64,000 nucleotides of DNA from an uncultured Chloroflexia bacterium (GTDB lineage: Bacteria > Chloroflexota > Limnocylindria > Limnocylindrales > CSP1-4), in NCBI GenBank assembly GCA_963828165.1, contig CAWHDR010000001.1:736001-800000 (forward strand), given 5' to 3'. Positions 1-64,000 of this stretch are shown one piece after another. The notes beneath the pieces are model-generated. The model saw only the letters and a program-made list of their open reading frames with translations. It did no database searches and had not been told where the DNA came from. Every line of letters starts with the position of its first letter. Position 1 is the first letter of the stretch. The position numbers and the translations under genes were made by a program.

Positions 1-750
1 AGGCTCGGTCGCGTCGCCGTCCAGGTCGATCCAGAACACGTACTCCCAGGCCCGTTCGCGGCTCGGGCGCGACTCGAGCTTGCGCATGTTCAGGCCATGC
101 TCGGCCAGGACCTTGAGCACCGCAAGCAGCGTGCCGGGCTCGTTGCGGACCGCGACGACGATCGTGGTCCGCCGCAGCGCTGGCACGGCGACGAGCAGCG
201 GCACGGCCGCGCCGGGGCGTGCCAGCACGAGAAACCGCGTTCGGTTGTCGGGCAGGTCACCGATCTCGTCGGCGAGGATCTCCAGCCCGAACAACGCCGC
301 GGCCCTCGGCGACAGGACGGCGGCGGCCCCGAGCTCCCCGGCCTCGATGATGGCCTTGCCGGCTCCGGCCGTGTTGTAGGTCGAGAGGAGCTGCCACGGC
401 CGCGCTCGCAGGAACCCCTCGGCCTGGCCGAGGGCCTGGATGTGCGAGTAAACGCGTTCGATGTCCTCGAGGCGCTGGCCCGGCAACGTGGCGAGGCACA
501 GTCGCACGGGAACGACGACCTCGCCGCCGATCGTGAGGTCGTGCTCGATCAGGAGGTCGTAGTTCTCGCGGACGGTGCCGTGGATGACGTTTTCGATCGG
601 GACGACGCCGGCAGCGGCCCCGCCTGAGGCGACGGCCTCGAAGACGGCCCGGAAGCTCGCGACGGACCGGCGCTCGACGTCGCCGAACGCCACCAGGACG
701 GCGTCTTCCGCGAATGCACCCGGTTCGCCCGCGTAGGCGACGACGGTCAT
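1..750 (-). CDS. pheA: prephenate dehydratase (3' end runs off window)
   Basis: Translated by hand (not in ORF track): MTVVAYAGEPGAFAEDA at the N-terminus and ACT-domain LNMRKLESRPSRERAWEYVFWID. Confidence 0.9.
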   Translation of the reverse strand, partial: MTVVAYAGEPGAFAEDAVLVAFGDVERRSVASFRAVFEAVASGGAAAGVVPIENVIHGTVRENYDLLIEHDLTIGGEVVVPVRLCLATLPGQRLEDIERVYSHIQALGQAEGFLRARPWQLLSTYNTAGAGKAIIEAGELGAAAVLSPRAAALFGLEILADEIGDLPDNRTRFLVLARPGAAVPLLVAVPALRRTTIVVAVRNEPGTLLAVLKVLAEHGLNMRKLESRPSRERAWEYVFWIDLDGDATEP

Positions 751-943
751 CGATCCATTCCGCGCGGCGACCCGCGCTGGGGATCCGGGGGATCGAACAT
801 GGTCCCTCGCGTGCGGAACGGAGCGGTCTTTGCCCGTCGGCCCTCCCGGAAGTTTACGCACGAGTGCCTCGATGGTACCAACCGGTCGGGACCATGGAGG
901 TATGGGCCTTTCCTCCTATCGGGCGCAACGTACGGCTCAATTC

Positions 944-985
944 GTAATGCATCTGTAATGCGTGCGATTTCATCCATGAATTCAT
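944..985 (+). promoter_or_regulatory. AT-rich regulatory region upstream of the tasA-like operon
   Basis: GTAATGC direct repeat at 944 and 955 (11-bp period), plus palindrome ATGAATTCAT at 976-985. Confidence 0.4.
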
Positions 986-1001
986 TGAGGTACGCACTCC
1001 G

Positions 1002-1613
1002 ATGGACAAGGAAGTAACAGGTCACCGAACACGCCGACGTCGGCTGTCCGGGCTCCTGATCGGCGCGCTCGCCGTCGTGAGCCTGGGAGCCGGCCAGCTT
1101 TCGCTCGCGCTCTTCACCGACCAGGAAACGGTGCCCGGGACGTTCTCGTCCGGGAGCGTCATCCTCGACGATGTCAAGATCAACGCCCTGACATTGGCGA
1201 CCGCCGGTCTGGTCCCGGGCGACACCGTGACCGACGACGTCGTAGTCGAGAACGACGGCAGCGTCGAGCTGCGGTATGCCCTCTCGACGACGAGCACGAA
1301 CCCAGATACGAAGGCACTGCGCGACGTTCTGACGTTGACCGTCAAGGAGATCGACGCGACGACGCCGGGCACGCCGTGCGACGATTTCGACGGTGCCTCC
1401 GTCCTCGCCGCTACGGTGCTCGGCGCCAGCGGCGCCGGCTTCGGCAGCCCTGCCGTCGGCCCGCAGGCGGGCGACCGGACACTCGCCGCGGCGGCCAACG
1501 AGACCCTGTGCTTCCGGGTCACCCTCCCATCCGGGACCGGCAACGCCTACCAGGCCGCCACGACCACGACGACGTTCACGTTTGACGCCGAGCAGACCGC
1601 GAACAACCCGTAA
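1002..1613 (+). CDS. TasA/CalY (camelysin)-like protein with SipW-type signal peptide
   Basis: Basic N-region, hydrophobic core, GQLSLA|LFTD..TFSSG signature, LVPGD, VENDGS..LRY, C-terminal NAYQ..FDAEQ; adjacent to sipW. Confidence 0.85.
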   Translation: MDKEVTGHRTRRRRLSGLLIGALAVVSLGAGQLSLALFTDQETVPGTFSSGSVILDDVKINALTLATAGLVPGDTVTDDVVVENDGSVELRYALSTTSTNPDTKALRDVLTLTVKEIDATTPGTPCDDFDGASVLAATVLGASGAGFGSPAVGPQAGDRTLAAAANETLCFRVTLPSGTGNAYQAATTTTTFTFDAEQTANNP

Positions 1614-1615
1614 CG

Positions 1616-2239
1616 ATGGCTTCGCACGCCGGCTCGGCCAGGGTGGCCGCGCCGGTGACGCACCAGCACAAGGGGCGATCGGTGGCCACTACGGGCGCGA
1701 TCACGATCTTGCGACGCACCCTGAGCGTGCTGTGGATCACGTCGCTCGCGGCGGTGGTCCTGCTGGCCCTGGCGGCCAACCTCGGGCCCAGGTTCGGGCT
1801 CGAGGTCTTCGCCGTACGCGGCGGGTCGATGGCCCCGGCCATCCCGGTCGGCGCCGCCGTCATCGCCGTGCGGACCGAACCCGCGGCGATCCGAGTCGGC
1901 GATGTCGCCACGATCCGGGCCGACAACGGGGTCGTGTTCACGCATCGCGTCATCGAGATCGACGCGAGCGAAGCGGACCACTGGCTGCGCACCAAGGGCG
2001 ACGCCAACACGACCGCCGACGCCGCCACGGTGCCGCCGACGTCGGTGATCGGCGTGGTCGCGGTAACGATCCCCCTCGCCGGCTATCTCATTGCCATGAT
2101 GGCGACATCGGCCGGCATCGTGAGCTACATCGCCTATGCGCTGGCACTGCTGCTCGGGATCTCGGTACTGGAAGAGATGCAGCGCACGAGCGTCCACCAG
2201 CGCCGACTGGCCGGCATGCCGGATGTCTCCCGCGCGTAG
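1616..2239 (+). CDS. sipW: signal peptidase I, SipW (ER-type) family
   Basis: GGSMAPAIPVG (catalytic Ser), THRV (His), TKGDAN..D; membrane anchors at both ends. Confidence 0.9.
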   Translation: MASHAGSARVAAPVTHQHKGRSVATTGAITILRRTLSVLWITSLAAVVLLALAANLGPRFGLEVFAVRGGSMAPAIPVGAAVIAVRTEPAAIRVGDVATIRADNGVVFTHRVIEIDASEADHWLRTKGDANTTADAATVPPTSVIGVVAVTIPLAGYLIAMMATSAGIVSYIAYALALLLGISVLEEMQRTSVHQRRLAGMPDVSRA

Positions 2240-3200
2240 GATCGCCACCACGACCCTGGTCACCGTTCTCGCGGGCTACCTGCTCGGCGGGGGCGGTCAA
2301 CTCGCGCTCGCCTTCCTGGGGGACACCGAGATCGACCCGGCGACGTTCTCGACCGGCTGCTTCACCGTCGACACCACTCCGCCGTCGGTGAGCACCACGG
2401 TGATCTCCAAGACGCCCCAGTACCTCCCGGGCTTCATCCGCCAGGGCGGTACGTACTTCATCTACGCCAATGTCACCGACGCTGGTTGCGGGATCTCGAC
2501 GGTGAGAGCCAACGTCGGGACCATCACGACCGGGCTGACCGCAGTCTCTCTGGTGTTGGGAACGTACACCGTCGGGGGAGTCAGCTACAACTATCGAAGC
2601 AGTTCACGCACCGCGAACGCGACACTTGCAGAGGGCCCCCAGGCCTACTCGATCACGTCCACCGACAGCGCGGCGAACAGCCAGACCCAGTCAGGCTACG
2701 GCGTCATCGTCGACAACACCCGGCCGACCGCCACGGACGTCGAGACCGCCAACGGTGGCCTGAACCCCGGCACTCCCGAGCTGGGCGACACGCTGACGCT
2801 GACGTTCGCGGAGGTCATCGACCCGCAGAGCGTACTGGCCGGCTGGACCGGCGCCGCCACGAATGTGGTCGTCCGCATCACGAACAACGCGACCGGCGAC
2901 CGCGTCACCATCCGCAATGCGGCCAACACGGCTCAGCTCCCGCTGGGGACGGTCAACCTCATCGGCCAGAGCTACGTCACCGCTACCCGCGACTTCGGGG
3001 CGACGGGGACCGCGTCGACCATGGTCCAGACCGGGGCAACGATCACGATCACGATGGGCACGCCGTCGGGGGCGACAGGCACCGAGCTCACGCCGGGGAC
3101 CATGGCATGGACCCCGGTCACGACCGCCACGGATCGCGCCGGCAATACGTGCCAGACCACCGTCGCGACCGAAACGGGGCCCCTCGACCTCGAGTTCTGA
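2223..3200 (+). CDS. second SipW-dependent secreted protein, Thr-rich, beta-strand repeats
   Basis: GQLALA|FLGD..ATFSTG matches the signal region of 1002..1613; repeated DTTPP/DNTRP and TDSAAN/TDRAGN motifs. Confidence 0.7.
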   Translation: MSPARRIATTTLVTVLAGYLLGGGGQLALAFLGDTEIDPATFSTGCFTVDTTPPSVSTTVISKTPQYLPGFIRQGGTYFIYANVTDAGCGISTVRANVGTITTGLTAVSLVLGTYTVGGVSYNYRSSSRTANATLAEGPQAYSITSTDSAANSQTQSGYGVIVDNTRPTATDVETANGGLNPGTPELGDTLTLTFAEVIDPQSVLAGWTGAATNVVVRITNNATGDRVTIRNAANTAQLPLGTVNLIGQSYVTATRDFGATGTASTMVQTGATITITMGTPSGATGTELTPGTMAWTPVTTATDRAGNTCQTTVATETGPLDLEF

Positions 3201-3206
3201 CCGCCC

Positions 3207-3764
3207 TCAGCCCTGGCGGTTGAACCAGTCGGTCGTGTCGATCTCGCCGGACTCCTCGTCGAGCTCCGCACGTCGCTCGCGGGCCGCGCCGGCCGTCACG
3301 GGCGCCTTGGCGCGGGCGCGCTTGCCGGTGGCGGCGGCCGCTTCCGGCGCGCCTTCCCAGTGTGCCTCGCCCAGCATCGCGTTGAGCGCGACGATGTACG
3401 CCTCGATCGAGGCGGCGATGATGTTCGTCCCCCGCGCCTCGCCGCCGTATTCGCCCGTGCCGCGTTCGCCGGCAGCGTCCGGTGGGGCGATGCGGACCGT
3501 CACGGCGCCGATCGTGTCGGTCCCCTCCCCCAGCGCATGGATGTCGTAGGCGAGGAGACGCGGGTGGCCGTCGAGGATCTCCGAAAGCGCCTGGTCCACC
3601 GCGCGGAAGAGCGCGTCGATCGCGCCGTTGCCCTCGGCAGAGGCGCGCCAGTGATGGTCGCCGGCGTCGATGATGACCGCGCCCCGGCTGCGCGCGTTGG
3701 AGCCGGATTGGACGGTCCAGCGGGCCAGGTGCAGGGTGGGCGTTTCGGTCGATGGCTCCGGCAT
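3207..3764 (-). CDS. stand-alone LeuA/CimA allosteric (regulatory) domain protein
   Basis: AEGNGAIDALFRAVDQAL..L..Y.I.A..EG.D and GTNIIAASIEAY..ALN, no catalytic domain; GGAGGT RBS. Confidence 0.8.
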   Translation of the reverse strand: MPEPSTETPTLHLARWTVQSGSNARSRGAVIIDAGDHHWRASAEGNGAIDALFRAVDQALSEILDGHPRLLAYDIHALGEGTDTIGAVTVRIAPPDAAGERGTGEYGGEARGTNIIAASIEAYIVALNAMLGEAHWEGAPEAAAATGKRARAKAPVTAGAARERRAELDEESGEIDTTDWFNRQG

Positions 3765-3768
3765 CCGA

Positions 3769-5454
3769 CTACCTCCGGGTCGCTGTGGCGGGATCGTCCG
3801 CGGGGACCTCGCTGGCGGGTCCTGTCGTGAAGTGTCGCTCATCGCGCCGGCGCAACTCCGCGCCGGACTTCCAGATCGCGTACTCGAGCGAGTCGGCGAG
3901 GGCCGACGCCGAGGCCGCGATGATGTTCGTGTCGCTGCCCATCGTCGACCATGTTCGAGCGCCGTCCTGCGAATCGATGATCACGCGGGTGCGCGCGGCC
4001 GTGGCGGCATCGCCGTCCAGGATGCGCACCTTGTAGTCCACGAGGTGGACGTCGTCGATCGCCGGATAGAACGCGCGGAGCGCCTTGCGCAGCGCGGCGT
4101 CCAGGGCGTTGACCGGGCCGTTGCCGTCGGCGGCCGTATGCAGCACCTCGCCGTCGACCGCCACCTTCACCGTCGCCTCCGCGAGCAGCTCGCGACCGTC
4201 CCGCTGCTCGACGAGACAGGTGTAGTCGACGATCCGGAAGGGTGCCGCATAGTCCGCCGCGTGCCGCCGGATGAGGAGCTCGAACGAGGCTTCGGCGCCC
4301 TCGAATGCCAGGCCGTCGGCCTCGAGCTGCTTGATGAGCCGGGACAGCTCGCGCGGGTCGATCCCCTCGAGGTCGTGGCCCAGCTGGCGCGCCCGGATGG
4401 AGGTGTTCGCCCGCCCGCCGAGCTCCGAGACGACGAGCCGGCCGATGTTCCCGACGGCGGTCGGCTCGACGTGCTGGTAGGAGCGCTCGACCTTCGCGAC
4501 GGCCGCCCCGTGGACCCCGCCCTTGTGCGCGAACGCCGACCGCCCGACATAGGGCTGGTAGTCGTTGGGCGTGAGGTTCGCGATCTCGGCGACGCTGCGC
4601 GACAGCTCGGTCAGGCCCTCGAGGCGGCCGCCGCCCGCGGGCACGAGCGCGTGGGGCGTCTTGAGCGCGAGGTTCGCGAGGATCGAGACCATGTTGGCGT
4701 TGCCAGCGCGCTCGCCGTAGCCGTTGATCGTCGCCTGGACGTGCCGGATGCCGGCGGCGACCGCCGCCATGGAGTTCGCCACCGCGAGCTCGGCGTCGTT
4801 GTGGGTATGGATGCCCCAGGTCACGTCCGGCGCGCCCGTGTCGCCGTCGAGGGACGTCCGGACGTCGACGACGATCCGGCTGAGTTCGTCGGTGAGCGTG
4901 CCGCCGTTCGTGTCGCACAGGACGAGCGTGCGGGCGCCGGCCCCCCGCGCGGCTCGCAGCGTGGACAGCGCGTACTCGGCGTCGTCCTTGTAGCCGTCGA
5001 AGAAGTGCTCTGCGTCGTAGATGGCTTCGCGGCCACGGTCGACGATGAACCTGATCGAGTCCGCCACCATGTCGAGGTTCTCCTGCGGCGTCGCGCCGAG
5101 GACCTCCGTCACGTGGAGGAGCCACGACTTCCCGAAGATCGTCACGACCGGGGTCTCGGCCGCGACGAGCTCGCGCAGGTTCGGATCATCGTTCGCCGCG
5201 TTCGAACGATGGCGCGTCGACCCGAATGCCGCGAGCTTGGCGGTCTCCCAGCGCACGGTGCGGGCGGCGGCGAAGAACTCGATGTCCTTGGGGTTGGAGC
5301 CTGGCCAGCCGCCCTCGATGTAGGGCATCCCGAACTCGTCGAGCATGCGCGCGACCCGAAGCTTGTCGGCCAGCGAGAGCGTCACGTTCTCGCCCTGGGT
5401 CCCGTCGCGCAGGGTCGTGTCGTACAGGATGACCGGGGCATCGCTCGGGATCAT
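3769..5454 (-). CDS. cimA: citramalate synthase
   Basis: [56 protein letters not shown]; ATGA overlap with leuB. Confidence 0.9.
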
Positions 5455-6587
5455 GCCGGCACCCCCGCCTCGAGGGCGTCGATCACGGCCGTCGCCATGC
5501 CGGTCGTTCCGACGACCACCAGGCCGTCGTCGGGGTTGGCCGGGTCGGCGAGGTCGGCAGTCCGCCATCCGGCGTCCAGCGCCTGACTGACCGCGTCCTC
5601 GATGGCTCCCGAGACGTCCTTCCGGTCGAAGGACGAGAACATCATCATCGCCGCTGACAGGATCGTGCCGATCGGGTTCGCAAGGTCCTGGCCGGCGATA
5701 TCGGGGGCCGAACCGTGGATCGGCTCGTAGAGCCCGAACGTGCCATGGGCGGTCTGCCGGTCCGAGAGCGACGCCGACGGCAACATGCCGAGGCTCCCGG
5801 CAAGCACCGCCGCCTCATCCGAGAGGATGTCGCCGAACAGGTTCTCGGTCACGATGACGTCGAAGTCGGCCGGCCGGCGGATGAGCAGCATCGCGCACGA
5901 ATCGACGAGCTGGTGGCTCACCTCGAGGTCCGGCACGCGCCGGTGCTCCTCGTCCACGACCCGCCGCCAGAGACGCGACGTCGCGAGGACGTTGGCCTTG
6001 TCGACGCTGGTCAGGCGCCGACGCCGCCCGAGCGCGTACCCCGCGGCCACGAGGAAGATCCGCCGGATCTCGTCCTCGCCGTACGGCATGGTGTCCACGG
6101 CGAATCGGTCGCCTGGTTCCTCCCCGGCTTCCTGCCGCTCCCCGAAATACACGCCACCGGTGAGCTCACGGACGATGAGCAGGTCGACGCCTTCGAGTAA
6201 CTCCGGGCGGAGTGGCGAGGAACCCTTGAGCGCCGGATGGACTTTCACGGGGCGAAGGTTCGCGAAGAGCCCAAGACCGCCGCGCAGCGCAAAGAGCGCT
6301 TGCTCCGGGCGGACGGATGCGGCCGGATCGGACCACTTCGGTCCGCCGACGGCGCCCAGAAGGACCGCGTCGGCGTCGCGGCAGGTCTCGATGTCCTCGG
6401 GCCGGATCGCGACGCCGTACGTGTCGATCGCGATCCCGCCGGCCACGATCTCCGTCCAGTCCACGGCGAACCCGAATCGGTTTCCAGCGGCATCGACGAC
6501 GCGCCGCGCGGCGTCGACGACCTCGGGCCCGACCCCGTCGCCCGGGATCGTGACGATGTGGTAGGTGGGAAGACCGTCCTCCGTCAT
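5451..6587 (-). CDS. leuB: 3-isopropylmalate dehydrogenase
   Basis: [51 protein letters not shown]. Confidence 0.95.
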
Positions 6588-8224
6588 GGGAGGCCCTCGC
6601 CAGCGCGGAGGTTCGCGAAGGCCACGTCGACCCCGTTGATCTCGGCCCCATGGAGCTTGTTGGTCGCCACGAGATACGCGTCCAGCGACGCTTCGATGAT
6701 GTTCGTGGATAACCCGTGACCGGAGACCACCAGCGCACCGGGGCCCTCGTCGGACGAGCGGCGGCACCGCGCCAGGACCTGGCCCTGCGCATCCTCCCCG
6801 GCGGAGACGGCCTTGATCTCGTACTCGGTCAGGGTCGGGTGCCAGCCGAGCAGCGGCTGGAGCGTGTCGTCGACGGCCTTGAAGAGCGCGTTGACCGGGC
6901 CGTTGCCCGTCGACTCGGAACTTCGTTCGTCGCCGTTGACGCTGAGCGTCACGGTCCCGACCGCAGTGCCGCCGTGCGATGAGGTCACGCTCCAGCCCAC
7001 GAGCGCGATGCTCGCCTCGACCTCCGAGGTGCGCTGCTCCACGAGCGCGAGCAGGTCGGCGTCGGTGACGTCCTTCTTGGCGTCGGCGAGCTCGATGGCC
7101 TGGCGGTAGATGCTGTCGAGCGCGTCGCCCTCGAGCTCGTGGCCGAGCTCGCGCAGCTTGCCCTGCAGGCCCCGTCGACCGGACAGCTTGCCGATCGTCA
7201 GCTGGCTGCCGGACAGGCCGATCGATTGCGGCGTCATGATCTCGTACGTGAGCGGGTTCTTGATGACGCCGTCCTGGTGGATGCCGGATTCGTGGGCGAA
7301 GGCGTTGCCACCGACGATCGCCTTGTTGGGCTGGACCGCGAAACCGGTCAGGTAGGACACGAGTCGGGACGCGGCCGTGATGTGCTCGGTCTGGACACCG
7401 GAGCCGAGGTCCGGGAACTGCGTCGGCCTCGTTCGGAGGGCCATGACGACCTCCTCCAGCGACGCGTTGCCCGCGCGCTCGCCGAGGCCGTTGATCGTGA
7501 CCTCGACCTGGCGGGCGCCGGCCTGGACCGCGGCCAGCGTGTTGGCCGTCGCCAGGCCCAGGTCGTTGTGGCAGTGCACGCTGACCGTGGCCTGATCGCC
7601 CACCAGATCGACCACGCGGCCGACCAGCTTCCCGAATTCGGCCGGGATCGCGTATCCGACGGTGTCGGGGATGTTGACGGTCGACGCACCGGCCTCGACG
7701 ACCGCCTCGTACACCTGGAGCAGGTAGTCGATGTCGGTCCGTGACGCGTCCTCGGCGCTGAACTCGATCTCGGCGTCACGGCCGAGCTGTTCGCGGCCGT
7801 GACGGACCCAGCGGACCGCCTCGGCGAGCGCCGTGTCGCGATCGACGCGCAGCTTGTGCTTGAGGTGGATGTCGCTCGTGGCGATGAAGACGTGGAGGTG
7901 CGGGCGGTGCGCGACCTTGATCGCCTCGATCGCCCGTTGCGGGTCGCCGTCGCGGCAGCGGGCGAGCGCCGCCACCGCGATGTCCTGCGGGGTCTCCTGC
8001 GCGATCCGCCGCACGGCCTCGAAGTCGCCCGGCGAGGCGGCCGGGAATCCCGCCTCGATGACGTCGACCTTGAGGCGCGCCAGCTGGCGGGCCACCTCCA
8101 GCTTCTCCGCGGCGGTCAGGCCCGCGCCCGGTGCCTGCTCGCCGTCGCGCAGCGTCGTGTCGAAGATGCGGACCGTGCCCGGAGCGACGAACGGGCCGTC
8201 GGGCCGCGGTACCGGCGCGCTCAC
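6584..8224 (-). CDS. leuA: 2-isopropylmalate synthase
   Basis: [35 protein letters not shown] and C-terminal regulatory domain; GTG start overlapping the ilvC stop. Confidence 0.95.
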
Positions 8225-9274
8225 CGCGCCGCCCCGGGGGTCGTCGCCGCGGCCTGGGCCTGTCCGGCCTGCACCTCGACCGGGTTCAGGAACGGCATCT
8301 GGGCACGCAGGCGGCCGCCGACGCGCTCGATCAGGTGATCGTGGTCGGCCTGGCGCAGACGCTCGAACTCGTGCCGGCCGCTCTCGTTCTCCTCGATCCA
8401 GCGGTTCGCGAACGAGCCGTCCTGGATGTCCTTGAGCACGGCCTGCATCCGCTCGCGAACGCTCTCGTCGATGAGCCGCGGACCGGACACGTAGTCGCCG
8501 TACTCCGCGGTGTCGCTGACGCTGAAGCGCATGAAGTTGAGACCGCCGCGGTACATCAGGTCGACGATGAGCTTGAGCTCGTGCATCGTCTCGAAGTACG
8601 CGAGCTCCGGCTGGTAACCCGCCTCGACGAGCGTCTCGAACGCCATCTTCACCAGAGCCGACGTCCCGCCGCACAACACCGACTGCTCCCCGAAGAGGTC
8701 GGTCTCGGTCTCCTCGGCGAAGGTGGTCTCCAGCACGCCCGCGCGCGTCGAGCCGATCGCCCGGGCATAGGCCAGCACGCGGTCGCGCGCGGTGCCCGAC
8801 TGGTCGCGCTCGACGGCGAAGAGGGCCGGCACGCCACCGCCGGCCTGGTACACGGATCGCAGCAGGTGACCGGGTCCCTTTGGGGCGACCATCCCCACGT
8901 CGACGATGCCGGGCGGGTCGATCCGCCCGAATCGCAGGTTGAAGCCGTGGGCGAACATCAGGAGATGGCCGGCGCGAAGATGCGGGCCGATCTCGGCGTC
9001 ATAGACCGCCTTCTGCGACGGTGTCGGGCACGAGGATCATCACGACGTCCGCATCGCGCACGGCATCCGCGACGTCGCTGACCCGCAGACCGGCGTCCGA
9101 CGCGAGCGCCCGGCTCTTCGACCCCGGCGCCAGCCCGACGATGACGTCGACCCCGCTCTCGTGCAGATTCAGCGCATGGGCATGGCCCTGGCTGCCGTAC
9201 CCGATGATCGCGACCGTCTGTCCGGCGAGCGCCGAGGGGTCCGCGTCGTTGTCGTAGTACATCTTCGCCGTCAT
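8221..9274 (-). CDS. ilvC: ketol-acid reductoisomerase, +1 frameshift near 9016-9019 (probable sequencing error)
   Basis: [13 protein letters not shown] in ORF 8999..9274 and [20 protein letters not shown] in ORF 8221..8958; removing one base restores [17 protein letters not shown]. Confidence 0.9.
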
Positions 9275-9897
9275 CGCTTGATCGCCTCCTCGATGGACCC
9301 CGAACCCCTCGCCATCACGACGGCGCCGGTCCGGACCAACTCCTTGATGCCGTACGTCCGCACGAGCGACACGAACGTGTCGATCTCGGACTCGGTGCCG
9401 GTCACTTCCACGATGACCGAGCCATCGGCCAGGTCGACGACCCGGCCGCGCGAGAGCTCGACGAGCCGGAGCACCTCGTCGCGATTCGATTCGGTCGCCC
9501 GGATCTTCACGAATGCGAGCTCATGCTCCACGGTGGGGTCCGAGGTGACGTCCTGGACCTTGAGCACGTCGATCAGCCGGTAAAGCTGCTTGGCGGCCTG
9601 CTCGACCGCGACGTCGTCCCCGTGCAGGGTGATCGTCATGCGGCTCGTGTCCTCGCGGTCGGTCTTGCTGACGGCGAGGGAGTCGATGTTGAAGTTGCGA
9701 GCGCGCATGAGGCTCGACACGCGGTTGAGGACGCCCGGCCGGTTCATGACGATCGCCACGAGGACATGCCGACGCGTCTCGCCGCCACCTGGCAGCGAGC
9801 GCGGCGGCGGCGCTACGTGCGCCGGGGCGGGATGCGGCGCTTCGGCCGGGGTCGGCGTGGGACCGGGGCCCGTTCCGTTCGAGGTCGTGTCGGTCAT
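9271..9897 (-). CDS. ilvN: acetolactate synthase small (regulatory) subunit with Pro-rich N-extension
   Basis: [38 protein letters not shown]. Confidence 0.92.
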
Positions 9898-11756
9898 TCG
9901 TCCGCCCCGCCCCACTTCTCGATCAGGTCCGACAGGCCCTTGCCGGCCGGCATCATCGGGAAGACGTTCTGCTCCTCGGCGATCTCGAACCAGATCAGTG
10001 CGGGGCCGTCGACCGCCTGGGCGGCGCGGATGGCGTCATCGACCTCGGCCGGGGTGCGGGCGCGGAACGCCGGGATGCCGAACGCATCCGCGAGCTTCGC
10101 GAAGTCCGGCCCGGGCAGGTTCGCCGAGTGGTAGTTCCCGGCGTAGATGATCTCCTGCCACTGGCGGATCATCCCGAGCTTCTTGTTGTCGAGCAGGGCG
10201 ATCTTGACGGGGATGTCGTCGGCGACCAGCGTCATCAGCTCCTGGAACGTCATCTGGAATCCCCCGTCGCCGGTGATCGCCCAGGTCTCGCGATCCGGCC
10301 GCCCGAGCGCGGCACCCATGGCGGCCGGGACGGAGAAGCCCATCGTCCCGAGTCCACCGGAGCTCACGTGCGAGTTCGGGTTGCGGAAGCCCGTGTAGCG
10401 GGCGAGCCACATCTGGTTCTGCCCGACGTCGGCCACGTACGTCGCCTGGTGGTCGGTGAGCTCGCCGATCCGCTCGACGACGTAGTCGGCTGACAGCACG
10501 CCGTCGCGCCATGCACCCGAGCCGTGCCATGAGGACGCCTCGGCATCGCGTCGCCACTCGGCCAGCTGGTCGAGGTACTCGCGGCGCTCATCGGCGCTCG
10601 TCGCGGGCACCATCGGCGTCAGCGCCTGGAGCACGCGCTTCGCATCCCCGACGATCGGTACCTCGACCGCCACGTTCTTGCCGATCTCGGCGGGGTCGAT
10701 GTCGACGTGGATGATGCGGGCATACGGTGCGTAGGTGCGGACGTTGCCGGTGACCCGGTCGTCGAACCGCATGCCGATGGCGATCAGCAGGTCGGCGCTC
10801 TGGATGGCGCGGTTGACGTGCTTCCAGCCATGCATGCCCATGAAGCCGTAGGCGAGCGGGTGCGTCTCGTCCATCGCGCCGATCCCGAGCAGCGTCCAGG
10901 CCACGGGGATCGAGGTCCTCTCGGCGAAGATCCGCAGGTCGTCCCACGCCTCCGCGTGGAGGACGCCGTGGCCCGCCAGGATCACCGGCCGCTTCGCGTT
11001 CGCGATCTCGGTCGCCGCCGTCTTGAGCTGGCGGCCGTGGCCATCCAGGTTCGGACGGAAGCCCGGGAGGCCGGCGACGATCTCGTCCTCGGTCGGGTGC
11101 TCCGCGCGCGTCTCCTGCTGGAGCGCGTCCTTCGTGATGTCGATGTGGACCGGACCCGGGCGACCGGTCCGGGCGATGTGGAAGGCCTCCGCCACGACCC
11201 GCGGCAGCTCGTCGGCATCGCGCACGAGGTAGTTGTGCTTCGTCATCGGCAAGGTGATGCCGTTGATGTCGATCTCCTGGAACGCGTCCTTGCCGATGAG
11301 CGCGGATGGCACGTTGCCGGTGATCGCGACCATCGGCACCGAATCGAGCATCGCCGTCCCGATGCCCGTGACGAGGTTCGTGGCACCGGGGCCGGACGTG
11401 CCCATGCAGACACCGACGGACCCCGTGACCCGGGCGTACCCGTCGGCCGCGTGGGCGCCGCCCTGCTCGTGGCGGACCAGGATGTGGCGAAGCTCCGGGT
11501 AGTCGCCCAGGACGTCGTACAGCGGCAGGATCACGCCACCCGGGTAGCTGAAGAAGATGTCGACACCCTGGCGGAGGAGGGCCTCGCACAGGACATCCGC
11601 GCCGATGCGCGTCCGCTTCAGGTCGCGTGCCTCATGGAGCATGCCCTTCCGGGCGCGCTCGATCGCCGCCGCGCCCGCCGAGCCGTCGGCCGGCACGTGA
11701 CTGCGTCGGCCCGTGGCCGGACCCGGCGGTTTCGCGGGATCGGTCTTCATCGTCAT
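9894..11756 (-). CDS. ilvB: acetolactate synthase large subunit
   Basis: YPGG, RHEQGG, TSGPGATN, FQEID, GMRFDDRVTG, GDGGFQMT..EL, GMIRQWQ. Confidence 0.95.
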   Translation of the reverse strand: MTMKTDPAKPPGPATGRRSHVPADGSAGAAAIERARKGMLHEARDLKRTRIGADVLCEALLRQGVDIFFSYPGGVILPLYDVLGDYPELRHILVRHEQGGAHAADGYARVTGSVGVCMGTSGPGATNLVTGIGTAMLDSVPMVAITGNVPSALIGKDAFQEIDINGITLPMTKHNYLVRDADELPRVVAEAFHIARTGRPGPVHIDITKDALQQETRAEHPTEDEIVAGLPGFRPNLDGHGRQLKTAATEIANAKRPVILAGHGVLHAEAWDDLRIFAERTSIPVAWTLLGIGAMDETHPLAYGFMGMHGWKHVNRAIQSADLLIAIGMRFDDRVTGNVRTYAPYARIIHVDIDPAEIGKNVAVEVPIVGDAKRVLQALTPMVPATSADERREYLDQLAEWRRDAEASSWHGSGAWRDGVLSADYVVERIGELTDHQATYVADVGQNQMWLARYTGFRNPNSHVSSGGLGTMGFSVPAAMGAALGRPDRETWAITGDGGFQMTFQELMTLVADDIPVKIALLDNKKLGMIRQWQEIIYAGNYHSANLPGPDFAKLADAFGIPAFRARTPAEVDDAIRAAQAVDGPALIWFEIAEEQNVFPMMPAGKGLSDLIEKWGGADE

Positions 11757-11781
11757 GGAAGGTCCTCGTAGTGACGGACAT

Positions 11782-11811
11782 ACAAAAGACCCTCGCCTCC
11801 CGGCGAGGGTC
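11782..11811 (-). terminator. attenuator terminator hairpin of the ilv-leu leader
   Basis: Minus strand GACCCTCGCC-GGGA-GGCGAGGGTC followed by TTTTGT, about 25 nt before the ilvB start. Confidence 0.8.
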
Positions 11812-11841
11812 CCTTCGGGTGTTGCGTGGGTTCGTGGCGCC

Positions 11842-12021
11842 TTAGCGTCCGTTCCTCCGCATCCCTCCGTTCTCCCGCCGGGAGCCGGTAATGAGGCCAA
11901 GAAGGCCATCAAGCCCCAGAAGCGAGCGAAGAAGCGCGAGGATCGATACGTCGGAGAGCGGGTTCGGCTCGACGGGCACGTGGACGCGGCGACCGTCCGT
12001 CGTCATCACGACGGCGACCAT
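11842..12021 (-). CDS. ilv/leu operon leader peptide (start 12021 or 12006)
   Basis: MVAVVMTTDGRRVHVPVEPNPLSDVSILALLRSLLGLDGLLGLITG...; 9 Leu in an 18-codon run, 6 encoded by CTT; lies between promoter and terminator. Confidence 0.7.
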   Translation of the reverse strand: MVAVVMTTDGRRVHVPVEPNPLSDVSILALLRSLLGLDGLLGLITGSRRENGGMRRNGR

Positions 12022-12103
12022 CCGGCGATCCTGCCGATCGAATTGGCCCAAGACTGGCCTCCAACACGCTGTATTCCGCCCGGTCGGGCCGTGCGGTCCG
12101 CGC

Positions 12104-12131
12104 AGTCTAGCAGGGATCGATGGTGCGTCAA
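12104..12131 (-). promoter_or_regulatory. sigma70-type promoter for the ilv-leu leader
   Basis: TTGACG-N16-TAGACT with extended -10 TG (TGcTAGACT). Confidence 0.65.
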
Positions 12132-12202
12132 CGCCCACCCGATGGTCCTGCGACGTGAAAGGCCGCCGGCGGTGCCGGCGGCCTGATCTGCCTGGTGCGC
12201 GA

Positions 12203-12250
12203 CTAGAACGTGGTGATGAGTTCCCAGCGGTGGCCGGCGTCGATGCTCAT
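12203..12250 (-). CDS. putative 15-aa micro-ORF MSIDAGHRWELITTF
   Basis: ATG overlaps the upstream peptide stop (TGATG), GGAG 7 nt upstream; repeats the AGxRW motif. Confidence 0.35.
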   Translation of the reverse strand: MSIDAGHRWELITTF

Positions 12251-12342
12251 CACCAGCTCCACCGCATGCCGGCTCCCACCGTGAGCGCCAGCGACGCGAG
12301 GACCGTAAGCGCCCACGAGAGGCGGGCCAGAGTGCTTTTCAC
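12250..12342 (-). CDS. 30-aa signal-peptide-like precursor MKSTLARLSWALTVLASLALTVGAGMRWSW
   Basis: GTG start with GAAGGGG RBS 7 nt upstream, double TGA stop, directly downstream of the riboswitch. Confidence 0.75.
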   Translation of the reverse strand: MKSTLARLSWALTVLASLALTVGAGMRWSW

Positions 12343-12378
12343 GATCGATCCCCTTCGAGCGAAGAGTGGATCACGCCG

Positions 12379-12455
12379 GATCGGCGGCCGGGCGGTCTCT
12401 TGCGAGATCCCTGGCTTTGCGTCCCCGCCTCGCGACGGGTTTGCCCTGAGCGATC
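12379..12455 (-). ncRNA. c-di-GMP-I (GEMM) riboswitch
   Basis: Minus strand GATCG-CTCAGGGCAAACCCGTC-GCGA-GGCGGGGACGCAAAGCC...GGCCGC-CGATC: canonical GGCAAAC/GGGACGCAAAGCC core, GNRA-capped P2, P1 GATCG/CGATC. Confidence 0.92.
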
Positions 12456-12606
12456 GTGGTGTGCAGGACGAAAGTCCGTTGTGCTCGCACTGTCGCTCAT
12501 CCGTCCCCGAGTGCCGATACCCCAGTAGTACCAGTACCTCGCGCCGTTCGGGGGAGTTGTCGGCCCGCACCGGGCGGCAAGGGCGGCACCGGCTGCAGCC
12601 GGCGCG

Positions 12607-13170
12607 TCAGGCGCCGACGGGCGGCACTGCGGCGACCGTCGACGACCGATCCCAGGCGCGCATGGCCGTGACGATCACGACGGCGACACCGACGCCGATC
12701 AGGACGTCGCCGATGCTGAAGACGTTGGAGAACGGGACCCACGTCGGTAGCGCGAAGATGTCGGTCAGTGGGGCCAGCACGGGGTTCGGGACGATGGTGC
12801 TGTTGGAATAGGCCGTCGGATGCGCCGCGCCCAACGCGGTCAGGGCCGCCGGATCCGCCGGCATGTAGCCACCGTTCGCCACGATCGCGGCGAGATTGCT
12901 GATCGCACCAAGGGCCACGATCGGCATCCCGGTGATCGCGCGGTTGGCGAGGACGGCCGCGATGACCGCAGCGGTCGAGGCCACGTACAGAGGCGGCCCG
13001 AGACCACCGATCCGAGCGCTCACGGGCTCCGAGAAGAGGACGACCTGGGTGAGCAGCCCCGCGACGATGATCCACGACCACCGCAGCTGGAGGGCGGCCA
13101 GGCCGGATGGGCGCCCGCCGGCGGCGAAACCGATGACGAGCCCGATCAGGACGGCATAGAGGATGAACAA
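12607..13170 (-). CDS. DUF5317-family membrane protein
   Basis: GG....L..L.LRW, SNLAAIVANGGYMP, LTDIF, VFSIGDVLIGVG; several TM helices; TTG start. Confidence 0.8.
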   Translation of the reverse strand: MFILYAVLIGLVIGFAAGGRPSGLAALQLRWSWIIVAGLLTQVVLFSEPVSARIGGLGPPLYVASTAAVIAAVLANRAITGMPIVALGAISNLAAIVANGGYMPADPAALTALGAAHPTAYSNSTIVPNPVLAPLTDIFALPTWVPFSNVFSIGDVLIGVGVAVVIVTAMRAWDRSSTVAAVPPVGA

Positions 13171-13189
13171 CGCGACGCTCCCGAGCTGC

Positions 13190-15871
13190 TCAGCTGGCCA
13201 GGTGATCGATGGTCATGGTCGACGACGCGGATCGGATGCCCGCCGGGGGACGGTGCGACTCGCGCAGCGGCCGCTGGGCCATCAGCATCTCGGTCATGGC
13301 ATCGGCTTCCTGTGGCCTCGAGAAGAGGTACCCCTGGCCGTACTCGCAGCCGAGCTCGTGAAGCCGCCGATACTGCCCCGGTTCCTCGATGCCTTCCGCG
13401 ATGATGCTCAGCCCGAGCGTCCGGCCCAGCGCCACGATCGCGCCGGCGAATGCCCACTCCTCTTCGCTCTCCGCGGGCCCGATGAACTCACGAGCGATCT
13501 TGAGGATGTCGACCCGGAAGCGGCGCAGATACCCGAGCGATGAGTACCCGGTGCCGAAGTCGTCGATCGCGATCCGGACGCCCAGGTCGCGGATCGCCTC
13601 GAGGCGCGAGATCGTCGTGGTCGTGTCGTGGAACATCACGGTCTCGGTCATCTCGAGGACCAGCTGCCACGGCGTCAGCCCGCTCTCGTCGAGGATGGAC
13701 TTGAGGTCGCTGACGAAGGTGGGTTCCTGGAGCTGCTGTGCGGACAGGTTCACCGACATCGTCAGCGGCGGGTCGGCGGGCACGAGCCTGGACCATGCGG
13801 CGGCCTGGTGGCATGCCTCGGACAGGACCCAACGCCCGAGCGGCAGGATCATCCCGTTCTCCTCGGCGAGGTGGACGAACTCGCCGGGTCCGATCAGGCC
13901 GCGGACCGGATGGCGCCAGCGGACGAGGGCCTCCATGCCGGTGACCCCGGCGTTCGACAGCGCGACGATGGGCTGGTAGTAGACGGCGAGCTCGCCCTGG
14001 CCGAGGCTCCTGGAGAGCTCGGCGCTGAGTGCGTGCCGCTCCACGATCGCCGCATGCATCGTGGGCTCGAAGACGGATACGCGGTTCTTGCCGGAAGCCT
14101 TGGCCGTGTACATCGCGACGTCGGCGTTGCGCAGGAGCTCGTCGGCGCGCTCCGTGCCCAGCCGCGCCGCGGCGATGCCGATGCTCGCCCCGATGGTCGT
14201 GTCGTGACCGTCGATGGTGAACGCCACGCGCATCGCCTCGATGATCCGGTGGGCGACGGCCTCCGACTCGGACAGGCCCGGGTCGTCCTCGAGGAGGACC
14301 GCGAACTCGTCGCCGCCCAGGCGCGCGGCGACGTCCTCGGTACGCAGCACGGTCCGGAGGCGCGCCGCCACGTCGAACAGCAGGCGGTCGCCAGCGGCGT
14401 GCCCGAGCGTGTCGTTGACGACCTTGAAGTCGTCGAGGTCCAGGAACAGCACGACCGGCATCTTGTCCGTCGGGCGACTGATCCGGTCCACGACCTTCTC
14501 GAGGAACAGGGTCCGGTTCGGGAGACCGGTCAACGGATCGTGGTAGGCCTGATGACGGAGCTGCTCCTTGAGCCGCGACAGCTCGGCCAGGGACTGCTCG
14601 AGGTGACCGTTCTCCAGTGCGACCGCGGCCTGGTTGGCCAGGGTCTCCAGCAACCGGAGGTCGTCCTCGCTGAACATCGTGCCCTCGGTCAGGCGGTTGC
14701 TGATGATCAGCGAGCCGATCATCTCCGATTCGCCGCGGAGCGCGCTCACCATGTGCTGCGACACGCGCCCATCCGGGTCGCGGGTCTCTTCGAAGAACGG
14801 CGCGGTCGAGTCGGCGAGACGCTGATGGATCGGGTCCTCCACGTAGTCCCGGTCCGGGACCATCACGTCGGCCTCGCGTTCGTGCCAGGAGCGGGTCCGC
14901 AGGCCGGCCTCGCCGACGGTTCGCGGGTACAGGACGACCTCCGCGAGCTCAGCGCGGAACATCGTGCGGGCGTGGCTCAGCAGCGACACCAGCGTCGAAT
15001 CGATCTCCGGGGAGTGCTGCAGGATCCGCGACGACTGGTAGAGGAGCTCGAGGCGCTCGTGCTTCTCGCGCTCCGAGACGTACGCCTGATACGCCAGGAA
15101 GACCATCGCGACCGGCAGGATCAACAGCCAGAGCATGGCCGGGCTCAACCACAAGGCGGCGACGGCGAGGAGCGCCAGGCTCGTGTTCGCCAACGCCACC
15201 ATCAATCCGAACTGGATCATCTCGGGAAGCTTCCGGAACTGCGGGGCGCCGCCCGAGAGCGTGATGACCGTCGCGATGGTGACGGAGCTGATGATCGTCG
15301 CGGCGGACGTGGCGGCGAACGCCGCGAGCCACTCACGCAGGCCGGGCATCCCGTCGCGGGAGACGAGCGCGGACACGATGCTGTAGGAAACGACCGCGAT
15401 CAACCCGAAGTTCGCGAGGTTGAACGCCACCTTGATGGGGCGTTGTCCGGAGGCGAACAGCATCGCCGCGGCCGATCCCGTCAGGACGGCCAGGATGTAG
15501 TCGGGCGGCGACAGGAAGAACAGGCCGACGACGGCCGGGAACTCGCTCAGCGAGAACGAGTGCGTCTCGCGTCGGAAGTGGACCTCGACGACCTTCAGCT
15601 CCGCCGCGGCGAAGGCGATGGCGAGCAGCGGCCACGGGATCTGGATCGGGACTCGAGGCGCGGGGAGGCCGTGGAGCTGCGCGACGTAGACCGCCAGCGC
15701 GACGAGGATGAGCGTCGCGGTCAGGCCCCAGACGCGCACGACGGCCGGGATCGGGCTCCCGTCCGACTGCAGCCGTCGAGTGGCCGGTCGGTGGCGCAGG
15801 CGCTGCGCGAGTCGCGTCCGCAGGTACGTCGCCCGGCCTCGGTCCGTCAGTCCCCGGATCCGAGTCGACAA
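13190..15871 (-). CDS. membrane-bound diguanylate cyclase/phosphodiesterase (multi-TM sensor, GAF, GGDEF, EAL)
   Basis: [27 protein letters not shown]-site, [29 protein letters not shown]; TTG start after AAGAGGGG (the 1469-aa ORF is over-extended). Confidence 0.92.
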
Positions 15872-16078
15872 GAGATGCCGCCCCCTCTTGGTGTGGTTGC
15901 GGGAGGGATGGTGATGACTAGGACGGTTGTACCCCCTCCGCGGCTCCCGTGCAGCACACCAGGGGTACCGCCCGCGTATAGGACTATCGGCGCCGCGGGA
16001 GTGGAAACGGGGACGCCTGCGCCGTCCGCTGGTAGTCTGCAGCCGTCCCGTCCCAACCTCGTGGAGCTCGCTCGCACC

Positions 16079-17530
16079 ATGGCCGTCACCCCGCCCCGAC
16101 CGCGCACCATCGTCGACAAGATCTGGACTGACCACGTGGTCAGCCAGGATCCGGGCGCCCCGGCCGTGCTTGCCGTAGACCTTCACCTCGTCCACGAGGT
16201 CACCTCGCCGCAGGCGTTCACGGGGCTCCGCGAGCGCGGCCTCACGGTCCGCCGGCCGTCGCAGACCGTCGCCACCGCCGATCACTCCATCCCGACGACA
16301 CCGCGGGACCTCCCCATGCTCGACATGGCGGCTGCCGCCCAGATCTCGAGGCTCGAGGACAACTGCCGCGAGTTCGGCGTGCCGCTTCATGGGATCGGGT
16401 CGCCGTCCCAGGGGATCGTCCACGTGATCGGCCCCCAGATGGGGCTGACCCAGCCCGGGATGACCATCGTCTGCGGCGATTCGCATACGAGCACGCACGG
16501 GGCGTTCGGGGCGCTGGCGTTCGGGATCGGGACGAGCGAAGTCGAGATGGTGCTCGCCACCCAGACCCTCCTCCAGCGCGACCCGAAGACGTACGAGGTC
16601 CGGATCGACGGCCGCCTGGCCCCCGGTGTGAGCAGCAAGGACATCATCCTCGCCCTGATCGCCCGGATCGGCGTCGGCGGCGGCACCGGTCACGTGTTCG
16701 AGTACCGCGGCGAGGCCATTCGTGCGCTGACGATGGAACAGCGGATGACCATCTGCAACATGAGCATCGAGGGTGGTGCACGAGCCGGGCTCATCGCCCC
16801 GGACGACACGACGTACGACTACGTGCACGGCCGCGAGTACGCACCGCAAGGTGCGGCGTGGGATGCCGCCGTGGAGCGCTGGCGGCGGCTGCCGACCGAC
16901 GACGGGGCGACGTTCGACAAGTCGATCACGATCGACGCGAATGCCCTCGAGCCGATGGTCACCTACGGGACCAACCCCGGGATGGGCATCCCGATCACCT
17001 CGCGTGTCCCGTCCCCGGCGGACGAGCCCGATCCAGGCGCCAAGCGAGCCCTCGAACGCGCCCTCGAGTACATGGACCTGCAGCCCGGACAGGCGATCAT
17101 CGGCCAGAAGGTCGACGTGGTCTTCGTTGGTTCGTGCACGAATGGCCGGATCAGCGACCTGCGTCTCGCCGCCGCCGCGCTCAAGGACCGCCACGTGGCG
17201 GACGGTGTCCGGCTCATGGTCACCCCCGGCAGTGACGAGGTGAAGCGCGAGGCCGAGGCCGAAGGGCTGGCCGAGATCTTCAAGGCCGCGGGGGCCGACT
17301 GGCGCGAATCCGGCTGTTCCATGTGCATCGCCATGAACGGAGACCAGCTGGCGCCCGGGCAGTACGCGGTCAGCACGAGCAATCGCAACTTCGAGGGCCG
17401 CCAGGGCAAGGGCGGCAGGACGTTCCTGGCCTCTCCCTTGACCGCGGCGGCCTCTGCGATCGCGGGCGTCGTGACCGATCCGCGGACGCTGCCCGGGATC
17501 GAGACGCTGGCCGCCGTCGGCGGTCGCTGA
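16079..17530 (+). CDS. leuC: 3-isopropylmalate dehydratase large subunit
   Basis: [45 protein letters not shown]. Confidence 0.96.
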
Positions 17531-17534
17531 CCCC

Positions 17535-18179
17535 GTGGCCGAACCGTTCCGGATGTTCACGAGCAAGGTCGTCCCCCTCAACGCCGAGAACGTCGACACC
17601 GACCAGATCGTCCCCGCGCGCTACCTGAAGGTCACCGACAAGGACGGCCTCGCCGAGGCGCTGTTCCGCGACTGGCGGTTCGAGGAGGATGGCTCGCTCA
17701 AGGACCCGCCCTTCGTGCTTGACGAGCCCGGCATGGCGGGCCGCCAGATCCTGCTCGTGGGCGACAACTTCGGGGCCGGTTCGTCGCGTGAGCACGCGCC
17801 GTGGGCCCTGACGGCGTGGGGCATCCGCGCGATCTTCTCGACCGGCTTCGCCGACATCTTTCGCAGCAACAGCCTCAAGAACGGGGTGCTGCCGATCGTG
17901 GTCAGCCCGGAGACCCACAGACGCCTGTGGGATCTCGTCGAGCACGACCCCGACGCGCAGCTGACGGTCGATCTCGCGGAGGAGGGCGTGATGCTGCCGG
18001 ACGGCTCGACGATCGACTTCACGATCGACCCGTTCGCGAAGCGGATGCTCCTGGCCGGCACGGATGAGCTCGGATATCTGCTCTCGAAGGACGATGACAT
18101 CGCGGCCTGGGAGGCCGCGCATCCACCCCGCATCGATACGCTCGCCGGGACGCGGTCGTCCGCATCGTCAGGCGTGTGA
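17535..18179 (+). CDS. leuD: 3-isopropylmalate dehydratase small subunit
   Basis: NVDTDQIVPARYLK, NFGAGSSREHAPWAL, FADIFRSNSLKNG. Confidence 0.96.
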   Translation: MAEPFRMFTSKVVPLNAENVDTDQIVPARYLKVTDKDGLAEALFRDWRFEEDGSLKDPPFVLDEPGMAGRQILLVGDNFGAGSSREHAPWALTAWGIRAIFSTGFADIFRSNSLKNGVLPIVVSPETHRRLWDLVEHDPDAQLTVDLAEEGVMLPDGSTIDFTIDPFAKRMLLAGTDELGYLLSKDDDIAAWEAAHPPRIDTLAGTRSSASSGV

Positions 18180-18189
18180 CCACCCGCCG

Positions 18190-18216
18190 GGAACCCGATG
18201 CCGCGATCGGTCGTCT
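18190..18216 (+). promoter_or_regulatory. putative ECF-sigma promoter
   Basis: GGAACC-N16-CGTCT, 7 nt before the lipoprotein ATG. Confidence 0.45.
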
Positions 18217-18223
18217 CCGCGGC

Positions 18224-18751
18224 ATGAACGAACCTCGCCGCTCCCGGCGCATTGGCGTCGGCCTCCTGTCCTTGTCCCTCCTGCTGGTCGCCTGCTCGGC
18301 GGCCGCGGGACCCTCGGCTTCGGTGCCGTCGGGCAGCTCCCCGGATCTCCCGGTCACGGCGCCGCCCAGCGACCCCGCGGATCCCAGTCAGGACCCGGGC
18401 GGCATCGGCGACGGCGCCAAGACCGTGGTCCCCAAGCCCGGCCAGCTCGACGTCCACGACGTGTCCGCGGACAGCCTCACGGCTCGCGTCGACGGTTCGA
18501 CGATCGTGGTGACCGCGAGCTGGTTCAGTGGCGTCGAGCCCTGCAACATCCTCGACACGGTCGTTGTCGCCAAGGGCCAGGCTTCGTACTCCATCACGCT
18601 GCGCGAGGGCCACGGTCCGGAGGAGGTGGCGTGCATCGCCATCGCCGAGCTCCACAAGACCGAGATCCCCATCCCGGACGTCGCCCCCGGCACGTATCAG
18701 ATCACCGACGGGACCGGCGGCGCCGCTCCGATCGAGGTCACGGTCGGCTAA
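18224..18751 (+). CDS. lipoprotein of unknown function
   Basis: RRSRR + hydrophobic + LVAC lipobox; Pro/Ser linker; GVEPC..ACIAIA Cys pair. Confidence 0.7.
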   Translation: MNEPRRSRRIGVGLLSLSLLLVACSAAAGPSASVPSGSSPDLPVTAPPSDPADPSQDPGGIGDGAKTVVPKPGQLDVHDVSADSLTARVDGSTIVVTASWFSGVEPCNILDTVVVAKGQASYSITLREGHGPEEVACIAIAELHKTEIPIPDVAPGTYQITDGTGGAAPIEVTVG

Positions 18752-18884
18752 CCCCGCGCTTCTTCCTCGCATCTCGTACCCGCCCCGGGCGACCGCGTCC
18801 GGGGCGTTTCGCACGTTCAGGATCGTCACGGGCGGGTCCCGCCGCGTCCCGCGTCCCCGCTCGACCTGTGCGACCATCCCGCCA

Positions 18885-20066
18885 GTGAACCCACTCGACC
18901 TCGTCGCCATCGTCCTGGTGGTGCTTGCCGTCCTGCTCGGGTACCGATCGGGGGCGCTTCCCCAGGTCGGTGGCCTGCTCGGCGCCATCGGTGGCGGAGC
19001 GATCGTCGTCCTGGCGCTACCCCTCCTCGTCGAGCCGCTCGACAATGTCCCGGCCGATCTGCGGCCGTACGCGGTGCTGACCGGCCTCCTGCTCGCGGTG
19101 GGGATCGGCGAGTCGGTCGGTTCGACGATCGGACGCACGATCGCGCGGGCCCTTGGGACCGGCGTTCTGAGCGCGGCGGACCGTGTCGCGGGCGGGTTCA
19201 CCGGTGCCGCTCAGGCCCTGCTGATCGTCTGGCTCGCCGGCGGTCTCCTGGCGATCGGCCCGATCCCGCGCCTGACCGAGGCGGCCCAGACATCGACCGC
19301 CATCCGGACGCTGAACGCCGCCCTGCCGCCACCGGCCGAGATCGCGACCGAGCTCGGGTCGCTCCTGGACGAGTCCGGTCTGCCGGAGGTGTTCGTCGGC
19401 CTCGAGCCACTGCCGCAGCCGCCAGTCGACCCGCCGACCGACGCCACCGCGAGGGCCATCGCCGAGCTCGCCGAAGCCAGCACGGTCCGGGTTTCGGCCG
19501 CGACCTGCGGATTCGAGTCCTCGGGGAGTGGGGTCGCCGTCGCCGACGGCTACGTCGTCACGAATGCGCACGTCGTCGCGGGCGCGCGGACCCGGGGCAT
19601 CCGGGTCACCGGCATCGCGGGGAAGGTGGACGCCATCGTCGTACTGTTCGATCCGGCCTTGGACGTCGCCGTTCTCTATGCACCGGACCTGCAGGCGGCG
19701 CCGCTGCGGTTCGCGGCGAGCGATCCCAGCCGCGGTGCGGTCGGCGCGGCCCTCGGATATCCAGGCGGCGGCAGCCTCACCATCGTCCCCGCCGCCGTGA
19801 CCGGCGCCTATGCTGCGACCGGCCGCGACATCTACGATCAGGCGACCGTGACCCGCCGGGTCCTGGAGCTCCGAGCGCAGATCGACCGTGGCGACAGCGG
19901 CGGCCCGTTCGTGCTGCAGGACGGGACGGTCGGCGGCCTGATCTTCGCCGAGGCCCGAACCGATCCCGACGTCGGGTACGCACTCACCCCGACCGCGGTC
20001 GCTGTCCGTGTCGCGCCGGCACTCGGTCGGACCGGGCCCGTCGAGACGGGGCCGTGTCTGCGCTAG
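18885..20066 (+). CDS. MarP-like membrane serine protease (CvpA TM domain + trypsin)
   Basis: N-terminal TM helices, TNAHVVAG, DVAVL, GDSGGP. Confidence 0.88.
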   Translation: MNPLDLVAIVLVVLAVLLGYRSGALPQVGGLLGAIGGGAIVVLALPLLVEPLDNVPADLRPYAVLTGLLLAVGIGESVGSTIGRTIARALGTGVLSAADRVAGGFTGAAQALLIVWLAGGLLAIGPIPRLTEAAQTSTAIRTLNAALPPPAEIATELGSLLDESGLPEVFVGLEPLPQPPVDPPTDATARAIAELAEASTVRVSAATCGFESSGSGVAVADGYVVTNAHVVAGARTRGIRVTGIAGKVDAIVVLFDPALDVAVLYAPDLQAAPLRFAASDPSRGAVGAALGYPGGGSLTIVPAAVTGAYAATGRDIYDQATVTRRVLELRAQIDRGDSGGPFVLQDGTVGGLIFAEARTDPDVGYALTPTAVAVRVAPALGRTGPVETGPCLR

Positions 20067-20078
20067 GCCACCGACGAT

Positions 20079-20513
20079 TCAGCTCGGGCTCGCGGAACCG
20101 CCCGGCGTGACCTCCTCGAGCCGCGCGATCCGAGTGGCGACAGATCGGAGGACGGCACCCTGGATGGTCGGGAACTGGGTCAACAGCTGGTGGAACTCCC
20201 GATGACCCACGACCATCAGCCGGCACGCCGTCACACAGGTGGCCGTCGCGGTCCGTCCCGTGTGGCCGAGCAAGGCCAGCTCCCCGAAGAAGTCGCCCGG
20301 GCCCAGATCGCGCAGGAGCTGTCCGTCGCGCTCGATCCGCACGGTGCCCTCGACGATCAGGAAGAACTCATCGCCTGACGAGCCCTGACGGGCGGCGACG
20401 CGACCGGCCGGCAGGTCCACTTCATCGGCGAGGCGTCCGACCTCTTCCAGGGCATGGCGGTCGAGTCCAGCGAGAAGCGGGACTTTCGACAGCAGCTCGA
20501 GCTTTGCGTCCAT
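20079..20513 (-). CDS. stand-alone cyclic nucleotide-binding domain protein
   Basis: FFLIVEG.V, GPGDFFGELALL..RTATA. Confidence 0.88.
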   Translation of the reverse strand: MDAKLELLSKVPLLAGLDRHALEEVGRLADEVDLPAGRVAARQGSSGDEFFLIVEGTVRIERDGQLLRDLGPGDFFGELALLGHTGRTATATCVTACRLMVVGHREFHQLLTQFPTIQGAVLRSVATRIARLEEVTPGGSASPS

Positions 20514-20662
20514 CGTGTCGATCTCGCCTCCACCTGTCGCGATCCTGCGGCCGGGCCGACATCGCGTCATGTCGCGTCGCGGCAGCATACGCGTCGCGCG
20601 TCCGCCCGGGAAGATGGCCGCGGTCCGTCGGAGCCGGCCTGCGCGGGGACTATGCTCCGGTC

Positions 20663-22327
20663 ATGGCAGGACCTGCGGCGGCACCGAAGGCGGCCGTCAC
20701 GGCACTCCGGACGACGCTCGAGGACCCGCAGCTTCGGCGGCTGACGATCGCGTGGTTCGCGATCTGCGCGGGCAAATGGGCGTTCCTGGTCACGACGCTG
20801 CTCGCGGCGTATGAGGCCGGGGGCACGGTCGCAGTGGGCATCCTCGGGCTTGCCCGCTTCCTGGTGCCCACGTTGATCGCGCCGTTCGCCGGCCTTCCGA
20901 CGGTGCGCTGGCGACCGGAGGTCGTGCTGCGGGCGGTGAACGCGATCCGGACCATGGCGATCGGCCTGGCGATCGTCGTCGTGGGGCTGGATCTGCCGAT
21001 CCCCCTCCTGTTCGCGGTCGTCGCCCTCGAAGCAGGCGTCGGAGCGTTCACGCGTCCATTGCACATGGCCCTGCTGCCCGCCGTTGCCACGTCGCCGGCC
21101 CAACTCGTGGCCGCCAACGTCACGTCCAGTGCGGCCGAGGGCCTCGGCACCTTCCTCGGCCCGGCACTGGCCGGGATGCTGCTCGTTGCGACCGGGCCGC
21201 TGGGCGCCACCATCGCGATCTTCGTGATCTATGCCGCGGGCGTAGCGGCGATCGCGCGCCTGGACGTCCCGGCGGTCGGGCGGTCGGACACCTCGGCGCG
21301 AGCCGTCCTCGACCAGCTCTCGGCCGGGATCGGGGCGTTGGTCGAGCTGCCGGGGCCACGGCTCATCGTCTGCGCGCTCGGGCTGCAGACGCTGGTTCGC
21401 GGGTTGCTCACCGTGCTCGTGGTGGTCGCGGCGATCGAGTTGCTTGGACTGGGCGATCCGGGCGTCGGGGCGCTCAACGCGGCCATGGGCCTCGGCGGGC
21501 TCTTCGGAGCGGTCGTGGCCATCACGCTCGCCGGACGGGACCGTCTCTCCCCGGCCTTCGGGCTGGCCCTCGCCGGCTGGGGTGCGCCGATCGCCGTGAT
21601 CGGCCTCGTCGTGCATCCGGCGGTCGCGCTCGTCGCCATGGCGGCCGTCGGCGTGAGCAACGCCTTCATCGATGTTTCCGGCTTCACGCTCATCCAGCGG
21701 ATGACGCCGAATTCCCGGCGCATCGCAGTCCTGGGGCTCATCGACAGCGTCGCCAACGGTGGCGTCGCCCTGGGTGGGGTCATCGCACCGGTCCTCGTCG
21801 AGACGCTGGGCATCCGCGGAGCGCTCCTGGCCAGCGGGCTGATCCTGCCTGTCGCCGCGGTCCTGCTCACGCCGGCGCTGCGCCGGATGGACGAAGGCGG
21901 CATCGGCGGGGCACGACGGGTGGAGCTCATCCGCGGCGAGCCGTTGTTCGCGCCACTCTCGCTGGCGACGGTCGAGCACCTCGCCGCGGCGCTCACACCC
22001 GTCGCCTTCGCGGACGGCGAATGGATCATGCGCGAAGGCGAGCCGGGCGTGGATTACGTCCTCATCGACACGGGCAGCGTCGAGGTTTCCCAGGAGGGGA
22101 GTGTCGTCCGGACCCTGGGACCCGGTGGCGGCGTCGGGGAGATCGCACTCATGCGCCACGTGCCGCGGACGGCGTCCGTCCGCGCGGTCGGACCGGTCAC
22201 GGCGTTCAGCCTGGATCAGGGCGACTTCCTTGAGGCCGTGACGGGACACGCCGTGAGTCGAGCCGTCGCCACGTCGAGGGTCGAGGAACGGCTGGCGGCG
22301 GACGACGGGCGGCCCGTCCTACACTGA
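20663..22327 (+). CDS. MFS transporter fused to C-terminal cNMP-binding domain
   Basis: About 12 hydrophobic segments, then [15 protein letters not shown]. Confidence 0.85.
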
Positions 22328-22400
22328 CGGGGCCACCTCCCCTGCCAGGGGCACCACCTGCCCTGGCCCCCAAGTGTCCCGACCCGGAGACGCCGTCAAG

Positions 22401-24161
22401 ATGTCCGACTCCAGCGCCCAGCACCCGTACGACCGACCGAGCGACCCGGCCAAGCGGCACTCCGCGGCCCTGACCGACGGGCCGGATCGTGCCGCCGCCC
22501 GCGCGATGCTCAAGGCGGTCGGCTTCACGGACGAGGACCTGGCCAAGCCGCTGGTCGGCGTGGGCACGACCTGGATCGAGACCATGCCGTGCAACTACAA
22601 CCAGCGACGACTGGCGGAGCACGTCAAGGACGGCATCCGTGCGGCCGGCGGCACGCCCATGGAATTCAACACCGTGTCGGTCAGCGACGGCGTGTCCATG
22701 GGCACGGAGGGCATGAAGGCGTCGCTGGTCAGCCGCGAGGTCGTTGCCGACTCGATCGAGCTGGTCGTCCGCGGCCACCTGCTCGACGGCGTCGTCTGCC
22801 TGGTGGGCTGCGACAAGACGATCCCGGGCGCGGCGATGGCCCTGGGTCGCATCGACCGGCCGGGCGTGATCCTCTACAACGGCACGATCTACCCGGGGAC
22901 CTACAAGGGCGTTCGCAACGCGACCGTGGTCACGGTCTTCGAGGCGATCGGAGCCTACCGCGCGGGCAAGATCACGCTCGATGAGCTGTACGAGGTGGAG
23001 CAGGTCGCATGCCCGGGACCTGGCGCCTGCGGCGGCCAGTACACCGCCAACACGATGGCGACGGTCATGGAGTTCATGGGCCTCTCACCCGCGGGGCTCA
23101 ACGGCATCCCGGCCGAGGATCCGGCCAAGGACGAGGCCGCGCGGAAGACGGGCGAGCTGATCATGGACCTCGTGCGCCGAGACGTCCGGCCCTCGAGATT
23201 CGTCACGCGCGCGTCGATCGAGAACGGCATCGCCTCGGTGGCCGCGACCGGTGGCTCGACGAACGGCGTGCTGCACCTCCTCGCCATCGCCCACGAGTTC
23301 GGCGTCCCGCTCGACATCGACGAGTTCGGGGCAATCGCCGATCGAACACCGGTCATCGCCGACATGCACCCGGGCGGCCGCTACCAGGCTGCCGACCTGT
23401 ACGACGCCGGCGGGATCGCACTGGTCATGCGCGAGCTGCTCAAGCGCGACGGGCTGCTCCGCGGGGACGCGCCGACCATCGACGGCCGGACGATCGCCGA
23501 GATCGCGGCCGGGGCCCAGGAGACCGAGGGCCAGAAGGTCGTCCTCCCGATCGAGACGCCCCTGAAGGCGACCGGTGGCCTTGCGATCCTGCACGGGACG
23601 CTCGCGCCGGACGGCTGCGTGGTCAAGCTGGCCGGCCACGAGCGGCGGCTGCACCGTGGCCCGGCCCGCGTCTTCGACTCGGAGGCGGCGTGCTTCGAGG
23701 CCGTCAAGGAACGCCGGATCGTGGCCGGCGATGTCGTCGTCATCCGCTGGGAAGGCCCGGTCGGGGGACCGGGCATGCAGGAGATGCTGAGCGTCACCGG
23801 CGCGCTGGTCGGCGAGGGACTGGGCGACAGCGTGGCGCTCATCACGGACGGCCGGTTCTCCGGCGGGACCCACGGGCTGATGATCGGGCACATCGCGCCG
23901 GAAGCCGCGCTGGGCGGTCCGATCGCGGTCGTCGAGGAGGGCGACGAGATCGTCATCGACGTGGACCGCAAGGCACTCGACCTGGACGTGCCCGCGGACG
24001 AGATCGCGCGCCGCCTCACTGCCTGGACGCCGCGCCCGCCCAACTACCCGACGGGGGTGCTGGCCAAGTACGCGGCGCTCGTCGGGTCGGCGTCGGAGGG
24101 AGCGGTCACGACAGGGTCACGAATGACCGCGAATCTGTCCGCCGGCGGGCCCGGCCGTTGA
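22401..24161 (+). CDS. ilvD: dihydroxy-acid dehydratase
   Basis: [40 protein letters not shown]. Confidence 0.95.
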
Positions 24162-24173
24162 GCCAGCGACAGG

Positions 24174-24245
24174 CCCGGGGCAGCGCGGTGACGCACCCGG
24201 GCGCAGCGCGGTGATGCGCCCGGGGGTAGCGCGGTGACGGCCCGG
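24174..24245 (+). repeat. three imperfect 22-23 bp tandem repeats
   Basis: CCCGGG(c/g)G(c/t)AGCGCGGTGA(c/t)G units at 24174, 24196 and 24219. Confidence 0.7.
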
Positions 24246-25139
24246 CACATCCCGATCGGGATCAAGACCTCGCCGCAAGCCGTCGACTGGTCGACCCTCG
24301 ACGCCGCGTGGGCACGCATCGGCGAGTACGACGTCTTCGAGTCGGTCTGGATGAACGATCACCTCACGGACGTGTCGCGGGAACGCCACGGAGCGAGCTT
24401 CGAATCACTCACCGCGATGGCGGCCCTCCTCCACCGCGTGCCCGGCAGATGGGTCGGGCACGCCGTGCTGTCCGCCACGTTCCGGCATCCCGTGGTGCTC
24501 GCGAAGGCGGCCACGGTGATGGACCACGCCACCGGCGGCCGGTTCATCCTGGGCCTGGGCGCCGGCTGGCACGAGGGCGAGCACCTCCCGTTCGCCATCC
24601 CGATGCCGCCCATGCCGGAGCGCTTCGATCGGTTCGAATCGACGGTGCACGTGCTGCGTGCCCTCTGGTCGGAGGCGGCGGCAACGCCACCCGGCGTCAC
24701 CCGCGCCGACCCGTTCTACCCGCTCGCGGAGGCGACGAACGAGCCGCCACCGCACACGCCCGGCGGACCGCCGCTCTGGTTGGGCGGGCAGAAGCGCCGG
24801 GGCATCGCGCTGGCCGCCGCGGTCGCCGACGGTTGGGCGCTCCCGGCGGTCGTCGCCCTTGGGAGCCCGACCGACCTCGACTATTTCAGTGAGAAGCGCG
24901 ACGCGATCCTCGCTGCGCTCGAGGCGGCCGGCCGGGATCCGTCGTCGTTCGAGCTCAGCGCGCAGGTGCCGACCGGGACGACCCCCGAGGATCGCCGTTG
25001 GGCGCTCGGCCAGGCGCGCGAGGCGGTCGAGCGCGGGGCGACCCACGTCATCCTCGGGATGCCGGCGCGACTCGGTGCGGACGGGGTCGACGCCGTCGCC
25101 AGCGAGGTCGCCGAGCCGTTCCGGGAGTCGGTCGCATGA
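24234..25139 (+). CDS. LLM-class flavin-dependent oxidoreductase
   Basis: WMNDH, FRHP..LAK.A...D..TGGRFILGLGAGW, PPLWLGG. Confidence 0.85.
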   Translation: MTARHIPIGIKTSPQAVDWSTLDAAWARIGEYDVFESVWMNDHLTDVSRERHGASFESLTAMAALLHRVPGRWVGHAVLSATFRHPVVLAKAATVMDHATGGRFILGLGAGWHEGEHLPFAIPMPPMPERFDRFESTVHVLRALWSEAAATPPGVTRADPFYPLAEATNEPPPHTPGGPPLWLGGQKRRGIALAAAVADGWALPAVVALGSPTDLDYFSEKRDAILAALEAAGRDPSSFELSAQVPTGTTPEDRRWALGQAREAVERGATHVILGMPARLGADGVDAVASEVAEPFRESVA

Positions 25140-26098
25140 GCGGACCGGCCGGCCTGGCGATCCGAACGGTCACCGCGGATCCGGATCTCGAGCGCCTCGT
25201 TGCGATCCAAAACACCACGAACCCAGAATCCCCGACGTCGCTCGATGAGATCCGCTGGAGCGACGCGACCTATCCGGGCACCGTGCGCTTGCTCGCCGAG
25301 GTGGATGGACGACCCGTCGGCAGCGCGACCGTGGGCCGGATCTACGTGTTCGGCCCCGAACATCCGGCGCTGTGGGCGGTCATCGGCGTGCTGCCAGCAG
25401 CGCGCCGAGCCGGCATCGGACAGCACTTGCTGGGCGACGTCTCGGCGGTCGCGGTGTCGCGCGGCAAGACCCAGCTGTACCTCCGTTGTGCCGCGGATCG
25501 CCCGGAGGGCATCGAGTTCCTGGCCCATCGCGGCTTCACGGAACTGGAGCGTTTCAAAGCGGTTCGCCTGGAGCTGGCCGACCGAGCCGCGCCGACGATC
25601 ACGCCACCACCCGGGATCGAGCTGACGACGCTCGCCGCGCGGCCCGACCTCGTCGAGGGCGTCCATGCCGTGGCGCTCGAGACCTTCCCGGACCTCCCCG
25701 GCGGAGACGAGCCCATGGTCGTCGGCGATCTCGCGGAGTTCCGGGCACGTGACGTGGACCGGCCGTCCGTCCCGAACGACGCCTTCTTCGTGGCGGTCGA
25801 ATCAGCGAGCGGCCGCGTCGTCGGCTACGCGTGCCTACTGATGCAGCCTGGGTCCGCGACCGTCGCGTATCACGACATGACGGGGGTCCTCCGCGCCTAC
25901 CGCGGGCGCGGGATCGCCCGCGAGCTCAAGCAGGCGACGATCGGCTGGGCCATCGAGCACCACCTCACCGCGCTGGAAACCGGCAATGACGAGGCCAATG
26001 CACCGATGCGAGCGGTCAATGCTCGCCTTGGGTACGAGCCCATGCCCGACGAGGTCCTGATGCGCGGTCCGCTGTTCGACGGCATCATGACGCGGTGA
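25136..26098 (+). CDS. tandem GNAT acetyltransferase
   Basis: Two motif-A regions (V.P.ARRAGIG; TGV...YRGRGIA) and N...N.PM..VN.RLGY. Confidence 0.85.
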   Translation: MSGPAGLAIRTVTADPDLERLVAIQNTTNPESPTSLDEIRWSDATYPGTVRLLAEVDGRPVGSATVGRIYVFGPEHPALWAVIGVLPAARRAGIGQHLLGDVSAVAVSRGKTQLYLRCAADRPEGIEFLAHRGFTELERFKAVRLELADRAAPTITPPPGIELTTLAARPDLVEGVHAVALETFPDLPGGDEPMVVGDLAEFRARDVDRPSVPNDAFFVAVESASGRVVGYACLLMQPGSATVAYHDMTGVLRAYRGRGIARELKQATIGWAIEHHLTALETGNDEANAPMRAVNARLGYEPMPDEVLMRGPLFDGIMTR

Positions 26099-26379
26099 CC
26101 GACACGCACACCGAGACCGAGCCCTCCCCGTCCCCGCCGGAACCCCCGACCCTCCCGCCCGATCCGGTGGCCTACGACGCTCCGCGAGCGGTCCGGGCCC
26201 GCGAGAAGGGACTGCAGGCCCCGTACATCGCTGGCGGGAACGACCCTGACCCGGCAGCGGGCCTGGCGGAGGACCGGCGGTACGTCCGGCTCCTGCTCGG
26301 GATGGCGATCGCGATCGTCGCGTCGGGGTTCATCGTCGGGACGGTGATCGCCCTGATCGGGCCGGCTGGAGGCCGATGA
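26095..26379 (+). CDS. small membrane protein
   Basis: GTGA coupling; C-terminal TM helix. Confidence 0.6.
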   Translation: MTDTHTETEPSPSPPEPPTLPPDPVAYDAPRAVRAREKGLQAPYIAGGNDPDPAAGLAEDRRYVRLLLGMAIAIVASGFIVGTVIALIGPAGGR

Positions 26380-26395
26380 CCGCCGTCGCGATCCC

Positions 26396-27824
26396 GTGAC
26401 CCCGGCGGCGGAGATCCCCGCGACGACCTGGGCGGCCGCCCACGAGGCGCTGGTGGCGACACTGCGCGACCTCATCCGGATCCCCTCGATCAACCCGCCG
26501 CCACCTGAGGCGCCCGATGGCGAGACCCGGGTCGCCCGGTATCTCGCCGGGCGTCTGACCGCCCTGGGCTTGCGACCGGAGGTCGTCGAACCGGTACCGG
26601 GTCGCGGCTCGGTCCACGCGCGTCTGCACGGCGACGGCACGGGTGGCGAACCGTTCCTCCTGCTCTCGCACCTCGATGTCGTGCCGGCCGCGCGCGGATC
26701 GCTGGAGCCACGACCCGTTCGCCGCGGACGTCGCCGACGGCTACGTCTACGGACGCGGGGCGGTCGACATGAAGGGGATGATCGCGCTCGAGCTCGCGGT
26801 CATCGAGCGGCTGGTCGAGGAGGCTCGTGCGGCCGGCCTCGATCCTGCCACGGATCCCATCCCGGGCCTGCGGCGGGACGTCCTGTTCACCTGCACGGCG
26901 GACGAGGAGGCGGGGTCGCTCGACGGCGCTCGCTGGATCGCGGCGCACCGGCCGGACTGGCTACGGGCGGCGGGCGCCGTCAACGAATGCGGCGGCGTGT
27001 CGGTCACGGTGGCCGGCAAGCGTCTGTACCCGATCCAGGTCGCGGAGAAGGGCTTCGCCCCGTACCGGATCCACATCACGGGCACGTGGGGTCATGGTTC
27101 GATGCCGCGCGCCGACAACGCCGCCGTGCTGGCCGCTCGTGCGATCGAGCGACTGGCCGTGCCGGGCACGATGCGGATCACGCCGGTCATGACCCGGTTC
27201 CTGGAGGCAGCCGCCGACGCGCTCCCCGGGGAGGCGGCCACGGCCCTGCGGCGCATCGCGACGGGCGAGCTGGACGCGGCTTCGGCCGATGCCGCCATCG
27301 ACGGGCTGTGCGACCCGATGTACGCCCGCGCCCTGCGAGCCTTGATCCGCGACACCATCAGCCCGGACATCGTCCATGCCGGCGTGAAGTACAACGTCAT
27401 CCCGGGCGACGCCGTCATCGAGGTGGACTGCCGCGTGCTGCCGGGCACCACGGAGCCCCAGATGCGTGCCGAGGTGGAGCGCCGCCTCGGGCCGGATCTC
27501 CTGCCTGCCTGCGACATCGAGCTGCTCGTGTGGGGCGAGCCCGTGGAATCGCCGGCCGACGGTCCGCTCTGGGACATCCTCGTCGCGACCCTGCTCGATC
27601 ACGACCCGGACGCGATCCCGCTCCCGGTGATGGCACCGTTCGCGACGGACGCCAAGGCGACCGCCACGCTGGGGGTGCCCACCTACGGGTTCTCCCCGCT
27701 CCGCCTGGATCCTGACGAGCGGTTCCTCGAGCGGTTCCACGGCGTGGACGAGCGCGTCTCGCTCGAGGCCCTCAGGTTCGGGCTACCCGTCCTGTACGAC
27801 GTCGTCCGCCGCTTCTGCGGGTAG
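26396..27824 (+). CDS. M20/M25/M40 metallopeptidase, frameshift near 26690 (probable sequencing error)
   Basis: SHLDVVP in one frame; W..DPF, GRGAVDMKG, DEE, NE, H..DER in the next frame. Confidence 0.85.
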
Positions 27825-27838
27825 TTTCGGCCACGGCA

Positions 27839-28051
27839 TCAGCGACCGGTGGTGCCAGGCGTGTCGTGGGCGATCCGCACGAGCTCGTCGCACGTCGTAC
27901 AGGCGTACGTCACCCCGTTGGCCCATTCCCGCTCCGGGTCGTGCTCGGCCGGCGAATGGTGACCGGGCCGTGGCTCGAGCGTCGCCCACTCCCCGTCGTT
28001 GTGCTGGTGTTGCATGCGAACCTGCAGGTCCGCCCTGCCGATGAGGTCCAT
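27839..28051 (-). CDS. small putative Zn-ribbon protein
   Basis: HQH..HH..H and YACTTCDE; GGAGG RBS. Confidence 0.6.
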   Translation of the reverse strand: MDLIGRADLQVRMQHQHNDGEWATLEPRPGHHSPAEHDPEREWANGVTYACTTCDELVRIAHDTPGTTGR

Positions 28052-28088
28052 CCGTGATCCCTCCCCTTGGAGCCCGAAGCCTACTCCC

Positions 28089-28667
28089 CTATTCCTCCTG
28101 CGGCGCCCTGATCAGGCGACCGCGCCGGCTGATGGCGTGGGTGGCCAGGGCAGCCACGCCCATGGCCACGATCGCCCGCTCCGCGGTGGGCAGCGGGCGG
28201 ACCGCAGACAGGAATTGCTCCGCCCGGGCCCGATCCACGACCCGCAGCACGGCCTGTCCACGTGGCGTCAATCGGAGGATCTTCTGCCGACGATCCTCTT
28301 CCTCGACCTGGCGCTCGACGAGCCGGCGCTTGACGAGACCGTCGATGAGCCGGCTCGTCGCGGACGGCGACCGATTGATGGATTCCGCCAGCTCCCCAAC
28401 CGTCAGCGTGCTGCCGTCGGCGAGCACGTACAGCGCCGCGAGCTGCGTGAACCCGAGACGCAGCTCCCCGAGCTGGCTGGCGAACCCGATCACGAGCTCG
28501 CGCCAGAGGGCGCGCCCCATCGCAACGCGCTCGCTGATCTGGCGGACGTTCCGGATGCGGCTCCCGGCGGCGAGGACCGGGGCCGAGAGGTCCTGCTCGA
28601 AGCGGCGCGCGATCGTGCGCGCGGGTGCGGGACGGCTGATCGGGCGGGCCGGGCGGTCGTCGGGCAT
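28089..28667 (-). CDS. MarR-family transcriptional regulator
   Basis: TVGELAE..S.S.TSRLID.LV...LV.R....DRR...L.LT.RG. Confidence 0.88.
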   Translation of the reverse strand: MPDDRPARPISRPAPARTIARRFEQDLSAPVLAAGSRIRNVRQISERVAMGRALWRELVIGFASQLGELRLGFTQLAALYVLADGSTLTVGELAESINRSPSATSRLIDGLVKRRLVERQVEEEDRRQKILRLTPRGQAVLRVVDRARAEQFLSAVRPLPTAERAIVAMGVAALATHAISRRGRLIRAPQEE

Positions 28668-28758
28668 GATCTGAGCAGCGTACGGCGCTCAGCGGAACGC
28701 TTGCAAGGCTGCACGGGAATCGGGCCGGCGCCGCGACCTTCCGACTACCCTTCGCCCG

Positions 28759-29721
28759 ATGACCAAGTTCGCATTCGTGTTCCCCGGCCAGGGCTCACAG
28801 GCCGTGGGCATGGGCCGGGATCTCGCCGTGTCGTCGAGCGCCGCCGCCGCCGTGTTCGCCGCGGCCGATTCCGCGCTCGGCGAGCCACTGAGTGCGCTTG
28901 CCTGGGAGGGACCCGCGGAGCGGCTTGACCTCACGGAGAACGCCCAGCCTGCTTTGTTGGCCGCCTCCATCGGGATCCTCGAAGCGATGCGCGAGCGCTG
29001 GACCGCCGACGGGCTTGCCGCCCCGAATCCGGCATTCGCTGCGGGGCATTCGATGGGCCAGTACTCGGCGCTCGTGGCGGCTGGTGCGCTGTCGCTCGAG
29101 GACGGAGTTCGGCTCGTGCGTGAACGAGGACGCCTCATGCAGGCTTCCGGTCAGGGCCGGGACGGCGCGATGGCCGCGCTCATCGGCCTCGACGACGCGA
29201 AGCTGCCCGAGCTCGTCGCCGCGGCCGCCGCACACGGCACGTTCGTCGTGGCCAATCGCAACTCCCCGGGCCAGGTGGTCGTGTCGGGCGATCGGGCCGC
29301 CATCGAAGCCGGCGCGGAGCTCGCTCGCGGCCTTGGTGCCAAGCGCGCGATCGTCCTGCCGGTCAGCGTGGCCGCCCATTCCCCGCTGATGGCCGAGGCC
29401 GCCGCAGCGCTGCGCGAGACCCTCGCAGGCATCGAATTCAAGGACCCGACCACGACCCTCCTCGCCAACGCCGACGGTCAACCCATCACGACCGCGGCCG
29501 GCGCCCGGGACGAGCTCGTAGAGCATTTGACGGCCGGCGTCGATTGGGTCGGCGCCGTCCGACACATGGTCGATGCCGGGGTCACGACCTTCGTCGAGAT
29601 CGGGCCAGGAAAGGTCCTGACCGGGCTCATCAGGCGTATCGCCCCCGAAGCCGAGATCGTCCCGGCCGACGACCCGGAATCGGCCGATCGACTCACCACA
29701 CTCGCCGCGCGCGCGGCCTGA
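28759..29721 (+). CDS. fabD: malonyl-CoA:ACP transacylase
   Basis: FPGQGSQ, QPA, GHSMG.Y, AHSPLM, EIGPG.VL. Confidence 0.95.
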   Translation: MTKFAFVFPGQGSQAVGMGRDLAVSSSAAAAVFAAADSALGEPLSALAWEGPAERLDLTENAQPALLAASIGILEAMRERWTADGLAAPNPAFAAGHSMGQYSALVAAGALSLEDGVRLVRERGRLMQASGQGRDGAMAALIGLDDAKLPELVAAAAAHGTFVVANRNSPGQVVVSGDRAAIEAGAELARGLGAKRAIVLPVSVAAHSPLMAEAAAALRETLAGIEFKDPTTTLLANADGQPITTAAGARDELVEHLTAGVDWVGAVRHMVDAGVTTFVEIGPGKVLTGLIRRIAPEAEIVPADDPESADRLTTLAARAA

Positions 29722-29748
29722 CAAGCCCACCAGGAGGAACGTTCACCC

Positions 29749-31023
29749 ATGCGTCGACCCGACTACGACCGCCGCGTCGTCGTCACCGGTCTGGGGGTCA
29801 TCAGCCCCGTCGGCAACGACAAAGACACCGCCTGGTCCAACCTCGTCAGCGGGGTCTCGGGCCTGAAGCCCATCACCTACTTCGACACGACGCCGTACGA
29901 GGCCAAGGTCGCGGGCGAGGTCCTCGGTTTCTCGGCCGGCGATTGGATGGATCCCAAGGCCGCCCGCCGGAGCGAGTCGAGCATGCACTTCGGCGTGGCC
30001 GCGGCGAAACAGGCGCTCTCCGACTCCGGGTTCGAGCTGACCGAGGAGAACCGCACCGAGGTCGGCGTGGTGTTCGGGTCCGGCGCCGGCGGCCAGCAGC
30101 TCATGATCGACAACTACGTCACGCTCCATGACCGCGGCAACCGCACCGTCGCCCCGACGTTCATCGCCAACGCACTCGTCGACAGCTGCTCAGGGATGAT
30201 CGCGATCGAGACGGGCGCCATCGGGCACAACGTCTGCATGGTGTCGGCCTGCGCGACCGGTACGCACAACGTTGGCGAGGCCGCCGAGGCGATCCGCCGC
30301 GGCGACTGCATCGCCGTCATCAGCGGATCCACCGAGGCGCCGCTCCTCGAGGTCGCTCATGCGGGCTTCTCGAACATGCGCGGCATGGGCCTGCCCCGTC
30401 CGGGCGAACCGCTGGAGACCGTCTCGCGGCCGTTCGATGCGACCCGCGATGGGTTCGTGCTGGGCGAGGGCGCAGGGTCACTGTTCCTCGAGGATCTCGA
30501 GATGGCGAAGGCGCGCGGAGCGCACATCTACGCCGAGGTCGTGGGATACGGCTCGGCCGCCGACGGCTGGGACATGGTCCAGCCGATCGATGCCGGCGTG
30601 GGTTCGGCGCGGGCGATGCAGATGGCCCTCGAACGCCGCGGCGTCCCGGCCGACGAGGTCGACCTGATCAACCCGCACGGGACGTCCACGCCTCTCGGGG
30701 ACAAGCGCGAGGCCGAAGCGCTCCACACCGTCTTCGGGCCGCGCGCCGCGCGCGACGCACGCTCGCTGGCGATCAGCGCGACGAAGTCGATGACCGGGCA
30801 CATGATGGGCGCCGCCGGGGCGTTCGAGGCCTTCGCGACGGTCATGTCGGTCGCCGAGCAATGCGTCCCGGGGACCCTGAACTTCCGCGATGTGGACCCG
30901 GACTGCGACCTGTGGGTCGAGGCGGAGACCCACTCGTTCCCGATCCGCAACGCCCTTTCCAACAACATCGGGCTCGGCGGCCACAACGGCGCCGTCATCT
31001 TCGGGCGCTACGACGGGGACTGA
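29749..31023 (+). CDS. fabF: beta-ketoacyl-ACP synthase II (paralog 1)
   Basis: SACATG, PHGTST, KSMTGH: Cys-His-His triad. Confidence 0.85.
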   Translation: MRRPDYDRRVVVTGLGVISPVGNDKDTAWSNLVSGVSGLKPITYFDTTPYEAKVAGEVLGFSAGDWMDPKAARRSESSMHFGVAAAKQALSDSGFELTEENRTEVGVVFGSGAGGQQLMIDNYVTLHDRGNRTVAPTFIANALVDSCSGMIAIETGAIGHNVCMVSACATGTHNVGEAAEAIRRGDCIAVISGSTEAPLLEVAHAGFSNMRGMGLPRPGEPLETVSRPFDATRDGFVLGEGAGSLFLEDLEMAKARGAHIYAEVVGYGSAADGWDMVQPIDAGVGSARAMQMALERRGVPADEVDLINPHGTSTPLGDKREAEALHTVFGPRAARDARSLAISATKSMTGHMMGAAGAFEAFATVMSVAEQCVPGTLNFRDVDPDCDLWVEAETHSFPIRNALSNNIGLGGHNGAVIFGRYDGD

Positions 31024-31106
31024 CGGATCGTCCGCCCGTCAGCCCGTTCGCTCCGCGGCGGAACCCAGTCACTACAATCGGGCCTGAAGCCCACCTGAGG
31101 TAACCC

Positions 31107-32372
31107 GTGCCCGAACAGGATCCCGCCCGGCGGGCGGTCATCACCGGCCTCGGCGCGGTCATGCCGATCGGCAACGACTTCCCGACCTACTGGTCGAATC
31201 TCGTCGCCGGCGTGACCGGGACCCGAACCATCCAGAGCTTCGATCCGTCCGCCCACGAGGTGCGGATCGCAGCGGAGGTCCTGGATTTCGATCCGCGCGA
31301 CCACATGGACCCCAAGATGGCGCGTCGCATGAGCCGCTTCATCCACCTCGCGATGGCGGCAGGCAAGGAGGCGGTCACCGATTCGGGGATCGACTTCGAG
31401 GCGATGACCCCCGAGCAGCGTGACCGGGTCGGCGTCGTCGTCAACACCGGCGGCGGCGGCATCGAGCAGATCATCGACGGGACGCATGTCCACGACAGCC
31501 GCGGTCCGCGGTTCGTGTCGCCGTTCGCCGTGCCGGCCCTGTCGGGCTCGATGGGTGCGTGCATGCTCTCCATGGAGTACCGCTTGACCGGCCCGGTCAT
31601 CACCCAGGTGGCGGCCTGCGCCACGTCCGTGATCGCCTTCCACGACGCGTTGCGGCTGATTCGCGACGACGAGTGCGATGTGGTCGTGACCGGCGGCACC
31701 GAGGCGCCCATCTGGCCGATGGGCGTGGCCGCGCTGGCCAACATGACGGCGCTGTCCAAGCGCAACGACTCCCCGGAGACCGCGTCCCGACCGTTCGATG
31801 GGACACGCGATGGTTTCGTCCTGGGCGAGGGCGCCGGTGTGGTCATCGTCGAGTCACTGGCCCACGCTCGGGCCCGTGGCGCGACGCCGATCGCGGAGAT
31901 CCTGGGCGGTGCCTTGACCGCCGATGGGTTCCACATCAGCGCACCCGAACCCACCGGGCGGGGGCAGGCCCGAGCGATGACCAACGCCTTGCGCAACAGC
32001 GGGGTCGCACCCGACGAGGTCGACTACATCGTCGCGCACGGCACCGCGACACCCCTCAACGACGTGACCGAGACGCGGGCGATCAAGGCCGCGTACGGCG
32101 AGCACGCCTACAACGTCGCCATCAGCTCGCCGAAGTCGATGATCGGACATCTCGTCGGCGCAGCTGGGATCGCCAGCGCCCTGGCCGCGATCGGGGCGAT
32201 CCGCGACGGGATCATCCCGCCGACCGCGAACCTTCGAACGCCCGACCCGGAGTGCGACCTGGACTACGTGCCACTGACCGCTCGCAAGGCCACGGTCGAA
32301 ACGGTCGCGGTCGACGGTTTCGGCTTCGGCGGCCAGAACGCGGTGGCGATCTTCCGACGCGTGGTCGACTAG
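31107..32372 (+). CDS. fabF: beta-ketoacyl-ACP synthase II (paralog 2)
   Basis: AACATS, AHGT.T, KSMIGH, GFGFGGQN. Confidence 0.85.
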   Translation: MPEQDPARRAVITGLGAVMPIGNDFPTYWSNLVAGVTGTRTIQSFDPSAHEVRIAAEVLDFDPRDHMDPKMARRMSRFIHLAMAAGKEAVTDSGIDFEAMTPEQRDRVGVVVNTGGGGIEQIIDGTHVHDSRGPRFVSPFAVPALSGSMGACMLSMEYRLTGPVITQVAACATSVIAFHDALRLIRDDECDVVVTGGTEAPIWPMGVAALANMTALSKRNDSPETASRPFDGTRDGFVLGEGAGVVIVESLAHARARGATPIAEILGGALTADGFHISAPEPTGRGQARAMTNALRNSGVAPDEVDYIVAHGTATPLNDVTETRAIKAAYGEHAYNVAISSPKSMIGHLVGAAGIASALAAIGAIRDGIIPPTANLRTPDPECDLDYVPLTARKATVETVAVDGFGFGGQNAVAIFRRVVD

Positions 32373-33299
32373 CTAGTCCTTCGTCGTGGCCCGAAGCTCC
32401 TCGAGGACGGCCGGGTCGATCCAGCCCGCGGCCGCCGTCCGCTCTTCCAGGTTGGCCACGCCCATCCAGGTCAGGAGGGCGCTGTCCCAGGCCGCATCCC
32501 AGTCCGGGCCGCCGTCCCGTGGCGAGCCGATGCGCGTGACCCCTGCCAGCGCGCCGCGGACGCTCGCGGCGAACGCATCGTCACGCCCGGGCGCCCATCC
32601 GGCACGGGTCAGCCGGTCGCGCAGCTCCGCCGCGAGAGCCGGGTCGATCGCCACGAGGTCCTCTGGTTCCGGGTGTTCGGACAGCAGCCGCCAGATATCG
32701 AACAGGCGACGGAGTTCGGGGACCGGGTCGGGGTGGTCGTCCACCCGCAGGTCGATCCACCGATCGGTGGTCCCGCCGTAGCCGCCGCCGGCCCGAACCA
32801 CCAACATGGCGGCCGACTCGCGACCGCGCGCATCACCGCCTGCCCGATCTCCGGCCAGGAGCGCGGTCAGCAACCGGTCCGGCAGCGAGCCGCCGGATGC
32901 CCCATACGCGTCGAACAACGCGTCCACGACCCCCGGGCCGACGAGGATGTTGCCCTGGACGGCCAGCCCGTCCGCGACGCGGCCACCGGCCCAGGCGAGA
33001 CACCCCTCGCCCGTGTGGCTGGCCGACCCGCCGTGCGCATCGACGATGCCCAGCTGTCGCTCCGAGCGTCCATCGTCCGCCTCCGTCAGGCGCGCCAGGA
33101 CGGCGTTCGCATCGGCGCCGGACTCCAGCGCCGCCAGCCCGTCCGGCCCGTACATCACGTTCGCGAGGGCCTGCGTCGCGATGGCCCCGACACCTGCCCG
33201 TGCCCACGGGACGACCGACCCGACGGCGAGGAACTTCGACGCGACGGCTACGCCCAGGTCGCCGTTCGCTGGATCGCGGGCCACGATCGAGAACGTCAC
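32373..33299 (-). CDS. DUF1028 (Ntn-hydrolase-like) protein
   Basis: MTFSIVARD..LGVAVASKFLAVG, GGD.RG..SAA, DLRVDDH..P..EL.RL. Confidence 0.88.
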   Translation of the reverse strand: MTFSIVARDPANGDLGVAVASKFLAVGSVVPWARAGVGAIATQALANVMYGPDGLAALESGADANAVLARLTEADDGRSERQLGIVDAHGGSASHTGEGCLAWAGGRVADGLAVQGNILVGPGVVDALFDAYGASGGSLPDRLLTALLAGDRAGGDARGRESAAMLVVRAGGGYGGTTDRWIDLRVDDHPDPVPELRRLFDIWRLLSEHPEPEDLVAIDPALAAELRDRLTRAGWAPGRDDAFAASVRGALAGVTRIGSPRDGGPDWDAAWDSALLTWMGVANLEERTAAAGWIDPAVLEELRATTKD

Positions 33300-33802
33300 G
33301 CCAGCGCCCGACCCTCGTATCGCTCGATGGCCGCCACGAAGGCGGGGCCCAGCGGCGTCGGTCGCTCGGTCGCGTAGTCGTAGCGGACCATCACGGATTC
33401 GCTGGTTGCCACGAGGTGGGCTGTCTCATCCGGCGTCCTGGCCGTCAAGCGGTGCTCCAGGACGAAGCTCGAGCGACCCAGCCGGGTCGCGCGCGTCTCG
33501 ACCGTCACCCGTTCCCCGTGAAAGACCGGGGCCCGATACGTGATGCGGGCTTCGGCCAGGATCAGGCTCTCGGCGCCCTCGTGGCCGGAAGCGATGGGCT
33601 CGCCGGTCACATCGGTCCAGTAGCGGATGCGGGCCATCTCGCAGTAGGTCAGGTACTTGGCGTTGTTGACGTGGCCCATCGCGTCGGTATCCGCGAACCG
33701 GACGTCGATCTCGACCCGGTGGGCGAAATCGCCCGCGAGGTCGCGCGGATCGTCGGGGGTCGCGATGCGTGCTCGGCTGGGGGTCGAGGCCGGGACGGTC
33801 AT
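33296..33802 (-). CDS. acyl-CoA thioesterase (4HBT/FadM-like)
   Basis: VRFADTDAMGHVNNA.YLTY.E.AR. Confidence 0.9.
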   Translation of the reverse strand: MTVPASTPSRARIATPDDPRDLAGDFAHRVEIDVRFADTDAMGHVNNAKYLTYCEMARIRYWTDVTGEPIASGHEGAESLILAEARITYRAPVFHGERVTVETRATRLGRSSFVLEHRLTARTPDETAHLVATSESVMVRYDYATERPTPLGPAFVAAIERYEGRALA

Positions 33803-33810
33803 GTCGAGCG

Positions 33811-36531
33811 TCAGTCTGCGACCTCGACGACGAGGCTGCCGACCATCCCCGCTTCCGCGTGGCCCTCGACCGTGCACTCCACGACGTAGGTCCCCGGCTC
33901 ATCGATCGTGAACCTGATCCGCTGCGTCTGGCCGGGGCGTGCTCCGGCGTCGACGTTGGCGAGACCGGTCAACTCCCAGTCATGGAAGATCGGGTCGTCG
34001 TTCGTGAACTCGAGGACGACCGTCTCGCCGGCACGTACGCGGAGGTCGGCCGGCATGAACGCGACGCGCTCGGCGGTCACTTCGAGCTTGGTCGCATTCG
34101 CGTCGATGATCCGGTCGGCCGCCATCACGCCGCCAGCCAGCGCGAGCGACGCGAGCGCGATCGCGCCGAGGAACCAGGCCTCGCGCAGGTGCCCCAGCGG
34201 CCCGTGCCGGCCGACTCGGTGGACCGCCTCGGGACGGGCGTCGTACCCGCGCAGCCGGAGCGAGTTGGCGACCACGGACACCGATGAGAGGGCCATCGCA
34301 CCCGCGGCGAGCGCCGGCGAGAGCGTGATCCCAAAGGCCGGGTAGAGGGCGCCCATCGCGACGGGGATCAGCAGGACGTTGTAGGCGAATGCCCAGAACA
34401 GGTTCTGGCGGATGACCGTCATCGTCGCCCGGGACAATCCGATGGCGGCTGGGACCCCGCGCGGGTCGCCGCCGATCAGCGTCACGTCGGACGCCTCGAT
34501 CGCCACGTCCGCGCCGGTGCCGATCGCGATCCCGAGATCCGCCTGGGCGAGCGCCGGGGCGTCGTTGATGCCGTCGCCGACCATCGCTACCGTCCGGCCG
34601 CGGGCCTGGAGCCGCTCCACGATCGCGGCCTTGTCGGCGGGGAGCGTCTCGGGCACGACGTTGTGGGCCGGGATGCCGACCTGCTTGGCGACGGACTCAG
34701 CGGTGGCGCGGGCGTCGCCGGTCACGAGCCAGACCTCGATGTTCGCGCCGGCCAGCTCGCGTACCGCAGCCTGGGCTTCGACCTTGACGGGGTCGCTGAT
34801 CGCGAGCATCCCGGCCGCCACGCCGTCCACGGCGACGATGGCGATCGTCCGGCCCGCCCTCGCCGAAGCCTCGATCGCATCTGCCAGCGGCGCCAGGTCG
34901 ATCCCACCACGCTCGAGCAGCCGACGATTGCCGACGATGACCATGCGGGGCCCGCTGGTCGTCTCGACCGTTCCTTGCACACCGCCACCGATGACCGCCG
35001 CGAAATCCGTGACCCGCCCGAACCCGACCTCGTCCTGGTTCGCGCGGGCGACGATGGCCGCCCCGAGCGGGTGCTCGCTTGCGCGCTCGATCGCTCCGCC
35101 GAGATCGAGCACGTCGTGCACCGTGAAGCCGGGGGCGACGGCGACCTCGGCGACGGTGGGACGCCCGAGGGTCAACGTTCCGGTCTTGTCGAGCACGACG
35201 GTGTCCACGCGATGGGCGATCTCGAGCGCCGCACCGCCCCGGATGAGGATCCCCGCCTCCGCCCCACGTCCCGTCCCGACCATGATGGCCGTGGGGGTGG
35301 CGAGGCCCATCGCGCACGGACACGCGATGACCACGACGCCGATGAACGCCGTCAGTGCCAGCGTGATGCGCGGTTCCGGTCCGAACGCCAGCCATACGAG
35401 GAACGTCCCCGCAGCAACGACGAGGACGATCGGGACGAAGACCTCGGCGATGCGATCGGCCAGGCGCTGGATGGGAGCCTTGCTGCCCTGGGCCCGACTC
35501 ACGAGGTCCACGATCCGGGCGAGCGCGGTGTCGCGGCCCACGCGGGTCGCCCGCATGACGAACGTGCCGGTCGTGTTGAGGGTCGCACCGATGACCTCGG
35601 CGCCGGCGGTCACCTCGACCGGCATGGCCTCGCCGGTCAGCATGCTGGCATCGATCGCGGACCCACCCTCGACCACCACGCCGTCGACGGGCAGCCGCTC
35701 CCCGGGCCGGACGCGCAGCAGGTCACCGACCGCCACCGCCTCGAGCGCTACGTCTTCTTCGCGTCCGTCGGTCACGCGCCGGGCGACCGCGGCCTGCAGT
35801 CCGACGAGCCGCCGGATCGCCCCGGTCGTGCTGGTCTTGGCGCGATGCTCGAGCCACCGGCCGAGCAGGACGAGCCCGACGATGATCGTCGACGAGTCGA
35901 AGTAGGTCTCCGGGTGCAGCCCGGCCTCGTGGATGACCTCGGGAAAGAACGTGACGAAGACGCTGTACAGCCAGGCCGCGCTCGTGCCGACCGCCACGAG
36001 GGTGTCCATGTTGGCGGTGCGATGCCGGGCGGCCCGCCACGCGGCGCGATAGAAGCGGCGCCCGGCCCACGCCTGGATGATGGTGGCCGGCCCGAGCGCG
36101 AGCCAGTTGATGCTCTCCATCGCGACGCTCGTCTGCGGGACGAACATCGCGACCATGATCGCGAGGGCCACCCCGATCGAGACGACCGCCTCGCGAAGCA
36201 GCGAGCGCTCCTCGCGGGCGCGGTCGGCATCGCCGGCGGAGAGCTCCTCGAGCAGGGGGACCGGGGAGGCGTCGGCGTCGCCGTCCCGTCCCGCGACCGT
36301 GCGGACGTCGTACCCGGCTGCCTCCACGGCTTCGACCAGGTCGGCGCGAGCGGCCACGTCCGGGAGGTAGCGGATCGTCGCCATCTCCGTGGCGAGGTTC
36401 ACGCTCGCCGTCTGGACGCCTTCGGTGCGGTTCAGGAACCGCTCGATGCGATTGACGCAAGACGCGCACGTCATGCCCTCGATGGGCAGCTCGATCTCGG
36501 TGGGAGCGGCGTCAGGCCGGCCGGTCGTCAT
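33811..36531 (-). CDS. copA: Cu(I)-transporting P1B-ATPase with C-terminal cupredoxin domain
   Basis: GMTCASC, TGE, CPC, DKTGT, HP, GDGIND, YN, MALSS; C-terminal H..C-x4-H-x4-M. Confidence 0.92.
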   Translation of the reverse strand: MTTGRPDAAPTEIELPIEGMTCASCVNRIERFLNRTEGVQTASVNLATEMATIRYLPDVAARADLVEAVEAAGYDVRTVAGRDGDADASPVPLLEELSAGDADRAREERSLLREAVVSIGVALAIMVAMFVPQTSVAMESINWLALGPATIIQAWAGRRFYRAAWRAARHRTANMDTLVAVGTSAAWLYSVFVTFFPEVIHEAGLHPETYFDSSTIIVGLVLLGRWLEHRAKTSTTGAIRRLVGLQAAVARRVTDGREEDVALEAVAVGDLLRVRPGERLPVDGVVVEGGSAIDASMLTGEAMPVEVTAGAEVIGATLNTTGTFVMRATRVGRDTALARIVDLVSRAQGSKAPIQRLADRIAEVFVPIVLVVAAGTFLVWLAFGPEPRITLALTAFIGVVVIACPCAMGLATPTAIMVGTGRGAEAGILIRGGAALEIAHRVDTVVLDKTGTLTLGRPTVAEVAVAPGFTVHDVLDLGGAIERASEHPLGAAIVARANQDEVGFGRVTDFAAVIGGGVQGTVETTSGPRMVIVGNRRLLERGGIDLAPLADAIEASARAGRTIAIVAVDGVAAGMLAISDPVKVEAQAAVRELAGANIEVWLVTGDARATAESVAKQVGIPAHNVVPETLPADKAAIVERLQARGRTVAMVGDGINDAPALAQADLGIAIGTGADVAIEASDVTLIGGDPRGVPAAIGLSRATMTVIRQNLFWAFAYNVLLIPVAMGALYPAFGITLSPALAAGAMALSSVSVVANSLRLRGYDARPEAVHRVGRHGPLGHLREAWFLGAIALASLALAGGVMAADRIIDANATKLEVTAERVAFMPADLRVRAGETVVLEFTNDDPIFHDWELTGLANVDAGARPGQTQRIRFTIDEPGTYVVECTVEGHAEAGMVGSLVVEVAD

Positions 36532-36593
36532 ACTCCAGGGGAGTATAGCAGACGGTGCCTGGGGATCAGCCAAGGAGGTGGCACACTAGACCG

Positions 36594-37157
36594 ATGCCGC
36601 CCGTCGAGATCGCCCTGGTGACCCTGGCTGGACCGTGGGGCCCGTATCTCGTCGCCGCCACGGAACGTGGTGTGGTCGCGGCCGGCTGGGCGACCACCGA
36701 GGGCGCGATCCTGGCTGACCTCCGTCGCCGACTGGGGCCCGTGGAGGTCGTCGCCGGTGGCCCGGCGGCCGATGTGCTCGCGGCCGCCTTGCCATCCCTC
36801 ATGGCGGTCCTTGAGGGCACGCCGGTGCCGACCGCGTCGATCCCGATCGATCTCGACGACCGCCCGCGCTTCGATCAGGTCGTGCTCGACGCGGTTCGCG
36901 GGATCGGCTGGGGTGAGACGGCAAGTTACGGGGAGATCGCCCGACGCGTCGGCGCGCCGCGGGCGTCACGCGCGGTCGGTGGGGCCCTCGGGCGCAATCC
37001 GATCTCGCTCGTGATCCCCTGCCACCGGGTGATCGCCGCGGACGGCACGCTCGGTGGCTACGGGGGTGACGGCTGGATCGACCGCGACCGGGAGCTCTCA
37101 CGCAAAGAGGCGATGCTGCGGCGAGAAGGCGTCACGGTGGCTCGCCGCGCCCAGTAG
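36594..37157 (+). CDS. ogt: methylated-DNA-protein-cysteine methyltransferase
   Basis: SYGEIA, RAVG.A...NP, PCHRV. Confidence 0.92.
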   Translation: MPPVEIALVTLAGPWGPYLVAATERGVVAAGWATTEGAILADLRRRLGPVEVVAGGPAADVLAAALPSLMAVLEGTPVPTASIPIDLDDRPRFDQVVLDAVRGIGWGETASYGEIARRVGAPRASRAVGGALGRNPISLVIPCHRVIAADGTLGGYGGDGWIDRDRELSRKEAMLRREGVTVARRAQ

Positions 37158-37246
37158 ACTCCGCCCGAGCCGGTGTCGTCATGCGAGCCGGATCGTCGGG
37201 AACGTGGTGAGGGTCGGGCGCCATCGCCGGCGCCGGTGGAGGGTCG

Positions 37247-39073
37247 ATGAGCGTCGCGAGCGCGCCTGCCCCATCCATGTTCGCCGTGTTCCGGCGGCGC
37301 GACTTCTCCATGCTCTGGCTGGCGCAGCTCATCTCGACGGCCGGATCGTCACTGACGGACCTCGCCGCGGGCATCTACGTGTACCGCGAGACCCAGTCCG
37401 CGCTCGCCGTGGGCCTGACCCTGATGGTCACGGCCATCCCGAGCCTCATCGTCGGCCTGCTCGCCGGCGTCTACGTCGATCGCCACGATCGCAAGCGGAT
37501 CCTCATCGGGACCTGCCTGATCCAGGCAGTCATCGTGGCTGCCCTCGCGTTCGTGATCGGGATCGAATCGATCGCCCTCCCGGGGCTGTACGTCCTGCTT
37601 CTCCTCAATGCGGGCGTGAAGCAGTTCTTCGATCCCGCCCATGACAGCCTGATCCCGGAGATGGCGAGCGACGAGGAGCTCGCAGGGGCGAACTCGTTCC
37701 TCTCCATCGCCTCATTCGGCTCGACGGCCATCGGCTTCGCGGGCGCGGGCCTCCTGGCCAGCACCGTCGACCTGACCTGGGCGTTCATCATCGATGCGGC
37801 CTCCTTCGTCGTCTGCGCGGGGCTCATCGCGCTGATGGGCCGCTATCCCATGCCCAAGCCGGAGGACGACGCGACCGTCGCCGTGATCGTGGCCAACTTG
37901 AAATCGGGTATGGCGACGCTGTTCGGGACACCGGCGCTGCGATCGCTGTTCGTCGTCGGTGCCTTCATGTTCGTCTCGTTCGGCCTGTGGAACGTACTCC
38001 TGCTTCCGTTCTCCATCCGCGAGCTCGGGGCCACCGAGTTCGAGTACGGCCTGCAGGAGGGGCTGACGTCGGTCGGCTTCGTGCTGGGCTCGTTCTTCAT
38101 GGCGCGCTTCTCGAGCCGCCTGCCGGAGCCGCTCTGGATCGTCATCGGCCTCATCGGCATGGGTGCAGCGGGGATCTTCTATGGCCTCGCGACGTCGATC
38201 CCCCTGGCGATCGTGCTCGTGATGATCAGCGGCTTCTTCAACTCTCCTTCGTCGGTAGCACGGTCGGTGCTCCTCCAGCGGCACACGCCGCGTGAGATGC
38301 GGGGCCGCGTGTTCTCCGCCTTTTATGTCATGCGCGACATCATCTTCCTGATCGGCATGGCCGGCGCCGGGCTCGCCGATATCGTCGACATCCGGCTCCT
38401 GATCGTGGTCGCCTCCACGCTGCTGTTCGTGTCCGCCGCGTTCACGCTGGTGGCACCCGGGCTCGGGCTGGCATCGATCCGAGCGGCGAACGCCCGTCTG
38501 CGGGACGCCGAGGCCCCGGCCATGGACGCGACACCGGTGCGACCCGCGACCGTGCCCGACTTCGGCCGCGTGGCGCTCCGCCTGCCGCCCATGTCACGCT
38601 TGTCCGCGGAGCAGCGCGACGCGTTCCTGCACGACGCGACCATCCGGCAGGTGCCGGCGGGTACCCGGGTGGTCGAACGGGGCGACGTCGCGAGCTCGGC
38701 GTACTTCATCCTCGAGGGCAACGCGACCGCCGGGATCCCCGATGAGGACGGATATCGTGGCCTTTCGACCATGGGCGCCGGCGACTTCTTCGGGGAGATC
38801 GCGGCGCTGACCGGGAGTCCGCGCACCGCCGACGTCGTGGCCGATACCGACCTGACGGTGATGGAGGTGCCGGCCGAGGCGCTGCGCGCGGTGATGACGG
38901 TGCCGGAGATCCGCAAGCTCGTCCTCTCGACGCTGACCTCCCGGCTGGTGAGGACCGAGGCGGCGGACCTGCCGCGGCTGGCCGGCATCGACCAGGAGTC
39001 GTTGCGCGACCTGCGCACGCCCCGACGGATCGTGGTCGCATCGGCGGGAACCGCGGCGGACGATGCTTCATAG
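37247..39073 (+). CDS. MFS transporter fused to cNMP-binding domain
   Basis: LWLAQLIS..G, AGVYVDRHDRKR, GRVFS; C-terminal GDFFGEIAAL..RTA.V. Confidence 0.88.
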   Translation: MSVASAPAPSMFAVFRRRDFSMLWLAQLISTAGSSLTDLAAGIYVYRETQSALAVGLTLMVTAIPSLIVGLLAGVYVDRHDRKRILIGTCLIQAVIVAALAFVIGIESIALPGLYVLLLLNAGVKQFFDPAHDSLIPEMASDEELAGANSFLSIASFGSTAIGFAGAGLLASTVDLTWAFIIDAASFVVCAGLIALMGRYPMPKPEDDATVAVIVANLKSGMATLFGTPALRSLFVVGAFMFVSFGLWNVLLLPFSIRELGATEFEYGLQEGLTSVGFVLGSFFMARFSSRLPEPLWIVIGLIGMGAAGIFYGLATSIPLAIVLVMISGFFNSPSSVARSVLLQRHTPREMRGRVFSAFYVMRDIIFLIGMAGAGLADIVDIRLLIVVASTLLFVSAAFTLVAPGLGLASIRAANARLRDAEAPAMDATPVRPATVPDFGRVALRLPPMSRLSAEQRDAFLHDATIRQVPAGTRVVERGDVASSAYFILEGNATAGIPDEDGYRGLSTMGAGDFFGEIAALTGSPRTADVVADTDLTVMEVPAEALRAVMTVPEIRKLVLSTLTSRLVRTEAADLPRLAGIDQESLRDLRTPRRIVVASAGTAADDAS

Positions 39074-39184
39074 GGTGTGTCACAGCTGACAGGCGCCACG
39101 TCGCGCGCTGGCCTTGGCTCGCCGAGGGACTGGGCGTACAGTCCGCAGATCAGACCGCTGGACGAGGGACGAAAGGGGCCGGAC

Positions 39185-39397
39185 ATGGTGCGACAGAGGA
39201 TGAAGCTCCCCAAGGATCAGGCCTTGGAACCCGCGGACGTTGGGCCCAGCGCGACCGGCACCGAGGACGACGTCGAGGGCCACGGTTTTCCGGTGACGGC
39301 ACCTCCGAATCCGGTCATCGGCCGCGGCACCGGACATGGCGGGGAAGCGACCCCGACCGAGGAGGACGCGACCGACGTCAAGGGGAACCTGCGCTAG
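39185..39397 (+). CDS. 70-aa acidic peptide with DDVEGH motif
   Basis: AAAGGGG RBS, TAG-TAA stop, TEDDVEGHG plus degenerate copy TEEDATDVKGN. Confidence 0.7.
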   Translation: MVRQRMKLPKDQALEPADVGPSATGTEDDVEGHGFPVTAPPNPVIGRGTGHGGEATPTEEDATDVKGNLR

Positions 39398-39426
39398 TAA
39401 CGATCTGTCGCTGCACCGACATCGTG

Positions 39427-39455
39427 GCGACCACCCGGGCCGGGGTGGTCGTTTC
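39427..39455 (+). terminator. hairpin between the convergent peptide and S8 peptidase genes
   Basis: CGACCACCC...GGGTGGTCG followed by TTT. Confidence 0.55.
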
Positions 39456-39458
39456 GAT

Positions 39459-40274
39459 TCAGGCCGGCGTGCTGGCCGTCGCCGCGAGGAGCGCCTTGAT
39501 CTCGAACGGCGTGGCCGCCGCATAGCGCGACCGCAGGCGCGCGGCCTGGGCTGCCAGATGGGGCGCCGCGAACGAGTTGCCCGTTGCCCGGATCCGCCCG
39601 CCATCGCGCCAGGGCACGTCCACGTCGACACCGAAGGCCCCGAATTCCACCGGTGGCGAAGGGTTGTAGAACCAGGCGTCCGGATCGGGGATGTCGTGCG
39701 CGGCAACCGACACGACGGCGGCGAAGAGCGAGGGATACGAGGGGCCTGGGACGTTGTTCGCTGCACAGACCAGCAGGACGTTGGCAAAATACGCCCGATC
39801 CGCGAGCTCGTGGAATGCGCTGAACATCGCCTCGCTCCGAGAGGACAGGCTCAGGTTCACGACCCCAATTCGCTGTTCGATCGCCCACTCGACGGCCGCG
39901 GCGACGGCCCGGCCCTTGCCGCGGTTGTCCGCGCCGAGGACCCGGATCGACACCAGTTCGACCGCCGGCGCGATGCCCGCGATGATGCCGGCGCACGCAG
40001 TCCCGTGCCCGACGAGGTCGGCGCCTTGCGGGTCGTCGACGACTGCGGCGTCCTCACCGTCGATGTCCACGCGCATGCGGCGCGTGACGCGCCCCCGGAC
40101 GCCGGGGTGATCCGCGTCGACCCCCGAATCGACGATGGCCACGACGACACCGGCGCCATCGGTTTCCCCGAAGACCGCGTCACGATCCAGCCGGCCGAAT
40201 GGCCCGTCCCGCGTGAGCCCGGCCCGCGCGTCCGCGGCGAAGGCCTCGCTCCAGGCCGGCAGGGTCACGGTCAT
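39459..40274 (-). CDS. compact cytoplasmic S8 (subtilisin) serine peptidase
   Basis: VAIVDSG, GHGTACAG, TGNSFAAPH triad; no signal peptide. Confidence 0.9.
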   Translation of the reverse strand: MTVTLPAWSEAFAADARAGLTRDGPFGRLDRDAVFGETDGAGVVVAIVDSGVDADHPGVRGRVTRRMRVDIDGEDAAVVDDPQGADLVGHGTACAGIIAGIAPAVELVSIRVLGADNRGKGRAVAAAVEWAIEQRIGVVNLSLSSRSEAMFSAFHELADRAYFANVLLVCAANNVPGPSYPSLFAAVVSVAAHDIPDPDAWFYNPSPPVEFGAFGVDVDVPWRDGGRIRATGNSFAAPHLAAQAARLRSRYAAATPFEIKALLAATASTPA

Positions 40275-41092
40275 CGGCGGGGCCCCGATCCGGAGCCGCG
40301 GTGGGGCGGGCGTCGGCGGAGCAATGCCTCGAGCCAGTCTGCCGCGAGCTCGATCGAATCCGGATCGACGTCGCGCAGCCGCGCGATCTGGTCGGCCAGC
40401 CGCCAGGTCGGGTCCTCGGGATCGGTCGACAGGGCCCGCGTCGCGTCGCTGACGAGCGCATCGATCGCCGTGTCGTCGAGCGCCCGCTCACCGGTCTCCG
40501 TACCGTCCCGCGCGGCGAGCGCGGCGAGCGCGACGAGGGCGGCGCGCAGGAGCGAGACCGCGTCCCCGGCCGAGCGACGGCGTCGGACGAGCGTCGTCGC
40601 CGCGGACGCAAGGACGCCCGCGATCTCGAGGTCGCGCAGGGTGAACGTCCCGCCGCGCCGGTCGAGGACCTCCAGCACGCCGATCGTGCCGTCCGCGTCG
40701 CTGAGCGGTGTCGCGAGGATGGACGCGGGGACATAGCCGGTGGCCTCGGCGATGGTGCGGTCGAATCGAGGATCGGTCGTCACGTCCGCGATCGCGAGTT
40801 GCTGGCCGGTCGTGAACGCGTAGCCCGCGATCCCCGCAGCCGGATCCAGCTGCATCCCGATCACGTCGCCGCCGGCCGAACCCGCGCTGGCGAGGAACAC
40901 CAGACGGTCGGCGGTGGGGTCGTGGACCGCGACCGAGGCCGCCTGGGCGTCGAGCACGACCGTCGCCGTCGTCACGATCGTCGCGAGGAGGTCGTCATCG
41001 GCGACGGGGGTGATCCGCTGGGCCGCCTCCAGGCGCCGCGCCACCGCAGCGATGGCCAGCAGCGTCTCGTCGGCCGCTCGGCGCTCGGTCAC
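40271..41092 (-). CDS. stand-alone GAF domain protein
   Basis: LVF..S.G, GIAGY, D...DPRF, SILA.PL, IGVLEVLD, FT..DL. Confidence 0.85.
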   Translation of the reverse strand: MTERRAADETLLAIAAVARRLEAAQRITPVADDDLLATIVTTATVVLDAQAASVAVHDPTADRLVFLASAGSAGGDVIGMQLDPAAGIAGYAFTTGQQLAIADVTTDPRFDRTIAEATGYVPASILATPLSDADGTIGVLEVLDRRGGTFTLRDLEIAGVLASAATTLVRRRRSAGDAVSLLRAALVALAALAARDGTETGERALDDTAIDALVSDATRALSTDPEDPTWRLADQIARLRDVDPDSIELAADWLEALLRRRPPHRGSGSGPRR

Positions 41093-41820
41093 CGGCGCGC
41101 AGCTGCGGCCAACCGGGCCGCGTCCGGGATCACGAGATCGTCGCCCTCGAAGCGCAGCAGCCCCTGTGCCACGAAATCCGCGAGCAGGCGGTTCACCGAT
41201 TGGCGCGAACCGCCGATCATCCCGGCGAGCTCGCCCTGCGTGTACGGCCAGGGCAGACGCTGCTCGCCCGTCTCGATCCGTGGCGGCCAGGACCCGCCAT
41301 CGTCACCGCCCGGTAACGCGCGCAGGAGGTGGCGCGCCAGTCGCCCTGGCAGGTCCAGGAAGTGGAGGTCACCGAATTGGGCGGTCAGGCGGCGGATCTC
41401 GGTCGCCAGGGCAGCCAGCAACGCGCGTCGAAGGACCGGCTGCTCGTCCACGAGTCGGTCGAAGGCGTCGCGACGCAGGACCTGGGTCTCCACGACACCG
41501 ACCGCGACCGCCGTCGCGGACCGGGCGGCCCCATCGAGCAGGGCCAGCTCACCGAAGAACCCACCAGGCGCGATCGTCGTCAGGATCGCGGGGTCGGATC
41601 CGTCGCCCGGCGGGATCGTGATCTTCACCCGACCCGAGGTCACGATGAACAAGGCGTCGCCGGGGTCGTCCACGTGGAAGATCGTCTCTCCGCGGCGAAA
41701 GCGGCGCGGTCCGAGCGCTGCGGCCACGATGCCCAGGATCGGCTCGTCGAGACCGGAGAACAGGCGACATTCGCGCAGGGCGTCTTGCGCCAGCGCGGTG
41801 TCTCCGGATCGGGCGACCAT
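41089..41820 (-). CDS. Crp/Fnr-family regulator (cNMP-binding)
   Basis: FFGELALLDGAARSATA; HTH TQGELAGMIGGSRQSVNR. Confidence 0.92.
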   Translation of the reverse strand: MVARSGDTALAQDALRECRLFSGLDEPILGIVAAALGPRRFRRGETIFHVDDPGDALFIVTSGRVKITIPPGDGSDPAILTTIAPGGFFGELALLDGAARSATAVAVGVVETQVLRRDAFDRLVDEQPVLRRALLAALATEIRRLTAQFGDLHFLDLPGRLARHLLRALPGGDDGGSWPPRIETGEQRLPWPYTQGELAGMIGGSRQSVNRLLADFVAQGLLRFEGDDLVIPDAARLAAAARR

Positions 41821-41867
41821 GTCGCCCATCGTACGCGGGCGGGGATCCCGGCGCGGGGCCGGGGGCT

Positions 41868-42542
41868 TCAGGATCGGGGGATCGGGCGCATCGGGTAGAC
41901 GCCCACGACGACCGGCGTCCGCGGATCGAGCGACAGCTCATAGCCGATCTCGCCGCCACGCAGCAACTCGCCCAGGAGGGAGCCTTCCCGCGATGGCAGG
42001 CCGACGTACACCTTGCCCTGCTCGATCGAGACCTGGGTGACGTCGTCGTCGTCACCGTCGATCGCGAAGCGGCGTCGCAGCTCGTGCATGGGCACGTACG
42101 GGCGGCTCTTGATGAACCGACGGAGCTGTGGCGCGGTACAGCCGTTCGATCGCTCCTGGCCGTTGGCCCCCGCGGGACCATGGCCGTTGGTCGGCCCGGG
42201 ACCGTGGCCGTTGGGGCGTCCGTTGGGGCCGACGGGCGACGGTACCGATCGGTCCCGTCCCATGCCTGCCATGCGCGGCTGTCCGCCCGGGGCAGGTGGC
42301 GGCGGGGGGGCGGTACGCGCGGTGGCGTCGGACTGGGGTCGCTGGTCCTCGGATCGCGGTGCCGCGTGGTCGTGTGACGTTCGCGGCCCTGCGGCGGCCG
42401 TGGCATCGACGGGCAGCGGTGGCTCGCCGTTCGTGTCGACCGGCACGGGCGGTACGCCGGGCCCGGGCCCGGGCGTATGGCGCGCGGGGTCATGACGGTA
42501 CCGGCCGCCCCCGTGCGATCGGCCGTGGTGGCGGCGACTCAT
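41868..42542 (-). CDS. hypothetical protein: disordered His/Pro/Gly N-terminus plus compact C-terminal domain
   Basis: Globular-looking C-terminus QLRRFIKSRPYVPMHELRRRF...VVGVYP. Confidence 0.6.
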   Translation of the reverse strand: MSRRHHGRSHGGGRYRHDPARHTPGPGPGVPPVPVDTNGEPPLPVDATAAAGPRTSHDHAAPRSEDQRPQSDATARTAPPPPPAPGGQPRMAGMGRDRSVPSPVGPNGRPNGHGPGPTNGHGPAGANGQERSNGCTAPQLRRFIKSRPYVPMHELRRRFAIDGDDDDVTQVSIEQGKVYVGLPSREGSLLGELLRGGEIGYELSLDPRTPVVVGVYPMRPIPRS

Positions 42543-42697
42543 CGGTGGGCGAACCCGGGATGGGCATCCCGGGCGAGTAGCTCGGCGACGGAACGTCGCC
42601 GTTGGTTGGTGGGCATCGGATCTCAGGTGCTGGGCGGGCCGCTTGGATACGGCACGGTCCCGATGATACCGCACGTGTCCGCCGGTGCCGTCGGCGG

Positions 42698-43855
42698 TCA
42701 GCCCTCGACGACGTACAGCTCGCGCGGCGCTTCGTTGAGCACGATCGGTCCATCGTCGCCGCAGACGACGATGTCCTCGATGCGGGCACCGTATTCGCCC
42801 GGGAAGTAGATGCCCGGCTCGACGCTGAAGGCCATGCCGGGTCGCAGCGGCAGGTCGTTACCGGCGACCAGGTACGGGTCCTCGTGCCCCTCGAGTCCGA
42901 TGCCGTGCCCGGTCCGATGGAAGAACGCCTCGCCGTAACCCTCGGCCTCGATCCTCGTGCGCGCCGCGGCGTCCACTGCAGCACACACGGTGCCGGGTCG
43001 AGCGGCGCGAGTGGCCGCCTCCTGGGCGCCGTGGAGGACGGAGAACAGGTGGCGGAATCGCTCGTCCGGGCCCTTGTTCGGGTCGCCGCCGGTCACCCAC
43101 AACGTGCGGGTGATGTCCGAGCCGTAGCCGCCCAGCGTGCCGCCGATGTCGAGCACGATCGGCTCACCCGCCTCGATGACGCGCTCGGAGGCCTCGTGGT
43201 GTGGCGACGCCGCGTTCGGGCCCGAGCCCACGATCGCGAAATGCGCCTCCTCGTGGCCTTCGGCGACGAGTCGTTCACGGACCTCCCGGGCCACATCCGC
43301 CTCCGTTCGTCCGATCAGCCGCCCGTTCGCGATCTGGCCGACCACGCGGTCGGCAGCCTGCGCGGCGAGGCGCAGGAGCGCGATCTCATCGGCGTCCTTG
43401 ATCATGCGCAGCTCGCGCAGGACCGACGACGCTGAGTCGTAGGTCGCCGCCGTAGCGATGGCGGTCTGGAGGCGAAGGACGTGGAGCGCGATCATCGTGT
43501 CCGAAAGGCCGATGCGCACCGACGCCCCCTTCGTGGCGTCCACGACCTCGGCGACCAGCGCGTACGGATCGTCCGTTTCGTCCCACGTCCGGATCTCGAT
43601 CGCGGTGCGCAGGCCGGATTCTGCCGCGCCGCGCTCCAGCCGCGGGACGACGATGAACGGATCCTGGCCGTTGACCAGCACGAGCACGGTCAGCCGCTCC
43701 AACGGCATCGCCTCGTAGCCGGTCAGGTAGCGCAGGTCCGACCCGACGCCGATGAGCAGCGCGTCCAGGCCGGCTGTCGCCGTTTCGGCGGATGCACGCT
43801 CGAGCCGCTCGGCGAAGCGCGTCGCCGGGATGAGCGGGCGGGCCGCCAACGTCAC
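42698..43855 (-). CDS. Xaa-Pro aminopeptidase (M24B)
   Basis: LRMIKD..EI, D.G..Y.SDITRT, HRTGHGIGL..HE, EPGIY, RIED. Confidence 0.92.
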   Translation of the reverse strand: MTLAARPLIPATRFAERLERASAETATAGLDALLIGVGSDLRYLTGYEAMPLERLTVLVLVNGQDPFIVVPRLERGAAESGLRTAIEIRTWDETDDPYALVAEVVDATKGASVRIGLSDTMIALHVLRLQTAIATAATYDSASSVLRELRMIKDADEIALLRLAAQAADRVVGQIANGRLIGRTEADVAREVRERLVAEGHEEAHFAIVGSGPNAASPHHEASERVIEAGEPIVLDIGGTLGGYGSDITRTLWVTGGDPNKGPDERFRHLFSVLHGAQEAATRAARPGTVCAAVDAAARTRIEAEGYGEAFFHRTGHGIGLEGHEDPYLVAGNDLPLRPGMAFSVEPGIYFPGEYGARIEDIVVCGDDGPIVLNEAPRELYVVEG

Positions 43856-44220
43856 GCTCCGATCTCCGCCGGCCGCGCGAGCCACGCCGTGATGGCCGCC
43901 GGCCCGTCGTCGAACAGCTTGCGGTACGCGTAGACACGATCGGCGCCCGCGGTGAGGGCCCGTTTGCGCAGCTCGTGGTCGTCGTGCTGTCCGACCGCGA
44001 GCACCCGCAGGCCGGCGGTGTGCGCCCGTTCGATCGCGGTCACGCCATCGTAGGCGAGCGCGGTCAGGTCGACGATCGCGGCATCGCTCCCCACCAGGGC
44101 GGCCGCGAATCGCTCCGGAGAGGCCACGCGCACGGGCTCGGCGCCGGCCGCCTCGACAGCCCGGGCCAGACGATCCGCCCAGATGAGGTCCTGGGCGAGG
44201 ACGACCACGCGGGCCGTCAC
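43852..44220 (-). CDS. atypical single-domain response regulator (receiver-like)
   Basis: VVLAQD, AIVDL, ALTAGAD; GTGA coupling on both sides. Confidence 0.6.
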   Translation of the reverse strand: MTARVVVLAQDLIWADRLARAVEAAGAEPVRVASPERFAAALVGSDAAIVDLTALAYDGVTAIERAHTAGLRVLAVGQHDDHELRKRALTAGADRVYAYRKLFDDGPAAITAWLARPAEIGA

Positions 44221-44795
44221 GACGAGGCGCGATCCATCGACGACGCCAGGTGGTGGAACACGTCACGCGCGGTGACGACGCCGGTCGGGCGACCGTCCTC
44301 GACGATCGGGATGTGGCGGAATCCCCCGACGGCCATCTTGTGGATGGCGACCGCGATCGGGTCGTCGTGGCGGAGCACGACCGGGTCGGGGGTCATGAAA
44401 TCGCGGACGTGGAAGGAATCCAGACGCTTGCCGGCGGCCTTCACCACCGCGTCGCGGTCAGTGAAGATGCCCACCAGGCGATCGTCCGTCATGACGAGGA
44501 GGCAATCGGTCTCGGCATCGTGCATCCGCGCGATCGCGACGTCGAGCGGCGTGTCCGGCGTGACGGTGATAGGCGCCGGCGCACCCAGCCGATCGAGGTG
44601 CTCGCCCATCAGTTCGCCCTTGAACGCGGGTGCCTGCCCCGGGGTGTCGTGGCCGAAGATGTCCGCCCCGCAGTTGTCGCAGATATCGGCGCCGATCAGG
44701 TTCTCATAGCCGCACGACGGGCAGCGCATGCCGTCGCCGCCGGCTTCCTGCCCCGCGACGATGCCGTCTTCGCCGCCGTCTACTCGACCGTCCAT
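44217..44795 (-). CDS. zinc-ribbon + CBS-pair protein
   Basis: CPSCG..C..CG; LVGIFTDRD, MTPDP, FRHIPIV. Confidence 0.88.
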   Translation of the reverse strand: MDGRVDGGEDGIVAGQEAGGDGMRCPSCGYENLIGADICDNCGADIFGHDTPGQAPAFKGELMGEHLDRLGAPAPITVTPDTPLDVAIARMHDAETDCLLVMTDDRLVGIFTDRDAVVKAAGKRLDSFHVRDFMTPDPVVLRHDDPIAVAIHKMAVGGFRHIPIVEDGRPTGVVTARDVFHHLASSMDRASS

Positions 44796-45856
44796 GTCTC
44801 TCCGCCGGCAAGCACACGTTCGAGGTCGCCGGGTCCTGACCGCGCGATCGCGGCCGACACCTGGTCCTCGAGGAGGCGGTCATGGGTCGGCCGGGTGATG
44901 GCGCGCAGGACGCCGACCGGTACCGGGAAGTCCGGCCAGAACATGCGCGAGAGGACGAGGGCGAGATACGGGTCCTCGGCCGTCTCGTCGTGGACCAGCA
45001 GGTCGGCTTCCGTGACGCCGTTCTCGCCGATCGTCACGACCTCGGGCTTGAGGCCATCGAGCCGGATGCCCTTGTCGCGATCCTTGCCGAAGATCATCGG
45101 CTTGCCGTGCTCGAGGAACAGCATCCGGTCCTCGCGGACCTCACGGTCGGTGAAGTCCCGCCAGGCACCGTCGTTGAAGATGTTGCAGTTCTGGAGGACC
45201 TCGATGAACGAGGAGCCCTTGTGGCGACCGCCGCGCTCGAGCGTCTGCTGCAGATGCTCGGTGTGGGTGTCGACCGAGCGGGCCACGAACGAGGCCTCGG
45301 CCGCGAGCGCGATCGTGAGCGGGATGATCGGCGTGTCGATCGAGCCGACCGGGGTCGACTTGGTCTTCTTCCCGAACTCCGACGTGGGCGACGCCTGGCC
45401 CTTGGTCAGCCCGTAGATGCGGTTGTTGAACATCACCATGTTGATGTCGACATTGCGCCGCATCGAGTGGATGACGTGGTTGCCACCGATGCTGAGCGCG
45501 TCGCCGTCACCGGTGATGACCCAGACCATCAGGTCCGGGCGGGCAGCCTTCAAGCCCGTGGCCAGCGTGGGGGCGCGGCCGTGGATCGTGTGGAAGCCGT
45601 ACGTGTTCATGTAGTACGGCAGGCGCCCGGAGCAGCCGATGCCGCTGATGAAGACGATGTCCTCCCGCTTGTACCCGAAGTCGGGCATGACCTTCTGGGT
45701 CTGGGCAAGGATCGAGTAGTCCCCGCAGCCCGGACACCAGCGAACCTCCTGGTCGGACACGAAGTCCTTGCGCGTGAGCGCGATGATCTCGGCGTTCTCT
45801 GCACTGAGTGCAGGCTGCGCCGGGACGGGCGTCTGCCCGTTCGTCTCCGTGGTCAT
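44780..45856 (-). CDS. korB: 2-oxoacid:ferredoxin oxidoreductase beta subunit
   Basis: WCPGCG, SGIGCS, HGRA, GDGD..SIG.NH, YGLTKGQ.SPT. Confidence 0.92.
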   Translation of the reverse strand: MTTETNGQTPVPAQPALSAENAEIIALTRKDFVSDQEVRWCPGCGDYSILAQTQKVMPDFGYKREDIVFISGIGCSGRLPYYMNTYGFHTIHGRAPTLATGLKAARPDLMVWVITGDGDALSIGGNHVIHSMRRNVDINMVMFNNRIYGLTKGQASPTSEFGKKTKSTPVGSIDTPIIPLTIALAAEASFVARSVDTHTEHLQQTLERGGRHKGSSFIEVLQNCNIFNDGAWRDFTDREVREDRMLFLEHGKPMIFGKDRDKGIRLDGLKPEVVTIGENGVTEADLLVHDETAEDPYLALVLSRMFWPDFPVPVGVLRAITRPTHDRLLEDQVSAAIARSGPGDLERVLAGGETWTVE

Positions 45857-45857
45857 G

Positions 45858-47777
45858 TCAATCCACCCCCTGGCCGCTGTTCGGGCTGTCGCCACCGGCG
45901 ACCGAGTCGCCGGTTCGCCCGTCGCCGACGCCCAGGATCCGTTCGGCCTCCTCGACGATCTCGGCGATGCGGAACGGCTTGCCGCGGACGCGGTCGTATC
46001 CGACGGCGTCGATGAGGTACTTCGCCCGGACGAGCAGCAGCAGCTGGCCCAGGTTGACTTCGGGGATGAGGACCCGGCGGTAGTTGCGCAGCACCGCCTC
46101 CGTATTGGCCGGGAATGGGTTGAGGTGGCGCAGGTGGGCATGCGCGACCGACCGGCCCTCCGCCTGCAGGCGCTCGGCCGCCGAGCGGATCGCGCCATAG
46201 GTCGAGCCCCATCCGAGCATGAGCAGCTCACCGCTTTCCGGTCCCATGACCTCGAGTGGGGCGATATCGGTCGCGATGCCCGCGACCTTCTGCTGGCGCA
46301 GCATCTGCATCTTGTGGTGGTTGTCCGGGTCGTAGCTGACGTTGCCCGACCCGTCCGCCTTCTCGAGACCGCCGATGCGGTGCTCGAGCCCGGCCGTGCC
46401 CGGCACGGCCCATGGCCTGGCGAGCGTCTCCGGATCGCGCAGGTAGGGCTGGAAGATCCCGCCGTCGGCGGCGGCGTTGGAGACCGCGATGCTCGGGAGC
46501 GACGCGAGGTCCGGGATCGGCCACGGCTCGGACCCGGTCGCGAGGAACGCATCGGACAGGTAGACGACCGGGGTCATGTACTTCAGTGCGATGCGGGCCG
46601 CCTCGATGGCGAGGTCGAAGCATTCGCCGGGTGTCGCCGGCGCCACGATCGGGATCGGCGAATCGGAGTTGCGCCCGAACATCACCTGCAGCAGGTCGGC
46701 CTGCTCGTTCTTCGTCGGCATCCCGGTGGACGGGCCGGCGCGCTGGACATCGATGACGACGAGCGGCAGCTCCACCATGACCGCGAGGCCCATCGCTTCT
46801 GTCTTGAGCGCGATGCCGGGCCCGGACGAAGCCGTCAGCCCGAGCGCACCACCGTAGCTCGCCCCGATGGCCGCCCCGATGGCGGCGATCTCGTCCTCCG
46901 CCTGGAACGTCTTGACCCCGAAGGTCTTGTACCCCGACAGCTGGTGCAGGATGTCGCTCGCCGGGGTGATCGGATACGAGCCGTAGAACAGCGGGCGGTC
47001 GGCGAGCCTGCTCGCGGCGAGGAAGCCCAGCGCGGTGGCCTCGTTGCCCGTGATGTTGCGGTACGTCCCGGGCGCGAGCTTGGCCGGCCGGACGCGGTAA
47101 TGCGTGTGGAACATCTCGGTCGTCTCGCCGAACGCGTAACCGGCGCGCAAGGCGCGCTTGTTGGCCTCGGCGACGACCGGGCGCGCGGAGAACTTGGCGT
47201 CGATCCATCCGAGCGTCGGGTCCATGCTTCGCTCGTACAGCCAGAACATGATCCCGAGCGCAAAGAAGTTCTTGGTCAGGTCCTTCTGCTTGGTCGTCAT
47301 GTCGAGCCCGTCGAGCGAGCGCTCGTTGAGCGACGAGATCGGGATCTCGAACGTGGTGTAGGCCTTGAGCGAGCCATCGGTCAGCGGGTTCGCCGCGTAG
47401 GCGGCCTTGTTGAGGTTGCCCTGGGTGAAGGCGTCGCTGTTGACGATGAGCGCGCCGCCCGCCGGCAGGTCGCCGATGTTGGTCTTGAGTGCCGCCGGGT
47501 TCATGGCCACGAGGACGTCGGGCGCATCGCCGGGCGTGTGGATCTCGGTCGAGCTGAAGCTGATCTGGAAGCCACTGACGCCGGGCAGCGAGCCAGCCGG
47601 CGCGCGAATCTCAGCCGGGAAGTCGGGGAGCGTGCTGATGTCGTTGCCGAAGACCGCCGCGGTCCGGGTGAACTGGGTCCCGGTCAGCTGCATCCCGTCG
47701 CCGGAATCGCCGGCGAAGCGGATCGTGACCCGCTCGAGCTCCTGGGTCGGGAGCTCCGGCTCCCTCGTCGTCGTCAC
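45858..47777 (-). CDS. korA: 2-oxoacid:ferredoxin oxidoreductase alpha subunit
   Basis: FAGDSGDGMQ, YPITPAS, QAEDEIAA, SGPG, QR.GPSTG.PT, E.N.GQL. Confidence 0.92.
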   Translation of the reverse strand: MTTTREPELPTQELERVTIRFAGDSGDGMQLTGTQFTRTAAVFGNDISTLPDFPAEIRAPAGSLPGVSGFQISFSSTEIHTPGDAPDVLVAMNPAALKTNIGDLPAGGALIVNSDAFTQGNLNKAAYAANPLTDGSLKAYTTFEIPISSLNERSLDGLDMTTKQKDLTKNFFALGIMFWLYERSMDPTLGWIDAKFSARPVVAEANKRALRAGYAFGETTEMFHTHYRVRPAKLAPGTYRNITGNEATALGFLAASRLADRPLFYGSYPITPASDILHQLSGYKTFGVKTFQAEDEIAAIGAAIGASYGGALGLTASSGPGIALKTEAMGLAVMVELPLVVIDVQRAGPSTGMPTKNEQADLLQVMFGRNSDSPIPIVAPATPGECFDLAIEAARIALKYMTPVVYLSDAFLATGSEPWPIPDLASLPSIAVSNAAADGGIFQPYLRDPETLARPWAVPGTAGLEHRIGGLEKADGSGNVSYDPDNHHKMQMLRQQKVAGIATDIAPLEVMGPESGELLMLGWGSTYGAIRSAAERLQAEGRSVAHAHLRHLNPFPANTEAVLRNYRRVLIPEVNLGQLLLLVRAKYLIDAVGYDRVRGKPFRIAEIVEEAERILGVGDGRTGDSVAGGDSPNSGQGVD

Positions 47778-48274
47778 GCCCCTTCCGGCTGCTTCATGCG
47801 CTGGTGCGGCCGCGGCGGCAGGTTCAGCAGCTCCTCGGGGAAGGACTCGGCCAGGTACTTGATGATGTCGTTCTGGCGGACCACGCCGACGAGGTGACCC
47901 GTGGCATCGACGAGGGGGATGTTGCGGTACTGCCCGGTCTGCATCAGCTCGAGCGCGTCGCGGATGGTCTGGTCGAGATCGAGCGTGCGTGGTTCCGTGG
48001 TCATCAGCGACTCGACCGGCTGGTGGAGGTCGACGTTGCCACCGACGATGCGTCCGAAGACATCGCGCTCCGTCAGCACGCCGAGCAGGCTGCCGTCGTT
48101 GTCGCAGACGAAGACCGAATCGCCGGTCCCGGTCCGCTGGATCGCGCGAAGGCATTCGGCGAGGCTGGTGCCGGGCGGAACGGTCACGGGGTGGCGGCGG
48201 CTGAGGACGCGCAGGCGCTCGTCGGTCAGGGATGGGACGCGACTGGCGACCACGCCTTCGGAGAGGTCGGTCAC
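47774..48274 (-). CDS. CBS-pair protein
   Basis: GVLTERD, MT.EP, YRNIPLVD. Confidence 0.85.
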   Translation of the reverse strand: MTDLSEGVVASRVPSLTDERLRVLSRRHPVTVPPGTSLAECLRAIQRTGTGDSVFVCDNDGSLLGVLTERDVFGRIVGGNVDLHQPVESLMTTEPRTLDLDQTIRDALELMQTGQYRNIPLVDATGHLVGVVRQNDIIKYLAESFPEELLNLPPRPHQRMKQPEGA

Positions 48275-48332
48275 GCTCGAAGTGTAGACCGTCCCTGCGC
48301 ACGATGGTTGCGCACTGGTAGCCTCGCGACGC

Positions 48333-49328
48333 ATGGATCGACGGTCGGCCGTGGGCATGGGCCTGGTGGTGATCTCGGCGGCCGGCTACGGATCGGGCTC
48401 GATCCTCGCCGCGCCGATCTACGCGACCGGGGTGGACTGGCTGACGCTCGTGAGCTGGCGGTTCCTGATCGGCGCCGTGCTCGGCTGGATCTGGGTACTG
48501 GCGTCGTCGCATCGCAGGACGGCCCTGCGCAGGCTGGGACGGCGGAGGCTCGGGGTTGCCCTAAGCCTTGGTGCGCTGTTCGTCGGGAACTCCGGGACGT
48601 ACTACGCGAGCCTCGAGACGGTCCCCGCGGCGTTGGCGGGCGTCGTGGTCTACACCTATCCCGTCATGGTCGCGGTCCTGTCGCTGCGCTTCGCCACCCG
48701 CCTTCCGGGCCGGCGTCCATGGGTCGCGGCCGGGCTCGCCGTCGCCGGGTCGGCCCTTGCGCTCGGGGGCATCGATGTCGCCAAGGCGCCACCGGTCAGC
48801 GGCCTCGTGCTGGTGTTCGCCTCGGCCATGATCTACTCGGTCTGGATCATCCTCTCGGCGCGCCTGTCCGGCGAGCGGCGCGACCGCCTGGCCAGCGAGT
48901 CGAGCACGGATGGATCGCCGGCCGGGGATGCGGCCGTAACGACGACACTGATGATGAGCGCGACCGCGGTCGTCTACGCCGCGGCCGGATCCGTGGCGGG
49001 CCGGCCGCTGGATCCAACGACCGTGCCCCAGAGCGCCTGGCCGGCGATCCTGGCCGTCGCGTTCGTCGCGTCGTTCCTGGCGATCCAGACGTTCTACGCC
49101 GGCGCCCGGCGGATCGGTGCGGCCAGGGCGGCACTGACCGCGACGGTCGAGCCGTTGATCATCGTCGTCCTGGCGTGGATCTTCCTCGACCAGACCCTGG
49201 CGCCGATCCAGCTCATCGGCGCGGGCCTGATCCTCGTCGCCGTCGTCGTCGCGCAGACGGCCCCGCGCCCGAGTGGGGCGCCGGAGCCGGCCACGCCCCT
49301 GGAAGCCGAGGTCGGTGGATCGGGATAA
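48333..49328 (+). CDS. DMT/EamA-family transporter
   Basis: About 10 TMs, WRF, YTYP, IGAARA....EP. Confidence 0.88.
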   Translation: MDRRSAVGMGLVVISAAGYGSGSILAAPIYATGVDWLTLVSWRFLIGAVLGWIWVLASSHRRTALRRLGRRRLGVALSLGALFVGNSGTYYASLETVPAALAGVVVYTYPVMVAVLSLRFATRLPGRRPWVAAGLAVAGSALALGGIDVAKAPPVSGLVLVFASAMIYSVWIILSARLSGERRDRLASESSTDGSPAGDAAVTTTLMMSATAVVYAAAGSVAGRPLDPTTVPQSAWPAILAVAFVASFLAIQTFYAGARRIGAARAALTATVEPLIIVVLAWIFLDQTLAPIQLIGAGLILVAVVVAQTAPRPSGAPEPATPLEAEVGGSG

Positions 49329-49334
49329 GCGGCC

Positions 49335-50543
49335 CTACGGCGCGGCCGACGCCCCGACTTCGATGCCCGTTCGAGCGGTCGCGCGCACCGATTCCAGGGC
49401 ATCCGCAGCGGCTGCCGCCCCGCCGGCCCGGGCGAAACCAGCGGCGATCCCTTCGGCGCCGGCCCGCATCGACATGGTCGTCCGGATGGCAGTGCGGAGC
49501 GACGCGGGGTCGAGCTCGTCGGGCATGATCATCGTCCCGCCACCAGCATCGGCCACTCGCCGCGCGACCTCGGACTGGTCTCGCCCGAAGGGCACGACGC
49601 AGACCGGCACGCCGGCCGCCAGGGCCTTCTGCGTGATGCCCATGCCCCCGTGGCTGACGACGCAGGCCGCCTTGCGTAGCACCGGCCCGTGCGGCAGCCA
49701 GCGCTCGACTCGTGCATTGGGCGGGGCGTCGAAACGTTCGGGGTCGTGTGCCGCCGTGGTGATGACGACGCGGACGTCCTCCGAGCGCAATGCCTCCAGC
49801 GCAACCTCGACCAGCGTGTCGTCGCGCTGGTACTCACTCGACGCGCTGACGAGCACGAGTGGTGCATCGATGTCGTCGAGCCAATCGGGTTCCTCGGTTG
49901 GTGGCTCCCACAGACCCGGGCCGACGAGCCGGAACGAGGCCGGCAGGCCGAACTCCGCGACCTCGAACGGTGGCGCGGTGAAGTAGAGGTAGAGCGGCGC
50001 ACGCCACGCGTCCATGGGATCCGTGACGGGTGCGAGCCCGAGTCGAAGCCGAGGCGCATTCAGGACGTCCATCCCGGCCGGAGCGAGGGTGAACGGGATC
50101 AGGGTCGGCTCGACCGCCTCGCCCGGCACCAGGCCGAAGTGCTGGAAGAACGGGATCGACTGCGCCCAGGGGAGGCCGGTCGATTCGGCGACTGCTGTGG
50201 CACCGGTCGTGGTGACATCGACCAACAGCATCTCGGGATCCACGTGGGCGATCGCGCGCTGGAAGTCGGGCACCTCATGGGTCGCTCGCTCGGCGAACGT
50301 GCGGAATCCTCCGGCAAGGGCTTCGATGGGCGTGCTCCACCTCCAGTCGTCCAATGGCACCGCCTCGATCGCGGCGTCGATCGCTTCGGCTTCGAGGCCG
50401 AGCGCCTTCAGGGCGGACACCTCGGACGCGAGGGTTCGTACATGGACTTCGTGGCCGCGGTCGCGCAGCTCGAGCAGGGTCGCGACGATCGGGTAGAGGT
50501 GCCCGCGGGCGGGCGAGGTGTACGCCAGGTAACGCGTCATCAC
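49335..50543 (-). CDS. GT1 (MGT/UGT-like) glycosyltransferase
   Basis: GHLYP, WLPH..VL, SHGGMG, P...DQ. Confidence 0.88.
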   Translation of the reverse strand: MMTRYLAYTSPARGHLYPIVATLLELRDRGHEVHVRTLASEVSALKALGLEAEAIDAAIEAVPLDDWRWSTPIEALAGGFRTFAERATHEVPDFQRAIAHVDPEMLLVDVTTTGATAVAESTGLPWAQSIPFFQHFGLVPGEAVEPTLIPFTLAPAGMDVLNAPRLRLGLAPVTDPMDAWRAPLYLYFTAPPFEVAEFGLPASFRLVGPGLWEPPTEEPDWLDDIDAPLVLVSASSEYQRDDTLVEVALEALRSEDVRVVITTAAHDPERFDAPPNARVERWLPHGPVLRKAACVVSHGGMGITQKALAAGVPVCVVPFGRDQSEVARRVADAGGGTMIMPDELDPASLRTAIRTTMSMRAGAEGIAAGFARAGGAAAAADALESVRATARTGIEVGASAAP

Positions 50544-51145
50544 GCTTCTCCTTTCATTGCCTCGATGAGCTCGATGAGCGTTCGCTCGGTCTCGGTCTGG
50601 CTGAGCCCGAGATCGAGGCGAAGCAGCTTCCAGGTGTAGACGTCCGTGATCGCCACGAGACCGATGACCCGACGCTCACGCCTGGCCCCGCGCCGGCCGA
50701 CGAGCAGCGACGCGAAGGTGCGCTCGACCCATCCCCGGTGGTATCGGCGCCCGATCTCGGCACTTTCACGCACGACCGGGATTCGGTGTTCCTGGGAGAT
50801 CATCCGCAGCCGGTTGTTGCCCCAGCGCTCGTAGTGCGCGATCAGGTTGCGGATGGCCCCGCCGATATCGCCGACTGGAGCAGCATCGCGCTGACGCATC
50901 TCGTCCTCGCCGCCATGGGCCATGGCCCGCGAGAACAGCTCCTCCTTGGAGCCGAACCGTCGAAGGACGGTCCGCTTCGTGACGCCCGCTCGCTCGGCGA
51001 TCAGCTCGAGGGAGACGTCCTCGTAGGGTTCGTCCGTGAACAAGAGGAGCGCCGCCTCGAGGACGCCGGTCGCCGTCGCTTCGGCCGCCACGCGCCGGGT
51101 TTCCATCCGGTATGGACGTCGGGCGACCGCCTTGGCCGATTTCAT
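50540..51145 (-). CDS. TetR-family regulator (start 51145 or 51154)
   Basis: IAERAGVT.RTV.R.FGSKEEL. Confidence 0.9.
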   Translation of the reverse strand: MKSAKAVARRPYRMETRRVAAEATATGVLEAALLLFTDEPYEDVSLELIAERAGVTKRTVLRRFGSKEELFSRAMAHGGEDEMRQRDAAPVGDIGGAIRNLIAHYERWGNNRLRMISQEHRIPVVRESAEIGRRYHRGWVERTFASLLVGRRGARRERRVIGLVAITDVYTWKLLRLDLGLSQTETERTLIELIEAMKGEA

Positions 51146-51182
51146 GTCACTCATGGTGACATCAACTAGAGAACGGTGTCAA
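51144..51182 (-). promoter_or_regulatory. tetR promoter with operator palindrome
   Basis: TTGACA (51177-51182) -N18- CACCAT; ATGTCAC-N5-GTGACAT (51144-51162) overlaps the -10 and start codon. Confidence 0.7.
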
Positions 51183-51225
51183 GCCCTTTCACGGAGCCGG
51201 AAGCGGTTGCCCCGTCGCCGGTCGC

Positions 51226-52650
51226 CTAGGGCGTGCTGACGAGGCCGGTCGTGTTGACGACCTCCAGGTCGCGGCCCGTGATGTCGTCGAGCTCGTGGAG
51301 CACGTCATCGTCGAACCGCGGGTCGCTCATCCCGCTGACGTACCAGGGCGACCCGTTGTCGGCGAGGATCATCCCGTACCGCTTGAGCGCGACCGCGATC
51401 ACTTTGGCCTGCAGCGAGAGGCCGGCGGTGCTGTAGCTCGACTTCAAGCGGACACGCAGGCCCATGGGCGGCAGGGACGCCGACGTGGATCGGCCAGCCT
51501 GGTGCCGTGCCGGAAAGATGTAGGACTGCCGGGTCCGGTTGGTCGTGAACCGAAGCGCGTGCCGGATGACACCGGTCGCGACCTCGTCATAACGGACGAG
51601 CCCCGGGAGGATCGGCAGGCCGGCTGCATCGGCACTCGTCCAGCCGGCCGGACGGAGGGCGTTCGAGCGCAGATCCCAGGTCGCCCCGCTGCCGGCTCGC
51701 CACGCACCGCCGACACGGGCGGCCGCGAACAGCTCGAACAGGCGGCAGCTGTCCTTGTCGAGCATCAGGATGTGGCGATCGCCGCCGGCGTCGGCGCCAC
51801 CCTCGATGAGCGGCGAGGCAGGGATCGGATAGCCGACGTGGTCCGACTCGTCGTCGTACTCGAAGGTCACGGTCGACAGCGGCGTCGATGCCGAAACGAC
51901 CTGGTACGGGATGCCGTACCCCGCGTACGAGCCGAAGTCCATGTGCAGGCCGCGGTCGAGGCCGATCGCCCCGATCATCGTCGAAGAGTTCGATGCCACC
52001 GCGCGGCCGTCGATGCGGGTGTTCCAGACGTTGCCGGCGGGGAGGATCGGGCAGGAGGCCGCGCCCGGCAGGGACGGGGACGCGTCGACGCGCCCGGCCG
52101 GGTGGCTGTCGGCAGTGCGCGGATCCGTCCCAGCACTGACCTCCGTGCCATCGCGGTAGCCGTCGTTGTCGGTGTCGGATCGGGCAGGGTGCGTGCTGCG
52201 GGTCTGCTCCTCGAGGTTGCGCAGCCCGTCGCCGTCGCGATCCTCGCTCGGGTCGGCCACGCCGTTCCCGTCCGTGTCCGCCAAGCGGGGGTGGAGGACC
52301 GCCCGGAACTCCGTCCAGTTCCACAGGCCGTCGGCGTCGGCGTCCTCGCGATCGTCGCGGGTGCCGTCCTTGTCGGAGTCCGCGGTCCGGGGCCGCGTGT
52401 AGGTCGTCCGCTCATGCAGGTTCGTCAGGAGGTCCCCATCGAGGTCCTCCGTGCCGTCCATGATCCCGTCGCCATCGGTGTCCCGCAGCGATGGGCTGGT
52501 CTTGGTCCATTCGAGCTCGTACGCGTCCGGCAGCCCGTCGCCGTCCGTGTCCGAGGTGGCTGCCGAGGCCGCTCCGCCGCTCCACGCAACCGTCGACACG
52601 ACGAGCGCCGTCAGGACGAGGGGGCGGTGGGCGAAGCGGGACCTCGGCAT
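51226..52650 (-). CDS. secreted protein with DxDxDG Ca-binding (TSP3-like) repeats and an uncharacterised C-terminal domain
   Basis: Signal peptide ending ASA; about 8 D(T/S/R/A/L)DxDG-type repeats; C-terminal SADAAGLPILPGLVRYDE..HALRFT..YGMILADNG. Confidence 0.75.
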   Translation of the reverse strand: MPRSRFAHRPLVLTALVVSTVAWSGGAASAATSDTDGDGLPDAYELEWTKTSPSLRDTDGDGIMDGTEDLDGDLLTNLHERTTYTRPRTADSDKDGTRDDREDADADGLWNWTEFRAVLHPRLADTDGNGVADPSEDRDGDGLRNLEEQTRSTHPARSDTDNDGYRDGTEVSAGTDPRTADSHPAGRVDASPSLPGAASCPILPAGNVWNTRIDGRAVASNSSTMIGAIGLDRGLHMDFGSYAGYGIPYQVVSASTPLSTVTFEYDDESDHVGYPIPASPLIEGGADAGGDRHILMLDKDSCRLFELFAAARVGGAWRAGSGATWDLRSNALRPAGWTSADAAGLPILPGLVRYDEVATGVIRHALRFTTNRTRQSYIFPARHQAGRSTSASLPPMGLRVRLKSSYSTAGLSLQAKVIAVALKRYGMILADNGSPWYVSGMSDPRFDDDVLHELDDITGRDLEVVNTTGLVSTP

Positions 52651-52753
52651 CTGCTGAGGGTCGGCCACGAGGCTCAGCGTGGCCCCTCGTCCAAGGTCCC
52701 GATCGGTCCGGACGATAGGCCGGTTCCGGGGCGCACCGTCGCGAGTCGCGGGA

Positions 52754-53515
52754 CTACGCGCGGTCGGCCGCCGCCAGCATCGCCTTGGCGCCCGCGCTGA
52801 CGAACGAGCCCTCCGAGCCCAGCCCGATGAACCGGAACCCGAGCTCCTGGTGGCGGGCCAGCGCCGTCGTGTCGTAGAGCAGGATCCCGGCGGCCTTTCC
52901 ATGACGCTTGCACGCGTCCGTCACCGTTCGCAACGCGGCGAGGTACGTCTCGTCGTCGAAACGGCCGGGGACTCGGAGCGCGTGCGAGAGGTCGGCTGGA
53001 CCCACGAACAACACGTCCACCTCGTCCATCGATGCGATCTCATCGGCGGCGGCAACCGCTCCCCGGGATTCGATCTGGACGATGCCGACCACGCGGTCGT
53101 TCACGACCCGCGCGACGTCTGCGTGGGCGAGAGCGCCCATGTCGGCGCCGCGGGTTCGCAACGCCAGGCCGCGAGAACCCACCGGCGGATAGCGCAGGTA
53201 CGCGACCGCCTGACGTACCTCGTTCGCGGACTGCAGCTGGGGCAGCATGACCCCGGCGGCACCCAGGTCCAGCGCCCGCCCGATCCGGAGCCGCTCGGCC
53301 GACTGCGGACGGACGATCGGGGCCATCGGAGTCGTCCCCACCGCATACAGGAGGGCGAGCAAGTCCGCCTCCGTCGCGGTCCCGTGCTCGAGGTCCAGGA
53401 CGGTCCAGTCGAAGCCGGCGTTGCCACACAGCTCCGCGGCGAGTGGCGAAGCGAGATCGGAGAAGACGCCGATCAGCGTCTCGCCGGCGCGGATACGGGT
53501 TCGAAGGTCGGTCAT
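52754..53515 (-). CDS. HpcH/HpaI aldolase family protein
   Basis: DLEHG, RALDLGA.G, RYPP.G.RG, QIE, FVGPADLS. Confidence 0.9.
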   Translation of the reverse strand: MTDLRTRIRAGETLIGVFSDLASPLAAELCGNAGFDWTVLDLEHGTATEADLLALLYAVGTTPMAPIVRPQSAERLRIGRALDLGAAGVMLPQLQSANEVRQAVAYLRYPPVGSRGLALRTRGADMGALAHADVARVVNDRVVGIVQIESRGAVAAADEIASMDEVDVLFVGPADLSHALRVPGRFDDETYLAALRTVTDACKRHGKAAGILLYDTTALARHQELGFRFIGLGSEGSFVSAGAKAMLAAADRA

Positions 53516-53687
53516 CGGAAGATGATGGCGGGTCGGCCGGCGGTCTGTCGGGCTCCGACGACGGGCGTATCGCGTCGCTGCGACGAAACGGCACCAGCGC
53601 ATACTCCGCCGCGGAATGAACCTTGTCCTCGCTGCGACCATCTGTTGAGGTGAAGCGCCCCGTCGGGGCGTCGCTGGGGTGCCGCGC

Positions 53688-54239
53688 ATGCGGACGAGAC
53701 TGGTCGAACGAGCGAGGGAGGGCGACGACTCCGCCTTCACCGAACTCGTCGACCTCGATGGCAACGTGTGCTACGCGATCGCGTACCGCATCCTGCGCGA
53801 TGCGGAACGGGCGCAGGACGCCGTCCAGCAGGCGTTCCTCCTCGCCTGGCGCGAGCTCCCACAGCTCCGCGACCCGGAACGGTTCGGACCATGGCTCCAC
53901 CGGCTGCTCGTCAACGCCTGCTATGACGAGCTGCGGCGGCACAAGCGCTGGAGCTCGCGTATCCGGGCCCTGCCGCTGGACGGACCCGGCGGGCCGGACC
54001 CGATGCTGACCGTGGAAGATCGGGACCAGCTCGACCGAGCCTTCGCGCGCCTGACGCCGCAGCATCGCGCGGTCTTCGTTCTTCACCACCACGCCGGCCT
54101 TCCGTTGGCCGAGATCGCCGACGCGGTCGGCGTGCCAGTCGGCACCGTCAAGTCACGACTTCATCACGCCACCAGCGCCTTGCGCGCGGCCATCGCGGCC
54201 GACAGTCGCGTCGACAGCGGGGAGGTACGACTCGCATGA
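53688..54239 (+). CDS. ECF RNA polymerase sigma factor
   Basis: AQDAVQ.AF..AW, F..WL.R...N, EIA..GVPVGTVKSRLH. Confidence 0.93.
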   Translation: MRTRLVERAREGDDSAFTELVDLDGNVCYAIAYRILRDAERAQDAVQQAFLLAWRELPQLRDPERFGPWLHRLLVNACYDELRRHKRWSSRIRALPLDGPGGPDPMLTVEDRDQLDRAFARLTPQHRAVFVLHHHAGLPLAEIADAVGVPVGTVKSRLHHATSALRAAIAADSRVDSGEVRLA

Positions 54240-55081
54240 ATCCGACGCGCGAGGGAAGCGCCATCGTCGCCGCCTGGCTCGAGGAAGGGCCTAACGAACT
54301 GCCCGAGTCCACCCGCCGGGCGATCGCGGTCGACGTCCGAACGACCCGCCAGTCCCGACGTTCCCCGTGGTTTCCATTTCGGTTTCGGGTCGCGGATCGG
54401 CTGTCAGTGGCCGCGCTGGCCGCCGTGGCGGTGATGGCGTTGGTCATCGGTGGGCTGGTCGTGCGCCCGTTCACGTCAAACGGAAGCAACGTCGGCGGAC
54501 CGCCTCCGGCCCCGTCAGCGTCGCCAACGGCGATGTCGGCGCTGTACGTCTCCGGGCGCCATGGCTACTCCATCAGGTATCCCGCTGACTGGTCCGTGGA
54601 GGGGGCGACCGAGGCGTGGTCGCCCCCTGATTGGAAGGCGGCCACTTCGCTCGGCCAACCATTCGACTTCATCAGTGATGGGGGCCAGCCGCCGATCCTC
54701 CGGGCGGCTTCCGCGCCCCTCCCGGACGGCGTGGCGAATGTGGACGACTGGATCGACGAGTTCCTCATCTTCGGCGACCCGAACTGCGTGCCACCGCGCG
54801 AGACGCAGGAGGAGGTCAGCATCGACGGGGCGCCGGGGCGTATTTGGGATAGCTGCGGCGAGGTCGAGGCCACCATCGTCCTCGATGGCCGCGTCTATAT
54901 GTTCACGCTATTCCTCGGCAGCGATCTGGCGACGAACGGCCGCGCGATATTCGACGCGCTCGCCGCGACCATCGACCTGCGCCCGGAAGACGCCGTGCTC
55001 CCGAGCCCGAGTTCGAGTCCCGACGCCCAGACGGTCGGTGGGCGGGTCAGTCGGGAAATGCCTCGGGACCGCGCTCGCTGA
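54236..55081 (+). CDS. putative membrane anti-sigma factor
   Basis: ATGA-coupled to the ECF gene; short cytoplasmic N-terminus, one TM, extracellular YP.DW domain. Confidence 0.65.
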   Translation: MNPTREGSAIVAAWLEEGPNELPESTRRAIAVDVRTTRQSRRSPWFPFRFRVADRLSVAALAAVAVMALVIGGLVVRPFTSNGSNVGGPPPAPSASPTAMSALYVSGRHGYSIRYPADWSVEGATEAWSPPDWKAATSLGQPFDFISDGGQPPILRAASAPLPDGVANVDDWIDEFLIFGDPNCVPPRETQEEVSIDGAPGRIWDSCGEVEATIVLDGRVYMFTLFLGSDLATNGRAIFDALAATIDLRPEDAVLPSPSSSPDAQTVGGRVSREMPRDRAR

Positions 55082-56270
55082 GCTCTGCGGCCTCGCCAGT
55101 GGCGTCCTCGGGCGGCAGCCATGAATAGGGATATCGATCGTCGTCGAGGTCCATCGCCGCCTGGGTGACGTGCAGCGGATGGAAGGTATCGACCATCACC
55201 GCCAGTTCCTCGGTGGCCTCCTTGCCGATGGACGCCTCCACCGTGCCAGGGTGTGGACCGTGCGGGATCCCTGCTGGGTGGAGCGTGAACGACGCGATCT
55301 CCACGCCACGCCGGCTCATGAAATTGCCCGCCACGTAGTAGATGACCTCGTCCGAGTTGATGTTGGAGTGGTTGTACGGCGCCGGGATGGCGAGCGGATG
55401 GTAGTCGAACTTGCGCGGCACGAAGGAGCACACGACGAAGTTGCGTGCCTGGAACGTCTGGTGGACGGGCGGTGGCTGGTGGACGCGACCGGTGATGGGC
55501 TGGAAGTCGCCGATGTTGAAGCGGAACGGCCACAGGTACCCATCCCAGCCGACGACGTCGAACGGGTGGTGCCGGTAGTGATAGGCCGTGATCCGGTCGG
55601 ACGAGCGGACGTGGATGACGAAGTCGCCGTGCTCATCTCGCGGCGCGACCTCGTTTGGGGCGTGCAGGTCGCGCTGCGAGTACGGGGCGTGCTCGAGGAG
55701 CTGGCCGTAGTCGTTGCGATAGCGCTTCGGCGGCTCGATGACCGACGGCGCCTCGAGATAGAGCATCCGCTGTTCCGAGCCCTCGTCAGGATCGAGCCGC
55801 CAGGTCGTGCCGATCGGCAGCACGAGGTAGTCGCCAGGTCCGTAGCGAAGCGGCCCGAAGACCGTGTCGCACAGGCCGGTCCCCTCGTGAACGAACAGCA
55901 TCTCGTCGGCGATGCCGTTGCGGTAGAAGGTGCCGTCCGCCATCGACTCCGCCGGGCGCACGACGCCGAACACGACGTCACTGTTGAAGTACAGCGGGAC
56001 GCGACCCGTCACGACGTCCCCGTTCGGCAGCACGTCACCGGTCTTGGTCAATCGATGCCGATGGAGGTCGTCGTCCGCAGCCTCGAGACGGATCCTGCTG
56101 ACCGGCTCGATCCGGTGGGCCTGCGTCGGCGGGGTGAGGTGGTACAGCAACGAGCTTCGTCCGGTGAAGCCCTCCATGCCGAACAGCTCCTCGGCGTAGA
56201 GGCTGCCATCCGGCGCACGGTGCTGCGTGTGGCGCTGCTGCGGGACGCTGCCACGGCGGGCGTAGTACAT
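55047..56270 (-). CDS. hmgA: homogentisate 1,2-dioxygenase (short form)
   Basis: EE..G.EGF.G.SSLLYH, HPFDVVGWDG, HQPP..H, PY.H.N..SDE, HGP. Confidence 0.88.
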   Translation of the reverse strand: MYYARRGSVPQQRHTQHRAPDGSLYAEELFGMEGFTGRSSLLYHLTPPTQAHRIEPVSRIRLEAADDDLHRHRLTKTGDVLPNGDVVTGRVPLYFNSDVVFGVVRPAESMADGTFYRNGIADEMLFVHEGTGLCDTVFGPLRYGPGDYLVLPIGTTWRLDPDEGSEQRMLYLEAPSVIEPPKRYRNDYGQLLEHAPYSQRDLHAPNEVAPRDEHGDFVIHVRSSDRITAYHYRHHPFDVVGWDGYLWPFRFNIGDFQPITGRVHQPPPVHQTFQARNFVVCSFVPRKFDYHPLAIPAPYNHSNINSDEVIYYVAGNFMSRRGVEIASFTLHPAGIPHGPHPGTVEASIGKEATEELAVMVDTFHPLHVTQAAMDLDDDRYPYSWLPPEDATGEAAELSERGPEAFPD

Positions 56271-56399
56271 GGACGACTGGCCTCCTCGCGTGAAGAGGCC
56301 AGTCTAGGTCGCGTGGCGTGCCGCGCAAACGTTCAGCCGAACGGACTAAAGGTTCGCGGCGCCGATCGGCCCGGAAATAAAGGCGAGACGATCCCGAAG

Positions 56400-56444
56400 A
56401 TCGGGAGGTCGCCCGATGGCAGCACCGCCTGCCCGCCCTACGTT
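56400..56444 (+). promoter_or_regulatory. inverted repeat plus -10 element upstream of the small ORF
   Basis: ATCGGG-N6-CCCGAT (56400-56417), 21 nt before TACGTT (56439-56444). Confidence 0.45.
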
Positions 56445-56494
56445 AGGGACATCGCGAAGACCAACGACCGCGATACCGCAACGAGGGAACTCCG

Positions 56495-56677
56495 ATGACC
56501 GCCGAGATCACCATCCTGACCGCCGCTCATGACCATCAGACCGAGCTCCTCGCCGACGCCGAGGCCCGCCGCCTGCTCCGCCGGTCGGCTGCTCCGACGT
56601 CGGGGTCGCAGCCGGTCGCCAGGCAACGACTGAACACGCTGCTTCGCCGGCTTGCCGGCGCGACGTCCTTCGCCTGA
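56495..56677 (+). CDS. 60-aa small protein upstream of the LuxR-ATPase
   Basis: GAGGGA RBS; helical H.H..ELLADAE.RRL motif. Confidence 0.6.
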   Translation: MTAEITILTAAHDHQTELLADAEARRLLRRSAAPTSGSQPVARQRLNTLLRRLAGATSFA

Positions 56678-56721
56678 TCGTGCCGGCCGTCGCTCCGGGA
56701 CGGGAGCGTGGCTCCCGTACC

Positions 56722-59700
56722 ATGAGCCGCGTGACGACGCGCGTCTCGAGCTCGCTCTTCATCGGACGACAGGCCGAGCTGCAACGGATCATGGGGGCCG
56801 TCGAACGCGCCGGGGCCGGGGAGGCGGCCGTCGTTCTCGTGGGTGGCGAGGCCGGCATCGGCAAGACCCGGCTCATGGACGAAGTCGGAGGGCGCTCGCA
56901 GGACTTGGGGGCGCTCCTCCTCGAGGGTGGGTGCGTCAGCCTGGGAGACGGCGGGGGCCTGCCGTTCGCACCGATCGTGGAAGCGCTGCGGCGGCTGCCG
57001 GCGGCACTCGCCGGGGGCAAGTTTGGCGCGATCGACGTCGAAACACTGCGAACCCCCGCCACGGTCGAGCTCGGTCGACTCCTGCCCGAGTTCGGGACGC
57101 CGGCGGCGGCCGATGCCGAAGGCCCCGGACGCCCGGAATGGATCCAGGCCAGGATCTTCGAGGGCGTGCTGGCCCTCCTTCGTGGCCTTGGCGAGCGGGC
57201 GCCGGTCGTGTGCGTCCTCGAGGACCTCCACTGGGCCGACAGCTCGACCCGCGATCTCGTGGCGTTCCTGGCTCGCAACGTCCGGACCGAGCCTCTCGTC
57301 GTGATCGGGACGTATCGAACGGATGAGCTACATCGCCGTCATCCCCTCCGGCCCTGGCTGGCGGAGATGGACCGACTCCCGCGGGTACAGCGCATGGAGC
57401 TCGCACGGTTCGGACGCGAGGAGCTCAGCGCACAGGTGGAAGCGATCATCGGGCACGCCCCCGAGACCGAACTCCTCGACGCGATCGGGCGGCGGGCCGA
57501 AGGAAACCCGTTCTTCATCGAGGAGTTGCTCGCGGCGGGCGGAGGCACCGCCGTGACCGGGCTGTCGGAAACACTGCGCGAGGTCCTGCTGTCGCGGGTC
57601 TCGGCCCTGTCCGAGGGAGCCCAGCGCATCCTGGGCATCGCGGCTGTGGACGGGCGCTCCGTGGACCCGACGCTGCTCGCGGAGGTCGCTGCACGCCCGG
57701 AGTCGGACCTCGAGGAACCTATCCGCGAGGCCCTCGCGGCGCAGCTTCTCGTCAGCGACATCGACGAAGGGCGGTATCGGTTCCGCCACGCCCTGCTCGC
57801 CGAAGCGGTCTACGACGATCTCCTCCCGTCGGAACGACGCCGGATCCACGCCGCCTATGGGGCGACCCTCGATGCGAGGCCGGTGCCGGACGGCGCCGAA
57901 GGGGCCAGCCTGCTCGCAGCCCTCGCCCACCATGCGACGGCCGCGCACGAGCCCGTCCGTGCCCTGCGCGCCTGGATCGCTGCCGCTCGTGCCGCGGCGG
58001 CCAGCTATGCCTTTGCCGAGAGCGTCCGGTCCTTCGAGCATGCGATCGAGCTGTGGGATGTCGTCCCGGCGGACGACCGCCCCAGCGGCGTTGACGCGTC
58101 GACCTTGCATCACGAGGCGAGCCTGGGGGCGATGATCATCGGCCGCCTGGATCTCGCGGTGGACCTGGCCCGGGTGGCGGTCGAGCTGGTCGATCCCGTC
58201 CGTGATCCCGAACGCTGGGCCGCCGCCAACGAGCGCCTCGCGCGAGCGTCGTGGGTGGCCGGCGCGACCCAGGAGGCGACCGACCTCCTCGAGTCGACGG
58301 CCGCGACGATGGAGCGCTCCGGTCCCTCGCCGGAGCGTGCCCGCGTCCTCGCGGCTCTGGCCGGGGCGTACATGCTGCGCGGCGGACACGCTCGCGCGAT
58401 CCCGGTCGCCGAGGCAGCCATCGACCTCGCCCGATCGACGCATGCGGCGCTGCCGGAAGCGCACGCGATGAGCACGCTCGGAACCAGTCTCTCCCTCATC
58501 GGGCGGTGCGCCCACGGGATCACCGTGTCCCGGGAAGCCTTCGCTCGCAACTTGGCCGACGGCGACATCGACGCCATCGGTCGGGCGTACGCCAACTACA
58601 GCTCGGTCCTGCTCGTCTGCGGTTCATTCGAGGAAAGCCTCGAGGTCGCCGAGGCAGGGGTTGCCTGGGCACGATCCGCTGGCGCGTATGAACAGTACGG
58701 ACGCTTCATCCGATCGAACGTCGCCGAGGCAGAGATCGAGCTTGGCCGATGGGACGCTGCCGAGCAGACGGTCGACGAGCTCGTGGCGGCGAAGGTCTTC
58801 GGCGGGACCCGGATGGGCATCCTCGCCGTCGCGGGCCTGTTCCTCGTGCGGCGCGGTCGCTCGGCCGATGCTCGTCCGCTCCTCGAAGAAGGGAGGGCGC
58901 TCGTGGAGCCGTTGCGGGATGCACAGTTCACTGGGCCGGTGCACGTCGGCTTGATCGAACTGGCATTGACGGATGAAGACGCGATCACCGCGGCGAACGT
59001 CGCGGCCGATGCCCTCGATCGACTGGGGCGGACCGGCGACCACTTCTACGTCACCGAGCTCGCCGCCATAGCCGCTCGCGCCGAAGCCGATGCTGCGAGC
59101 CTGGCTCGTGCGCTCCGCGACGACGCAGGGGCCGCGCGGGCCAGCGCCCGCGCCCGCGATGCCGCGGCGATCCTCGAGCAGATACGGGCCGAGCTGCCCG
59201 GATCGGACGCCTTCGGGGGTCGCCTCGAGAGCATGGTGGCCCTCGCGCTCGCCGAATGCCATCGAGCGGACGGCGACGCGGCACCGGATGCGTGGCGTGC
59301 GGCGGTCGACGCCGCGGATCGGGCCGGCATCGTCTGGCCGATCGCCTACGCGCGGTTCCGGCTTGCAGAGTCGTTGCTCGGGGCGCGCGCGCCACGTCGC
59401 GACGCCGAGGCAGCGCTCGTGGCGGCACATGCGGTAGCGGATGGCCTCGGCGCCGGCCCACTCCGCGGCTGGATCGAAGGGCTCGCTCGCCGGGCGCGGG
59501 TACGGATCGCGGAACCGGCTGCGATCGGCGCCGTGGCAGCGATCGATGGCGTCGTCGATGCGGACCTGCCCTCCGCGGCGGCCGTCGCGCTCGACGGTCT
59601 CGGGCTGACGAGGCGTGAGCTGGAGGTGCTGCCGCTCGTCGCCGCGGGTCACACGAACAAGCGCATCGCGCGAGATCCTGTTCATCAGCGAGAACACGGC

Positions 59701-59803
59701 CGGCGTCCACGTGTCGAACATCCTCGGCAAGCTGGGAGTAGGCACCCGGACGGAAGCGGCCGCCATCGCGGCACGATTGGGGCTCGACCGGGCCGAGGCC
59801 TGA
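56722..59803 (+). CDS. LAL-type (AAA ATPase-TPR-LuxR HTH) regulator, frameshift near 59670 (probable sequencing error)
   Basis: GEAGIGKT, EDLHWAD, GNPFF, FRHAL; LTRRELEVL..G.TNKRIA continues in another frame as EILFISENTAGVHVSNILGKLG. Confidence 0.88.
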
Positions 59804-60316
59804 TCAGTCCGACGGGGGCGTGCGGTGCTCCAGCAGGACGACGTCCCGCCAGCGCCCACCGGGATCGCGCCCCAGGGCTCGCTGGACCCCCACCCGCCGA
59901 AACCCGACGGATTCATGGAGCCGGAGGCTGGCCGTGTTCTCGGCCATGACGCCGGCGAGCAGCGTCCAGAAGCCCGCCTGATTCGCTGCCGGGATGACCG
60001 CCTCGAGCAGCGCCCGCCCCACGCCCCGGCCACGAACCTCGGCCGCGACGTACACGCTCTCCCACGCGACACCGCTGTACACGCGGCGCGATGAATACGC
60101 CGTCAGGGCGACCCAGCCCAGCACCGCCGAGCGCGCCGACTCGCGCGCGACCAGCCGGCAGTCCGGTCGGTGCGACCGATCGAAGTGGTCCCAGTCGGGC
60201 GCCTCGCGCTCCAGCGTGGCGTCGCCCGTTGCGATTCCCTCGGCATAGATCCGGCGGACGATCGGCCAGTCGGCCGGCGTCATGGGATCGATCCGGAATC
60301 TGTGCACCGCCGCCAC
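59804..60316 (-). CDS. GNAT acetyltransferase (phosphinothricin/YncA-like)
   Basis: IY.EGI..ATLE, SVYV...RGRGVG, N.ASL.LH...GF. Confidence 0.88.
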   Translation of the reverse strand: MAAVHRFRIDPMTPADWPIVRRIYAEGIATGDATLEREAPDWDHFDRSHRPDCRLVARESARSAVLGWVALTAYSSRRVYSGVAWESVYVAAEVRGRGVGRALLEAVIPAANQAGFWTLLAGVMAENTASLRLHESVGFRRVGVQRALGRDPGGRWRDVVLLEHRTPPSD

Positions 60317-60345
60317 GGCGGCATCATCACATGTCCGCGGGGGGC

Positions 60346-61353
60346 TTAGCCGGGGCGTTCGATGACCGGCGTGACGAGCGTGCCGAGACGATCCACCTCG
60401 AGACTGACCTCGTCACCAGGCAGGAGATAGCGGCCCAGCGTGGCATCTCGCACCTCGAGCAGGCAGCCCGTGCCCACCGTCCCCGACCCGATCAGGTCGC
60501 CGGGTCGGAGCAGGGCGTCCGAGGACGCCCGGGCGGTGATGTCCGCCAGCCCGTGGACCGCGTCGGACCATCGACCGCGCGACGTCTCGACGCCGTTCAC
60601 GGACGCCGTCATCGCGAGGTCGAAGCCTCTGTCTGAGCGCGCGTCCTCGAGCTCGTCAGGCGTGACCAGCCACGGCCCGAACGAGCTCGCGAAGTCCTTG
60701 CCCTTGGCGGGCCCGAGCCGGACCGCCGTCTCGTCCCGCTGGAGGTCGCGCGCCGACCAGTCGTTGAAGATCGTATAGCCGCCGATCGCCTCCTCGGCAC
60801 GCTCGGGCGACAGGTCACGAGCGGGCGTGTCGATGAGCGCCGCGACCTCCAGCTCGTAGTCCAGCTCTTCGGATCCGCGCGGCGCCCACACGGGATCGCC
60901 CGGCCCGCGGATCTCGGACACGTTGGAGAAATAGAAGACGGCCAGGCGGTACCAGGCCTCGGGGACCTCGCCGCCGCGCCGTTCCCACATCGTGCGGACG
61001 TGGCCCTCGAAGCCATAGCCATCGCGGAGCGACGGCGGGGCCAGCAGTGCTGCCCCGAACACGAGGTCGGCGCCCTGCCCTACCGCTTCGTCGTCGTCGC
61101 CGCGGGGCTGGAACCCGTCAACGAGCTCGGTCAGCGCCGCGACGCGCAGCCCGCGCGCGAGGTGATCGTCGAGCGTCGTGACCGGCTGGCGGAACAGCGC
61201 CGCGTCGTGGGCGCGTGCCGGACGAGCGGCGACCAGCCGGCGACGGGCGAGCTCCAGGTCGAGCCAGCGGGTCGGGGGGTCGTCGAGGGCGGCCGCCAGC
61301 CGCCACGGCGCACCGGCCGGGGCGTTGCGCTCGCGAACGTGGGCCAAACGCAT
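60346..61353 (-). CDS. fumarylacetoacetate hydrolase family protein
   Basis: LDYELE, NDWSARD.Q..E, KGKDF, GD.IGSGT..GC. Confidence 0.88.
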   Translation of the reverse strand: MRLAHVRERNAPAGAPWRLAAALDDPPTRWLDLELARRRLVAARPARAHDAALFRQPVTTLDDHLARGLRVAALTELVDGFQPRGDDDEAVGQGADLVFGAALLAPPSLRDGYGFEGHVRTMWERRGGEVPEAWYRLAVFYFSNVSEIRGPGDPVWAPRGSEELDYELEVAALIDTPARDLSPERAEEAIGGYTIFNDWSARDLQRDETAVRLGPAKGKDFASSFGPWLVTPDELEDARSDRGFDLAMTASVNGVETSRGRWSDAVHGLADITARASSDALLRPGDLIGSGTVGTGCLLEVRDATLGRYLLPGDEVSLEVDRLGTLVTPVIERPG

Positions 61354-61369
61354 CGCTCGTGGCCTCGAC

Positions 61370-62146
61370 TCAGCTTCGCGTGAACGTGAGCGGAACCGCG
61401 CCGCCGAGGACGAGCCGCCCGGCTTCGTCCATCGACCAGGTCGCGATCCCGGCGAGGGCCGTCAGGTACTCGGCCTCGACGGCACTGGCCGGCGGCTCGC
61501 AGGCCATCTTCGTGGTAGCGAGCGGCCCGAGAGCCAGGGCATCGCCGGTCGACGTGTACGAGGCGGTGAACGTGTTGCACCCCGCAGATCCCGATACGGT
61601 CCCGTCTACCCCGAACTCGAGGGTCGGAACGGGGTGTGCGAGATCCGCGGTGCCACCCAGATCGGCGAGGCTCCATGACGTCCCGGCGAGGTTCGTGATC
61701 GGCTCGGCCGGCGGGTCGCCCGGAGGCCCCTCGGCGACGCCGGGCGCGGCAACGATCTCCGCCGCCCCACCGATGACCAGATTCCCATCGTCCCCCTGCC
61801 GCCAGGTTGCCGCGCCCTGCAGGCCCGACAGGAATGCCGCCTCCTGCTGTCCGCGCAGGCCCTCGCAGCCCATGAGCGTCGATGACACCTGGCCGAAGGC
61901 GATCCGGTCGCCGTCCGTCCGGAAGCCGCCGGTGTACTGGTTGCAGCCGCCGCTCCCGCTGACCGTGCCGCCAGCGTCGAAGGTCATGGTCGGGCGCGCA
62001 TCGGGCGCCGTGGGCTGCCCGGCGATCGAGAGGACGGTCCAGGACGTGTTGCCGAGGCCGCCGTTGGCCGTGTCGTCGCCACGCGGCGCGCAGGCAAGGA
62101 GGATCACGGCGAGGGTCGTCAGTGCGAGCAGCTTGGTGGTTGGCAT
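61370..62146 (-). CDS. lipoprotein with two META (HslJ-like) domains
   Basis: LLAC lipobox; 2x L..TSW, G.VSGS.GCN, T.M.C. Confidence 0.88.
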   Translation of the reverse strand: MPTTKLLALTTLAVILLACAPRGDDTANGGLGNTSWTVLSIAGQPTAPDARPTMTFDAGGTVSGSGGCNQYTGGFRTDGDRIAFGQVSSTLMGCEGLRGQQEAAFLSGLQGAATWRQGDDGNLVIGGAAEIVAAPGVAEGPPGDPPAEPITNLAGTSWSLADLGGTADLAHPVPTLEFGVDGTVSGSAGCNTFTASYTSTGDALALGPLATTKMACEPPASAVEAEYLTALAGIATWSMDEAGRLVLGGAVPLTFTRS

Positions 62147-62204
62147 GCGAGCTCCTGGCCTGACGGGCTGAGTCCGGACTCCGCGAGACGCGACGGTCAC
62201 CGCA

Positions 62205-62232
62205 AGACGGGGCTTCCCGGTGCCGTGGTTCC
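62205..62232 (-). promoter_or_regulatory. putative ECF-sigma promoter
   Basis: GGAACC-N17-CGTCT upstream of the META lipoprotein. Confidence 0.45.
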
Positions 62233-62241
62233 CGGGGCCGT

Positions 62242-62736
62242 TCAGAAGGGCTTGAACATCATCAGCCAGATCAGGACAAGCAGCCCGACGACCCCGACGA
62301 GCGCGATCACATCCGGCCGGCGCGAGTCGACGATGGCGGCCAGCTGATCGGCCGATACCGCGACGGGATCCGGGGCGTCCTTCGGTGTCTGCGGCGCGCG
62401 GATCCCCACGGCTTCACGGACGCGGCGGTAATAGGTCGTCGCAAGCGCGTACATCAGGACGGCGACCGTGACGAGCACCGCGATCGAAGCCCAGATCCAA
62501 CCTCGCGCGAAATGGCCACCGATGATCCCCGCCGCGATCCCGGCGATCAGCAGCGTCAGCAATGCCGCGTAGACAAGGCCAAGGCTGCGAGCGGACATCT
62601 CCAGCAGCACCCTGACCCGGGCCACGTCAGGTTCGTGGCGGATCTGATCCGACGCCCACATCGACGCCCCATGACCCATCACGAACAGGAACGCCGCCGC
62701 GACGTGGACGAAGACGATCCACGGATACCAGTCCAT
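62242..62736 (-). CDS. DUF2269-like membrane protein
   Basis: F.HV..A, W...S, C-terminal LM..KPF; GGAGGT RBS. Confidence 0.7.
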   Translation of the reverse strand: MDWYPWIVFVHVAAAFLFVMGHGASMWASDQIRHEPDVARVRVLLEMSARSLGLVYAALLTLLIAGIAAGIIGGHFARGWIWASIAVLVTVAVLMYALATTYYRRVREAVGIRAPQTPKDAPDPVAVSADQLAAIVDSRRPDVIALVGVVGLLVLIWLMMFKPF

Positions 62737-62849
62737 CAGGTACCTCCTCTCCCTCCGGGCATCGCGCATGACACGCGACGACCTACCCCGTCGTCAGGAA
62801 CGATAGCGGCGCGGGTGGCCCGAAGAGCGACCATGCCGGCAGCCAAGGG

Positions 62850-63971
62850 TCAGAGGTTGCCGCGCTTCTCCTGCTCGCGTTCGATCGCCTCGAACAGCGC
62901 CTTGAAATTGCCCACACCGAAGCCGCGCGAGCCGTGGCGTTCGATGATCTCGAAGAAGAACGTCGGGCGGTCCTGGACCGGCCTCGTGAAGATCTGGAGG
63001 AGGTAGCCCTCTTCGTCGCGGTCGGCCTCGATCCCGAGCTCCTCGAGCGTGTCGATCGGCACGCCGACATCGCCGACGCGATCCGCCAGCGTCGCGTAGT
63101 ACTCGTGCGGTAGCCCCAGGAACTCGACCCCGTTCTCGCGCAGCCGCCGGACCGTCCCCACGATGTCCTCGGTCCGCAGCGCGATGTGCTGGCAGCCGGG
63201 CGATCGGTACCAGTCGAGGTATTCCTGGATCTGGCTCTTCTTCTTGCCCGACGCGGGCTCGTTGATGGGGAACTTGATGCGGCCGTTGCCGTTGGTCATC
63301 ACCTTGGACATGAGCGCGCTGTAATCGGTGTGGATGACCTTGTCGTCGTAGTGGATCAATTGGGCGAAGCCCAGCACGTCCCGGTAGTAGTCGACGAACG
63401 TGTCCATCTCGCCCAGGGCGACGTTGCCGACGCAGTGATCGACCTCGAGCAGGCTGAGCCCGCCCGCCGCGCGCGCGGGTTTCGCGACCTTCCGGTATCC
63501 GGGGGCGAAGCTGCCGTGATAGTCACGCCGGTCCACGAAGGAGTGGAGCGTTTCGCCATACGTCCGGATGGACGCGCGGCGGAGGATCCCGTCCTCCCCA
63601 CCGTCGATCTCGGTCGGCTTCATGGCGGACGTGGCGCCACGGGTCGTGGTCTCGCGCCACGCCGAATCGACGTCCGCGACGGCGAACGCGATGTCGTGGA
63701 CCCCGTCGCCGTGCTCGCGGACATGCTCGGCGATCTCGCCGTCCGGGGTCAGGGGTGCGGTGAACACGAAGCGGATCCCGTTCTGGACCATGACGTAGCT
63801 CGCCCGGTCGCGCACCTTCGTCTCGAGGCCGCTGAACGCGACGGGCGTGAAGCCCCACAACGCCCGGTAGTAGGCCGCCGCCTGGCGGGCGTTCCCGACC
63901 CAGAATTCCACGTGATCGATGCCGTCGATCGGCAGGAAATCGGCGGCCTTGGCATACGCATCGGCATCCAC
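62850..63971 (-). CDS. hppD: 4-hydroxyphenylpyruvate dioxygenase
   Basis: IDHVEF.VGNA, HGDGV, DHCVGN, PINEP, QHIAL, LLQIFT, GFG.GNF.ALFEAIE. Confidence 0.95.
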   Translation of the reverse strand: MDADAYAKAADFLPIDGIDHVEFWVGNARQAAAYYRALWGFTPVAFSGLETKVRDRASYVMVQNGIRFVFTAPLTPDGEIAEHVREHGDGVHDIAFAVADVDSAWRETTTRGATSAMKPTEIDGGEDGILRRASIRTYGETLHSFVDRRDYHGSFAPGYRKVAKPARAAGGLSLLEVDHCVGNVALGEMDTFVDYYRDVLGFAQLIHYDDKVIHTDYSALMSKVMTNGNGRIKFPINEPASGKKKSQIQEYLDWYRSPGCQHIALRTEDIVGTVRRLRENGVEFLGLPHEYYATLADRVGDVGVPIDTLEELGIEADRDEEGYLLQIFTRPVQDRPTFFFEIIERHGSRGFGVGNFKALFEAIEREQEKRGNL

Positions 63972-64000
63972 GCGGGCGCCCGCCTGGTTGGCGGCCCCAC

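Follow-up and report, generated by a model that had tools for sequence, protein, structure and literature searches.

DUF5317, a candidate membrane partner of signal-peptide-like micropeptides encoded beside a c-di-GMP-type riboswitch

Described systems and the DUF5317 locus

Eep/RseP-type membrane proteases mature short hydrophobic peptide pheromones (SHP, ComS and sex-pheromone precursors) in Firmicutes; these enzymes are zinc site-2 metalloproteases, and the receptors are cytoplasmic RRNPP regulators. Small membrane proteins also tune larger membrane proteins, as in the pairs MgrB–PhoQ, AcrZ–AcrB and CydX–CydAB, and peptidase-containing ABC exporters of double-glycine peptides have a C39 domain fused to the transporter. 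In GxGD proteases the motif G-x-G-D surrounds the second catalytic Asp, and prepilin peptidases act at the cytoplasmic face, where they cleave short leaders behind a Gly. Signal peptidases generally disfavour Pro right after the cut.

The locus analysed here lies in a window of 64,000 nucleotides of a contig from an uncultured Chloroflexia bacterium (Table 1, in window coordinates). Its likeness to the Eep/RseP pheromone systems consists of precursors of about 20–40 codons that resemble bare signal peptides with a conserved C-terminal few residues and, as proposed for DUF5317, of a membrane-embedded protease, a link to a sensor and autoregulation; the difference is that DUF5317 has a membrane c-di-GMP enzyme as its neighbour and a riboswitch as the regulator. 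As with MgrB, AcrZ and CydX, the gene next to that of a polytopic partner specifies a protein of about 30 residues with one helix, along which it is conserved, but the partners of those proteins are not known to carry an invariant pair of acidic residues within a peptidase-like motif, and some of the second peptides beside DUF5317 lack any helix. By analogy with the C39 exporters, the fusions of DUF5317 to MFS transporters, found in 32 of 48 longer homologues, would couple a leader-cutting domain to an exporter, although the two differ in protease class, in transporter class and in the type of leader. Finally, the riboswitch shares with described c-di-GMP-I riboswitches (RF01051; variant RF03167) the 5′ leader position and the c-di-GMP turnover genes alongside, whereas it presumably controls two micropeptide genes, one of 30 codons and one of 15.

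Table 1. Features of the DUF5317 locus (window coordinates)
Feature	Position	Strand	Remarks
GC-rich hairpin followed by TTT	12158..12183	(-)	probable end of the peptide transcript; read from sequence
Micropeptide gene 2	12203..12250	(-)	15 codons; contains ...D-A-G-H-R-W
Micropeptide gene 1	12250..12342	(-)	30 codons from a GTG; N-terminus rich in K/R, then a hydrophobic helix and the tail ...G-A-G-M-R-W-S-W
c-di-GMP-I-GGC riboswitch aptamer	12379..12454	(-)	about 150 nt past the DUF5317 stop codon
DUF5317 gene	12607..13170	(-)	187 aa, TTG start, five predicted transmembrane helices
Codon of D155	12706..12708	(-)	F-S-x-G-D, predicted outer start of the last helix
Codon of D137	12760..12762	(-)	L-x-D, small beta-bridge of the predicted outer loop
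Codons of G88-A-I-S-N92	12895..12909	(-)	helix 4; counterpart of LspA G-x-x-x-N
Membrane GAF-GGDEF-EAL protein	13190..15739	(-)	about 849 aa from a provisional start codon; stop 19 nt ahead of the DUF5317 start

The DUF5317 protein is matched by PF17248 over residues 27–167 and profile positions 2–151 of 151 (E 3e-27, 95.9 bits against a cut-off of 25). The family is widespread and lacks an assigned function: a search at E <= 0.001 returned 2,721 cluster representatives, and members occur in 48 of 151 sampled Chloroflexota genomes and, among 14 control genomes, in Thermus and Thermotoga. An NCBIfam scan of the protein gave chance-level rows (E >= 0.059), the ESM Atlas yielded no usable structural look-alike once PF17248 members were left out, and no paper in the library that we searched names DUF5317.

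The aspartate pair of DUF5317 and its likeness to LspA

The first-pass annotation had likened DUF5317 to lipoprotein signal peptidase II (LspA) on two features, both of which are present. The string LGAISNL begins at residue 87, inside a helix (G88, N92), and LTDIF at residue 135 and SIGDV at residue 152 hold two Asp residues, D137 and D155, 18 residues apart. Among 55 diverse homologues (33–57% identical), no variation is seen at N76, P104, L135, D137, S152, G154 or D155; G88 and N92 reach at least 90% conservation, and G19, L24, Q42, N99, G100, G101, M103 and N123 are also conserved. Conservation of both Asp across the family was borne out in 321 domains, taken from all DUF5317 proteins fetched: D137 is Asp in 292/292 and D155 in 286/286 non-gap cells, G154 is Gly in 286/286, and the helix-4 motif has its G in 306/308 and its N in 306/309. 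The residues of L-x-D and F-S-x-G-D are invariant in the 286–293 non-gap cells of these domains, forms fused to GGDEF and MFS included.

In the AlphaFold2 model (pTM 0.86, pLDDT 93.2; helices 2–16, 32–45, 48–74, 82–98 and 153–177), DSSP places D137 within a small beta-hairpin in which 137/139–140 pair with 150–151, and the last helix runs from 153. This hairpin, leading into the last helix, would put D137 beside D155. The last loop, 54 residues long, is acidic overall. Because of the bias of K+R among the loops (3.2, 0.5, 1.2 and 2.3 by loop; 3.5 in the tail) and the arrangement of the fusions, in which GAF-GGDEF or MFS domains are C-terminal and forms with an N-terminal MFS start at loop 1 and lack helix 1, D137 and D155 are predicted to face outwards. 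The invariant S152-x-G154-D155, which hydrophobic residues follow, also resembles G-x-G-D, which raises the question of whether DUF5317 is akin to the intramembrane aspartyl proteases of the GxGD type (presenilin/signal peptide peptidase, A22; prepilin peptidase, A24). However, the first motif position is Ser in 287/287 non-gap cells and never Gly, and the predicted outer location of the pair does not agree with the cytoplasmic site of prepilin peptidase, which makes such kinship very unlikely.

LspA (MEROPS A8, PF01252) of S. aureus is described in PMC6952399 as having 14 conserved residues and a catalytic dyad, Asp118/Asp136, at the outer face. Across 30 LspA domains of the phylum to which our locus belongs, the invariant residues include G90, N94, R98, V104, D106, F120, N121, A123 and D124, so the pattern with which DUF5317 had been compared, G-x-x-x-N...V-x-D...F-N-x-A-D with 18 residues between the Asp, was correctly drawn. 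DUF5317 shares the 18-residue spacing (L135-x-D137...F151-S152-x-G154-D155) and has G88-x-x-x-N92 in the helix preceding the first Asp. The differences are considerable. The distance from Asn to the first Asp is 45 residues in DUF5317 (N92–D137) versus 12 in LspA, the 33-residue insert between them having a motif of its own, N-G-G-x-M-P. Six of the 14 LspA hallmarks have no counterpart: the Asp and Lys of helix 1, the Asn and Gly of the beta-cradle, and the Asp-Arg of helix 3. Ala and Ile occupy the third and fourth positions past N92. DUF5317 is predicted to have five helices and no beta-cradle between the first two, whereas LspA has four helices and the beta-cradle, and the peptides encoded beside DUF5317 have Gly or Pro after the small residues, whereas LspA substrates have a lipid-modified Cys.

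The proposal that DUF5317 is a divergent member of family A8 did not hold up in homology searches. PF01252 does not match the protein at E <= 1; within the family it matches 3 of 55 members, the best at E 0.35. A search of PDB sequences with a DUF5317 profile at E <= 10 found no LspA, and hhalign against LspA gave a probability of 1.1–2.2% (P 0.021–0.046). When 29 loop columns were removed, hhalign returned one collinear alignment of 70 columns (P 0.021), which placed G88, N92, D137 and D155 on the G, the N and both catalytic Asp of LspA. In the structural check suggested earlier, run with Foldseek, the DUF5317 model (model 1) matched nothing in the PDB at E <= 0.001, the LspA chain 5dir_C ranked 14th (E 6.7, TM 0.35/0.42) and 6ryp 43rd among 54 matches, and the fit to the LspA structures 5DIR and 6RYP is no better than that to many unrelated helical bundles. 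The source genome also encodes an ordinary LspA. Short sub-threshold PF01252 matches in three other genomes were considered as DUF5317 and rejected; they belong to LspA-like proteins of about 125 residues, which retain D..K, G-N, T-D-W and T-N-V-A-D. Judged by sequence, DUF5317 falls outside family A8, and its resemblance to LspA would be either convergent or the mark of a kinship too remote to detect.

Genetic linkage of DUF5317, micropeptides, riboswitch and a c-di-GMP enzyme

The aptamer is matched by RF03167 over the full model (1–80) at 61.9 bits, above the gathering score of 59 (E 3.2e-13), and in an Rfam scan of 11 relatives a riboswitch follows DUF5317 in all 11, as RF03167 in 10 and RF01051 in the eleventh. 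To our knowledge, neither a ligand nor a regulon has been established for the c-di-GMP-I-GGC class, though supplements of papers on riboswitch variants may list downstream genes. A single minimum-energy fold (z -1.74) has the start-codon region paired to the 5′ strand of P1 and places the Shine-Dalgarno sequence within a local hairpin. The two micropeptide genes follow, the stop of gene 1 overlapping the ATG of gene 2 as TGATG. The hairpin behind them was not called in a consensus terminator scan, because its T-run is short; a Rothia-sucC row of Rfam (12146–12198, E 0.59) overlaps it and was taken as a chance match. Contigs from soil RNA libraries bridge micropeptide gene 1 to the riboswitch and span the riboswitch and the peptide genes. 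The DUF5317 coding region is covered by one contig (12820–12969, depth 4, from run X18); such contigs are uninformative on absence or level of transcripts.

A Cys-less precursor had been proposed as the neighbour of DUF5317, and a 30-codon ORF ending ...LTVGAGMRWSW, micropeptide gene 1, is indeed there. L5, A16, A24 and W28, the sole conserved Trp, are invariant in this peptide, and K2, R7, G23, G25 and R27 are at least 90% conserved, so that conservation extends over the full length, helix residues A16, A19 and L20 included, and is not restricted to the tail. Such full-length conservation is expected of a stable membrane subunit and counts against cleavage. Entropy by codon position is 16.2, 9.3 and 26.1. 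Micropeptide gene 1 is thus a conserved coding gene whose product resembles a signal peptide, and it is linked genetically to DUF5317. Gly follows the conserved Ala in 42 of 45 neighbouring peptides, Trp in 3 and Cys in none. Behind gene 1, most riboswitch loci have a further ORF, which carries [A/S]-G-[H/Q/R]-R-W close to its end; the two tiny ORFs thereby share the end pattern [G/E]-A-G-x-R-W, and the profiles of micropeptides 1 and 2 match each other; some versions of micropeptide 2 have about 9 residues or no hydrophobic helix and still keep the A-G-x-R-W end.

To examine the neighbourhood, we gathered 80 related loci using an alignment of 16 closer DUF5317 sequences. The riboswitch, detected with a custom model (R1), adjoins DUF5317 in 47 of them, and 45 of these 47 have micropeptide 1. 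A full-length orthologue of the GAF-GGDEF-EAL protein (GAF_3 246–377, GGDEF 398–553 and EAL 574–809 by Pfam, behind about 240 multi-helix residues that match no Pfam family) stands beside DUF5317 in 44/47 riboswitch loci and in 0/33 others. ORFs of the peptide family (hmmsearch E <= 0.01) occur in 61/80 loci, in every case adjoining DUF5317, and none was found elsewhere in the 80 loci (up to 12.5 kb); the motif control was positive in 5/556 windows. In the remaining 19 loci, neither profile nor heuristic found a neighbouring peptide gene. Linkage is kept despite rearrangement in L047, L052, L053, L074, L076 and L105. Searched from the riboswitch side, DUF5317 was adjacent in 11/11 high-scoring matches and in 0/17 lower-scoring ones. 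Thus DUF5317, the micropeptide genes, a c-di-GMP-type riboswitch and the GAF-GGDEF-EAL enzyme are tightly linked genetically.

On another reading, DUF5317 would serve c-di-GMP enzymes and MFS transporters as an input or accessory module in the membrane, sensing or conducting not the peptides but, for example, a lipid, an ion or a small molecule; the likeness to LspA would then be chance, and the peptide genes would be co-regulated with no direct contact. The recurrent fusions speak for this, with MFS as given above and with GAF-GGDEF, EAL or HD-GYP proteins in 9/48 longer homologues; fusions to c-di-GMP enzymes and MFS are typical of sensor or accessory membrane modules and count against a peptidase. 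The module reading is also favoured by a third paralogue in this genome, a DUF5317-MFS protein behind an HD-GYP gene and a c-di-GMP-II riboswitch, by the 19 loci with no detectable peptide gene, and by hhalign P values no better than 0.02–0.05. A heuristic search for small peptide genes behind that c-di-GMP-II riboswitch found nothing convincing. We nevertheless regard this module role as unlikely. In the loci searched, peptide-family ORFs lie solely beside DUF5317; a second DUF5317 paralogue has no riboswitch, yet is followed by a 33-codon ORF of its own ending ...M-A-G-R-R-W-G-P; and in other Chloroflexota classes a small signal-peptide-like ORF adjoins DUF5317 in 11/22 examined loci. The peptides of these other classes have the form ...[A/S]-G-A-[P/G] plus a short tail with no Arg, and Pro often follows their G-A, which counts against cleavage.

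A function proposed for DUF5317

The arrangement of the Asp pair, together with co-inheritance with tiny genes, a riboswitch and a c-di-GMP enzyme, makes DUF5317 a testable, unproven candidate for a peptide-cutting membrane enzyme. We tentatively favour, at somewhat less than even chances, a role as a dedicated outward-facing aspartyl peptidase for the micropeptides, or at least as their binding partner, convergent with LspA or very remotely related to it. DUF5317 would be the dedicated membrane partner of tiny signal-peptide-like proteins, and its two-aspartate site would clip them just past the membrane helix, at the small-residue motif [G/E]-A-G, much as LspA cuts lipoprotein signal peptides, except that the substrates would be Cys-less and unlipidated. 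The basic N-terminus and helix of the peptide would set G-A-G at the outer membrane face, as predicted for the Asp pair. That the pair is catalytic, that the micropeptides are its substrate, where the cut falls and what the released G-x-R-W tail does are what we infer from these arrangements. The first-pass proposal of a cut at VGA|G that would free a short Trp-rich peptide is likewise conjecture.

Nearly as likely is a partnership of a non-catalytic kind, possible though itself doubtful, in which the micropeptides, in the manner of MgrB, AcrZ or CydX, would be stable membrane subunits or regulators with one helix. They would bind DUF5317 and also the GAF-GGDEF-EAL enzyme, either by way of DUF5317 or by direct contact, and the Asp pair would serve not hydrolysis but binding, for example of the conserved Arg of the peptide or of a cation. 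The whole-length conservation of micropeptide 1 would suit such a role, as would Rosetta-stone fusions of DUF5317 with the GAF-GGDEF-EAL protein (P0278, 1053 aa, 11 member sequences) and with GAF-GGDEF (P0153), and the fact that no sequence method detected homology to LspA. Prediction of a complex between DUF5317 and the micropeptide gave a score of 0.36, the best of 3 controls reaching 0.01, with at least 92% contact agreement between runs and a partner pLDDT of at least 61. The mark for such predictions is reached by 58/80 solved complexes and 2/110 mismatched pairs, counts that hold roughly here, where our own alignments were used; at 0.60 or under, it is reached by 7 of the 80 solved complexes and by both passing mismatches. 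The prediction thus gives weak support to the pairing and fits binding as well as cutting. However, some forms of micropeptide 2, with about 9 residues or no hydrophobic helix, could not act as membrane subunits, yet they keep A-G-x-R-W. Arg is missing from the tails in other classes of Chloroflexota while both Asp are still invariant, and the invariance of L-x-D and S-x-G-D in every examined domain is more typical of a catalytic site.

The favoured peptidase role can be extended to an autoinduction circuit, which we consider improbable as a whole. In it, the riboswitch would gate translation of the two micropeptides, and DUF5317, as a new peptidase family with an independently reached LspA layout, would clip them after [G/E]-A; the G-x-R-W tails would be freed outside and sensed by the GAF-GGDEF-EAL enzyme, which would alter c-di-GMP, and MFS-fused paralogues would be cut-and-export versions. 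Every part of the cassette is short and can readily be synthesised, so the hypothesis that DUF5317 cuts the micropeptides lends itself to a direct test. Should the Asp pair prove catalytic, DUF5317 would represent a new family of aspartyl peptidases of the membrane whose substrate is very small and genetically defined, and thus a convenient system for the study of cleavage at the membrane surface. The cassette would tie micropeptides directly to c-di-GMP signalling through a riboswitch.

Conserved residues of DUF5317 and their likeness to LspA

The window is high in GC content, and its closest public relatives in a related-locus search are Chloroflexota or Candidatus Limnocylindrales metagenome-assembled genomes. 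In its DUF5317 protein, LGAISNL starts at residue 87, LTDIF at 135 and SIGDV at 152, so that D137 and D155 are 18 residues apart. A word-indexed search in which 8,000 candidates were scored gave 2,801 homologues at E ≤ 0.001, and a full scan of 50%-identity cluster representatives gave 2,721 at E ≤ 0.001, of which 960 reached E ≤ 1e-10. When 55 near-full-length representatives (33–57% identity to the query) were aligned, N76, P104, L135, D137, S152, G154 and D155 were invariant, and G19, L24, Q42, G88, N92, N99, G100, G101, M103, N123, L132, P142, P146, F151 and G161 were conserved in at least 90%. A wider tally of 321 domains from 317 fetched proteins, including forms fused to other domains, showed Asp at D137 in 292/292 non-gap cells and at D155 in 286/286, with L135 (293/293), S152 (287/287) and G154 (286/286) equally constant. 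The two-Asp motif picked out by the first-pass annotation is thus confirmed and far from chance.

That annotation had also proposed, by likeness to LspA, that DUF5317 is a divergent A8-like peptidase. An ordinary LspA is encoded in the same genome (PF01252, E 5.4e-35). Across 30 LspA domains drawn from 61 sampled genomes of the phylum (unpublished G038 enters the tally only, its locus being excluded from the alignment), D9, K13, N41, G43, F46, G90, N94, R98, V104, D106, F120, N121, A123 and D124 are invariant. These match the 14 conserved residues of S. aureus LspA, for which an Asp118/Asp136 dyad, four helices, a beta-cradle and an active site near the outer face of the membrane are also reported (PMC6952399). 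The G-x-x-x-N of the preceding LspA helix resembles G88 and N92 of DUF5317, hydrophobic-x-D resembles L135 and D137, and F-N-x-A-D resembles F151-S152-x-G154-D155, with identical Asp spacing. The helix-1 Asp and Lys, the cradle Asn and Gly and the helix-3 Asp-Arg of LspA have no counterpart in DUF5317, and the distance from Asn to the first Asp is 45 residues instead of 12; the extra loop has conserved motifs of its own, N-G-G-x-M-P and N-S.

Neither phmmer nor the DUF5317 family profile found LspA among all PDB sequences at E ≤ 10. Peptidase_A8 was the commonest non-self Pfam family at E ≤ 10, yet in only 3 of the 55 members and not significantly (best E 0.35). With hhalign, the DUF5317 alignment matched that of LspA at 2.1% probability, but for an unrelated stretch, and the stretch noted originally reached 1.1% (P 0.046). 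Removal of loop columns 101–129 gave one collinear 70-column alignment, only at P 0.021 and 2.2% probability, that places G88, N92, D137 and D155 on the G, the N and both catalytic Asp of LspA. Sequence methods do not see LspA, and the claim that DUF5317 belongs to A8 fails; kinship with GxGD-type proteins, the other relationship considered, is highly improbable. Automatic names on 2 of the 120 close homologues listed ("lipoprotein signal peptidase" and "galactitol-specific PTS IIC") carry no weight.

Separately, Chloroflexota genomes G028, G016 and G040 encode short LspA-like proteins of ~125 residues (20.7–23.9 bits, just under the PF01252 cut-off) in addition to a normal LspA. They keep D..K, G-N, T-D-W and T-N-V-A-D and perhaps form a truncated side branch of A8.

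Predicted structure and topology

The AlphaFold2 model built from the 55-sequence alignment is confident (pLDDT 93.2, pTM 0.86), with helices at 2–16, 32–45, 48–74, 82–98 and 153–177 and short strands at 103–105, 124–125, 137, 139–140 and 150–151 in the long loop 99–152. In this model the 139–140/150–151 hairpin would put D137 beside the start of the last helix, the site of D155. A Foldseek search, one of the checks proposed in the first-pass annotation, returned nothing significant, and the rank that LspA took with a first model did not recur when a second model was used. Ungapped alignment of the last helices, from the range ends, would set D155 on Asp136 of 6ryp and on residue 142 or 143 of 5dir, in which Asp143 is the second catalytic residue. 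We therefore treat a three-helix core common to DUF5317 and LspA as possible, not shown.

For topology, we averaged K+R per segment over the 55 sequences, obtaining 3.2 for loop 17–31, 0.5 for loop 46–56, 1.2 for loop 75–81, 2.3 (versus 3.7 D+E) for the 54-residue loop 99–152 and 3.5 for the C-terminal tail. The homologue P0153, with GAF-GGDEF C-terminal to DUF5317, and the third paralogue of the genome, with MFS in that position, agree with this distribution; in MFS-first fusions such as P0164, the DUF5317 part begins at loop 1, without helix 1. Charge bias and fusion layouts together predict a cytoplasmic loop 1 and C-terminus and an outward-facing Asp pair, as in LspA.

The riboswitch and micropeptide cassette

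DUF5317 is the second gene of a conserved minus-strand cassette (table below). In micropeptide 1, a basic N-terminus leads into a hydrophobic helix, and the tail reads ...L-T-V-G-A-G-M-R-W-S-W. Four soil metatranscriptome runs, each from a different study, contain contigs of 90–100% identity to the window that bridge the riboswitch and the peptide genes; RNA libraries may contain DNA, and the contigs tell neither strand nor level.

Features of the cassette and related loci (unprefixed positions, window; L, locus; G, genome, G000 being that of the window; X, RNA-library run)
Feature	Position	Strand	Remarks
Membrane GAF-GGDEF-EAL protein		-	~849 residues; stop codon 19 nt upstream of DUF5317
DUF5317 gene	12607-13170	-	187-codon ORF; PF17248, E 3e-27, whole profile spanned
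c-di-GMP-I-GGC riboswitch aptamer	~150 nt downstream of DUF5317	-	RF03167, 61.9 bits vs 59
Micropeptide gene 1	12250-12342	-	32 nt past riboswitch; GTG start, 30 codons, GAAGGGGA Shine-Dalgarno
Micropeptide gene 2	12203-12250	-	ATG overlaps gene 1 stop (TGATG); 15 codons, contains D-A-G-H-R-W
Probable terminator	after micropeptide gene 2	-	GC-rich hairpin + TTT
Rothia-sucC Rfam row	12146-12198	-	22.6 bits vs gathering 64.5, E 0.59; probably chance; overlaps the GC-rich hairpin
ilvB-, ilvN-, ilvC-like ORFs	8999-11912	-	past the terminator-like hairpin
Bridging contig X15	12226-12431
Bridging contig X16	12192-12431
Bridging contig X17	12299-12431
Bridging contig X18	12328-12399		zero differences from window
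Tandem riboswitch-plus-micropeptide units	L060:6699-6783, 7243-7327
Tandem riboswitch-plus-micropeptide units	L081:6703-6800, 7270-7365
Tandem riboswitch-plus-micropeptide units	L084:2596-2681, 3858-3942
Second c-di-GMP-I-type aptamer	L119:1501-1586 (G000:C1:703473-703558)	+	outside window; 48.5 bits with R1
Second-paralogue neighbourhood	L003:859-1410, 2307-2828 (G000:C1)		just beyond window's right end
c-di-GMP-II riboswitch	L178:5680-5763 (G000:C1)	-	outside window; RF01786, 60.6 bits
Short LspA-like proteins	L035:806-1378; L036:888-1262; L037:967-1365		G028; G016; G040

On their translations only, the large ORFs past the hairpin resemble genes for ketol-acid reductoisomerase and for both subunits, large and small, of acetolactate synthase.

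Species-representative genomes gave 596 pattern matches, 581 encoding a relative, and the best 80 loci were used. Rfam placed a riboswitch 3' of DUF5317 in all 11 loci scanned (RF03167 in 10, RF01051 in 1), and R1, the covariance model built from them, found one in 47/80. Of these 47 loci, 45 have micropeptide 1 by pattern and 44 a full-length GGDEF-EAL orthologue, compared with 0/33 of the others for the latter. Gene order is altered in L047, L052, L053, L074, L076 and L105, with the cassette parts still together. R1 matched in 43/101 genomes of a class sample (unpublished G122 in this tally only); among 28 matched loci inspected, DUF5317 lay within 1.5 kb in 11/11 hits of at least 81.7 bits and 0/17 of at most 74.4 bits. 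Some relatives carry two tandem riboswitch-plus-micropeptide units 3' of DUF5317. Downstream of the L119 aptamer is the gene of a membrane-anchored protein that has a long Pro/Thr/Ala-rich repeat region, and neither DUF5317 nor a micropeptide is near.

The micropeptides are genes that belong to one family. In 45 sequences of micropeptide 1, L5, A16, A24 and W28 are invariant and K2, R7, A19, L20, G23, G25 and R27 at least 90% conserved, and summed nucleotide entropy is 16.2, 9.3 and 26.1 at codon positions 1, 2 and 3. Micropeptide 2 conserves only its end, [A/S]-G-[H/Q/R]-R-W plus 0–3 residues, the remainder varying from a basic-plus-helix form down to ~9 residues without a helix. The two profiles match each other and, combined, found peptide ORFs in 61/80 loci, every one adjoining DUF5317 (37–812 nt 3', 205–273 nt 5', with a single ORF at +1489 and a pair ~1.6 kb distant on the opposite strand); the profile search found none elsewhere in the 80 loci, and 19 had no peptide gene by profile or heuristic. 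A motif scan for peptide ends was positive in 10/33 riboswitch-less loci versus 5/556 control windows. Over all open frames of the genome, the second-best match to the peptide-1 profile (E 0.12) was a 33-codon ORF ending M-A-G-R-R-W-G-P, ~100 nt 3' of the riboswitch-less second DUF5317 paralogue.

Predicted as a complex, DUF5317 and micropeptide 1 were weakly supported (score 0.36 versus 0.01 for the best control), with at least 92% contact agreement between runs and partner pLDDT of at least 61. The mark was reached by 58/80 solved complexes and 2/110 mismatched pairs, but those that reached it with a score of at most 0.60 were only 7/80 solved complexes and both passing mismatches, counts that hold only roughly because our own alignments were used. 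That DUF5317 is a non-catalytic partner of the micropeptides is only a little less probable than the peptidase reading proposed below.

Distribution, fusions and functional reading

DUF5317 is present in 48/151 sampled Chloroflexota genomes. Of 29 new loci returned, 22 lay outside the class of the window, and in 11 of these a small ORF encodes a basic N-terminus, then a helix, then ...[A/S]-G-A-[P/G] with a 4–10-residue tail; it is found just upstream of DUF5317 in 10 and downstream in 1. A twelfth candidate, a 72-codon ORF in L168, was dropped as it resembles part of a transporter gene.

Among 48 longer homologues (E ≤ 1e-5), 32 have MFS domains, 9 have EAL, GGDEF or HD domains (one protein being also counted under MFS), 1 has DUF421 and 7 have DUF5317 only. 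P0278, a GAF-GGDEF-EAL protein fused to DUF5317, has 1053 aa and 11 member sequences. The third paralogue, DUF5317-MFS, follows an HD-GYP gene in an operon headed by the c-di-GMP-II riboswitch, so that two of the three DUF5317 genes adjoin cyclic-di-GMP riboswitches, of two different classes. The second paralogue is flanked by genes for a DinB_2 protein and for a YetF/DUF421 membrane protein; elsewhere, P0309 is a DUF421-DUF5317 fusion. An unrelated sensor or accessory role for DUF5317 is unlikely.

The literature searched has no mention of "DUF5317" or "PF17248"; "c-di-GMP-I-GGC" occurs there in three papers, in one of which a passage gives it just as a name. The functional idea of the first-pass annotation is the best available reading: DUF5317 may, tentatively, be an aspartyl peptidase that faces outwards and is dedicated to the micropeptides.
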